Source: a virus (taxonomy: Duplodnaviria; Caudoviricetes). From it: DNA of 42,635 bases. The stretch is taken from the IMG/VR virus record IMGVR_UViG_3300037310_000230, positions 1 to 42,635 of that record, one strand, 5' to 3'. A program made the translations under genes and the position numbers. Position 1 is the first letter of the stretch. Each line of letters opens with the position of its first letter. Below the pieces are notes generated by a model. The model was not told the DNA's origin. It did not search any database and was given only the letters and a program-made list of their open reading frames with translations. This document shows positions 1-42,635 of the stretch, in pieces.

Positions 1-776
1 TGCTGGAGTTGAAATTTTCTGCCAGCCGGGTGCGGCGGCTCCAGGTGAGGTTGATGTCGCCCGTGGTGCCGGCCGGGTCTGCCAGCTCGCTCGGCGGGGT
101 GAAGGCTGTCCCGCCCGTGTACTTGCAGCGCCCCTTGACGAAACCGAAATCGTCGATCCATCCGTTGAGCGAACTCGACCCGGTGTCGTAGCTGCCGACG
201 GCGATCGCGTCGCCGCTGTTGCTGCGCAGCGTGGCCGAGCTGCTGGCGCTGGCCTCTTGCGTGCCGTTGACGTACAGGCGAAACGTGGTTCCGTCGCGCA
301 CCGCGGCCACGTGATACCAAGTACTGGTCGTGACCGTCGTTGTGCCGGCGAGACTGTACGCAAGCGTATTGGTACTGTCGAACCCGGCGAACGTGATCTT
401 GGCGCTGCCGTTCACGCCGATCAGGTACGGATAGAAACCGGTGCTGGTTGCTTTGACGCACAGCACAGGCGTGCCAACCGACGAGAACCTCACCCAGAAT
501 TCGATCGTGAAGTCGCCCGTCGGCACGTCGACCGACACGTGATGCGACGCTTTGATGCCGTCGCCCGTGCCGTCGCAGAGCAGGCTTGAGCCGCCGAACT
601 TGCTCTGCGCGGTGTCGATTTGCGCGTTGCCGAGCGCCGAGAAGCTCAGCGCGTTGAGGCTCGAATCGGTGATCGTCGTCGATGTATCCGTGCCGTTGAA
701 GTGCAGCAGCACGCTGATGTCGCTGCCAGCCGCTGCGGTGGCGCGCAGATCGACCGCGCTGAACGGCTTGAGGCCC
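1..776. repeat. Left copy of diverged end overlap (allele A of tail-tip LamG domain)
   Basis: Aligns without gaps to 41860-42635 (offset 41859); about 67 mismatches by hand count, all within 101-673. Confidence 0.97.
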
Positions 777-3343
777 ACCGCCGCCGACGTGACCTGCTGC
801 GCCGCGGCGCTGCTCAGGGCGCGACCAAGCGTCACGCCCTTCAGGTAGCGCAGTGCGCCGATCTCGCTGGTGGCCACCGGCATGCGCCGCAACCCGGTCG
901 TGCGCAGCAGCACGAACCGCTCGTTCGCCGCGTGGGTGCCGGTGGCCCACTCGGTGCCGCGCCGGGCCCGCAGCAGGCCGCTCAGGGTGTAGATGCCCGT
1001 GCTCACCAGCGTGGCCGTGCGAAACTGCAAAACCTCACTGCCGATGCGGCAGGCGTTGGCTCCGTTGTTGAGCAGGTTGTCTCGGCTGTCGCTGCTGAGC
1101 GTGCCGGGCGCCACGTTCACCGTGACGGTGTTCACCTCGTCGAAAACATTGCCTCCAGCCCAGTCAGCCAGCGCGGTGCTCGCGGTGCCGATCACCGCGG
1201 CCTCTGTGACCGTGGTCTGCTGCGTATACGTGATGTCGTCTGGACTGGTGAACGCCGCGGCTCCCGGCCATGGCGTGCTGGAGCCGCGCGCGGCGACGTA
1301 GTACCCGGCGTCGTCGTCGGCGTCGCGCAGGATCGGCATGTCCAAGGCTACGAGCAGCGTGTCGGCCGGGCTCGACACCGTGGCCGCGGGCGTGTAGTCG
1401 GTGCTCGTCACACCGGCAGCCGTGAGCACGCTCGCATCGTCGAGCACAGCGTCGAATTCCAACACGCCCTGCGCGTCGGTCTTCTGCACCAGGCGCAGGC
1501 GGTAGGTGCTCGCATCGTCGTCAGTCACGGTCACCACGTCGCACGGCTCGAGCCTGGCGTAGCTCTGCAGCAGCGCGATGCGCGTCGACGCCAGAGCGGC
1601 CACCTGCAAGTCGAGCAGCATCACGTCGGCGATGGCTTTGGCCTCTGCCGCCGTGAGCGCGAGCGGCAGCTCGAGGGTGTTGATGGTGCGCGCGGCGCTC
1701 ACCAGCCGATCGGCCTGCTGCAGGTCGGTGGTGTAGTCGGCATCGGCGTTGAGGTAGCGGATGGCGATGCCGCTGGGCAGCTCGAGTTCGCTTCCCGGCT
1801 TGAGCGCCAGCGGCTCGGCCGCCCCGTCGCTGCTGCTGCTGGCGCCGAGGTCAGCGAACGGAATGCTGGCCACACTGGCCGAGCCGCGGCGCCTAAAGTA
1901 CAACTTGTCGCTCAGCACCGCATCGAAGAAGTATGCGGCCTGCAACACCTCCAGTGCGGTGCGTGTGGCGCCCACCTGCGTGAGCGCGAAACCGCGCAGC
2001 GGCTGGGTGATGCTTGCCAGGTCCGTCACGTCGATCTGCCCCGCCGTGAGCCCGGCGCGCTCGCACAGAGCCAGCACCGCATCGTCCACGGCATCCTGTG
2101 TAATCGTGGCGCCGATGCCGATGACTTGGAGATCGGAGTAGTCGCACTGCGTGGTGGTGCCGCCCGAGTCGTTGAAGAAGCCCTGCTGCGTGACGGCGAT
2201 GCTGGTGTGGCTGCCGCTCAGCGTGGCACTGATGACTGTGGCGCCGGTGCCGAGATTGGTGATCACTGCTGTGCTGTTGCCCGAGCCGCTGATCAGGTTG
2301 ACCTCGAGCTGCAACCAGGTGAATACAGGCAGTGCCGCCGAGCCGATGGTCGTGGCGGTGCCGTTGATGGTGACCGCCGGGCGCTGCAGGGCGTCGAACA
2401 CCGCCTCGCGCGACGGCGCGAACGCGAACGTCGTCGCACTCGAGCCGTCGAGCAGCTTGAAGATCGTGGCGTCGTCCGCCTGCAGGTCGCGCAGGCGAAA
2501 CTTGATCCGCACCGCATTGGCCGTGCTGGTGGGCACCGTGCGCCGAATCTCGTCGGCCGTGCTGGCGGTGCGCGAGACACCGGAGATGGCGATCCCGTAC
2601 GCGTCGCCGCCGTCCTGGAACCCGGCCAGGGTGCCGGTGATCACCGAATAGGGCGCCAGGCCGTCTGGGAAATTGTCGTTGTAGCCTTCGCCTCCAGGCG
2701 TGCCGGCGGCGAATACCTCGAAGGTGAGGTTCGGTATCGCGCCGCTGCCGCCGAGCTTGAGTCCCTCGATGAACACGCTGGCCCGGCCGCGATAGGCCGG
2801 CGCGTTGCCGGTGCCTACTGCAGCCTCGTACGTCGGGTCCGGCAGTTGCGATGCATCGCCGCCATAGAACGTCAGGCGCGACCAGTTTGCGCCTGCCGCG
2901 CTGGCCGCGCGGGTTGCCGCGGTAGCACCGGGAGCCACGTTGTAGACCAGCTTGCCCTGGCTCCACATGCGCGCCAGGCCCGCCATCGGGTTCTCGGTCA
3001 GGCCGATCAGCAGGTCGACCTCGTAGGTGTAGGTCGTGACCTCGGTGCTCGGCCCGCCCTTGCCGCCCTGTTCGGTCGTCGTCGCGATCTCGCGGCGCTC
3101 GCTGGCCCACCAGATTTGGCCGGGCACCACCATCATGCCGCGCACGTAGGGTATGGCCTGGCCATACTCGACCCCTGTGACCCGCAGGTCTTCGATCTTG
3201 GGGCCCTGCACGCGGTTCGGCCGTGCGGTGACGGCACCGACAGCCGCGCCGATGGCCCATCCGTATTGCGCGCCCGCGGGGTTTCCGCCGCTCGCAAAGT
3301 AGCCGACAACAGCGCCCGCTGCAGCGACGACGAGCCGGCCCAT
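1..3343 (-). CDS. Tail tip / host-specificity protein (GTA megatron / J-like), N-terminal part; continues across the junction to the stop at 41636 (~1188 aa)
   Basis: Missing from ORF track because it runs off the edge. ATG at 3343 overlaps the NlpC stop; reads MGRLVVAAAGAVVG...GPKIEDLRVTGVEYGQAIPYVRG...QIWWAS...QLPDPTYEAAVGTGNAPAYRGRASVFIEGLKL...IPNLTFEV; same frame as 41636-42571. Frame spot-checked, not every codon. Confidence 0.88.
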   Translation of the reverse strand, partial: MGRLVVAAAGAVVGYFASGGNPAGAQYGWAIGAAVGAVTARPNRVQGPKIEDLRVTGVEYGQAIPYVRGMMVVPGQIWWASERREIATTTEQGGKGGPSTEVTTYTYEVDLLIGLTENPMAGLARMWSQGKLVYNVAPGATAATRAASAAGANWSRLTFYGGDASQLPDPTYEAAVGTGNAPAYRGRASVFIEGLKLGGSGAIPNLTFEVFAAGTPGGEGYNDNFPDGLAPYSVITGTLAGFQDGGDAYGIAISGVSRTASTADEIRRTVPTSTANAVRIKFRLRDLQADDATIFKLLDGSSATTFAFAPSREAVFDALQRPAVTINGTATTIGSAALPVFTWLQLEVNLISGSGNSTAVITNLGTGATVISATLSGSHTSIAVTQQGFFNDSGGTTTQCDYSDLQVIGIGATITQDAVDDAVLALCERAGLTAGQIDVTDLASITQPLRGFALTQVGATRTALEVLQAAYFFDAVLSDKLYFRRRGSASVASIPFADLGASSSSDGAAEPLALKPGSELELPSGIAIRYLNADADYTTDLQQADRLVSAARTINTLELPLALTAAEAKAIADVMLLDLQVAALASTRIALLQSYARLEPCDVVTVTDDDASTYRLRLVQKTDAQGVLEFDAVLDDASVLTAAGVTSTDYTPAATVSSPADTLLVALDMPILRDADDDAGYYVAARGSSTPWPGAAAFTSPDDITYTQQTTVTEAAVIGTASTALADWAGGNVFDEVNTVTVNVAPGTLSSDSRDNLLNNGANACRIGSEVLQFRTATLVSTGIYTLSGLLRARRGTEWATGTHAANERFVLLRTTGLRRMPVATSEIGALRYLKGVTLGRALSSAAAQQVTSAAVGLKPFSAVDLRATAAAGSDISVLLHFNGTDTSTTITDSSLNALSFSALGNAQIDTAQSKFGGSSLLCDGTGDGIKASHHVSVDVPTGDFTIEFWVRFSSVGTPVLCVKATSTGFYPYLIGVNGSAKITFAGFDSTNTLAYSLAGTTTVTTSTWYHVAAVRDGTTFRLYVNGTQEASASSSATLRSNSGDAIAVGSYDTGSSSLNGWIDDFGFVKGRCKYTGGTAFTPPSELADPAGTTGDINLTWSRRTRLAENFNSS

Positions 3344-3798
3344 CAGCCCACTCCATGCAGCCGGTACGCCGCGCAGAACCGCATCGACGCGCTGAACATC
3401 AGCCGGTGCTCGACCACGCGGTGCACCATGGCGTGCTCGTACGCGTGGATCATGCTCAACCCGCCGTGCCGGTAGTCCGCCACGATGCCGAGGTGTTGAG
3501 GCCGGCTGTCGAACGCCACGACCAACACATCGCCCGGCTGCATGGCGGTCTGCTCGATGCACACCATGTATGCTTCGCACCAGCGCAGCAGGCTCACGCC
3601 GTCTGGCTGCCGGGGGTAGTGCGTCACGTCGAAATCAGGCGCCACGAGACCAAGCTCTCGCGCCACGCCGATCACGAGTCCGGCGCAGTCCACCGCCAGG
3701 CCCTTGGTGCGCTGCTGGTGCTGAAACGGCGTGCCGAGCCAGCCGCGCGCGCAGGCCACCACATCTGTGCCAGATACCTGGAGTGCGGCCGCGCTCAT
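3343..3798 (-). CDS. NlpC/P60 tail-associated peptidase
   Basis: ARGWLGTPFQHQ...VDCAGLV...QPGDVL...QHLGI...MIHA; ATG at 3798 overlaps the upstream stop. Confidence 0.92.
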   Translation of the reverse strand: MSAAALQVSGTDVVACARGWLGTPFQHQQRTKGLAVDCAGLVIGVARELGLVAPDFDVTHYPRQPDGVSLLRWCEAYMVCIEQTAMQPGDVLVVAFDSRPQHLGIVADYRHGGLSMIHAYEHAMVHRVVEHRLMFSASMRFCAAYRLHGVG

Positions 3799-4658
3799 GC
3801 CGAGGGCTCCACGGTCTTGATGAGGTCGTTGATCTTGGGCCGGTGCGGCTCGCCGTTGAACTGCAGCACCTGGTTGAACTTGGCAATGCAGTCTTCGGCC
3901 AGGCGCTTGCGGCAGCCGGCCACCACGCTGTAGGTGTGTCCGACGGCCACGGTGCCGAGCATGGGCAGGGCGAGCGTGAACGCGCCGGCGGTGAAGGTTT
4001 TCACACGCGACACGAGGCCGTTGTTGGGCCCGCTCGTCCATGTGAGCAGGCCCTCATCGAAGTAGCCGGCCGCCTCGGCGCGCGTGCTGTCCGTGAAGAC
4101 CTGATTGCTGACGACACTGGTTACTGAGCCGGTCACGGTGTAGCTGGCCAGCGTGACGGTGCAGATACTGTCGCGGCCATTGTTCACGCCCAGCCGGTTG
4201 CGGCACGTCTTGCTGCTGGCCTGGCCCACCGGCTGCTGCAGGTACTGCTGCAGGCCGCGCAGCTCGGCCCACACGGTGTTGCGGCGCAGCTCTACCTCGC
4301 CCACTACGCCGGCGAGCAGCGTGTCGATGCCGTCGGCCACGTTGGCCCAGTTGTAGCGAAAGAGCACGAACGCACTGTTGTGCCAGCGGCGGCCGAGCAC
4401 GTCGGCCTTGGTGAACACGGTGCCGTCGTCGAGCGTGGTGAGTTCGAGGTTGTCGACGTTGAGGCCGGCGCTGAGGGCGATGCTCGTGGCGTCGAGCCCC
4501 GGGTTGGCCTTGTAGAGCACGCTGCTGATGGTGGCATCACGGTCGGCGCTGGTGAAGCCGTACACCGTGGCGTCAGGCCGCGTGATCTTGAGCGCGGTGG
4601 CCCAGGTGGTTGTGCGTTGGGCCGCCATGGTGGCAAGGCCGGACGGAAGGGTTTTCAT
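3795..4658 (-). CDS. Baseplate hub protein (DUF2163/BR0599-like)
   Basis: YGFTSADRD, AELRGLQQYLQQPVG..SKTCR, GCRKRLAEDCIAKFNQVLQFNGEPH; ATG at 4658. Confidence 0.9.
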   Translation of the reverse strand: MKTLPSGLATMAAQRTTTWATALKITRPDATVYGFTSADRDATISSVLYKANPGLDATSIALSAGLNVDNLELTTLDDGTVFTKADVLGRRWHNSAFVLFRYNWANVADGIDTLLAGVVGEVELRRNTVWAELRGLQQYLQQPVGQASSKTCRNRLGVNNGRDSICTVTLASYTVTGSVTSVVSNQVFTDSTRAEAAGYFDEGLLTWTSGPNNGLVSRVKTFTAGAFTLALPMLGTVAVGHTYSVVAGCRKRLAEDCIAKFNQVLQFNGEPHRPKINDLIKTVEPSA

Positions 4659-5281
4659 CCGAGCGGGTCTTCCACGATGCGGATGGATTCCCAGCGCAGC
4701 AGGCTCTCGCCGTTCGGGGCGCGGTGCACCAGTTCGGCCTCCCGCTCGTCGAACTCGAACATGCATGGCACGTCGAATTCGCAGCTTGCGGTGCGGGTGG
4801 CCCCACCTGGGGCAGACGCGAACGTGACGACCCCGGTGTCAAGATCGACGGTGTAGTTCGCTGGGCTGGCCTGCAGCGCGCCATTAAGGAATACCTGCAA
4901 CGTGCCGGCCACAATGCGGGTGAGGCGTCGCACCTCTCGGAAGGTCGGCTCGTCGCTGCCGTACACCTTGGCGAGCTGAAACGTGGTGCTGGTGATCTGC
5001 GTGAGTTCGCTGTCGGCCACAGCCAATTCGTAGTCCGTCCAGTCCTTCAACCGGAACGAATGCGCCCGGCCCCGAGCCTTGCGGAAGAAGGCGTCTGCCG
5101 CTCGCCAGTCAGCATCGTTCTTGATGCCCTGGCTTATCTCGTACCGATGCCGCGGGTAGGCCCAATTCTGGTTGCGCTGCACGCTGCCGCTCGTGGTGTA
5201 GGCCACGGTGGTGCTGTACATCGGGCCACCCACCGCACCCGTGGTGATGTGTTCAGGGAACCGCTCAGCGAGGAAGCCCAT
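4655..5281 (-). CDS. Distal tail protein (DUF2460-like)
   Basis: RFPEHITTGAVGGPMYST, FFRKARGRAHSFRLKDWTD, FQLAKVY, EFDVPCMF; ATG at 5281. Confidence 0.9.
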   Translation of the reverse strand: MGFLAERFPEHITTGAVGGPMYSTTVAYTTSGSVQRNQNWAYPRHRYEISQGIKNDADWRAADAFFRKARGRAHSFRLKDWTDYELAVADSELTQITSTTFQLAKVYGSDEPTFREVRRLTRIVAGTLQVFLNGALQASPANYTVDLDTGVVTFASAPGGATRTASCEFDVPCMFEFDEREAELVHRAPNGESLLRWESIRIVEDPLG

Positions 5282-5288
5282 GCTGGCC

Positions 5289-8009
5289 TCAAAGGTTGCG
5301 CTGCGCGCGGCCGAGCGCGGTGGCTGCGCGCGTGGCCAATTGCGCCTGGCTGGCGCGGTCTGTAGGCTGCGCGAGGTAGAAGTTCTGGGTGACGTTGGCT
5401 TGCGCGCTCTCGCCGCCCATGTTCCAGCGGTGGCGCGGGTCGGCTTCGGTGAGAACCTCTTCGCCCCGGCGGAGGATCGCCGGAACCTCGCCGACGACGC
5501 CGCCGCCGTGGTATCTGGAAGCACCGTCCCACGCCTTCACTGCCACGCGGCGGCTGCGGCCCCCGCCACTCACGACGCCGCCGCCGTGGAACACGGATGC
5601 CGACACATCGAGCAAGCTGCCAACGGCGTCGCCGCCGCCGCTGGAGACGGACGCCGCAGCGGCGAGCTCCACCGCCGCGGTGAACGTGATCAGTGCGGTC
5701 GTGGCCGCCGCGGTGGCCGTTGTCTCAGCCGCCTTGGCCGCCGTGGCTGAAGCGCTGGCCGCTGCGGCGCCGGCATCTCCGGTGCCGCCACCGATCTGAC
5801 CGACGATGCCGCTGAAGAGCCGCTCGGCCCCGCCGCCCGTGCCGTTGGCACCGATGCTGCGAATCGCACCCGTGATGCTGTCGGCCAGCGGTTTGGTGAT
5901 GAGGTCTTGCGTGACGAGGCGCAAGAGTTGGTTGCCAAGATCATCCAGCACGTCGGAGAGCTTCTTGCCCTCGAGCAGCGCGTCGGTGAAGCTCTGCGCA
6001 ATGGCGTCGCCGCCCTGCTTCGCGAGCTCGTTGAACCGGATAAGTCCCGGGTCTTTGGCATCGAATGCCCGCTTCCTGGCAACGCGCAGGCGCTCCAGGT
6101 AGAGCAACACCGCCGGGTCCTGGCTCGTGGCGGCCAGGGCTTCGGTCTGCGTGATGAGCCGGTCGATCTGGACGAGTTCGCCTTCACGCAGCCGCTGCAG
6201 CTCGCGCTCGGTCTCTGCGCGGCTCAAGCCGGCGCGCTCGGCCCGGATGGCGAACTGTTCCTCCGCGAGTTGCGCCCGCTCGCCGACGCGGCTGATTTCT
6301 TCCTGGAGCCGAGAGAATTCGGTTTGCAGGCGGAGAGCTCGCTCAAGCGTCTCAATGCGCCCAGTGTCACCACCGCCCGCGGCCAACTGTCGCTGAGCAT
6401 CCTGGATCCGCTGGGCGTTGCGCAGCAACTCGGCTCCGAAGCGGTCGCCGCTGATCTCGGCAATCTGCGCGTCGAGCTCCACCAGGCTGCGGCGGAAGTC
6501 GTCTGTCGCGCGCTTACGCTGCGCCTCGGCAACCTCGGTGGCCTGGCCAGCCTCTCGGTAGGCCTTGGCCTGCTTCGCCAACACGTCGGCGATGCGGTTC
6601 TCGATGTCCTCGCGTTCCTGCGGCTTCGTCTGTCGAGCCTGGAATTCACGGAGAGCCGCAATCTCCTTGTCGAATAGGGCCTGCTGGACGTCGAGCGACT
6701 GCTGCTGAATGCGCGCCTTCTCGGCGTAGAAGTTCTCGATCGACCGTTCGCCGTTGGAGAACTCGTCCTGAAGGCGCGTGTTCTGGAAGGCGAACAGATC
6801 GGCCTCGATCGCTGCTGCTTCCTGGATGGCCTTGATGCGGCCTTCGAGGATCTTGCGCAGCCGGGCCTCTGCGTCGCGCTGAGCCTCTGCATTCTGCAGG
6901 CGCGGTGCCGCGCCGCGCACCGGAGTGCGGTCCCTTTCGCCAGACCTGAAGGCGTCGAGCGACAGGCCGGGTGATGTCGCCGCGCTCAGCCGCGCCACCT
7001 CGTCTGCTGCTGACTTTGCCGTCGATTCAACGAGCGCGAGTTGCCGCGCGATGACTTGATTTCCAGGGCTCGCTGCCAACTGGGCCTTCAGCTTTGCAAC
7101 TTGCGCCGTCGTTGCTTCCAGCTCGCGCTGCGCCTCTTGGAGAGCATCAGGCTCCAGCGATGGGCCAAACGCAAGCTCGCGCGTTGCCTTGCCGCTAAGA
7201 ACATCTTTCAATCGCTCGACGGAGAACTGAAGCAGCGTTCCGTTCCGCGCAGCCTCGACCATGCGATCGCTTAGGTCGCCAAGCCGATCGAGTAGGCCAC
7301 CGGCAATCGACACTTTCAACGCACTCGACGCGACGCCGAGTTTCGTCATGTTGTCATTGAACCGCTCGGCATCCGCGGCCAGCTTGCCGCTGATGACGCC
7401 GCCGAACTTTTCGAGTTCGGCGCGCGCATCGGCGAAACCCTGCCGGCCACCGTTGAGCAGCGGGATCAGTTGTTCGAACGATTTGCCGCCGATGGCGTTG
7501 GCGATGGCGAGCTTTTCCGGCCCGTCGGCGTAGGTGGCGAACCGATCGGCCACGTCGGCAAGCACCTTGTCGGCGCTGCGGGCCCGGCCCGCGGCATCCG
7601 TGACTGACACGCCGATGAGGCGGAAGGCCTCGGCCTGCTCTTTCTCGCCCCGACCGGCTGCGGCGATGTTCAGGTTGAACCGCTTGAGCGCGCCCGCCAG
7701 CTCTTCGGTAGAGACGCCGGCCAGCTTCGCCTGATAGTCGAGCGCCGATAGTTCCTCGACCGCGATGCCGGTGCGCTGGCTCAGCTTGTTCAGCTGATCG
7801 GCATAGTCGATCACCTGGCGCGGGTTGAGGGCGGCATTAAGTCCAGCTGTCGCAAGCCCGATCGCGCCGAAGCCGGCGGCGAAGTTGCGCAGGGACGATA
7901 CGGTGGCGTCTGCGCTCTTGCGCATGGCCGCGAGGTTTCGCTGCGCGGTGGCGAATGCTGCGGCCGTCTGGTCCTTGCCGCTGATGATGATCTCGGCGCG
8001 TTCAGCCAC
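5289..8009 (-). CDS. Tail tape measure protein (906 aa)
   Basis: Long Ala-rich helical ORF after the chaperones; ADQLNKLSQRTGIAVEELSAL; C-terminal FHGGGVV...EVPAILRRGEEVL. Confidence 0.93.
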   Translation of the reverse strand: MAERAEIIISGKDQTAAAFATAQRNLAAMRKSADATVSSLRNFAAGFGAIGLATAGLNAALNPRQVIDYADQLNKLSQRTGIAVEELSALDYQAKLAGVSTEELAGALKRFNLNIAAAGRGEKEQAEAFRLIGVSVTDAAGRARSADKVLADVADRFATYADGPEKLAIANAIGGKSFEQLIPLLNGGRQGFADARAELEKFGGVISGKLAADAERFNDNMTKLGVASSALKVSIAGGLLDRLGDLSDRMVEAARNGTLLQFSVERLKDVLSGKATRELAFGPSLEPDALQEAQRELEATTAQVAKLKAQLAASPGNQVIARQLALVESTAKSAADEVARLSAATSPGLSLDAFRSGERDRTPVRGAAPRLQNAEAQRDAEARLRKILEGRIKAIQEAAAIEADLFAFQNTRLQDEFSNGERSIENFYAEKARIQQQSLDVQQALFDKEIAALREFQARQTKPQEREDIENRIADVLAKQAKAYREAGQATEVAEAQRKRATDDFRRSLVELDAQIAEISGDRFGAELLRNAQRIQDAQRQLAAGGGDTGRIETLERALRLQTEFSRLQEEISRVGERAQLAEEQFAIRAERAGLSRAETERELQRLREGELVQIDRLITQTEALAATSQDPAVLLYLERLRVARKRAFDAKDPGLIRFNELAKQGGDAIAQSFTDALLEGKKLSDVLDDLGNQLLRLVTQDLITKPLADSITGAIRSIGANGTGGGAERLFSGIVGQIGGGTGDAGAAAASASATAAKAAETTATAAATTALITFTAAVELAAAASVSSGGGDAVGSLLDVSASVFHGGGVVSGGGRSRRVAVKAWDGASRYHGGGVVGEVPAILRRGEEVLTEADPRHRWNMGGESAQANVTQNFYLAQPTDRASQAQLATRAATALGRAQRNL

Positions 8010-8012
8010 GGA

Positions 8013-8369
8013 TCACCTCTTGCGGATGGACTTGCCGAGCTTCGCTGCGAATTCCCGAATCTGGGCGTCTGCCTGGGCCTTGGTGGGCTTGGGGGACTCG
8101 CGCTTCTGCGCCCAGATAGGCGGCGCGAAGTCGCGGCCGTTCCACAGCTTCTTGTCTCTGCGGATGAGAGGGCCGTTGTGGAGCGAAGCGAGCATGAGGG
8201 CCCAGCGATCGCGATCGCTGCCGGCACCAGCCTCCTCGGCTTCCATCCACGCCTGCCACAGGCCGAACTCGCCGGCCGACATGCGCCGCCCCAACTCGGC
8301 GACGGTGCAGCCGAACTGCCATGCCAGCCGGTGCGCTGCACGCAGCTCCGGCCGGCGCGTCAGTTTTTT
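8013..8369 (-). CDS. Frameshifted C-terminal part of tail assembly chaperone (gpGT-like)
   Basis: -1 frame from the slippery site: KKLTRRPELRAAHRLAWQFGCTVAELGRRMSAGEFGLWQAW. Confidence 0.85.
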   Translation of the reverse strand, partial: KKLTRRPELRAAHRLAWQFGCTVAELGRRMSAGEFGLWQAWMEAEEAGAGSDRDRWALMLASLHNGPLIRRDKKLWNGRDFAPPIWAQKRESPKPTKAQADAQIREFAAKLGKSIRKR

Positions 8370-8770
8370 TCGTTGGCCCCACCGTCGAACCCGTTGAGTC
8401 GGAAAGCGACGTTCGCAAGCTGGATCGCGACGGAACGATTGCGGGCCCCGAAGGTCTGCCACTCGTCCACACTGAGCAACGGCTCGTCGCCCTCTCCAAG
8501 CACGGTGCGCGCGAGGAGCTGCGGCACCATGGCGTGGACGGATCTGCGCGGAGACCTCGCCGCACTTGGCGTTGCCCCAGATGGAGAGGAGGGGGGATCA
8601 CCTGGCTCGGCCTCCGCTTTGAAGTCCCCGCGCAGAACTTGGTCGAGATCGAGGCGGTCCGTCAGCGTCATCTCGGTGACGATCACGTCGCCCCTGAGCG
8701 CCGGGACCGACACGATCTCGCGCTTCAATTCCAGCTGCCCTGCGACAGCTGTCCGATTTGCCATTGCCAT
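8360..8770 (-). CDS. Tail assembly chaperone (gpG-like)
   Basis: Between tail tube and tape measure; ends at the slippery site. Confidence 0.85.
   Translation of the reverse strand: MAMANRTAVAGQLELKREIVSVPALRGDVIVTEMTLTDRLDLDQVLRGDFKAEAEPGDPPSSPSGATPSAARSPRRSVHAMVPQLLARTVLGEGDEPLLSVDEWQTFGARNRSVAIQLANVAFRLNGFDGGANEKN
8363..8369 (-). promoter_or_regulatory. -1 ribosomal frameshift heptamer A AAA AAC
   Basis: GAA AAA AAC TGA at the end of the chaperone ORF; -1 frame open to 8013. Confidence 0.88.
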
Positions 8771-8799
8771 GCCGAGCCCCCGCTGGCTGAGAAAAAACG

Positions 8800-9438
8800 T
8801 CAGGTCGACCAGATCGACGGCACGCCCTGCGCCTCGAGCGAGACGTTGGTCTTCACCACGTCTTGCGCGGCGCCCGTGGGGATGCCCGCCGCCGAGACGT
8901 AGGAGTCGAACGCCATCTTCGAACCGGACGCGAAGCGCAGGCGTACAGCGCGCTTGGTGAGCTCGGTGGTGGCCTCCTTCAACTCGATCATCGCCGAGTC
9001 CGTCGGCGCGAACAGGCAGCCGAAGGCCAAGGAGAAGGGGGAGACCACGGTGGGCACGCGCCGACGCACCTGGTCATGGATGGTGGTGATGTCGGCGAAC
9101 TCCGGTTCGCCGCCAGACACGTTCACGTCTTGCACATTGGACATGCTCACGCCGAAGGTGAGCACCGAGAACGTGCCGGACGTGAAGGTCTCGTAGTTCG
9201 TGGTGTTTTCGCCCTCGATCTCGAAGGTGTTGCTGCCTGCGTTGACGTTTGCAACGCGCCCGATGCGCTCGTGCAGCTCCACCATGCCGGCGACGCTGAA
9301 GCGCACATAGTCGCCGTTCGCCGGGTCGGTGCCGGTGTAGGTGACAACGCCGGGGTTGGCCTTGCTGATCGCGTTGATCGTGATGCCGGTGGCCGCCGCG
9401 GTTTCCACGTCGACGCCTACGTTTGCCCAGAAGTCCAT
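8800..9438 (-). CDS. Major tail tube protein
   Basis: ITINAISKANPGVVT...NTFEIEGENTT...SGGEPEFADITTI; position; GAGG RBS. Confidence 0.88.
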   Translation of the reverse strand: MDFWANVGVDVETAAATGITINAISKANPGVVTYTGTDPANGDYVRFSVAGMVELHERIGRVANVNAGSNTFEIEGENTTNYETFTSGTFSVLTFGVSMSNVQDVNVSGGEPEFADITTIHDQVRRRVPTVVSPFSLAFGCLFAPTDSAMIELKEATTELTKRAVRLRFASGSKMAFDSYVSAAGIPTGAAQDVVKTNVSLEAQGVPSIWST

Positions 9439-9447
9439 GGTGGCCTC

Positions 9448-9912
9448 TCAGTTGATGATGGTGTGGGGGTCGCTGGCGAGGGTCTTGAACTCGGCCCGCA
9501 GGGTGATGACGATCAGACCGAGTGCGGCCTGACCTTCGGTTTGTGGCATGCGCTCGATGCGCCGCTGCGTCAGCAGGATCTTGCTGCCGATGGTGTTCAG
9601 CGCGTCCGCTGGTGGCGTGGTGTCGAACAGGGCCGAGAGCCACTCCGCAGCGAGGTCGTGCATCTCGTCGTCGACGTTCTCGACCTGACGGACAGCCCCG
9701 TGAAGCTCGATCTGCAGCGCGTGCCGCTGGATGGACGGTGAATGCACCGTGATCGGCGCGATGTCTTCGTCGACAGCGAGCACGCGCCCGGCCGGCAACT
9801 GCGTGTCGGCGATCGGCCAGGCGCGGCTCGTGAAGATGTTGAGCCCTGCAGTCGGCAGCCCGGTGATGCGGGCGGCGACAGCGTCGACAACCTGAGCGGC
9901 GGCGAGCGTCAT
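9448..9912 (-). CDS. Probable tail terminator
   Basis: Size and position before the tail tube; NIFTSRAWPIADTQLPA. Confidence 0.65.
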   Translation of the reverse strand: MTLAAAQVVDAVAARITGLPTAGLNIFTSRAWPIADTQLPAGRVLAVDEDIAPITVHSPSIQRHALQIELHGAVRQVENVDDEMHDLAAEWLSALFDTTPPADALNTIGSKILLTQRRIERMPQTEGQAALGLIVITLRAEFKTLASDPHTIIN

Positions 9913-10217
9913 GGCAGCTTGGCCAGCTCGGTGACAGTCAGGGCGCCGTCACGGTGCGGGTACACCTGCCGTGCCTTGTAGTTCGCGCCGCCGATGAGGA
10001 ACTGGTCTGCCTCCGCCAGGGTCGGCCAGGTGCTCGATGGAACCACGAACGCGGGCGCCTCCGTGACGACGCCGAACTCCTCGACATTCAAGCCGTCGTG
10101 GTCAAAGATGACGGCTTTCGCCGTTGCCTCGACCGAACCGCCAGCAGGCGTGCGCAACGCGTCGACAGCGAACCCGCCACCGACATCGAAGAACACGCTG
10201 AGGTCCTCAACGAACAT
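9909..10217 (-). CDS. Probable head-tail joining (head closure) protein
   Basis: MFVEDLSVFFD...AVIFD...GALTVTELAKL, directly after capsid. Confidence 0.65.
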   Translation of the reverse strand: MFVEDLSVFFDVGGGFAVDALRTPAGGSVEATAKAVIFDHDGLNVEEFGVVTEAPAFVVPSSTWPTLAEADQFLIGGANYKARQVYPHRDGALTVTELAKLP

Positions 10218-10223
10218 GGTCGA

Positions 10224-11165
10224 TCAGGTGAACGTCGTCAGGCAGGCGCGCTGCCAGTAGCCGTAGCCGACGTTGCGGATGGCCTTCACGCCGTAAAGGT
10301 GGCGCTTGTTCTTGAACTCCTCTTCGGAGCCCTCGGCCAGCGCGTCAACGGTGACGCCCTCTTCCTCCTGCCGAATCAGCGCCTTCGTCTCGCTGTCGGT
10401 GCGGAAGGTGGCGAACTTGGTGGTCCACGTCAGGCGCGCATTGACTGCCAGCTCGACGGTGAAGCCGCCCAGTGCACCCAGCGTCAAGATGCGGTTCGTC
10501 CGGCTCGTGGAAGCGTCGACGATGATCTCGCTGCCGATCGCGGCAGCGAAGCTCGACATGAACGGCACCGGCACCATCACGAGGAAGCTCTTCGCCCCTT
10601 CGTTCATCGGCTCGCCCTGGTCGTCCTTGAAGCCGATGATGGCCTCCATGGACTTCAACAGCGCGGTCTCCGCCTCGCCGGCGGTGGGCGCCGTTGTGGT
10701 GGTGATGTCGCTCGTCAGGTCGTTGCTCTGCGTACCGCTGTCATGCTCCGAATGGTCGGTGTCGAAGAAGAACTGGCCGTCGTAGCAGGCTGTAGTTTCG
10801 CCGGCGATCAGCAGCTCGGACAGCAGCTTGGCCCAATGGCTGTTCGTGCGCTGAGCCAGTTCGCGCACACGCACCATCACCTGGCCGGTCTTGTCGCGGC
10901 GGATCTCGTCCATCAAGACTTCGAGGGTGCCCTCGTAGGTCTTGTTCGTGATCGTCACGCCGGCATCGCGCAGCGCCTTGGCCTGTCGGCCACCGATCCA
11001 CTCGCGCATCTGCGGAGCCTGGCCGAGCCACTTGTAGGTCTCGGACTCCTGATTGCTCGTGAAGTAGTTTGAGATACCGGGGACGTAGGTGCCCCCGATG
11101 TCCTGCTCCAGAGTGGCGTAGAACTCGCCGATGATGGCTCGACTTGAAAGTGCGGAAGCGCCCAT
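10224..11165 (-). CDS. Major capsid protein, Mu gpT-like
   Basis: ESETYKWLGQAPQMREWIGGR, NKTYEGTLEV, CYDGQFFFDTDH, NVGYGYWQRA; AAGGAG RBS. Confidence 0.92.
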   Translation of the reverse strand: MGASALSSRAIIGEFYATLEQDIGGTYVPGISNYFTSNQESETYKWLGQAPQMREWIGGRQAKALRDAGVTITNKTYEGTLEVLMDEIRRDKTGQVMVRVRELAQRTNSHWAKLLSELLIAGETTACYDGQFFFDTDHSEHDSGTQSNDLTSDITTTTAPTAGEAETALLKSMEAIIGFKDDQGEPMNEGAKSFLVMVPVPFMSSFAAAIGSEIIVDASTSRTNRILTLGALGGFTVELAVNARLTWTTKFATFRTDSETKALIRQEEEGVTVDALAEGSEEEFKNKRHLYGVKAIRNVGYGYWQRACLTTFT

Positions 11166-11194
11166 GTTTGCTTGCTCCTTGGATGGTCAGGCGA

Positions 11195-11617
11195 TCAGAT
11201 CGAGCGCAGCGCCGCGGCCTCGAAGTAGACGATGCACGTGGTGCCGCTGATCCAACGGTGCACCTTGCCGATGGCCGAGTTGCCGGTCGAGACATTGGTG
11301 AACGTGTCGTCGTCGCTGGCGTAGACGGAGGTTCCGTGATCGTCAGCGCCGGCGACGCCAGTCACCGCGAGCTGCACGTAGCCTCGCGAACGCACCCGCA
11401 CGTTCTTGGCGCTGGCGGCGCCGGCAGAGTTGTCGGCCTGGCGCTCGGCGAAGCCCATGAAAGCGTCGGCGGCGACCAAGGGGCGGGCGAGGCCTGACGA
11501 GTCGCCGACCGCCGCGCCTTCGTAGATGATGTCCGTTGCCACCATGGGCAGGTCGTTCAGATCCGGCGTGCCGGTCAGTTCGAACGCGCGGACCTTGTCG
11601 GCTGCGAGAGTGGCCAT
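11195..11617 (-). CDS. Capsid decoration/cement protein
   Basis: IIYEGAAV...FMGFAERQADNSAGA...VYASDDDTF...IGKV; between protease and capsid. Confidence 0.75.
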   Translation of the reverse strand: MATLAADKVRAFELTGTPDLNDLPMVATDIIYEGAAVGDSSGLARPLVAADAFMGFAERQADNSAGAASAKNVRVRSRGYVQLAVTGVAGADDHGTSVYASDDDTFTNVSTGNSAIGKVHRWISGTTCIVYFEAAALRSI

Positions 11618-11618
11618 G

Positions 11619-12950
11619 TCAGACTCCTTGCTTGTGCATGATCCGTGCTACGCCCTTCTCGGACGCGCGCACATAGGCGGTGTAGGCACCGAGCGAGCTG
11701 AACTCGCGGTGCAGCGACGCGTCGGCGTCCCATTGCAGCTTGCAGCGATGCTCGACGGGGAGCGTCGGGTCGATCGCAGGCTCGGGCTTGGCCGGAGCCG
11801 TGTACGTCTGAACCGGAGCGGTCGGCACCGGCTGCGGGGCATCGGCGGCCAGATCGGCGCCGGCCTTTTTGCGCGACTGGCGCTCGGCGGCCAGCACGGC
11901 GACCGCGGCCTCGGGGCCGGTGGTCTTGCCGTCGAACTTGAGGCCGGAGATCAGCGCTTCGTGGCCGGCCATGCTCTGCGCCTCGACGGCCTGGATGCGC
12001 TCGCGCTCGGCGGTGGCGCCTTCGGCCTGCAGCGCCGCGATCAGATCGGGCGCCTCGGCCGCGAGTTGTTCGCGGGTGATGGGCATGGATGCTCCTTGCG
12101 TGACTGCCGGGTTCGCCCGGCGGGAATTGAGATCGGCGATCACTTGATCGATCGTGCGGATGCCGTCGACAAGCCCAGCCTTCACAGCCTGCTCCCCGAT
12201 GAAGACGCGGCCGTCGGCCATGCGCTCAAGCACGGTTTCCGGCGTGACGCCACGGTGTTGGGCCACCGCGTCGACGAAGACGCTGTAGATGTGGTCGACC
12301 TGATCCTGCAGGGTCTGCCGGCCCTCTTCGGTCAGTGGCGCGTGTTGACTGGCAACCCGCTTGTACTTGCCGGCGGAAATCTCGGTGGTCTTGACGCCCC
12401 GTTGAGCCTCCGCCCCCGACACGTCGACGTGCGAGACGACGACGCCGATGCTACCGACCGATGTGGTCGCGTCGGCGATGAAGGCCTGAGAGGCGGCAGA
12501 GCCTACCCAGTAGGCGGCGCTTGCCATGGTGCCGCTGGCCACAGTGACCACCGGCTTCGTCTCACCGGCGGCCCGGACTGCGGCTGCCAGGGCCTGCGTG
12601 CCGTCGACCGTGCCGCCTGGGCTGTCGACCGCGAGGATGATGCTGTGGGCCTGCGGGTCGGCGGCGGCCTTTCGGACTTCGTTCGCGGCGAGCTCCATGC
12701 TCGTGCCGCCAGAGACCTGCATGAACAGATTTGCCCGCTTGGCCAGGATGCCTTCGATCGGAAGCACGGCCACGCCGTCGAAGAGGCTGTAGGCCTTCGG
12801 CTCGTTGGATAGCGGCTTGCCGATCCGCGCTTCGATGGCGTCAAGATCGGGCTTCTCGCCCCTGCTGTGCGCGAGGTAGATTTCCTGGATTTCCAGCAGC
12901 TTGGCGCGCTGGATTGCCCATGGCGAAGTGAGGACGTCGAGCACACTCAT
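11619..12950 (-). CDS. S49 head maturation protease with C-terminal scaffold (lambda C/Nu3-like)
   Basis: VDSPGGTVDG, MASAAYWVGS, VGSIGV, AGKYK; helical C-terminus with a possible internal start MPITREQL (AAGGAG upstream). Confidence 0.93.
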   Translation of the reverse strand: MSVLDVLTSPWAIQRAKLLEIQEIYLAHSRGEKPDLDAIEARIGKPLSNEPKAYSLFDGVAVLPIEGILAKRANLFMQVSGGTSMELAANEVRKAAADPQAHSIILAVDSPGGTVDGTQALAAAVRAAGETKPVVTVASGTMASAAYWVGSAASQAFIADATTSVGSIGVVVSHVDVSGAEAQRGVKTTEISAGKYKRVASQHAPLTEEGRQTLQDQVDHIYSVFVDAVAQHRGVTPETVLERMADGRVFIGEQAVKAGLVDGIRTIDQVIADLNSRRANPAVTQGASMPITREQLAAEAPDLIAALQAEGATAERERIQAVEAQSMAGHEALISGLKFDGKTTGPEAAVAVLAAERQSRKKAGADLAADAPQPVPTAPVQTYTAPAKPEPAIDPTLPVEHRCKLQWDADASLHREFSSLGAYTAYVRASEKGVARIMHKQGV

Positions 12951-12960
12951 TGCGCCGGGG

Positions 12961-13004
12961 ATTCTTCGCGTTGGGGCGTCTCACTGACAGGCAAAGCGTG
13001 AGAC
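12961..13004 (-). promoter_or_regulatory. Putative activator-dependent late promoter 2
   Basis: GTCTCA-N15-TGAGAC at 12978-13004, 24/27 identical to 20748-20774; -10-like AAGAAT 11 bp downstream. Confidence 0.7.
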
Positions 13005-13015
13005 GACCGGCCGGG

Positions 13016-13384
13016 TCAGGCCAGGAGCACCAGAATTTCCTTTTCCTGCCTTCGCCGCTTTGCGATGCGACGTGCGCCGCGGGCGGCCTCTTCCGCAGCG
13101 TTGGCGGCAGCGTCTGCCGCCCGCCTGGAAGCGTCTCGCTTCAGACGCCGCTCGATTTCTCCGGCCTCTTCCTCGGCTTCTTCCCTGGTGCGCTCTCGTT
13201 GTTTTCGTGCCGGCTTCAGCGCCTCGCGCCTAGCTCGCATGCGCTGCAGCCAAGCCCTGGTGATGACCAGCACCGGACGGTTTGCCGCGGGCGGCTCTTC
13301 AACGACCGCAAGGCCCTGCACGGCCGTCAAATGGCTACCGTAGCCGATGCCCTGTAGCGCGACGGCCAGTGGGGTGAGTTGCAC
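13016..13384 (-). CDS. Hypothetical protein (122 aa, charged helical C-terminus)
   Basis: Tightly packed after the 180-aa gene; internal repeat VALQGI / TAVQGL. Confidence 0.7.
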   Translation of the reverse strand: MQLTPLAVALQGIGYGSHLTAVQGLAVVEEPPAANRPVLVITRAWLQRMRARREALKPARKQRERTREEAEEEAGEIERRLKRDASRRAADAAANAAEEAARGARRIAKRRRQEKEILVLLA

Positions 13385-13385
13385 G

Positions 13386-13928
13386 TCAGCCCCTGGTCAC
13401 GGTGACCGTCGATCCCGCGGTCTCAATGTCCTGTTCGATCGTCCCGGCCGACCGTGATGTGTCCGTCACCACCAGCGGAACGCCGGCCGCCAGGCCGTGC
13501 AGCTTATGCAGCTCGTCGAGCTGCGTTGCCTGCCCGCTTGATAGGCCGCTGCCGCTGGACACCTGGATCAGGCCCGCCGAGTTGCCGATGATCAGCGAGA
13601 CCTCGCTCGTGCCCGGCACGAACACGTCGGCCAGGTTGTGGTTCGCCCCGACGCATCGAACCGTGTACGGGCTGCCCGTGTCCTGGAACGCCACGGTGTA
13701 GCCGTTGATGATCTCCACAGCGCGCGCATAGGACACGCCCGACAGCACGACCACCGTGTTGTGGTTGTGCGTGGTCGGCATGACGATGCCGTCCTCACCG
13801 TCCTCGAAGTCCTTGAGGGCGAGACGGAACCAATCGACATCCAGCTCGTACAGCGTTCCGCTGACCGACGTCAGGTCGGACTGCGGCACCGTAATGAGCT
13901 TGGTCGCCAGGTTGACCGAGATCGCCAT
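13386..13928 (-). CDS. Hypothetical, probably virion-associated (180 aa)
   Basis: 1-bp gaps to neighbours; AAGGA RBS; beta-rich composition. Confidence 0.75.
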   Translation of the reverse strand: MAISVNLATKLITVPQSDLTSVSGTLYELDVDWFRLALKDFEDGEDGIVMPTTHNHNTVVVLSGVSYARAVEIINGYTVAFQDTGSPYTVRCVGANHNLADVFVPGTSEVSLIIGNSAGLIQVSSGSGLSSGQATQLDELHKLHGLAAGVPLVVTDTSRSAGTIEQDIETAGSTVTVTRG

Positions 13929-13929
13929 G

Positions 13930-16836
13930 TCAGGTGTCCTTCACCAGGAACGCCGTCAAGTCGAGACCGGCAGTCGTGATCGTGCCGGAGAGCGGGCTGG
14001 TTTTGTAGAACGTCGCCGCGCTGCCCTTGCGCACGCGCCCGGTGACCGCTATGTCGGTGGTGTAGGCAAACGCCGTGTTTTGCAGAATGCCGCTGGCGTC
14101 GGTGGTGCCGTCGAGGATGACCCGATAGCTCGTGATCGTCCCTGTCGCCGGTGTCGTCGGTGTGCCGCTGACCGTGTAGTCGTAGGTGTTCGTAGTGACG
14201 TTCGAGATCGTCTTGACGCCGTTGTACTCGCCCTGATCTGCGCCGCTGATGATGACCTTGTCGCCGTTCGCCTTGCCGTGCGCGGTGTGCGTGACGGTGG
14301 CCGTCGAGCCGGACCGGGTGATCGTGACCGTGGTCCCGGTGCTGGCGTAGAGCAGTACGCGCGCGGACTGGATCGCTGCTGACGTGTCAGCGTCCTTGGC
14401 GGTTACCTTGACCGTCACCGCGTTCACCACGGTCACCGTGGCACCGGCGGTCCGGATACTCGGCGTCGAGCCCCCGCCGGTGATCGAGATCGTCATGCTG
14501 CCGCTGGCGATGTTGACGTAGATCGCCTCGTTGCCGGTGGAGCCGTTCGACGCGGCGTACCCGGTGAACGTCACGCCATCGAGCGTCATGTCCGCCGCCG
14601 TCCCGGTGATCGTCATGCCGTGGCCGGTGCCGCTCGATGTGAAGCTGCTGTCCGAGATGTTGTCCGCGGCGCCAGGGCTGGCCGCGGCCACGGTCGTGCC
14701 GGTAAACGAGCAGTTGGTCAGCGTGGCGGCGTTGAGCGTGAACGTCGGGCACGAGATGAACGACACCTGGTCCAGCGTGAGCGCCGACTGCAGCGTGACC
14801 GTGGCGCCGACGACCGTGGAGCCGGTGAAGTCGATGGTCGCGCTGCCGGACATCGCCGAGTCGAACTCCCAGCGGTACGGGCTCGGGCTTGTGAACAGGC
14901 AGTTCGTCCACTTGCACACGTCCGTGCTCTTCGGGTAGAACTTGACGCCCGCAACGTTAGCTGCCGCGTTCCACGTAAAGTAGTCGACACCGTCGTACAC
15001 ACGCGGGAATTGCAGCGTCACCTTGTCGACCGACAAGCACAACTTGTCGCCGCCGCCGAACTGCAGCGGTACGTAGGAGGTCGCCGCGGCGCCGGACTGC
15101 TTGATGAACGGGAACAGGCCGCACGAGTTGTTGACCACGTAAACCACGTCGTCGAAGTCCAGCGGCTCGGTAGACGAGCCGCCGGCCACTGAGAGGCGCG
15201 TCACCAAGTTGAGCATCGAGTAAACCCGCGCAACGGCGCCGGCTTGCGCCAGACTGGTCCAGATGCTGCGGGTGACGCTGCTCTTGTTCACCGCGCCGCG
15301 CAGAGCCCACGCCGTCGCAGCCCCATTCCAGTCGAGCGCAAACACATTGCGGCCGTCTGGGTCGACGTCTTTGGCGCCGCGGGCTTGGATGATGTAGCTG
15401 GCGTAGTTGGCGGACGAGTCGAGGAACGTCACTTGCAGCCCGCCCGGATCGGAGACCGGCATCGGGAAGCTCGGGTCGATGTCGAGGTCGCGTCGCAGAG
15501 CTGCGCGGAACGTACCGTAGATCAGCCCGGTGTCCATGTCCAGCGCCGTGCCGTACTGGTGCTCGAACCCGGACAGTGTTGTCGTTGTGCTCGATCCGGC
15601 ATGCGACGCACCGTCGGTGTACGGATTCGTTCCGTTGTCGCCCGAGGCCGTGGCCGCCGAGTACGTGGCGGTGCGCCCGCCCTTGCGGCCCTGCGTCAGC
15701 ACGATCGCTGTCGTGTACAGCGTCGTCACGCGCGCGCGAATCCAGAAATACGTCTGGCTGTTGATGGTTGTCGACGTCATGGCCGCCACGGCCGCCGTGC
15801 TCCACGTGATGAGCGTCTGGCCGGTAGCGAGCAGGCTCGAGCCGGTGACGCCTGTCGAGACCCACGATGAGCCGTTGTAGTACTCCCAGGCCAGCACGCC
15901 GGCTACCCCGGCCGTCGCTACGTTCAGGACCACTGCCTGGAACCGTTCGGTGCCGCCGAAGTACATGATGTCGCCGACCGCAGTGCCGAACGTCACGTCC
16001 GACGCAGTCGTGTTGTTCGTGGCGGCCGTGAAGTCGGTGAACGCACCGGACACGTCGCGCTGCACGTAGTCGAAGTCGTCGCCGATCGTCGGGATTGTCA
16101 GCGCCACCGGCCAGCTATCGGATTCGGTCGTCGCGAGGCCGACCATCGTCTTCAACACCTGCCCGTTGCTCACTGCGGCGTCACTGTACCCTGGCACTTT
16201 GGCGTCAGAGCTGGTGTCCTTGATTGCCAGCACGATGCCGCGGCCGTCGTCGTTCGCGCGGCCAAACCAGTTGGCGGCCGTAATCGAACCGGCCGTCCGC
16301 TGATAGGTATACGCGACCCCGACTGAATTCGCGCCGTTGTCACCCGCGTAGACGTTCGTCAACGGCGCGTAGGCGGTTGGGCTCAGCCCGGAGTCGCTGA
16401 ACCAGGCGTGCAGGATGAGGCAGTTCGCGTCGGTGTTCGTCGTGTCGCTGGGTCCGGCGAACGGCATGGCCGTGTCGTCGGCTCCGCTCTCGGCGGTCGC
16501 GCCACCGGAATCCGCGATCAGGTTCGCCAGGCTGGAACCGTCCGCGCCCTCGATCGACACCACGACCACGGTCCAGTTCTCGGCCGTGCCGGTTACCAGT
16601 GTCAGCGTCTCGGCGCTGGAGGCGGCGCTCTTGAACTCACTGCGGTACGCACAGCCGGCTGTCAGTCCGTCTTGGATGTTCGTCCACCCGGCTGTCGCGT
16701 TGATTGCGACGGCGCCGTCCTTCGATGAAAAGTGGATCAGCACGTCCCCAGCGACGTGCTCCGGCATGTTGCAGACGATCGAGGTAGACGTGGTGCTGCC
16801 CTGCTCGGTGACAGCAAAGTCTCGGATGCGGGCCAT
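13930..16836 (-). CDS. Large fibre/appendage-like protein (968 aa)
   Basis: GGAGG RBS; Thr/Ser/Gly/Ala-rich; beta-helix-like stretch (LTNCSFTG..ISDSSFTS..LDGVTFTG); TVTHTAHGKANGDKVIISG module typical of phage fibres. Confidence 0.7.
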   Translation of the reverse strand: MARIRDFAVTEQGSTTSTSIVCNMPEHVAGDVLIHFSSKDGAVAINATAGWTNIQDGLTAGCAYRSEFKSAASSAETLTLVTGTAENWTVVVVSIEGADGSSLANLIADSGGATAESGADDTAMPFAGPSDTTNTDANCLILHAWFSDSGLSPTAYAPLTNVYAGDNGANSVGVAYTYQRTAGSITAANWFGRANDDGRGIVLAIKDTSSDAKVPGYSDAAVSNGQVLKTMVGLATTESDSWPVALTIPTIGDDFDYVQRDVSGAFTDFTAATNNTTASDVTFGTAVGDIMYFGGTERFQAVVLNVATAGVAGVLAWEYYNGSSWVSTGVTGSSLLATGQTLITWSTAAVAAMTSTTINSQTYFWIRARVTTLYTTAIVLTQGRKGGRTATYSAATASGDNGTNPYTDGASHAGSSTTTTLSGFEHQYGTALDMDTGLIYGTFRAALRRDLDIDPSFPMPVSDPGGLQVTFLDSSANYASYIIQARGAKDVDPDGRNVFALDWNGAATAWALRGAVNKSSVTRSIWTSLAQAGAVARVYSMLNLVTRLSVAGGSSTEPLDFDDVVYVVNNSCGLFPFIKQSGAAATSYVPLQFGGGDKLCLSVDKVTLQFPRVYDGVDYFTWNAAANVAGVKFYPKSTDVCKWTNCLFTSPSPYRWEFDSAMSGSATIDFTGSTVVGATVTLQSALTLDQVSFISCPTFTLNAATLTNCSFTGTTVAAASPGAADNISDSSFTSSGTGHGMTITGTAADMTLDGVTFTGYAASNGSTGNEAIYVNIASGSMTISITGGGSTPSIRTAGATVTVVNAVTVKVTAKDADTSAAIQSARVLLYASTGTTVTITRSGSTATVTHTAHGKANGDKVIISGADQGEYNGVKTISNVTTNTYDYTVSGTPTTPATGTITSYRVILDGTTDASGILQNTAFAYTTDIAVTGRVRKGSAATFYKTSPLSGTITTAGLDLTAFLVKDT

Positions 16837-16848
16837 ACCGCCCTCCGT

Positions 16849-18540
16849 TTAGGCGTCGCTGGTGCGCACGGCGGTCGCAGATCCGCCAGCCGAACCCAGC
16901 GTGCCGGTCGACTCGAAGGTCTTGATAGGTGTGCTGCCGCCGTCGCGCACGCGGATGTAGAGGCTGCGGTCGCTGCCCGAGTACACCGCCGTGAAACTCT
17001 CGCTCGTCGACGCGGCCAGCTTGTCGATGTAGCTGAGGTACGTGTTCGCGCCATTCGCCGCGTTGTTGGTGCTGAAATCGTGCGACGTGATCGTGAATGT
17101 CTTCGTGCCGGAGTTGACAGCGCTGTACGGGTGCCGCGAGTACGCGCCGTTTGCGCGCTGGATGCGGATCGTGCCGGTGCTCGGCGTGTCGGTCGGGATC
17201 GCTTCGTTAACCACCACGCTCGTCACCGCGGCGCCGGTCAGTGCACCATTCAACGTGAACTGGTTCAGATCGATCGATCCGGCGTCGTTCGGCGCAACAA
17301 GCACGTAGTCCTCGCCGCTGACGATACCGTTGACGGTGAACGTCACGAAGTTCGGCGGCTGACGCAGGGTGTTCGTGAGATCGAACACCTTGTCGGACGC
17401 CGACAGGTCCAGCGCCTCGATGCCGAAGCCGTACGCGCCGATGATCGCCGAGCCGGTCGAGATGCCGCAAAACGGAAAACTCAGCGTCCGCTCGGTGACG
17501 GTGACGTTGACCAGACATGTCGCGCCGCTGGTCGACCCGGTGATCGTCTGGTTGTCTGTCGGGGCCACGCCGGTGAGCAACTGAATCCACATGGTCGTGC
17601 CGGCGGTCGGCGAGTTGATCGCGACCATGCGGCCCGTGCCTCCGGACCACGTCACACCCTCCTGCGCGTTGAACGTGCCGGTCGGCGTGTCGATGGTGAT
17701 CTGATGCGTGATGCCACGGAACAGCTCACCGTTGAGACCGTAGATCGTCGACGCGCTGCCGCGCCGCGTCAACCACTTCATCCGCTCGTAGAACTGGTTG
17801 ATCGAGAACGTCGCCTTGTTCCACTCGCTGTAGTACGGCTCGGTTATCGAGTCGTTGGTGACGTCGATCAGCCGGTAGCCCTCGGTGTTGGTGATCGTGG
17901 TCCAGGTCGCCACGGTCGCTTCGGCCGTGGTGTTGTTCAGGTCGTCGGCGTAGGTGAGCGGCACCACGTTGATGCCACGGCTGGTCCCGTTGACCTTGAA
18001 CTCGGAGTAGGTCTTCCCCCACTCCCGCGTCTGGGCGATCAAGCGCCGGCCGTCGATGTCCGCGGCGCCGGTGCGAACCTGCACGATGAACCGCATCGCG
18101 ATGCCATTGGCCGAGTCCGGATTGAGACCCTTGTTGCTGGACCCGAACGGGATCGAGTTCCAGAAATCGTTCGCTATCAGCGCGCCGTTTTGCACGAGCT
18201 CCACGTGCGCGCCGGCGTTCGCGACGATCTGGATACCGTCGTAGATGACGTCACCGTTGCTCTGGATGATCGAACCGCCGTACAGGTGCTCCGACGCGGT
18301 GGCGTCGATGTTGTACGAGTTGATCAGGTTGATGATCGTGTCGAACGACTTGTCCGACGGCGTGTCGCGCGTGATGTCGAGGAAGTCGTCGCTCGTGCTC
18401 GATGCGTCGTCGGCCAGGTCCTGCAGCCACCGGTGCAGCTCCAGCACCGTGTAGTAGCCGGCACCGCTCGCGCCGTGGGCGGCGCCGATGTACCGGATGT
18501 CCTTGTCGTTCTGGATCTCAAAATCGGTGCCGATGGCCAT
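16849..18540 (-). CDS. Hypothetical virion-like protein (563 aa)
   Basis: GAGGT RBS; starts 2 bp after the portal stop; Thr/Ser/Asn/Gly-rich beta composition. Confidence 0.72.
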   Translation of the reverse strand: MAIGTDFEIQNDKDIRYIGAAHGASGAGYYTVLELHRWLQDLADDASSTSDDFLDITRDTPSDKSFDTIINLINSYNIDATASEHLYGGSIIQSNGDVIYDGIQIVANAGAHVELVQNGALIANDFWNSIPFGSSNKGLNPDSANGIAMRFIVQVRTGAADIDGRRLIAQTREWGKTYSEFKVNGTSRGINVVPLTYADDLNNTTAEATVATWTTITNTEGYRLIDVTNDSITEPYYSEWNKATFSINQFYERMKWLTRRGSASTIYGLNGELFRGITHQITIDTPTGTFNAQEGVTWSGGTGRMVAINSPTAGTTMWIQLLTGVAPTDNQTITGSTSGATCLVNVTVTERTLSFPFCGISTGSAIIGAYGFGIEALDLSASDKVFDLTNTLRQPPNFVTFTVNGIVSGEDYVLVAPNDAGSIDLNQFTLNGALTGAAVTSVVVNEAIPTDTPSTGTIRIQRANGAYSRHPYSAVNSGTKTFTITSHDFSTNNAANGANTYLSYIDKLAASTSESFTAVYSGSDRSLYIRVRDGGSTPIKTFESTGTLGSAGGSATAVRTSDA

Positions 18541-18542
18541 AG

Positions 18543-20483
18543 CTACCTCTGGTCAGGTGCGGCGGCGATAGGCTCCGAAATGATCGAGTGCATCTCACCG
18601 TCGCTGTTGCGAACGATTGTTTGCCGCGTGCGCGCCGGCGGCTGCTGCACGACGGTGACCTGAGCCGGAGCGCTGACGACGCTAACCTGCGCTGGCTCGA
18701 CGGTCACGTGGCTGTGGACTTCGGGCGACGGGAGCGTTGCCTCCAGGTGCACCAGCCCGTCCGGCAGATTCACATCGCCGGCCATCACCGTCACCGGCGC
18801 CGGCGTCACGTTCACGATGGGTGCTGCCGCCGGCCTAGCTGCCAGCTCGCCGAGCTGCGCGGCAACGGCGGCCATTGATGCGGCCATTGCGCGCGTGTTC
18901 GCGTCTGGCTCGTCGTCTGGCACCGCCGGCGGCGGCGCTGGCTGCGGCGTGGTGTCTTGCTCGAGCCCGTCGCGAATGCGCGCCTGCCGCTCCTTGACCT
19001 GCTGGGCGTGCTTGGTTTCCCAGTCCACGCCGTCGTGCAGGATGCTCTCGGCCTGGCGGGTGCTGACGCCGACGGCGATGCGCCGCTCGGCGGCGTTGAT
19101 TTCCTTCTCGGGGTCGAGGCTGCCGGGGCCGTCGCCGACCCACTGGCAGCCGCACCACGCGGCGCGAGCCACGTCGCTGGAGAAGAAGCCCGGCGCAGCG
19201 ATTCGACCCGCGGCCACTTCGCCGGCGAGCCACAGTTCGTAAACCGGCTGGCAGAAACCGCAGGCCAGCCAGTCGCGCCAGCCCATGAAGAACTTCCACG
19301 CATGCAGAATGGCACCCTTGGCAGCGGAGTAGCTCGACTGGAAGTGCGCCGTCAGCACCTCGGCTGGGATGCCCAGCGCCATGCCTATCTGCACGAGCAC
19401 GGACTGGACGAATGGGTCGAATTGCGCATTGGGGCGGCCCGGATTGCTGGTGACGGGTTCCTCGCCGGGCAGCAGGTTGACCGCCTGGCCCGCTTCCATC
19501 TCGCCGGACCAGCCCTTCGCGCGGTCGACAAGCGCACCTTGCGCGTCTTCGTCGAACAAGTCTTGGAATGCGATCGGGTCCATTTTGAGGAACACCGAGA
19601 ACAGCCCCGACGTCACCGCGGCCTGAAGTTCGGCGTTCGTGTACGTGCCGATCTGCTTGATCTGCTCGATCACCGGAGACAACATCGGCGCGCCGCGGCG
19701 TTGCCCGGGCCGGCTTGGGCGGTACAGGTGCAGCACGTTGCGCCGGCCGGTCTTGGCGCCGCGGACCGCGACAGGGCGCCACGTCATGGCTTCTCGGCCA
19801 ATCTCGCCCGGGTGGCGGTCCGTCACGTGAATGGCGAGTTCCTCGCCGGTGTTCGCGTCGATCTGGATGCCGTCGACCATCGTCGGCGAGTCGGCCATAC
19901 CTCGGGGAGTGCTGACGCGATCTGCCTCCAGCAGTTGCAGCGCGATCTGCGCTGGGCGGCCTGGACGGGTGGCGGTTGGTGTAAGCACGAACGCGTCACC
20001 GCTCTCGATAGTCGCCCTGAAGGCGAGGGCCTGAAGCCCGTAGAAGCTCAGCTGTCGAGACAAGTCGCACTCGGTGCTGTCGGCCCATGTTCGGAAGCGG
20101 CGGCGGACGTCTTTCTGCCACTGCGCGGCCTGTTCCTGGCTCAGGCCGAGGAACTCGGCGTCGACCTGCGGCGTGCAACTGAGGCCGGTTCCGACGACGT
20201 GGGCGACAGTGGTTTCGATGGCGCCGGTTGCGACGGGCGCGTTTCGCGCCAGGTCGCGGCTGCGTTCGCGCAGTTTCGGCAGATCCGGGATCAGGTCGGC
20301 GTCAGGCGATCCGGCGCGTGTCTTCCATGCGGCCGTCTGTGCCCTGTCGAGTCTGGCGCCGGTGTACCCACCAGCAATGGCCAAGGCCCCGCGCTGCTGC
20401 ATCATGCGCAGGGCGACGTCGGGCCTGAAGTAGGCGACGACCTTATCCCACAGATTCTGCGGAAGTTCGCGCTGCCGCATCAC
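18543..20483 (-). CDS. Portal protein, lambda gpB family, with C-terminal extension
   Basis: LRERSRDLARNAPVA, LQLLEADRV, RPGQRRGAP, SSYSAAKG, SLDPEKEINA. Confidence 0.95.
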   Translation of the reverse strand: MMRQRELPQNLWDKVVAYFRPDVALRMMQQRGALAIAGGYTGARLDRAQTAAWKTRAGSPDADLIPDLPKLRERSRDLARNAPVATGAIETTVAHVVGTGLSCTPQVDAEFLGLSQEQAAQWQKDVRRRFRTWADSTECDLSRQLSFYGLQALAFRATIESGDAFVLTPTATRPGRPAQIALQLLEADRVSTPRGMADSPTMVDGIQIDANTGEELAIHVTDRHPGEIGREAMTWRPVAVRGAKTGRRNVLHLYRPSRPGQRRGAPMLSPVIEQIKQIGTYTNAELQAAVTSGLFSVFLKMDPIAFQDLFDEDAQGALVDRAKGWSGEMEAGQAVNLLPGEEPVTSNPGRPNAQFDPFVQSVLVQIGMALGIPAEVLTAHFQSSYSAAKGAILHAWKFFMGWRDWLACGFCQPVYELWLAGEVAAGRIAAPGFFSSDVARAAWCGCQWVGDGPGSLDPEKEINAAERRIAVGVSTRQAESILHDGVDWETKHAQQVKERQARIRDGLEQDTTPQPAPPPAVPDDEPDANTRAMAASMAAVAAQLGELAARPAAAPIVNVTPAPVTVMAGDVNLPDGLVHLEATLPSPEVHSHVTVEPAQVSVVSAPAQVTVVQQPPARTRQTIVRNSDGEMHSIISEPIAAAPDQR

Positions 20484-20710
20484 GCGCTCGGTACGATCGT
20501 CCGGGCCCTGGTACGGCCGGTGCCGGACGTGGCCTCAAGTTGAGCCGCACGTGTGTTCCAGACTTCGATTCCGCGCTGGATCTCTTCCAGATTCGCGAGC
20601 GTGAGTTGCCGGCCGTGAATGGTGTAGCTCTGCCGCGAGAGCACGGCGGCTTCTGCGGCGAGGTAGAGGGCGAGTTGCGCCTCGGCTTGGGCGAGCGTGA
20701 TTCCGGCCAT
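20480..20710 (-). CDS. Head completion protein (gpW-like)
   Basis: MAGITLAQAEAQLALYLAAEAAVLSRQSYTIHGRQLTLANLEEIQRGIEVW; AAGGAG RBS; precedes portal. Confidence 0.82.
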   Translation of the reverse strand: MAGITLAQAEAQLALYLAAEAAVLSRQSYTIHGRQLTLANLEEIQRGIEVWNTRAAQLEATSGTGRTRARTIVPSA

Positions 20711-20730
20711 CAATGCTCCTTGCCGGCGCG

Positions 20731-20774
20731 ATGCTATGGGCGGGCTTGTCTCAGCGACAGGCAAAGCGTGCGAC
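20731..20774 (-). promoter_or_regulatory. Putative activator-dependent late promoter 1
   Basis: GTCTCA-N15-TGCGAC at 20748-20774; -10-like TAGCAT 11 bp downstream; no good -35. Confidence 0.7.
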
Positions 20775-20775
20775 A

Positions 20776-21078
20776 TCAGCCCTTACGGGTTGCGTATCGC
20801 TTCACGAGCCGGTAAATCGTGGACCGGCTGACACCGTGTGCCCGCTGGACGTCGGCGGTCGACATCGGGGTCAACGCATCCTTGACGATGCGGTGCCGCC
20901 GTTCGTCTTCGGCGTCCAGAATCGGGGCGGTCTTTGGGATGTAGTATCGATCCCCGCCCAGCTCCTGCCGAAGGCCGGCAATGATGCGGTGGGCCGTTCG
21001 GACGATTTCTCCGCCGTCGACCCTGGCTCGCTTGAGAGTCTCGACGACGATGTAGGTAAGGACGTCTTCGCGGTCCAT
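20776..21078 (-). CDS. Mor/C-family transcription activator
   Basis: LRQELGGDRYYIPK plus C-terminal HTH STADVQRAHGVSRSTIYRLVK. Confidence 0.75.
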   Translation of the reverse strand: MDREDVLTYIVVETLKRARVDGGEIVRTAHRIIAGLRQELGGDRYYIPKTAPILDAEDERRHRIVKDALTPMSTADVQRAHGVSRSTIYRLVKRYATRKG

Positions 21079-23087
21079 CAGGATCGCCCGAAGCGGCGCA
21101 TGCCGTCAAAGGAAATCTTGCCGCCCTTGACCGGCCGGCGCTCGGATGCTGGCTCCGGCTTCGGAGGTGGCTTCACCTTGCGCTCACCTGAAGGTTCGAG
21201 CCTCTGCTGCCAGGTCGACCATTCGCCGCCATCCTTCCAACGGTCAACACCTCGGAAATGAGCAGCAGCGAGCGCATAGACTGCGCCGTCCAGCGGCTCG
21301 TTTCTGACTCCAGGCACAGGCACCCATTCGAGCTTGTGGCGGCCCTTGACGTAGCGACCGACGAGGCGTTCTGACGTGAGACCGTCGAACACCTCCGGCG
21401 AGAGGTTGCTGCTGAGCAGGATGTAACCGGGGCCCGGCGTATCGACGCGCATGCGGCCGAACAAGACAGCCTTCGCTGTGTCTGGGCCCACCGGCCAGAC
21501 CTTAGCGCCTTGCTTGACCTTCTCTCCCCGGCGGTTCAGATCGACTGCCGTGGGTTTGCCCAGGATCGGTTTGCCTCTCTGCGACGAGCCCTTGACGGCG
21601 ATGACGTGCTCGTGCCGATGGTCTCTGGCGTAGGCGTAGACCTGCTGCGTGTGGTGGCCACCCGAATCGATCGCGCAGGCCAAAAGCGGCGCCTCGTGGC
21701 CGCTGGCGTGCTCGACAGGAGTCTCTCTGTATTTGGTGAGTTCGCCCCACGGGGACCCCGCCTGATCCTCGCGAAGCGCAGGGTCGCCGTAGATGATGCG
21801 CACCGCGACGAGTTGGCTGCACATCCCGCGGCCCCACGCCCAGTCGAAGACCTCCAGCCGGTCGCCCTGCACGTCGACGCCAAGCGTGCGAACGTAGTGC
21901 CCCCACTGCACGATGCCCAGCGGAATGTCCTGCGCCCTTCTCTGCAGCTCGCTCGACGCGACGCGGTCGCCGGACTCTTCGTAGGTCTCGGCGAGGCGGG
22001 TGTTGACGAAGACGCGCATGAGCGATGCGTCGCCGCGTTCCTCCGCCTTCCGGGCATCGTGCCATTCCTGGGCTATCGTGCGCCACGCGAGCCAGCCGAG
22101 CGGGCTGTAGAGCCCCGACAGCTGGAAGCCCCGAACCCGGCCGCCTTGTGCGCCGGGGTTGAGCGGCACCCATCGGCCGGCGGCCAACATGCCAGGCTTC
22201 TGGTGCTCCTTGATGACGCACCCGGACTCGCGGCAGACGTAGTGCACAGATGCCGCGATCGGCGCCCCGCTGGGGGCTTTGTCCCACTTCAGCCCCCAGG
22301 GCTCGGAGATGCCGAGCTCAAGCTGCTGCATCGCCCCGCAGTGCGGGCACGGAACGTGGAGCCGGCAGTTGTCGGACGCCAGCAGCGCCGCCTCGATGCG
22401 GCTGTAGCCCTTCGTCGTCGGCGTGCTCGTGCGCAGCCGCTTGCGCCTGGTGAAGGTGGTCTGCCGCGCCTCGGCGAGTTTCGACGGGTCGCCTTCGCCG
22501 TCGACGTCGTGCGGGAAGTTGTCCACCTCGTCGAGATACAGGTCCCGCACCGGGGTAGATCGCAGATCGGCCGCGCTGTTGGCTCCTGCCACGACCAGAA
22601 CACCGCCGGTGAATTCCTTCAGGAGGGTGGTGTTCGCCTTGTCGCGACTGCGATTCTGGGCAACGCGCTCGCGCAACTGCTGGCTGCCAGTGAGTAGCGG
22701 GGCAATCCGCTGCCGGCTGTTGCGCTTGGCGACGGTGTTCGTCGGCCAGACGATCATGATCGGGCCCGGGTTGTTCGCGATGGCGGACCCGAGGCAATTC
22801 AGGAGCGCCGATGTCTTGCCGGTCTGCGCTGCCCACTGTAGAACGACCTCCTCCACCGCGCTGCGCGGACTCATGCAATCCTGCGGCTCCTGGGCGTAGG
22901 GAGTCCGGGTCACGCGGTAGGGCCCAGGCTCCGAGCTTTCGACGCTGCTTAAGTAGCGCTCGGATTCGGCCCACTCGGTGACGGTCTGCCGAGGCGGTGG
23001 GCGCATGAATTCGCGGATCAGCTCTCGCGCCAGATCGCGCGACTGCGCGTCGAATTCCCCCTCTAGGCGTTCGGCCAGTGTGGTCAC
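21078..23087 (-). CDS. terL: Terminase large subunit, lambda gpA family
   Basis: AAQTGKT Walker A, LYLDEVD Walker B, STPT, VPCPHCG, GVDVQGDRLE, IDSGGH, RNEPLD. Confidence 0.97.
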   Translation of the reverse strand: MTTLAERLEGEFDAQSRDLARELIREFMRPPPRQTVTEWAESERYLSSVESSEPGPYRVTRTPYAQEPQDCMSPRSAVEEVVLQWAAQTGKTSALLNCLGSAIANNPGPIMIVWPTNTVAKRNSRQRIAPLLTGSQQLRERVAQNRSRDKANTTLLKEFTGGVLVVAGANSAADLRSTPVRDLYLDEVDNFPHDVDGEGDPSKLAEARQTTFTRRKRLRTSTPTTKGYSRIEAALLASDNCRLHVPCPHCGAMQQLELGISEPWGLKWDKAPSGAPIAASVHYVCRESGCVIKEHQKPGMLAAGRWVPLNPGAQGGRVRGFQLSGLYSPLGWLAWRTIAQEWHDARKAEERGDASLMRVFVNTRLAETYEESGDRVASSELQRRAQDIPLGIVQWGHYVRTLGVDVQGDRLEVFDWAWGRGMCSQLVAVRIIYGDPALREDQAGSPWGELTKYRETPVEHASGHEAPLLACAIDSGGHHTQQVYAYARDHRHEHVIAVKGSSQRGKPILGKPTAVDLNRRGEKVKQGAKVWPVGPDTAKAVLFGRMRVDTPGPGYILLSSNLSPEVFDGLTSERLVGRYVKGRHKLEWVPVPGVRNEPLDGAVYALAAAHFRGVDRWKDGGEWSTWQQRLEPSGERKVKPPPKPEPASERRPVKGGKISFDGMRRFGRS

Positions 23088-23548
23088 TGGGCGTACTCCG
23101 CGACCTGGGTCAGGATCTGATCCATCTCGTCCTGCAAGATGTCGTGCACCTTGATCTCGTCGGACTCGGCGGCGAGCACGGACTGAAGTCGCGCCGGGAC
23201 CTGCAGCAGCGACTGCCGGAGCCCGACCAGGATCCGCGCCATCTCAGACCGAACGACCTCTCGGCGGACGAGCGCCGCCTTGCGCTCCAGGACGCTAAGT
23301 TCGCGCTCCTCGGCCTCAGAAATTGCCCACCGTGTGCGGGCGTCTTGGTAGGCGCTCGGCTGGTGTGCGTTGACGCGCGGCTTGCCGTTCGCCTTCGCCG
23401 AAGCGTCGTCAATGCGTTGCCGGACGTGCGCAGCCTTCCAGGCCGCCGCGGCTTCCACCGATGTGGTGGGCATGCCGGCCCGCTTGTAGCGCGTCACCAG
23501 GGCGGGACTGACATTCAATCCGCGGGCTATATCGGCTTGCGTCGTCAT
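23084..23548 (-). CDS. terS: Terminase small subunit (Nu1-like)
   Basis: N-terminal HTH (TQADIARGLNVSPALVTRYKRAGMP), coiled C-terminus, overlaps terL. Confidence 0.88.
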   Translation of the reverse strand: MTTQADIARGLNVSPALVTRYKRAGMPTTSVEAAAAWKAAHVRQRIDDASAKANGKPRVNAHQPSAYQDARTRWAISEAEERELSVLERKAALVRREVVRSEMARILVGLRQSLLQVPARLQSVLAAESDEIKVHDILQDEMDQILTQVAEYAQ

Positions 23549-23584
23549 GCATTCCAGGAATTTACAATGTCAGCGGCCACTTAC

Positions 23585-23638
23585 TAGCGCGATTTCGCGC
23601 CGCTTCGCTGCCGTGCAGCCAAGTCTGTGGAGGGACCC
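23585..23638 (-). other. Putative cos site (cosQ-like GGGTCCC plus cosN-like)
   Basis: Minus strand GGGTCCC-...-CACG|GCAGCGAAGCGG|CGCGAAATCGCGCTA just upstream of terS; parallels lambda GGGTCCT...TACG|12 nt|CGCG...CGCTA. Confidence 0.7.
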
Positions 23639-23642
23639 TCAA

Positions 23643-24251
23643 TCACTTCTGATTGAACCGGCTGACATAGAACTTCGCTTCACGCTCGAACACCTCGGGG
23701 AACTTACGCTGCATGAAGTCGCGCACTGGCCCATTGATGCGGCGGGTGTTGAACATCTGGCCGACGTCGATCACCTGCACCGGCTTGATGGGCAGGCGCG
23801 CCTTGCCCTCCCTCTCGAATACGGTGCGCCCCTTGTTGCCTATGAATGCGCCTTTCAGAGGCTTAGCTGGTCCGGTGCGCTTGACCTTGACGAACAGCTG
23901 ATTCAGCGTGCCGGCCTTGCGCCGCTTCTTCGCCTGGGCGAGCGATGTCTTGCGCTCGACGAAGGCGATGATGTTGGCGGACCGCTTTACCCCGCGCTTC
24001 CCGCCGATCAGTGAGCCCTCGACGAGGAACGCGCCCTGCTTCAGGCTCGCCCTGCGCACCCTCAGTCGTTCGCGCACGTAGCCTGCCGTGACGTTGAATT
24101 CCCTCGTGATCGACCTGATCATCTGCGTCCGGCCCTGGTCGATGGTCTTGTTGACCGCCGAGACGGTGGCCTTTTGCCTGATGTCCTGCGCCAGATTGCC
24201 CAGCCTGCGGGCCACCTGGTCGACGCTGGTGCGGATGTCGATCGCGATCAC
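23643..24251 (-). CDS. Minor tail/tail completion protein Z-like
   Basis: Basic protein; AVNKT..REFNV..VRERL, LKGAFIG..VFEREGKARLPI; GTG start overlaps upstream stop. Confidence 0.7.
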   Translation of the reverse strand: MIAIDIRTSVDQVARRLGNLAQDIRQKATVSAVNKTIDQGRTQMIRSITREFNVTAGYVRERLRVRRASLKQGAFLVEGSLIGGKRGVKRSANIIAFVERKTSLAQAKKRRKAGTLNQLFVKVKRTGPAKPLKGAFIGNKGRTVFEREGKARLPIKPVQVIDVGQMFNTRRINGPVRDFMQRKFPEVFEREAKFYVSRFNQK

Positions 24252-24727
24252 GGCTTGCAGCGATCGGGGTTTGCCACGCGCGCCGGCTTGGCCTTGGCTG
24301 GTGCTGCCGGCTTGGCCGGCGGGTGCAGGCACTCGGCCGCCACGGGTGGCAGGCGCGGCTCGGCAGGCCGTGCCGCGAGCACGAGATGCAGGCACTCCAT
24401 CTCGCTGCGGGTGGTGCTCTTGGCGTGGCTGAACAGGCCCCACAGGATGCTGAAGCTCTCGCTGTCGCCCTTGGGGCACAGGCCGGCCGGCAACGGCGTG
24501 GCGAAGGTGGGGATGCTCACAAACGCAAAGCTGTTGCCGCCGTCATACGTGGGGCTCATGCTTTGTGTGTTGCCCTGGGTCTGGTTCTGCGTCTGGCTCT
24601 GCGTGGCGCTGTTGGTAACGCTCTGCGCCGGCTGCAGCTGCGGCATAGGCTTGGGGATGTGCTCGCGATCCGTAGCGTGGGCGGTGATGGCCAGCAGCAT
24701 GGCTGCGGTGGTGATGGCTCGTTTCAT
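24248..24727 (-). CDS. Exported hypothetical protein with Gln/Thr repeats
   Basis: Signal peptide MKRAITTAAMLLAITAHA; SATQSQTQNQTQGNTQ. Confidence 0.7.
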   Translation of the reverse strand: MKRAITTAAMLLAITAHATDREHIPKPMPQLQPAQSVTNSATQSQTQNQTQGNTQSMSPTYDGGNSFAFVSIPTFATPLPAGLCPKGDSESFSILWGLFSHAKSTTRSEMECLHLVLAARPAEPRLPPVAAECLHPPAKPAAPAKAKPARVANPDRCKP

Positions 24728-25017
24728 GTCGTCCCTTCGGTGGTTGTAGTCTTGTGCAGCGCATCAAGGCGGAAGGCCTCCTTTGCCTGCTCGTGTGTCA
24801 CTGCGAACTGCGCGAGCAGCGACCGATAGGCCCTATCCTGCAACCCACTCCGACGAACCCGATCGAATTGGGGTGATCTGGCGACGGTTCGGGCGCAGCA
24901 GCCGATGCAACCCTGCGTGAATCCGTGATGCGGGCCGGCCGCCGCCGTGCGGCAGTTCTCGCAGGTCATCAAGGCAACCGCGACGGAAAGCTCGGCTTGG
25001 GTGGTGTCGGTGCTCAT
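24724..25017 (-). CDS. Cys-rich hypothetical protein
   Basis: CENC...CIGCC; coupled start/stop overlaps. Confidence 0.7.
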   Translation of the reverse strand: MSTDTTQAELSVAVALMTCENCRTAAAGPHHGFTQGCIGCCARTVARSPQFDRVRRSGLQDRAYRSLLAQFAVTHEQAKEAFRLDALHKTTTTEGTT

Positions 25018-25466
25018 ACCGCCCTCGCTTGCGCTGTCACCGCCACGGCCAACGCCGACCATGCATGCGACTTCAAGCCGTACGTCGGGCCGGGCGTCTT
25101 CTTCGTGCCGGGCTCACCGATCCGGTCGATCAGCGCCTGGCGAATGTTGGAGTCCTTCGCCCGCGGGTTTCCGCAGAGTTCCAACTTCACGTCGCGTCGG
25201 AACACCAGCAGCACCTCGTCGGGTTCCCTCCATGCCTGCTGAAACCGGCCGATCCACCGCACAGTGTCGAAGGTCGTCTGGCCGACCGTCATGCCCATGC
25301 CAGCGATCATTTCGATCGCGAGCGCGTCGCAGCGCTGGCCGTGCTTGATCCACGGCAGCATGTCGGCGTTCGGGTGCACGCCGGAGTCGACGACCCTGCC
25401 TTGATCGAGGATGCACCACCCGGATTCTGTGGTGCCTGGGTCGATCGCGAAAAGGCGGGCGATCAT
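25014..25466 (-). CDS. RuvC-like Holliday junction resolvase
   Basis: FAIDPGTTESG, LAIE, AKD, HAWSALAVA. Confidence 0.8.
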   Translation of the reverse strand: MIARLFAIDPGTTESGWCILDQGRVVDSGVHPNADMLPWIKHGQRCDALAIEMIAGMGMTVGQTTFDTVRWIGRFQQAWREPDEVLLVFRRDVKLELCGNPRAKDSNIRQALIDRIGEPGTKKTPGPTYGLKSHAWSALAVAVTAQARAV

Positions 25467-25645
25467 CGGTAGGCCCGCTCCAGCATGTCAGCGACCACCA
25501 CGCACAGCAGAATCAGCAGCACCACATCGATGGCGCTCCAGCGCCCAGAGAATGGCCATGGCGCCCCCTCCTGGCACTGTTCGGGGTGCGGGCAGTGCTC
25601 CGCGCCGCGTTGCCCGCAGTCGCCCTTGCATGCTGGGTAGGTCAT
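25463..25645 (-). CDS. Small Cys-rich membrane protein
   Basis: CKGDCGQRG..CPHPEQC plus a C-terminal hydrophobic helix. Confidence 0.7.
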   Translation of the reverse strand: MTYPACKGDCGQRGAEHCPHPEQCQEGAPWPFSGRWSAIDVVLLILLCVVVADMLERAYR

Positions 25646-25815
25646 GGCGTCCTCCGTCGGTCAATCTCCGCCTTGCACCTGGCGCAGACCAGCTGCTGGA
25701 AGCCGGCGTAGAACCGCCTGCCGCTGCCATCGCGCATTGCCCGGCGGCCGCAGCGGATGCACTGGAACCCGGGCCACAGGGCATCGACGGTGGGGGTCTG
25801 GGTGGCGTGGCTCAT
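25642..25815 (-). CDS. Small zinc-finger-like protein
   Basis: CIRC...CARC; ATGA overlaps. Confidence 0.65.
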   Translation of the reverse strand: MSHATQTPTVDALWPGFQCIRCGRRAMRDGSGRRFYAGFQQLVCARCKAEIDRRRTP

Positions 25816-26033
25816 GCCTTCCCCAAACGCGCGCCCGATCGGGCGTAGGCCTCTGGCGTCATCAGCTCCACCCACCCATCCTTGCGCACCATCACGCCGT
25901 CCGTGGCCTGATGCAGCGTCTCCCGGCCCCGCTCGCATAGCCGCTCGACCACCACGGCGCGGTCCTCCTGCAGATGCCGGCCGCAGCGGCTGCGGATCTG
26001 GCAGAAGCCCCCCAGACATGCGGCGCCGCTCAT
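25812..26033 (-). CDS. Small Cys-rich hypothetical protein
   Basis: CLGGFCQIRSRC...ERLCERG; AGGAGG RBS. Confidence 0.65.
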   Translation of the reverse strand: MSGAACLGGFCQIRSRCGRHLQEDRAVVVERLCERGRETLHQATDGVMVRKDGWVELMTPEAYARSGARLGKA

Positions 26034-26419
26034 GACGCCTCCTGCTGCAGCATCGCGTTGACGTCGTCGTCGGCCAGGCCTTGCGGGATGGCCCGCTGGG
26101 CTCGCTTGGCCTCGATGGCTGCGGCCAGGCCGGCGAAGGCGTTCGGCACACCTGCCCCGTGCGCCCGAAACCTGGCCGCGTCGGCTGCGACCTGCGGCGA
26201 TCGCGCGACCTGCTCCGGAGGGTGCGCGCCGCTGTAGCCGACCCGCAAAAACTGGTCGTAGCATGGCCTGCACCGGGCGCCGAAACTCGACAGCGTGGAG
26301 CGCGGTGTTGCAGTGCCGCAATACCGGCATGGGATGTGGTCATCCGCCGGGGTTTCGGCCATGCGTTCGGCCGTCTCCTTGCGCACATCCGCGAACGCCT
26401 TCGGCTTGCGTGCACTCAT
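26030..26419 (-). CDS. Zinc-finger-like hypothetical protein
   Basis: CRYC...CRPC; AAGGAG RBS; follows the initiator. Confidence 0.7.
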   Translation of the reverse strand: MSARKPKAFADVRKETAERMAETPADDHIPCRYCGTATPRSTLSSFGARCRPCYDQFLRVGYSGAHPPEQVARSPQVAADAARFRAHGAGVPNAFAGLAAAIEAKRAQRAIPQGLADDDVNAMLQQEAS

Positions 26420-27171
26420 CGCGTCTCCTTCGCGGCCTTGTCGAGCCAGTTGCTCCACGTCTGCCGCCAGCCCTTCACGCTGCGGCGCGTCCCCGCCCCC
26501 TTGCCCGAGACCCAGTACTGCCGGAACCTCTCGGCCTCGCGGAGCGCCTCGGTCGCCTTGAAGCCCAGGGCCAGCGCGTCGTTGCCCCAGTCTTCCGGCA
26601 ACTGGAACCCGGCTGCGATCGGCACCACGGCTTTGCCGTTGAGGGCTTCGGCGTTGAGGCCGTCGAAGGCGGGCGGCGGAGTCGGCGGTGCGTGTGCCGA
26701 AGGCGCCGCGCCGCAACCTCCGACCGAAGGGAGGAGGTTCCCCTGAATTCGAGGTGTCTCTGACACCGAGTGGTGTCTGGTGTCTGGTGTCTGGTTAGGT
26801 TCATCGTTCGTTGCACGATTCGTGCTCTGGTCGTGCTTCTCGCGTGCTCGTTTTCGTGCGTCCTCTCGTTCCACGGCGATGCGACGATTCGTCTCCGCTT
26901 GCTCAGACGCTTTGTGCAGCTCCTGGTCGGCTCGATCGTTCACGAGGCCTGCATCAGTCGTGCGCCAAAACTGCGACGCAATGGAGTCGATCGCATCACG
27001 CTCGGCCTTGTCGGTGGCCCTCAGCATTCGGTGCAGCGCCTTGCCTGTTGGCAACGGCTTCTCGGTCGCGTAGTAGTGCTGCAGCATCAGCATGTACGCA
27101 CCGTGCTCCGTGACTGACAGGTGCGCGGTGTCGCGCTGGTAGTCGCCGATGTAGAGCTTGAAGAAGTTCAT
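26416..27171 (-). CDS. Replication initiator (DUF1376/YdaU-like)
   Basis: MNFFKLYIGDYQRDTAHLSVTEHGAYMLMLQHYY; C-terminal LPEDW...RFRQYW...WRQTWSNW. Confidence 0.85.
   Translation of the reverse strand: MNFFKLYIGDYQRDTAHLSVTEHGAYMLMLQHYYATEKPLPTGKALHRMLRATDKAERDAIDSIASQFWRTTDAGLVNDRADQELHKASEQAETNRRIAVEREDARKRAREKHDQSTNRATNDEPNQTPDTRHHSVSETPRIQGNLLPSVGGCGAAPSAHAPPTPPPAFDGLNAEALNGKAVVPIAAGFQLPEDWGNDALALGFKATEALREAERFRQYWVSGKGAGTRRSVKGWRQTWSNWLDKAAKETR
26771..26860. repeat. Probable origin iterons inside the initiator gene
   Basis: (TGGTGTC)x3+TGGT at 26771-26795 and four CGTGC repeats at about 26820-26860. Confidence 0.55.
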
Positions 27172-27368
27172 GCGCCCCGCCGCTCCATCTCGAGCCACCC
27201 CTCCACCTCGTCGAGGCTATCGAACATGCGCAGCTGCCCCCAGCGTGTCGCGTAGAAGCCGCATTGCGGGTCAGTGTGCAGCTCGAACCCGGCCAGTGCA
27301 GCGGTCGCGCGCAACGTCGCGAAACGCTTCGCGTCGTGCTCCGGCAGAGCGATATTGGTGACCGTCAT
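27168..27368 (-). CDS. Hypothetical protein (66 aa)
   Basis: AGGAGG RBS; coupled overlaps; KRFATLRATAALAGFEL..TRWG. Confidence 0.72.
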   Translation of the reverse strand: MTVTNIALPEHDAKRFATLRATAALAGFELHTDPQCGFYATRWGQLRMFDSLDEVEGWLEMERRGA

Positions 27369-28780
27369 GCGGCCTCCTGAAGCGCCGCCCGCTCGGCGTA
27401 GTTCGCCGCGACCACCGCCATCGCGACAGCCGGCGCGACCGAGTTGCCGCACATGCGAACCTGTGCCGCCTTGGACAGCGTGCGGCCGTCTGCGCCGCGG
27501 TCGATCACGTAGCTGTCGGGGAATCCCTGCGCCCGGTACAACTCGCGCGGCTGCAGCATGCGCATGCCGATGTCGGCGATGGCGTACAACTCGCCGTGCA
27601 CAGTCACCAGGCTGAACCGGTCATGCGTCGGGATCGTGTGCAGCGGGTCGCGCAGATCCTGGTCCTGCCCTCCCTGCCCATAGAACTTGGTGAGCAGGGC
27701 GCGAACCTCGGCGTGATGCGTGCCCTGCGCGCTGACGGTGCCGAGTGGGGATTCAGTCGACGCGCTGGCGCTGGTGCCGCGCAGCTTGGCCAGGTGGCTG
27801 GTGACGAGGTGATGATGGTCCTGCGTTGTGATCGTGCTGCATGGCTTGTCGAGCGGCGCACCCGGCGTCTCGTGCCCGCCGTAGTGCTTCGCCAGGAAGG
27901 CCGCCACGAGCGCGTGCTTCTGCCCGTCGACCGCCGTGCCGAGCGGCTCGTTCGCGGCGTGCACGCGGTCGTCGCCTTGGTGCGTCACCGGTACGATGAA
28001 CGGCTGCGCGGCCCCGAGCACGTAGCGCCTGATCCCATGCGCGATGCGCCGCATCGTGGCTTCGGCCAGCGGCCGCGCACGCTCGAAGATGCTCTGGCAT
28101 GGGATCGACCAGTCGATGCACTCGGCCGCAGCGCGGTAAGGCATCAGGCCGGGCCCATGCGACGGCGCTGGCCAGACGATCTGCGCGCCGTCGCAGCGCG
28201 CGACAAGGAACAGTCGCTTGCGGATCGTCGGCGCGCCGTAGTCGCAGGCGCGCAGCTCGCGCCACTCGACCGCGTAGCCAAGCTTGCGCAGCTGGGCGAC
28301 CCAGCGGCGGAATGTGTGCCCCTTGCGCTCCGGGCAAGGCGTGCCGTCGTCGCGCAATGGGCCCCAGTGCTGGAACTCCTCGACGTTCTCGAGCGCGATG
28401 ATGCGCGGCTTGACTTCGCGGGCCCAGCGGCACACGACCCAGGCAAGACCGCGGCGCCGTCGCGCGCGGTTGCGGTCGCGGAACGGCTTGCCACCGCGCG
28501 CTTTCGAATGGAAGGTGCAGTCCGGTGATGCCCACAGCAGGCCGACCGGCCGTCCAGCGGTCACCACGCGAGGGTCGACCTCAAAGACGTCGGACACATG
28601 GTGCAGCGTCTGCGGGTGGTTCGTCTGGTGCAGGCTCACCGCTTCTGGGTCATGGTTGACCGCGATGTCGACGTGCCGCCCGATGGCTTGCTCAATCCCT
28701 GTGCTTGCGCCGCCGCCCCCGGCGAAGAGATCGATCACGAGCTCGTCGGCCAGCGGCAGGATGAACTGGCGTACCGTCAC
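27365..28780 (-). CDS. Orphan DNA (cytosine-5) methyltransferase
   Basis: DLFAGGGG, ASPDC, LENVEEF, RKRLFLVAR, AQGFP, CGNSV; GTG start at 28780; no restriction partner seen. Confidence 0.93.
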   Translation of the reverse strand: MTVRQFILPLADELVIDLFAGGGGASTGIEQAIGRHVDIAVNHDPEAVSLHQTNHPQTLHHVSDVFEVDPRVVTAGRPVGLLWASPDCTFHSKARGGKPFRDRNRARRRRGLAWVVCRWAREVKPRIIALENVEEFQHWGPLRDDGTPCPERKGHTFRRWVAQLRKLGYAVEWRELRACDYGAPTIRKRLFLVARCDGAQIVWPAPSHGPGLMPYRAAAECIDWSIPCQSIFERARPLAEATMRRIAHGIRRYVLGAAQPFIVPVTHQGDDRVHAANEPLGTAVDGQKHALVAAFLAKHYGGHETPGAPLDKPCSTITTQDHHHLVTSHLAKLRGTSASASTESPLGTVSAQGTHHAEVRALLTKFYGQGGQDQDLRDPLHTIPTHDRFSLVTVHGELYAIADIGMRMLQPRELYRAQGFPDSYVIDRGADGRTLSKAAQVRMCGNSVAPAVAMAVVAANYAERAALQEAA

Positions 28781-28974
28781 CGCACCGCCCTCGCCGCACA
28801 CGTCCCCGCCTCCGTCGCATAGCGCCCTATCCCCAGCCGCGACAGTTCTCCACCGCGGAACGTCCGCGGGTAAACCTGCAGCCGCGGATCGATGCTCGGC
28901 GCCGGCGCTGCGACGACCGTGACGGCCGCACGCGGCGGTGCGATCGGGCTGCCCGGCTTCGGGATGTAGCTCAT
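28777..28974 (-). CDS. Hypothetical protein (65 aa)
   Basis: GAGGGG RBS; stop overlaps the MTase start. Confidence 0.6.
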   Translation of the reverse strand: MSYIPKPGSPIAPPRAAVTVVAAPAPSIDPRLQVYPRTFRGGELSRLGIGRYATEAGTCAARAVR

Positions 28975-28992
28975 GCCACCCCCTCAAGTGGG

Positions 28993-29006
28993 ATAGCAAC
29001 GGCTAT
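28993..29006. promoter_or_regulatory. Distal operator ATAGC-AACG-GCTAT
   Basis: Matches RTAGC-N4-GCTAY; intergenic after cro. Confidence 0.7.
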
Positions 29007-29037
29007 CACGATCAACGATGCTCGACGCATGGATGGC

Positions 29038-29301
29038 CTACGCCGCAACGACTTCGGGAGCACCTTCCGCGCCGACCAACTCGGGCCAGATGCGGTGCCA
29101 GTCGTTCGGCCGCAGATCCCAGCGACGCACAGCGCCCCCGGTCTCGCGCTCGATCGCCACCGCGTTTTCCGGCGATGGCACGCGGTCGGCATAGCCGTGC
29201 TGCCACTGGCGGATCTGTGCGTCGCTCTTCACGCCGGTGGCGGCGCGCAGTTGCGCGACCGTCAGCGACCCTGGCCGGCGTAGGTATTCGTTCAGCGTCA
29301 T
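29038..29301 (-). CDS. cro: Cro-like (YdaS-type) HTH regulator
   Basis: QIRQW...PSPENAVAIERETGGAVRRWDLRPNDWHRIWPEL; divergent from the repressor. Confidence 0.85.
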   Translation of the reverse strand: MTLNEYLRRPGSLTVAQLRAATGVKSDAQIRQWQHGYADRVPSPENAVAIERETGGAVRRWDLRPNDWHRIWPELVGAEGAPEVVAA

Positions 29302-29309
29302 GGGGGCCG

Positions 29310-29352
29310 ATTCTGTAGCAGAAGCTACCGGAATGCAAATAGCCAAGGCTAC
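29310..29352 (-). promoter_or_regulatory. PR-like promoter with two operators
   Basis: TTGCAT(29338-29333)-17-CAGAAT(29315-29310); operators at 29315-29328 and 29339-29352. Confidence 0.78.
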
Positions 29353-29377
29353 CGGCCCGATGGATACCTTGTGGCAA

Positions 29378-29809
29378 ATGCCACATCCGCCCGATCAGGA
29401 GTACCGCCGCAGGCGTTTGGATGCCCTAGCGCATCATCCCGACTTTAATAGCCGCGCCGCGCTCGGGCGGGCCCTGGGCTACCGAGACGGGGCCTTCGTG
29501 CGGCAGATGATCGCGGGGGAGCGCCCGATCAGCGAGAAGACGATCGCGGCCGTCGAAACGCTGAGAGGCGGCAAATTCAGGGGCTGGTTCGATCACGGCC
29601 CTCTGGTGGCCAGCGAACCACCTCCCCCGGGCGATTTCACGCGCCGCGCACCGCCGTCGCAGTCGGAATGGGCCGTCCTCGAGGATCTGCGCGTGCTGCC
29701 TCAGAACGAGCGCCAGGCCCTATTGGCAGACGTGCACACCCGCGCCGAGGTGTACCGGGCCTATACACGCGAGGTGTTGGCCCGCGTGGCGAAGAAGGAG
29801 CGATCATGA
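29378..29809 (+). CDS. CI-like immunity repressor (HTH, no S24 peptidase domain)
   Basis: SRAALGRALGYRDGAFVRQMIAGERPISEKT..GWFD; start 29378 (alternative 29360). Confidence 0.8.
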   Translation: MPHPPDQEYRRRRLDALAHHPDFNSRAALGRALGYRDGAFVRQMIAGERPISEKTIAAVETLRGGKFRGWFDHGPLVASEPPPPGDFTRRAPPSQSEWAVLEDLRVLPQNERQALLADVHTRAEVYRAYTREVLARVAKKERS

Positions 29810-30213
29810 TGATCCGACTTGCCCTGGCGGCCTGCCTGGTGGGCTGCGCTACAACGTCAGTCCCCACCGCTGAGGCCTTACCTGTGCCCGCATCTCGGAT
29901 CCTCAACGCAGGATTCGTACAGCCTGCCGCCGGCGCATTCGCTATCACCATCAAGCGCGATGCCGGCATGAATACAGGCGCCTGCGGGACGAAGGTCTGG
30001 ATCAATGGAGCGCCGGTCGCCGAAGTTCGGACCGCCGAAAAGGTCGTTGTATACCTGAAGCCTGGCAGCTACATGCTCGGCGCCGAGACAAACCTGCCCT
30101 GCGCTGGCCGCCTGGCCGAGCTGCAGATGATCGTCGGCCCGAGTCACCCAACAACCTACCGCATGGGCTACGGCACGAGCGGCGAATTCGCGCTTAGCCC
30201 CTCAGCCTTCTAA
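29806..30213 (+). CDS. Lipoprotein co-transcribed with the repressor
   Basis: Lipobox LVG-C; AAGGAG RBS; ATGA overlap with repressor stop. Confidence 0.82.
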   Translation: MMIRLALAACLVGCATTSVPTAEALPVPASRILNAGFVQPAAGAFAITIKRDAGMNTGACGTKVWINGAPVAEVRTAEKVVVYLKPGSYMLGAETNLPCAGRLAELQMIVGPSHPTTYRMGYGTSGEFALSPSAF

Positions 30214-30231
30214 GCGCCCCCCAGCAAGACC

Positions 30232-30254
30232 AGCCCGCCGAGTGCGGGTTTTTT
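30232..30254 (+). terminator. Rho-independent terminator of the immunity operon
   Basis: GCCCGC-CGAGT-GCGGGT followed by a T run. Confidence 0.88.
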
Positions 30255-30274
30255 CACGCCTTCCGTTCGGACGG

Positions 30275-30316
30275 GTAGCGTTTGCTATTGACACGGGCAA
30301 TAGCTATCGCTACAGT
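30275..30316 (+). promoter_or_regulatory. PL-like sigma70 promoter with two operators
   Basis: TTGACA(30288-30293)-17-TACAGT(30311-30316); operators at 30275-30288 and 30300-30313. Confidence 0.88.
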
Positions 30317-30355
30317 CTCTCCCATGCCGCAACGAATGCGGCGGGAGCGACAGAG

Positions 30356-30523
30356 ATGCACACCACCACCATTCACACCGCCTGTGTCCTGGCCCGCGCC
30401 TATGCACGCTACAGCATCCAAGGCGCCTGCCGCCTGCTCATGCAAGCCGGCGTTGCCCTGAACGACGCCGCGCGCTACGTCTTCGCCGTGCTGCGCGCGC
30501 AGCGCTCGCAGGAGGCCGCATGA
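30356..30523 (+). CDS. Early hypothetical protein (55 aa)
   Basis: First ORF after PL; GGAG RBS; coupled to the next ORF. Confidence 0.7.
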   Translation: MHTTTIHTACVLARAYARYSIQGACRLLMQAGVALNDAARYVFAVLRAQRSQEAA

Positions 30524-30855
30524 ACGCCGACCTGACCGAAATTTGCCTCGACGAAGTGTTGGCCGACGTGGGCACCTTCGGCGATTGGCTCGCCGGCGAC
30601 TGCATGGGCAAGACCGCAGACGCCTCCTTCTGCAACCGGCTGGGCTACTACCTGCTGCAGGGCAAGACCGTCGAGGTCGCCAAGGCGCGGCCCTCCGATC
30701 TGCTGTTCGTGCTCATGACCGACACGGACCCGGCGGTGGTGATCAAGGCCCGCGCCGAGCTGCGCGACCGCTACCTCTGCGAGCGATCGTGCGACGTGAT
30801 GGAGAAGGTGTGGGCCGAGCAAGACGCCAAGGCTGCCGAGCGGAGGTTCGGATGA
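30520..30855 (+). CDS. Early hypothetical protein (111 aa)
   Basis: AGGAGG RBS; ATGA overlaps. Confidence 0.78.
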   Translation: MNADLTEICLDEVLADVGTFGDWLAGDCMGKTADASFCNRLGYYLLQGKTVEVAKARPSDLLFVLMTDTDPAVVIKARAELRDRYLCERSCDVMEKVWAEQDAKAAERRFG

Positions 30856-30992
30856 ACCGCTACTACCTGAGCGAGACCGCTCGCGCGCGCCTCGCCGCCG
30901 AGTCTGCCCGCATCCGCCGCGAGCTGGCCGCCAAGCGAGAAGCCCGCGAACTGATCCGCCGACTGACGCAACGCATCGGAGTCATCAAGTGA
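30852..30992 (+). CDS. Early hypothetical protein (46 aa)
   Basis: GGAGG RBS; MNRYYLSETARARL; coupled overlaps. Confidence 0.7.
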   Translation: MNRYYLSETARARLAAESARIRRELAAKREARELIRRLTQRIGVIK

Positions 30993-31222
30993 ACGTCACT
31001 GCCATCGGAGCCCCACGGGGCCGCAAAGTCACAGAGGCCGACCTCGATCGCCGGCAGGCCGAGCGCTCGCACGTCATCGGCATGCACGGCGCCATGAAGC
31101 CGCGCCGCGCCAGCGGCCCGCCGCGCAACACGCGCAACAGCGGCGCGCACCCGGTCGACTGGATCCTGCTGGCCGCGCTGGTCGGGCTGCTGGCTGTGGC
31201 TGCTGCGGGGTGGCTGCGATGA
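30989..31222 (+). CDS. Small membrane-anchored protein
   Basis: C-terminal hydrophobic helix; coupled overlaps. Confidence 0.7.
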   Translation: MNVTAIGAPRGRKVTEADLDRRQAERSHVIGMHGAMKPRRASGPPRNTRNSGAHPVDWILLAALVGLLAVAAAGWLR

Positions 31223-31452
31223 GCATGGTCATGCTACCGAGCGGCCGGCGCGTCTGGCAGACCAGCACCGGCGTGCGCATCGGCCTCCTCGCGCAGCCGC
31301 GGCGCCAGCAGCAGGGCTCGCACGCCGACCTGTGGCAGCGCGTGCTGTGCGCTCAGCTGCCGCGCGAGTGGAGCGAGACGCCGCGAGTCATACCGCTCAA
31401 GCCGCCGCTGTGGCGGCGCATCGTCAGGTGCTTCAAGGGAGTCTTCGCATGA
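31219..31452 (+). CDS. Early hypothetical protein (77 aa)
   Basis: TSTGVRIG motif; coupled overlaps. Confidence 0.7.
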   Translation: MSMVMLPSGRRVWQTSTGVRIGLLAQPRRQQQGSHADLWQRVLCAQLPREWSETPRVIPLKPPLWRRIVRCFKGVFA

Positions 31453-32369
31453 ACGCACACGAAACCTGGCTGCAGGCCCGCCGCACCGGCATCGGTGGCA
31501 GCGACGTGGCCGCAATCCTTGGCCTGTCGAAGTGGAAGACGCCGCTGCAGGTGTACCAGGAGAAGCGCGGCGAGCTCGGCCCTCAAGCCGACAACGACGC
31601 GATGCGTTGGGGCCGCTACCTAGAACCAGTGGTGCGCCAGGCCTACGCCGACGAGACAGGCCGCGAGGTGCGCGTCCCGACTGACATGCTGCGCAGCCAA
31701 GTGCACGACTGGATGGTTGCCAACGTCGATGGCATCGCCGGCGTCGGCAGCCAAGCTGACCCGTTTCGCGTTTTCGAGGCCAAGACCGCGCGCACCGCCG
31801 AAGGTTGGGGCGAGTCCGGCAGCGACCAGATCCCGCAGCCATACCTGCTGCAAGTGCAGCACTACCTGTACGTGACGGCGCTGCACATCGCTGACGTGGC
31901 GGTGCTCATCGGCGGCAGCGACTTTCGGCTCTACGAAGTGCCGGCCGATCGCGAGCTGCAGGACATGCTCGTTGATGCCGAGGCCGAGTTCTGGCAGCGC
32001 GTGCAGAAGGGCGAGCCGCCAGAGCCCGTCACCGTGGCCGATGCCGTCGCCCGCTGGGGCCGCGCAAGCCGTGCCGAAATGGTGCCGGCCGACGACGAGA
32101 CGATGCGCGCCGTCGCTGCGCTGCGCGAGCTGAAGGTGCAGCGCGAACACCTCGACATGGCCGAAGAGCAGTGGAAGGCGATCGTCATGCGCACGCTCGG
32201 CGAGCGCGACACGCTCGTCGGCCCTGACGGCAAGACCCTGTGCACGTGGAAGGCAAGCGCAGCGCCGAAGCGATTCGATACCGCCGCCTTCCGCGCCGCT
32301 CACCCCGACCTCGCCGAGCAGTTCACCAAGGCCGGCGAGCCGAGCCGTCGTTTTCTCCTGAAAGGTTGA
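31449..32369 (+). CDS. YqaJ-like (lambda exonuclease family) recombination nuclease
   Basis: WLQARRTGIGGSDVAAILGLSKWKTP, ANVDG, FEAKT, YLLQVQHY. Confidence 0.95.
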   Translation: MNAHETWLQARRTGIGGSDVAAILGLSKWKTPLQVYQEKRGELGPQADNDAMRWGRYLEPVVRQAYADETGREVRVPTDMLRSQVHDWMVANVDGIAGVGSQADPFRVFEAKTARTAEGWGESGSDQIPQPYLLQVQHYLYVTALHIADVAVLIGGSDFRLYEVPADRELQDMLVDAEAEFWQRVQKGEPPEPVTVADAVARWGRASRAEMVPADDETMRAVAALRELKVQREHLDMAEEQWKAIVMRTLGERDTLVGPDGKTLCTWKASAAPKRFDTAAFRAAHPDLAEQFTKAGEPSRRFLLKG

Positions 32370-32372
32370 CCC

Positions 32373-33419
32373 ATGAACGAAGTCGAGACACGCTTGGCAA
32401 ACCCGTTCGGCGACGTGCCGATCGCCGCCAGACCGAACGGCGGCGCCGTCGCGCAGAGCGACCAGCAGCGCGCCATCGCCGAGGTGCAGGCCGCGATGAT
32501 GATCGCGCGAATGAACCCGCGCGACCCGATCGCGGCAATGGATCGCATCCTGAATGCCTGCACGCGGCCGACGCTGGCCGACGCGGCGGTCTACCAGTAC
32601 AGCCGCGGCGGCAGCGACGTCAGCGGCCCGTCGATCCGCTTGGCCGAAGCGATGGCACAGCAGTGGGGCAACTTCCAGTTCGGCATCCGCGAGCTGGAGC
32701 AGCGCAACGGCGAGAGCACCGTGCAGGCCTTCGCCTGGGACGTCGAGACGAACACCCGGCGCGAGGTCACGTTCCAGGTGCCGCACATCCGCCACACGCG
32801 CCAGGGGTCAAAGCGGCTCGAGGATCCCCGCGACATCTACGAGATGGTGGCGAACCAGGGCGCCCGCCGACTGCGCGCGTGCATCCTGGCCGTGATCCCT
32901 GGCGACGTCACCGAGGCCGCGGTGAGCCAGTGTGAGACGACCATGAAGGCCAAGGCCGACACCTCGCCCGAGGCTGTGCAAAAGATGCTCACCGCCTTCG
33001 CCGAATTCGGTGTCACCCGCGAGCAGATCGAGAAGCGCATTCAGCGCCACCTTGACGCGATCCAGCCGGCGCAGATCGTCGCGCTGAAGAAGGTCTACGC
33101 CAGTCTGCGCGACGGCATGAGCGTCGCCGCAGATTGGTTCGATCCGGTCGAGCCAGCCCCGGGCACTACGCCGTCGAGCGCCGGCGACAAAGTGAAGGAC
33201 GCGATCCGCAAGCGCAGAGAAAAGGCCGTGTCGCCGGCCGCGCAGCAGGCGAAGACGCTGGCCGACTACGTGGCCGCAATCGACGGCGCCACCAGCCGGG
33301 CGACGGCGGAGATCGAACTCGGCATGGCGCGCGACGAGCTGACGCCGAGCGAGTTCGCCGAGCTGGAGCGGGCGTTCGCGATCGCCTGGACCGAAGTGCC
33401 GGGCGGCGAGGTGGCGTGA
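32373..33419 (+). CDS. Probable single-strand annealing protein (by position)
   Basis: Directly after YqaJ; AIAEVQAA..PRD..YSRGGSDVSGPSIRLAE..QWGN..AWDVETN..RRLRACIL. Confidence 0.6.
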   Translation: MNEVETRLANPFGDVPIAARPNGGAVAQSDQQRAIAEVQAAMMIARMNPRDPIAAMDRILNACTRPTLADAAVYQYSRGGSDVSGPSIRLAEAMAQQWGNFQFGIRELEQRNGESTVQAFAWDVETNTRREVTFQVPHIRHTRQGSKRLEDPRDIYEMVANQGARRLRACILAVIPGDVTEAAVSQCETTMKAKADTSPEAVQKMLTAFAEFGVTREQIEKRIQRHLDAIQPAQIVALKKVYASLRDGMSVAADWFDPVEPAPGTTPSSAGDKVKDAIRKRREKAVSPAAQQAKTLADYVAAIDGATSRATAEIELGMARDELTPSEFAELERAFAIAWTEVPGGEVA

Positions 33420-33619
33420 TGGTGACACGCGTCTACCGCATCACCATCGGCGACAACGACCGGCTGGTGCGCGCCTCGCACCCGAGCCAAGCCCTGATGC
33501 ACGTCGCCCGCGACATCGCCAGCGTGTGCGTCGCCAGCCAGCAGGATCTGATCGACTGCCTGGCTGACGGCATCCAAGTCGAAGACATCAAGCCCGAGCA
33601 ACGCGAGCTGCCCGCCTGA
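33419..33619 (+). CDS. Hypothetical protein (66 aa)
   Basis: TRVYRI...RLVRASHPSQALMHVA; GAGG RBS. Confidence 0.75.
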   Translation: MVTRVYRITIGDNDRLVRASHPSQALMHVARDIASVCVASQQDLIDCLADGIQVEDIKPEQRELPA

Positions 33620-33627
33620 GTTTCCAC

Positions 33628-33699
33628 AGGGCGACGGATCGGACGCAAGGTCTCCTCCCTACCGAACGCATTCCCGCTCCATCGCGCAAGCGACGCCCT
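33628..33699 (+). ncRNA. Candidate structured RNA with an anti-Shine-Dalgarno segment
   Basis: AGGGCG/CGCCCT closing stem, TCGG/CCGA stem around CTCCTCCCT, TCGC-GCAA-GCGA hairpin, then a pyrimidine tract. Confidence 0.4.
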
Positions 33700-33752
33700 C
33701 TTTCCCTCTTTACCCCCCGCGGCAAAGCCGTACATCGACAGGAGAAGCCTGA

Positions 33753-34001
33753 ATGAAGCAGATCATCATTGCCCAGCGCGGCTGGGTGTTCGTCGGTGAT
33801 GTCGCCCGTAGCGGCGACGATGTGACCATCACCGACGCACAGTGCATCCGGCGGTGGGGCACCACGAAGGGCCTAGGCGAGCTGGCCAGCAACGGACCGC
33901 AGAAGTCCACCGTGCTCGACAATATGGGCACCGTACGGCTGCACGCGCTGGCCGTGGTCGCGTCGATCGACTGCGAGGAGGACAAGTGGGCCGCGCGCTG
34001 A
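33753..34001 (+). CDS. Small beta-rich protein (DUF6948-like)
   Basis: RGWVFVG...DAQCIRRWGTTKGLGELA..GP; AGGAG RBS. Confidence 0.8.
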   Translation: MKQIIIAQRGWVFVGDVARSGDDVTITDAQCIRRWGTTKGLGELASNGPQKSTVLDNMGTVRLHALAVVASIDCEEDKWAAR

Positions 34002-34255
34002 TCGACGGCGAAGCCGTGGCAACGAGTCGCCGCTACGGCGACGGCTACGGCGACGGCTACGGCGACGGCGACGGCTACGGCGACGGCGACGGCGACGGCG
34101 ACGGCTACGGCGACGGCTACGGCGACGGCGACGGCGACGGCTACGGCGACGGCGACGGCTACGGCGACGGCGACGGCTACGGCGACGGCTACGGCGACGG
34201 CTACGGCGACGGCTACGGCGACGGCTACGGCGACGGCTACGGCGACGGCTTCTGA
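33986..34255 (+). CDS. Gly-Asp/Gly-Tyr repeat protein (89 aa)
   Basis: GAGGAGG RBS before GTG at 33986; 73 codons of GD/GY repeats. Confidence 0.7.
   Translation: MGRALIDGEAVATSRRYGDGYGDGYGDGDGYGDGDGDGDGYGDGYGDGDGDGYGDGDGYGDGDGYGDGYGDGYGDGYGDGYGDGYGDGF
34034..34252. repeat. Tandem array of GGCGAC/GGCTAC hexamers
   Basis: Directly visible; 219 bp. Confidence 0.97.
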
Positions 34256-34308
34256 AAGATCGAAACGCGCGGCTTCGCCGCGCGCACTCCGAAAGGCCCC
34301 TTGCCACC

Positions 34309-34827
34309 ATGTTCGAGATCACAAACCCCACCACCGCCACCCTCGTCTCCATCACCTCGCGCAGCGAGAAGCATGGCGACGACGAAGTGCCGGCCGTGTC
34401 ATACGGCCTCAAGATCACCGGCGCCGCAACGCTGCTCGATCTGCTAGACAAAGATCTGCGCAGCGCGATCTATCACTCGCCGCGGAACAAGACGATAGAG
34501 GGCGTCGATCCGGTGGCGCAGACGCTGCGCTGCGCCGCCATCGAGCACCTGAGCGTGAACGTCGGGCCGTTCGAGGGCTGGACGCTCAACGTCGATCACG
34601 GCATCGACGAGGAGACGCCGATCACGTTCGGCGGCTGCAAGGTCGACAAGTTCAGAATCGCGCCGATCGAAGGCGGCAGCGTCGAACTGAGCCTACGCGT
34701 ATGCACCAGCGACATCAGCGCCGAGGCCGTGGGCCTGATGGCGATGCAAATCGGGCAGGACATCGAGATCACGCTCGTCGCGCCGAAGGTGAAGGCCGAG
34801 GGCAAGCCGACGCTCAGCGCAGGTTAA
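34309..34827 (+). CDS. Hypothetical phage protein (172 aa)
   Basis: SRSEKHGDDEVPAV...PIEGGSVELSLRV; phage-like codon usage. Confidence 0.82.
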   Translation: MFEITNPTTATLVSITSRSEKHGDDEVPAVSYGLKITGAATLLDLLDKDLRSAIYHSPRNKTIEGVDPVAQTLRCAAIEHLSVNVGPFEGWTLNVDHGIDEETPITFGGCKVDKFRIAPIEGGSVELSLRVCTSDISAEAVGLMAMQIGQDIEITLVAPKVKAEGKPTLSAG

Positions 34828-34837
34828 GGCGGCGTCA

Positions 34838-35245
34838 GTGTTGAAGGCGCCGTTATCCGTGCAAAGTGAGCAAGTGAAGAACTGGATTGTCAGGGCTTTG
34901 GGATTGCGCGGTAGTTGGAAATGGGCATGCAAGCAAATGGACCGCGGCGAATGGGTAAGACCAGCACACGCAGCCGGGACGGTGAAATACAGGCTTGACC
35001 ACGAAGGACAGCGCAGAATTGTGTGGACTTTCAAGCGCGAGCCGACAGAGAACAAAGATTGGGAAAGCGCCAATATTTTTCTGAGCGACTTTGAGGCTAC
35101 GGATTGGGTTTGCGTAGAACGAGCTCCATCACTTGCGGCTGAAAGCCGTCAAGTGGATGGCAGAGTTAGGTCCGCCGCCGCACCACAGCAGCCAGATCTG
35201 GCGGCAGATATGGGGCCAGGAGTACAGGAGGACCACCGAGCATGA
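34838..35245 (+). CDS. Low-GC accessory gene, weak Tad2/DUF2829-like pattern (true start may be 34859 or 34874)
   Basis: About 52% GC over 34861-35100; WKWACKQMDRGEWV...W...SDFEATDW. Confidence 0.55.
   Translation: MLKAPLSVQSEQVKNWIVRALGLRGSWKWACKQMDRGEWVRPAHAAGTVKYRLDHEGQRRIVWTFKREPTENKDWESANIFLSDFEATDWVCVERAPSLAAESRQVDGRVRSAAAPQQPDLAADMGPGVQEDHRA
35114..35171 (-). other. Integron attC-like recombination site (58 bp), reversed relative to the gene
   Basis: Minus strand: R'' ACCTAAC, 5 nt, L'' CATCCACT, stem-loop, L' AGTGATG, 6 nt, R' GTTCTAC; extrahelical G and T on the folded plus strand. Confidence 0.78.
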
Positions 35246-35248
35246 TGC

Positions 35249-35890
35249 ATGACACAGCCAGCAGACCAGACGCAGACGCGGAGGCCGATGCGCAAGCAGT
35301 TCTGCCACGACGCCGAGGTTGAGGAAATGGGCGCGACCAACGAACGCGGCCATCAGATCAGCGGCCACTCTGGCATGTGGTGGGACGCAACTCGAGGCGA
35401 TCCTGATGCGGCGGCGCACTGTCCATACGGACAGCCAGGCGACCGGCTGTGGGTGCGCGAGACGTGGGCGGTGTTGCATGCCGTCGACCACCTGAAGCCG
35501 CGGGAGATCCCGCAAGGCGCTGGGATGGTGTACTACGCCGCCACCGAAAACCTCGGCGGTCTAATGAAGCGGCCATCGATATTCATGCCCCGCTGGGCCT
35601 CGCGCATCACGCTCGAGGTCACCCGCGTGCGCGTCGAGAGGTTGCAGGACATCACTCGCGCCGACGCGATTGCCGAAGGCGTTGAGTGGAACAAATGCCC
35701 GACGCAGCAGACGCAGCGGAGCATGGACGCACAACGCGCAGCGCACCGCATCGGCATGGCCGCGCACTACGAGGCCGAGATCGACTACGTTGGCGGCTAT
35801 CGCTGGCTGTGGGAGTCGATCAACGGCCCCGGCTCGTGGGCCGCGAACCCGTGGGTGTGGGTCGTCGAATTCACGCGGGTCGAGAAGTGA
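35249..35890 (+). CDS. Conserved phage protein (ASCH/PUA-like), possibly N-truncated
   Basis: TQTRR, CPYGQPGDRLWVRETW, PSIFMPRWASRITLEV..VERLQDI, NPWVWVVEF. Confidence 0.78.
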   Translation: MTQPADQTQTRRPMRKQFCHDAEVEEMGATNERGHQISGHSGMWWDATRGDPDAAAHCPYGQPGDRLWVRETWAVLHAVDHLKPREIPQGAGMVYYAATENLGGLMKRPSIFMPRWASRITLEVTRVRVERLQDITRADAIAEGVEWNKCPTQQTQRSMDAQRAAHRIGMAAHYEAEIDYVGGYRWLWESINGPGSWAANPWVWVVEFTRVEK

Positions 35891-36066
35891 CGCCGAAGCA
35901 GCAGGTGTTGCAGAAGCACCCGCACGCCGAGAGCATGCGCGGCCTTGATCATCATGACTGGTCGATCATCAAGCCCGACGCGCGCGGCATCTGGCACACC
36001 ATCGGCATGGGCAACACCCCCGCCCGCGCCTGGGCCGATGTGCTGCGCATCTTGCAGGGCAAGTGA
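35887..36066 (+). CDS. Hypothetical protein (59 aa)
   Basis: GTGA overlaps at both ends; TPKQQVLQKHPHA...AWAD. Confidence 0.7.
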   Translation: MTPKQQVLQKHPHAESMRGLDHHDWSIIKPDARGIWHTIGMGNTPARAWADVLRILQGK

Positions 36067-36407
36067 TGCTGCTCACTTTACCCGAAGCCGCCGCCAGTCT
36101 GCGCGTGAGCCTGCGCACGATCGAACGCGAGGTGGCCGACGGGCGGCTGGCCATCGTGCGCATCCGCACCCGCCGCATGGTCGACCCCGCCGAGCTGGCG
36201 CGATACATTGCCGCGGCCAGCCAGGCACAGCCATGTCGATCCGCAAGCGAGGAAACCGCTACCAAGTGCGCGTCCGCGTCGGCGGTGGCGCACGCCTTGA
36301 ACGCACTCTTCCGCCCGGCGCCACCCTTGCAGACGCGCGGGCGCTCGAAGTCGCGCTTGGCCGCGCCCGCATCGACGCTGCGGTTGGTCGGCCCCAGCGA
36401 TACCTGA
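36063..36407 (+). CDS. xis: Excisionase-like HTH protein
   Basis: LLTLPEAAASLRVSLRTIEREVADGRL; directly before the integrase. Confidence 0.8.
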   Translation: MMLLTLPEAAASLRVSLRTIEREVADGRLAIVRIRTRRMVDPAELARYIAAASQAQPCRSASEETATKCASASAVAHALNALFRPAPPLQTRGRSKSRLAAPASTLRLVGPSDT

Positions 36408-37237
36408 TCGACCAGGCCGTTGACCGCTGGGTGGCCAGCAGCGCGCAAAGCCTGCGCAGCTGGGCCAAAGATGTGCGCTACCGCGTCGACACCCTGCGCA
36501 CCCACACCGCCGGCCAGCCGATCGAGGCCCTGCCCGCTGTGGCCGACACCATCAAACGCCAAGGCCTCGCCGCCGGCGTGGCGCCCGCCACCGTGAACCG
36601 GCTGCTCGCCATACTGCGCCGCGTGGGCAACCTGGCCGAGCGCTGGGGCTGGACGCGCGAACCCATCGGCCGCCGCGTTGAGCTCGTGCCCGGCGAACGG
36701 CCGCGCGAGGTCTACGTCACACCCGCCCAGGTGCGCGCCCTGGCCGCCGCGGCCGAGCCCGTGACGCGCGATTTGATCCTGTTCGCCGCCCTCACCGGGC
36801 TGAGGCGGTCCGAGATCCTGCGGCTCACACCGGCCGATGTGCGCGGCGATGTCGTGGTGGTCGACAGCCGCAGCAAGAGCGGCAAGAGCCGCGTGGTGCC
36901 GCTGGTGGCCGAGGCCGCACGCATCGCCCGCAGGCGGCTGCCGTTCGCGATCGGCGTGCCGCTGCTCACCAAGCGCTTCAGGCTGGCCAGGGCCGCCGCC
37001 GGCCTGCAGCACCTGCGCCTGCACGACCTGCGTCACGCCTTCGGCACCTGGCTGGCCGAGGCCGGCACCGATGGCCCCACCATCCGCGACGTGATGGGCC
37101 ACAGCTCGCTCACGGTGACCAGCCGGTACCTGCAGAGCGGCAGCGAGAGCGCCCGGCGGGCGGTGGACAAACTGCCGCGCCTGGGGTCAGGCCGGGGCCA
37201 GAAGGCGCCCGCCAAGCCCCGCCCGAAGGCGGCATGA
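36233..37237 (+). CDS. int: Tyrosine integrase
   Basis: MSIRKRGNRYQVRVR arm domain; TGLRRSEI, SKSGK, LHDLRH, MGHSSLTVTSRY. Confidence 0.95.
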   Translation: MSIRKRGNRYQVRVRVGGGARLERTLPPGATLADARALEVALGRARIDAAVGRPQRYLIDQAVDRWVASSAQSLRSWAKDVRYRVDTLRTHTAGQPIEALPAVADTIKRQGLAAGVAPATVNRLLAILRRVGNLAERWGWTREPIGRRVELVPGERPREVYVTPAQVRALAAAAEPVTRDLILFAALTGLRRSEILRLTPADVRGDVVVVDSRSKSGKSRVVPLVAEAARIARRRLPFAIGVPLLTKRFRLARAAAGLQHLRLHDLRHAFGTWLAEAGTDGPTIRDVMGHSSLTVTSRYLQSGSESARRAVDKLPRLGSGRGQKAPAKPRPKAA

Positions 37238-37261
37238 TGAGGTTGTTTCACCTATGAGAAC

Positions 37262-37321
37262 TGGCGGAGAGAGTGGGATTCGAACCCACGGTACGGGAGA
37301 TCCCGTACACCGGATTTCGAA
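37262..37321 (-). other. attP core: 3' 60 nt of tRNA-Ser(CGA)
   Basis: Minus strand TTCGAAA-TCCGG, long variable arm GTACGGGATCTCCCGTAC, GTGGGTTCGAATCCCAC, TCTCTCCGCCA; 5' half of the tRNA absent; adjacent to int. Confidence 0.92.
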
Positions 37322-37358
37322 GGCGGTGGTCGTGGCCCGACGCACTGGGCGCACCTAT

Positions 37359-37381
37359 GACAGCGCCCGCCGGGCGCTGTC
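37359..37381. terminator. Perfect 10-bp hairpin at the end of the late operon (possible terminator)
   Basis: GACAGCGCCC-GCC-GGGCGCTGTC; no clear U-tract. Confidence 0.45.
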
Positions 37382-37412
37382 TGGTGACCCCATGAAAAGG
37401 CCCCGGGCGGGG

Positions 37413-37904
37413 TCAGGGTGGGGACGGGCTCAGCGCGTCGTAACTCCGCTCGCACGCAAGCCCGGCGGCGCGGCCTTCGTCAGCGTCTGCCGCCAGCGCT
37501 CGGTATCGCGCTCGACAGTCGTGGAAAAGGTCTCCGAGCGTGCTGGCTGCCTGGCAGTCGCATCCAGCGGCGGAATCGGCGTTTGCGCCGCCGGCAGCGG
37601 CGAGCTGCGCCACCAGCTCGCGCACCCTGGCGTCAGCAGTGGCAGCGCGATCAGCAGCAGCAGCAGCGGTCTTGCGGTAGGCGTTGGCTTCATTTCTGGC
37701 CTTCGTTTGTTCGGTGATGCGGCGCTCGAGCTCGGCACTGCGCTCGCGCTCGGCCTTCTGGCTGGCAATGGCGCGCTCGCGCTCATCGGCTGCCCGGCTG
37801 GCGCGCTCTGCATGCAGCTGGGCACGGCCAATCCATCCCCACGCCGCCAGAGCCGCCACCAGCCACACCCAGGCCGGCACGCGGCCGAGGAAGCCGATGA
37901 TCAC
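37413..37904 (-). CDS. i-spanin (Rz-like, DUF2514-like)
   Basis: N-terminal TM, coiled coil, C-terminal AGLACERSYDAL. Confidence 0.85.
   Translation of the reverse strand: MIIGFLGRVPAWVWLVAALAAWGWIGRAQLHAERASRAADERERAIASQKAERERSAELERRITEQTKARNEANAYRKTAAAAADRAATADARVRELVAQLAAAGGANADSAAGCDCQAASTLGDLFHDCRARYRALAADADEGRAAGLACERSYDALSPSPP
37430..37693 (-). CDS. o-spanin (Rz1-like) lipoprotein nested in Rz
   Basis: MKPTPTARPLLLLLIALPLLTPG-C, Pro-rich; fully embedded in another frame. Confidence 0.8.
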   Translation of the reverse strand: MKPTPTARPLLLLLIALPLLTPGCASWWRSSPLPAAQTPIPPLDATARQPARSETFSTTVERDTERWRQTLTKAAPPGLRASGVTTR

Positions 37905-38677
37905 GCCCACCCGCCGGCCCTCTGCTTGGCCCGAGTGCTCACGACCACCCAGCCCACGATCACGAGCGCAATGCCCAGCAGGGCCAGCGGCGGCACGCCG
38001 GTGATCTGATGCACCTGCTCGGCCATGCCCCTCGCGCTGGCCAGGAGGCCCTTGGCTGCGTCGATCTGCTCGGCAATGGCTGATGCGCCGGCCAGCCCGC
38101 CGGCGGCGGCTGTGGCGGCTCCTGAGCGGGCGATCGGGCTGGCCACGAGGCTGGATTCCGCCTGCACGGCCTGGGGCATGGGTTCGGCGCGGCCACCATC
38201 TGGCGTCAGGTACATGGCCGCCTCGCGCGCCCGGCGGGCGGTGAGGCCGTCGAGCACCCGCAGCTCGCCGGTGGCCGGGTCGCGGGCCTTGTCCCACAGC
38301 CCGAATGCACGAGCCGCGGCCTGCCGATCGCCCGCGTTGTGTTGCCGCAGCACGGTGGAGCGGCGCAGCCCTTCGGTGCCAATGTTGTAGGCCAAACTCA
38401 CCATGGCGGCGAGCTCGTGCTCGCCGGGCTCCACGGTGCACATGGCCTTGACGGTGCGCGCACGCGTAGCGATGTCGTCACACAGCCAGCGATCGGCCTG
38501 CTCCTTGGTGCAGGTGTCGCCCGGGTGTACACCGTCGGTCTCGCCCCAGCCGATAGTCCAGACCCCCGCCGGGCAGCGGTAGGCCTTGAGTCGCAGGCCC
38601 TCGCTGTCGGCGATCTCGGCCACGCCCTCGAGCGCAATGGCCCATGGCAGCTCAGGATCAGGCAGGGGTCTGCTCAT
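37901..38677 (-). CDS. Endolysin (GH24 lysozyme) with C-terminal membrane segment
   Basis: SEGLRLKAYRCPAGVWTIGWGET, SLAYNIG, GLTARRAREA; ATG at 38677. Confidence 0.93.
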   Translation of the reverse strand: MSRPLPDPELPWAIALEGVAEIADSEGLRLKAYRCPAGVWTIGWGETDGVHPGDTCTKEQADRWLCDDIATRARTVKAMCTVEPGEHELAAMVSLAYNIGTEGLRRSTVLRQHNAGDRQAAARAFGLWDKARDPATGELRVLDGLTARRAREAAMYLTPDGGRAEPMPQAVQAESSLVASPIARSGAATAAAGGLAGASAIAEQIDAAKGLLASARGMAEQVHQITGVPPLALLGIALVIVGWVVVSTRAKQRAGGWA

Positions 38678-38849
38678 CGATGAATCCCAAAGGGCGCACG
38701 CGCTTGGGCTCGTCGTGCGGCTTGAGTGGGTCGCCGGCGTATTGCTCCGCGCGGGCGCGGTCCTTGTGCAGCGACATGCGCTCGAGCATGCGCTCCCTGT
38801 CGCCTTCGTCGGCGACAAACACCACGGCCCAGGCGACTGGTGTATTCAT
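38658..38849 (-). CDS. Hypothetical protein (63 aa)
   Basis: Fills the gap in the lysis operon; PVAW start motif. Confidence 0.55.
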   Translation of the reverse strand: MNTPVAWAVVFVADEGDRERMLERMSLHKDRARAEQYAGDPLKPHDEPKRVRPLGFIDEQTPA

Positions 38850-38901
38850 GCACTTCGTCCATGCTGGCGTGGCGACATCGCAGCGCGGTCGCGCCGAGCC
38901 A

Positions 38902-39264
38902 TCAGGCCGGCGCGGCCGGGGTGTTTGCCGTGATGGCGGCGGCCAATGCCGCCTGCTGCGCGTCGAGGTCGGCCACGGCCTGGACGACGGCGCTCATGTC
39001 GTTTGCCGCCACGGCAGCGTCGAGCGCCGCCTTCAGGCCCTGCAGCAGCGCGATCGCGCTCTCGGTGACGGTGCGCTGCTCCTGGACTTCGCGGACCAGG
39101 TCTTCGATGGGTGTTGCCATGATGATCAGCCTTTCAAGTTGGTCTGTGATGGGTACGAGGGCTTGGGGGATTGCCGCATCGAGGTAGCCCTTCGTGAGAC
39201 CTCGGTACAGGTTCAGCGTGGCTCCGGCCTGCACGGTGATGATCACGTCGTCGGCCATGGTCAC
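38902..39264 (-). CDS. Ala-rich coiled-coil hypothetical protein
   Basis: TVTESAIALLQGLKAALD...LAAAITANTP. Confidence 0.75.
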   Translation of the reverse strand: MTMADDVIITVQAGATLNLYRGLTKGYLDAAIPQALVPITDQLERLIIMATPIEDLVREVQEQRTVTESAIALLQGLKAALDAAVAANDMSAVVQAVADLDAQQAALAAAITANTPAAPA

Positions 39265-40103
39265 TTTCTCGGTGCGCAGGCAGTCACGGCTGGGCCGCTG
39301 ATGCCGGTGATGCTGGGCGATGCGCAGTAGCGCACCACGTTGAATTCGATGATCTGCAGCGCCGCGCAGTCACACGGCTGGCCGGCCACGGCGATGCCGC
39401 TGGCCAGCGTGCTGCGCTTGCCGCCCACCACCGCGTAAGCCGCCCGGGTGCCGCTGGCCGATGCGGTGACGACGTACGCGCTCGGTGGCGCTGCCGGGTC
39501 AAGCGGCGCCGGCTTGCTCGCATTGAGCGCGGCGACCAGTGGCGCCCACACGTCGCACATGTCGAGTATGTGCAGCGTGGGTGCGTAGGCGGCGCCGATC
39601 GCGGCCACGGTGGCGGAGTCGCGGCTCGGCATAGCCGCCAGCAGCAGCAGCCGCGCCGCAAGCCCTGGGTTTGCAGCCAGGTGCGACCACGTGACGGCGT
39701 AGAGGTAGAGATCGACTCTGCCCAGCTTCGGCACCCACCAGCCGATCGCCGCGCCCTTGGCGTTGAGGTCGACCAGGGCCCGGGTGCCGCTGCCGCCGAT
39801 CTGCGCCGGCAGATTGCCCGGCAGTGGTATCCCAGCGGCCGCGCTCACCGTCGCCTGTGTGGGCATGTCGGCCTGCAGCAGCGTGGGCAGGGCCGGCACT
39901 GGCAGCGGCGGCACGCGGGGCGTGGGGCCGCACTCGGCGTTGACCTTGCCGTCCGGCAGCAGCAGCTGGCCGTGCGCCGATCCGCCGAACAGCACGGCGC
40001 CGGTGAGGCCGATCAGCACCGCGGCCAGCAGTAGTTCGAGCATGGTGCGGTCCATCTGCGCTGCGCGCTTGAGCCATACCACGAGGCGTTCGTTGAGACT
40101 CAT
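39261..40103 (-). CDS. Membrane-anchored/exported hypothetical protein (280 aa)
   Basis: N-terminal hydrophobic segment; Cys-rich C-terminus. Confidence 0.72.
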   Translation of the reverse strand: MSLNERLVVWLKRAAQMDRTMLELLLAAVLIGLTGAVLFGGSAHGQLLLPDGKVNAECGPTPRVPPLPVPALPTLLQADMPTQATVSAAAGIPLPGNLPAQIGGSGTRALVDLNAKGAAIGWWVPKLGRVDLYLYAVTWSHLAANPGLAARLLLLAAMPSRDSATVAAIGAAYAPTLHILDMCDVWAPLVAALNASKPAPLDPAAPPSAYVVTASASGTRAAYAVVGGKRSTLASGIAVAGQPCDCAALQIIEFNVVRYCASPSITGISGPAVTACAPRK

Positions 40104-40360
40104 TGCTTGCTCTCGATGTAGGCCTTGAACACGTAGCCCTGCAGCACGCTGATGGGCATCGTCACGGCAGCGATGATGGCCGCGGCACCCAGAGTCGCGC
40201 CGTCGGAGTTGGCCGCGAGCACGATCTCGGCGTAGTCATTCGCCCACTGAAAGCTGCGCCACGTGAGCCACACGGTGACGGCCAGCAGCACAGTGCGGCG
40301 CAGCGCGAGCCGCTCTTCCACGCGGTCGAGCGTGTCGAGCCATGCGGGGTTGGCTGTCAT
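40100..40360 (-). CDS. Holin candidate (two TM helices)
   Basis: 86 aa, two hydrophobic segments, upstream of the endolysin. Confidence 0.55.
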   Translation of the reverse strand: MTANPAWLDTLDRVEERLALRRTVLLAVTVWLTWRSFQWANDYAEIVLAANSDGATLGAAAIIAAVTMPISVLQGYVFKAYIESKQ

Positions 40361-40668
40361 CTGCGCCGCTCCACTTTCTCGAGCCGATCCTCGATCGCGC
40401 GCATGCGGTTGTTGGTGACCTCGAAGTCGCGCCGCGCATCGCTTTGCAGGTAGCGCTCGCCGTGCAAGCGGCCGAGCTGGTCTTGCACGATGTTCAGGGC
40501 CTGGCGCACCTGGCTCATTTGCTCACTGGTGCGCACCTGCTCGCGGCTCAGGTCGAGCAGCGTGGCGCCGACCCATATCACCACGGCCAGGCCTACGCCG
40601 CCAATCACGGTTTGCGCGTGGCGCTCGAAGGCGCTGCGCTCGCGCGGCTGCAGGTCGGGCGAGCTCAT
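40357..40668 (-). CDS. Single-TM coiled-coil protein (holin/antiholin-like)
   Basis: VIGGVGLAVVIWVG then a coiled coil; GAGG RBS. Confidence 0.6.
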   Translation of the reverse strand: MSSPDLQPRERSAFERHAQTVIGGVGLAVVIWVGATLLDLSREQVRTSEQMSQVRQALNIVQDQLGRLHGERYLQSDARRDFEVTNNRMRAIEDRLEKVERRR

Positions 40669-40964
40669 GCTGCCCACCTCGCCATCAACGCAATCACCAG
40701 CAGCGGCGCCGCCACCGGCACCGCGCCGAGCGCCGTGGCCAATGTGTCGGCCGGCTCCACGTGCGCCACCTCGGTGCCGGCCCTGCGGTTGCGCCAGCCG
40801 TCATAGAGTTCCTTGGCCGCCCCCACCAGCGCCGCGGCGGCGATGGCCGATGCCCACGCCCACGCCGGCCACAGGCGCAGCGCGATGATGGCTGCAATAG
40901 CCGCCACCGCAGAGCCCGCGATGTAGTGGCCGGCCTTGTCGACGTCGAACAGGTTGAGTCGCAT
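40665..40964 (-). CDS. Small membrane protein with DK..H and KELYD motifs
   Basis: AAGGAG RBS; three hydrophobic segments. Confidence 0.7.
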   Translation of the reverse strand: MRLNLFDVDKAGHYIAGSAVAAIAAIIALRLWPAWAWASAIAAAALVGAAKELYDGWRNRRAGTEVAHVEPADTLATALGAVPVAAPLLVIALMARWAA

Positions 40965-40974
40965 GGCTGGCTCC

Positions 40975-41631
40975 TTACGCATCGGCGGTGATTCGGTTCA
41001 CATTGGTCCCGTCGCAGCTCACGATGGCGGCCTTGGCGGTGGCGATGGTGATGCCCGTGCCCGACGCGCCGATCACCTGGATCGAGCCGCCCGTGCAGGT
41101 GTTGCGAACGAACCAGACGCGCGGCACCAGCGGCACCACGAGGTTGCGTGTGGCCGTGAGTGCGCCGGTCGTCACCAACTCCTCGCACATGGCCTCTTCG
41201 TAGCTGAGCGTCTGGTTCGCGTCAGCCATCGCCTTGGTCGCGATCCCGTACAGAAAGCGGTTGAAGTGGTGCGGGTCGCGATGGTCTTCGTAGCTGGTGA
41301 CGGCGGAGGCGCTTGTCACAGTCTTGGCCATGGCCAGGCCGTTGGCCGGAAAGCTCGTGGCCTGCTCGGCCACGGTGAACGAGCGGTTCACACTCACATA
41401 GCGCGTGCTGCTGGCCGTGAGCGCCACTGTGCCGTTGCTCTTGGCGGTGGCGGTGGCGTTGATGTAGTAGCGCGGCGTGCCGTAGAAGCCCCAGGTGAGC
41501 CCCGAGCTCGTACTCGCCCGGCGGCCGAACGGCGCGGCCACGCTGAATGCGTCGGCCAGCTCGTTGACGCGCACCTCCTGGCTGGCGCCGCCGTTGGGCA
41601 GGGTGTCGAGGTTCGTCGTGCTGTCGCTCAT
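40975..41631 (-). CDS. Tail fibre/tip accessory protein (218 aa)
   Basis: Follows the tail-tip gene; SQEVRVNEL N-terminus; TGALTATRNLVVP...CDGTNV C-terminus. Confidence 0.7.
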   Translation of the reverse strand: MSDSTTNLDTLPNGGASQEVRVNELADAFSVAAPFGRRASTSSGLTWGFYGTPRYYINATATAKSNGTVALTASSTRYVSVNRSFTVAEQATSFPANGLAMAKTVTSASAVTSYEDHRDPHHFNRFLYGIATKAMADANQTLSYEEAMCEELVTTGALTATRNLVVPLVPRVWFVRNTCTGGSIQVIGASGTGITIATAKAAIVSCDGTNVNRITADA

Positions 41632-41635
41632 GGTG

Positions 41636-42635
41636 CTAGATGCTCCGCTGCAGCGCGTAGCCGCGGCCTACGGTGGCTGATATTTGGTAGACACGCACGT
41701 GCAGCGTGCTCTGCGCGGAGCCGAAGTCCGTGATCTGGTCGGCCACGCTGTAGGTGGCGGCTTGGCTGGTGGCGCTGATCGTGCGCTTGAGCGTCGCAAA
41801 CGAGCCGCTGGCATAGATGTCGACCTCGTAGGCCTCGCTCGCTTCACCCAGCGGGTGCGTGCTGGAGTTGAAATTTTCTGCCAGCCGGGTGCGGCGGCTC
41901 CAGGTGAGGTTGATGTCGCCCGTGGTGCCGGCCGGGTCTGCCAGCTCGCTCGGCGGGGTAAAAGTGGTGCCGCCGGTGTACTTGCAGCGGCCTTTGACGA
42001 AGCCGAAATCGTCGATCCAGCCGTTGAGCGAATTCGATCCGGTGTCGTAGCTGCCGATGGCGATGGCGTCGCCGCTGTTGCTGCGCAGCGTGGCCGAGCT
42101 GCTGGCGCTGGCCTCTTGCGTGCCGTTGACGTAGAGGCGAAACGTGGTTCCGTCGCGCACCGCGGCCACGTGATACCACGTGCCGGTTGTTACCGTTGTG
42201 GTGCCGGCCAGACTGAAGGTAAGAGTGTTGCTTGAGTCAAATCCGTCGAACCTGAACTTGCTGCTCGCGTTGACCGCAACAAGGTATGGATAGAAGCCGG
42301 TACTCGTGGCTTTGACGCACAGCACCGCCGTAGTGACCGCGGAGAACCTCACCCAGAATTCGATCGTGAAATCGCCCGTCGGCACGTCGACCGACACGTG
42401 ATGCGACGCCTTGATGCCATCGCCCGTGCCGTCGCAGAGCAGGCTCGAGCCGCCGAACTTGCTCTGCGCGGTGTCGATCTGCGCGTTGCCGAGCGCCGAG
42501 AAGCTCAGCGCGTTGAGGCTCGAATCGGTAAACGTCGTCGATGTATCCGTGCCGTTGAAGTGCAGCAGCACGCTGATGTCGCTGCCAGCCGCTGCGGTGG
42601 CGCGCAGATCGACCGCGCTGAACGGCTTGAGGCCC
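41636..42635 (-). CDS. Tail tip protein C-terminal part with LamG domain (allele B), 5'-truncated by the window edge
   Basis: LLHFNG..DFTIEFWV..WYHVAAVRDGTTFRLYVNG..LNGWIDDF; then LTWSRRTR..PLGEASEAYEVDI. Confidence 0.9.
   Translation of the reverse strand, partial: GLKPFSAVDLRATAAAGSDISVLLHFNGTDTSTTFTDSSLNALSFSALGNAQIDTAQSKFGGSSLLCDGTGDGIKASHHVSVDVPTGDFTIEFWVRFSAVTTAVLCVKATSTGFYPYLVAVNASSKFRFDGFDSSNTLTFSLAGTTTVTTGTWYHVAAVRDGTTFRLYVNGTQEASASSSATLRSNSGDAIAIGSYDTGSNSLNGWIDDFGFVKGRCKYTGGTTFTPPSELADPAGTTGDINLTWSRRTRLAENFNSSTHPLGEASEAYEVDIYASGSFATLKRTISATSQAATYSVADQITDFGSAQSTLHVRVYQISATVGRGYALQRSI
41860..42635. repeat. Right copy of diverged end overlap
   Basis: About 91% identical to 1-776. Confidence 0.97.

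Follow-up and report, generated by a model that had tools for sequence, protein, structure and literature searches.

A reversed attC-type site beside a gene of predicted Tad2 fold in a temperate tailed phage, a candidate remnant of cassette exchange by a host integron integrase

Integrons have been treated as bacterial devices, and the strand selectivity of their recombination has been seen as serving expression from the promoter Pc. A hairpin in the genome of a tailed phage raises the question whether the same type of folded site can supply genes to a phage in the opposite orientation, and by whose enzyme. The window analysed here (42,635 nucleotides) is the whole 42.6-kb virus record of a temperate tailed phage with PHROGs matches for terminase, portal, capsid, tail, lysis, replication, RecE-like recombination, excisionase and integrase genes. 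The hairpin lies within a plus-strand operon which extends from about 29.7 kb to the integrase. A preliminary description of the sequence had proposed a reversed, integron-like cassette between 34817 and 35171, closed by an attC-like hairpin, and a phage which borrows a host integron integrase for the capture of accessory, possibly anti-defence, genes. Coordinates of the features are compiled in Table 1.

Table 1. Features at and around the attC-type site (positions in the window; strand of the feature or, for the site, of its top strand).
Feature	Positions	Strand	Basis or remark
Upstream phage gene, ends in GTTAAGG	34309..34827	+	about 33% identity to Burkholderia phage proteins
Weak candidate for a decayed or hybrid remnant of the hairpin belonging to the cargo	34817..34851	+	weight-matrix ranks
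GTTATCC, which probably opens the low-GC unit (269 bases) as its left box	34852..34858	+	GC drops here
Tad2-like cargo domain, about 80 residues	34874..35116	+	start inferred from homologs; 27 homologs, frame classifier
attC-type site	35114..35171	top strand: -	fold z-scores, geometry scan, covariance model
R' box, GTAGAAC on bottom strand; right end of low-GC unit	35114..35120	+	
Stem: L' 35127-35133; 3-base loop 35141-35143; unpaired T35149; L'' 35152-35159 with unpaired G35156	35127..35159	+	
R'' box, GTTAGGT on plus; would open the unit owning the hairpin	35165..35171	+	no matching end box downstream
Read-through tail, 42 codons across the hairpin	35117..35245	+	classifier -3.5, non-coding
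ASCH-like gene (phrog_874) without the family's first ~20 residues	35249..35890	+	77 bases past the hairpin
Tyrosine integrase without IntI insertion	36233..37237	+	PHROGs, IntI profile, alignment
tRNA gene, 3' part, Ser anticodon CGA	37258..37321	-	identity read by eye

The 58-base imperfect palindrome was found at the expected place with the letters previously given for it. Its fold z-scores are -4.4 on the plus and -5.1 on the minus strand, none of 200 shuffled sequences folding equally well, and a scanner for attC geometry, run with the minus strand as top strand, assigned it a score of 19, compared with 11.5 for the runner-up in this genome and a maximum of 16.5 over 100 shuffled genomes. 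The attC geometry on the minus strand was thereby confirmed: the stem stands between R'' and R' boxes that contain AAC and GTT triplets, and the hairpin displays a spacing of 5/8/7/6 with an 8-base L'' and a 7-base L', and, on the bottom strand, an unpaired G and a second unpaired T. These extrahelical bases, G35156 (or 35155) and T35149, had likewise been recognised earlier; they occupy positions 16 and 23 counted from the start of the top strand and match G16 and T23 in the numbering of attC aadA7 (PMC5027507). Since the top strand is the minus strand, the recombining bottom strand is the plus and hence the coding strand. The recombining fold has a computed chance of 0.038 on either strand, which places the site in the lowest fifth of viral sites; the stem is perfect. 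In R' the hairpin reads GTTCTAC, departing from the consensus GTTRRRY. Scanner and covariance model both located one attC-type site across the whole genome, in line with the single intact site noted before, and the definition of a CALIN asks for at least two attC sites.

A search of GTDB genomes with the stem core retrieved 40 loci, 18 of which carry AAC and GTT boxes at attC spacing (two duplicates and one doubtful case included), the boxes being no part of the search pattern. Their hosts belong to Planctomycetota, Spirochaetota, deltaproteobacteria, Nitrospiraceae, other bacteria and one archaeal bin; one of the sites adjoins an IntI fragment, and a full IntI above the family cut-off was detected in 6 of the 16 genomes holding sites of this subfamily. 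A covariance model of 16 prokaryotic sites, seeded from sites found by the window's own core and hence circular for the stem core, matched the hairpin on the minus strand with 44.2 bits (E 1.4e-10) as against 14 bits on the plus strand, so that the check on both strands suggested in advance returned the expected strand. The departure of R' from GTTRRRY, raised earlier as a caveat, is real, but carries little weight, because deviating R' boxes occur naturally in the GTDB set as well (GTTCGAC, GTTCGAA); even the conserved triplet was described as tolerant in PMC2811028. Judged by its letters, the window hairpin is a member of an attC subfamily of prokaryotic integrons. The exact core pattern had no match in viral contigs, a looser pattern yielded mostly chance matches with locus L178 as the sole clear site, and L178 was also the only match of the covariance model over 92 loci. 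A site of the same subfamily in canonical polarity was observed in a Promethearchaeota bin (L247).

The hairpin follows a small, foreign-looking gene in the most AT-rich part of the genome. The 286-base interval of lowest GC is 34851-35136, with 52.4% compared with 66.8% overall and 57% in the next lowest interval. The low-GC segment of the preliminary description, about 52% GC, was thus recovered, but begins near 34852 rather than at 34817, as 34817-34851 have 66% and 34852-35120 have 52%. The gene has 27 close homologs of about 80 residues and 154 cluster representatives in a profile search, and its frame was scored +3.3 by a frame classifier, the antisense ORF -2.4; GTG codons at 34838 and 34859 are alternative upstream starts. 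The ORF 34838-35245 runs through the hairpin, as had been claimed for the gene. This holds for the window ORF, but not for the closest relatives, which stop at the AAC box: the three closest homologs (P0002-P0004) end at WVCV, and L111 has TAA where the window has GAA. The read-through is explained by this GAA, and the 42-codon tail by the missing stop codon. The sequences of window, L111 and L097 can be aligned as far as AAC, past which each has a different hairpin. In L097 the cargo homolog is framed by perfectly complementary boxes, GTTAGAT and ATCTAAC, and its start codon is situated within the loop of the upstream hairpin; a related upstream hairpin precedes the homolog in L094. In both (L097 4193-4301, L094 1855-1941) the hairpin itself encodes the homolog's N-terminus, and the conserved Val-Arg codons contain the GTT box, the window equivalent being GTCAGG (about 34883). 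Altogether, cassette-type sites, chosen partly by eye, occur at 5 of 24 cargo-homolog loci in three independent contexts, so the family is not confined to cassettes. The strict scanner reported no site at these 24 loci; in relaxed form, run on four loci chosen by eye, it scored L094 and L097, not L111.

What the gene encodes was approached through its fold. A first lead, and used as a lead only, came from the ESM Atlas with Tad2-like clusters at 0.88. P0002, which has 84% identity to the window domain, was modelled with AlphaFold2 at a pLDDT of 85; in Foldseek the ten best rows for this model were all Tad2 (TM 0.62-0.68, probability 0.97-1.0, E about 0.1-0.3), and in a comparison with 48,161 chains AcrIIA7 (Z 9.1) and ModTad2 (Z 9.0) ranked ahead of the next chain at 5.9, with an rmsd of 2.4 over 65-66 aligned residues. 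At the level of sequence, PF11195 matched 11 of 106 distant homologs at E<=0.05, two of them above the cut-off, and matched neither the window protein nor P0002; a search of PDB sequences returned nothing with the close alignment and AcrIIA7 at E 0.18 with the wide one. The product is thus predicted to be a counter-defence protein of Tad2 fold, and the anti-defence role considered earlier appears likely on the strength of the P0002 model. With Tad2/DUF2829 proteins (PF11195; SPO1 Tad2, ModTad2, AcrIIA7) it shares the predicted fold (Z about 9), the size and a C-terminal DW strand, and differs from them in scoring below the Pfam cut-off, in another loop after the first strand, in an added N-terminal helix and, in the window, in a 42-residue tail. 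Tad2 proteins were reported as tetrameric sponges of gcADPR and other signals (10.1101/2023.05.01.538930; 10.1101/2025.08.24.671296). Such sponges are characterised by pockets between the protomers of a homotetramer and by binding of a nucleotide immune signal, which blocks Thoeris, CBASS or Pycsar. Identity to Tad2 amounts to 14-17% and the W-N-G loop is not conserved, so that a sponge activity of the cargo is putative.

The coding strand of the cargo is the recombining one, the reverse of the usual cassette; frame classifier and homologs of the plus ORF both bear out this part of the preliminary description. To place it in context, viral contigs were scanned with an unrelated attC motif, which gave 123 loci, among them 61 distinct sites that had 500 or more bases to either side. 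Strand calls by ORF length were uninformative (18 bottom, 16 top and 23 mixed of 57) and were replaced by the frame classifier (cross-validated AUC 0.99). By the latter, 51 of the 61 viral sites are flanked by genes of the bottom strand alone, seven by genes of the top strand alone, two by genes of both strands and one by none, as opposed to the top strand alone at 14 of 16 scored GTDB sites, a contrast which is imperfectly controlled because the two sets use different attC subfamilies. An independent check with PHROGs brought matches for 17 of 74 ORFs on the bottom strand, as against 3 of 74 on the top strand, these being the first 74 of 105 and of 84 candidates, respectively. The reversal of polarity is real, and common in phages. 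One canonical phage array exists in L178 (2716-4740), with one site of the window's subfamily. The viral cargo with named PHROGs matches includes DNA methyltransferases as well as Gam-like and Mom-like proteins. In L292, L300, L301 and L319 a reversed hairpin is immediately followed by a Mom-like gene for DNA modification.

The make-up of the mobile unit emerged from neighbouring viral sites. In 110 site pairs, which include related contigs and are not independent, the boxes around one gene are perfectly complementary in 74, compared with 23 and 26 for boxes within a single site; complementarity averages 3.47 of 4, permutations 2.51 with a maximum of 2.8. Sites with a common downstream and a different upstream gene have hairpins with a mean similarity of 0.73 (21 pairs), those with only the upstream gene in common 0.46 (6 pairs), equal to the background of 0.46; restricted to units with both hairpins, the comparison comprised 7 pairs. 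In the clearest cases genes of 100% identity are followed by unrelated hairpins immediately past AAC, and near-identical viral hairpins differ in the four bases preceding AAC. Both this divergence of identical genes and the fidelity of each hairpin to the gene downstream put the joint at the bottom-strand AAC, which is the cleavage point of IntI (PMC5027507). Read from these comparisons, the phage unit is hairpin-GTT-gene-AAC, each hairpin travelling with its downstream gene. With the joint at the AAC box, the window hairpin abuts the low-GC gene without being that gene's own, and the notion that it closes the gene's own segment has to be given up; cargo exchange at the AAC boundary, on the other hand, is seen in other phages as hairpins swapped behind identical genes. 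For the window a crossover AA|C between 35119 and 35120 is inferred.

A further observation concerns L111, where three units with complementary GTT and AAC boxes (1440-1450, 2625-2660, 3410-3440) were noted, two of which end in a common palindrome (ATAA-6 bases-TTA) followed by a shared 20-base tail. This palindrome, which we take to resemble a dif or attG site, is possibly a double-stranded entry site of reversed arrays.

Measured against such units the window copy looks eroded: a single site is intact, the remnant on the left is weak and the downstream gene is truncated at its 5' end. The candidate left box GTTATCC is one of three GTTA on the plus strand between 29 and 38 kb, and the same box occurs in the natural array L322; it agrees with GTAGAAC at two of the four variable positions. 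The stretch 34817-34851 folds no better than shuffled sequences, ranks 201 of 85,220 (3' half) and 41 of 85,244 (L' arm) in weight-matrix scans and has 11 bases in common with one viral hairpin arm. Between 35172 and 38000 the plus strand holds no AAC box complementary to GTTAGGT. The missing N-terminal motif of the ASCH-like gene gave a pattern match in 58 of 62 distinct homologs and in no frame of the window; the gene was probably truncated by a deletion which removed the hairpin's own cassette. Among 80 loci of this downstream gene none has a site directly upstream, and at three sites farther downstream the bottom strand is the gene strand throughout. The surviving site could accept a new cassette; excision of the Tad2-like gene from the window copy seems unlikely.

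Concerning the enzyme, the phage integrase lacks the ~40-residue IntI-specific insertion, as had been noticed, and reaches 34.7 bits against the IntI profile, whose cut-off is 265; neither an intI with the insertion nor an attI, the parts of a complete integron, was found in the window phage. IntI is likewise absent from 39 of 40 virus records with such sites (mostly fragments, five being at least 90% complete), 38 of them being without any IntI-profile match; the sole IntI-bearing record is a provirus whose site was classed as canonical. The partial tRNA-Ser(CGA) beside the integrase is likely the attP core. ARAGORN detected no full tRNA gene, an Rfam search had no match, and the best hit of a host search with attP was 92% among 401 genomes of one betaproteobacterial order. 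A contig from one freshwater run covering the locus, possibly of the source sample, is the same at every base and without variants; in the reads of this run no joint skipping the low-GC unit was seen, and no RNA data set with the locus was listed. Searches revealed no iterons in the phage genome, no promoter or plus-strand terminator calls at the locus and no close relative in which the locus was empty or had other contents. Elsewhere in the genome, 33753-34255 hold a DUF6948-like gene followed by an ORF of Gly-Asp-Gly/Tyr-Gly-Asp-Gly tandem repeats, whose array is unlike that of the near-identical contig L001, and long minus-strand ORFs of 968 and 563 residues with little or no PHROG annotation lie between portal and head protease (13930-20483).

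Several other origins of this arrangement have to be weighed. A strong stem immediately past the natural stop position of a gene could be a terminator or a chance palindrome, yet there is neither a T-run nor a terminator call, and AAC/GTT boxes, spacers and unpaired bases all stand in attC register, leaving this account highly improbable. Equally improbable is that a normal bacterial cassette went in the wrong way round, its real gene being encoded by the minus strand. Minus-strand ORFs do exist at 34693-35073 and 35129-35515, and genes lie on the top strand at about one in eight viral sites, L178 being canonical; this origin is nevertheless largely refuted, both ORFs being classified as non-coding (-2.4 and -3.6), the one at 34693-35073 without PHROG match, while the plus ORF is backed by 27 close homologs and about 150 distant ones.

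Two further readings, both rather improbable and to a similar degree, deserve more attention. An enzyme different from IntI, for instance a Xer-like recombinase of host or phage, might act on these same folded sites and shuffle the reversed arrays, as the lack of IntI in the phages and the dif-like palindrome that terminates two L111 units could suggest. Against this speak a window core near-identical to sites of IntI-bearing prokaryotes with G16 and T23 kept, and published evidence that both the attC sites of phages (PMC9892861) and dif-like, double-stranded attG sites (10.1101/2022.09.11.507474) are substrates of IntI1; the 38 of 40 virus records without IntI-profile match were also counted on this side. 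Alternatively, the hairpin may be a passive fragment of a bacterial cassette that came in by ordinary or illegitimate recombination, the Tad2-like gene having arrived independently. A single site with eroded flanks and a truncated neighbour would fit, as would the 19 of 24 cargo-homolog loci that show no site, and off-target recombination was raised as a route by Qi et al. (PMC9892861). However, in each of window, L111 and L097 the end of the gene coincides exactly with the AAC box and a different hairpin comes next, and random capture would produce neither one polarity at 51 of 61 sites nor matching boxes around genes.

The explanation that we favour, and consider reasonably probable, is that the IntI of a host, recombining the bottom strand at AA|C, assembled a reversed array which a deletion later trimmed. 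A circular cassette would recombine with the folded site at AA|C (35119/35120), and insertion would put its gene into the sense of the early operon, without a promoter of its own. Under co-directional replication the coding strand would be the lagging-strand template and thus exposed, a situation favouring attC folding (PMC5371416). A reversed cassette entering the host integron would be antisense to Pc. Decay since then would have left the left hairpin no longer intact, the stop codon gone and the downstream unit cut off into the truncated ASCH-like gene. More broadly, dozens of phages with the reversed layout likely swap counter-defence genes by means of a borrowed host integron enzyme. The further step, a mirror-image cassette pool shared by phages, loaded with counter-defence genes by the host integron integrase, expressed in the phage and silent in the host integron, is advanced tentatively, its chances lying slightly below even. 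If it were true, the pooled cargo would include an unrecognised Tad2 subfamily here and methyltransferases, Mom-like and Gam-like genes elsewhere, and the enzyme concerned would be the one that also stocks anti-phage cassettes, so that the same recombination chemistry would serve both sides of the defence conflict. Anti-defence genes would then be findable as small genes between GTT and AAC boxes on the coding strand, a rule which points here to a Tad2-fold family missed by Pfam. The window locus by itself is a worn example, and the weight rests on the comparative pattern.

Parts of this picture are published. attC sites and CALINs in phage genomes without intI, with methyltransferases among the cargo, were described by Qi et al. 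(2023; PMC9892861), and IntI1 recombined five of the six phage attC sites tested there, the bottom strand better than the top; recombination of phage attC clusters by IntI1 is accordingly known. These CALINs are clusters of at least two sites, mostly typical arrays, and genes on the bottom strand are unreported in the main text, whereas the window has one site, a bottom-strand gene and a hairpin which precedes its gene. A literature search, to which subscription papers were mostly closed, retrieved no paper on reversed polarity or Tad2 cassettes among phage attC sites. Classical cassettes (PMC5027507, PMC5371416 and PMC2811028) share with the window the AAC/GTT boxes, the 5- and 6-base spacers and G16/T23, and are known for bottom-strand cleavage at AAC and matching boxes at the cassette ends. 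They carry the gene on the top strand and their own attC after it, so that Pc reads the gene; in the window, by contrast, the coding strand is the bottom strand, and intI, attI and Pc are lacking. Insertion at attG, by which IntI places cassettes outside integrons at double-stranded sites likened to dif, was demonstrated with classical cassettes in the chromosome, not with reversed cassettes or phage arrays (10.1101/2022.09.11.507474). By comparison with all of these, the window element would work like an integron cassette site and is, as far as its sequence can tell, neither a classical cassette nor a CALIN nor an integron.
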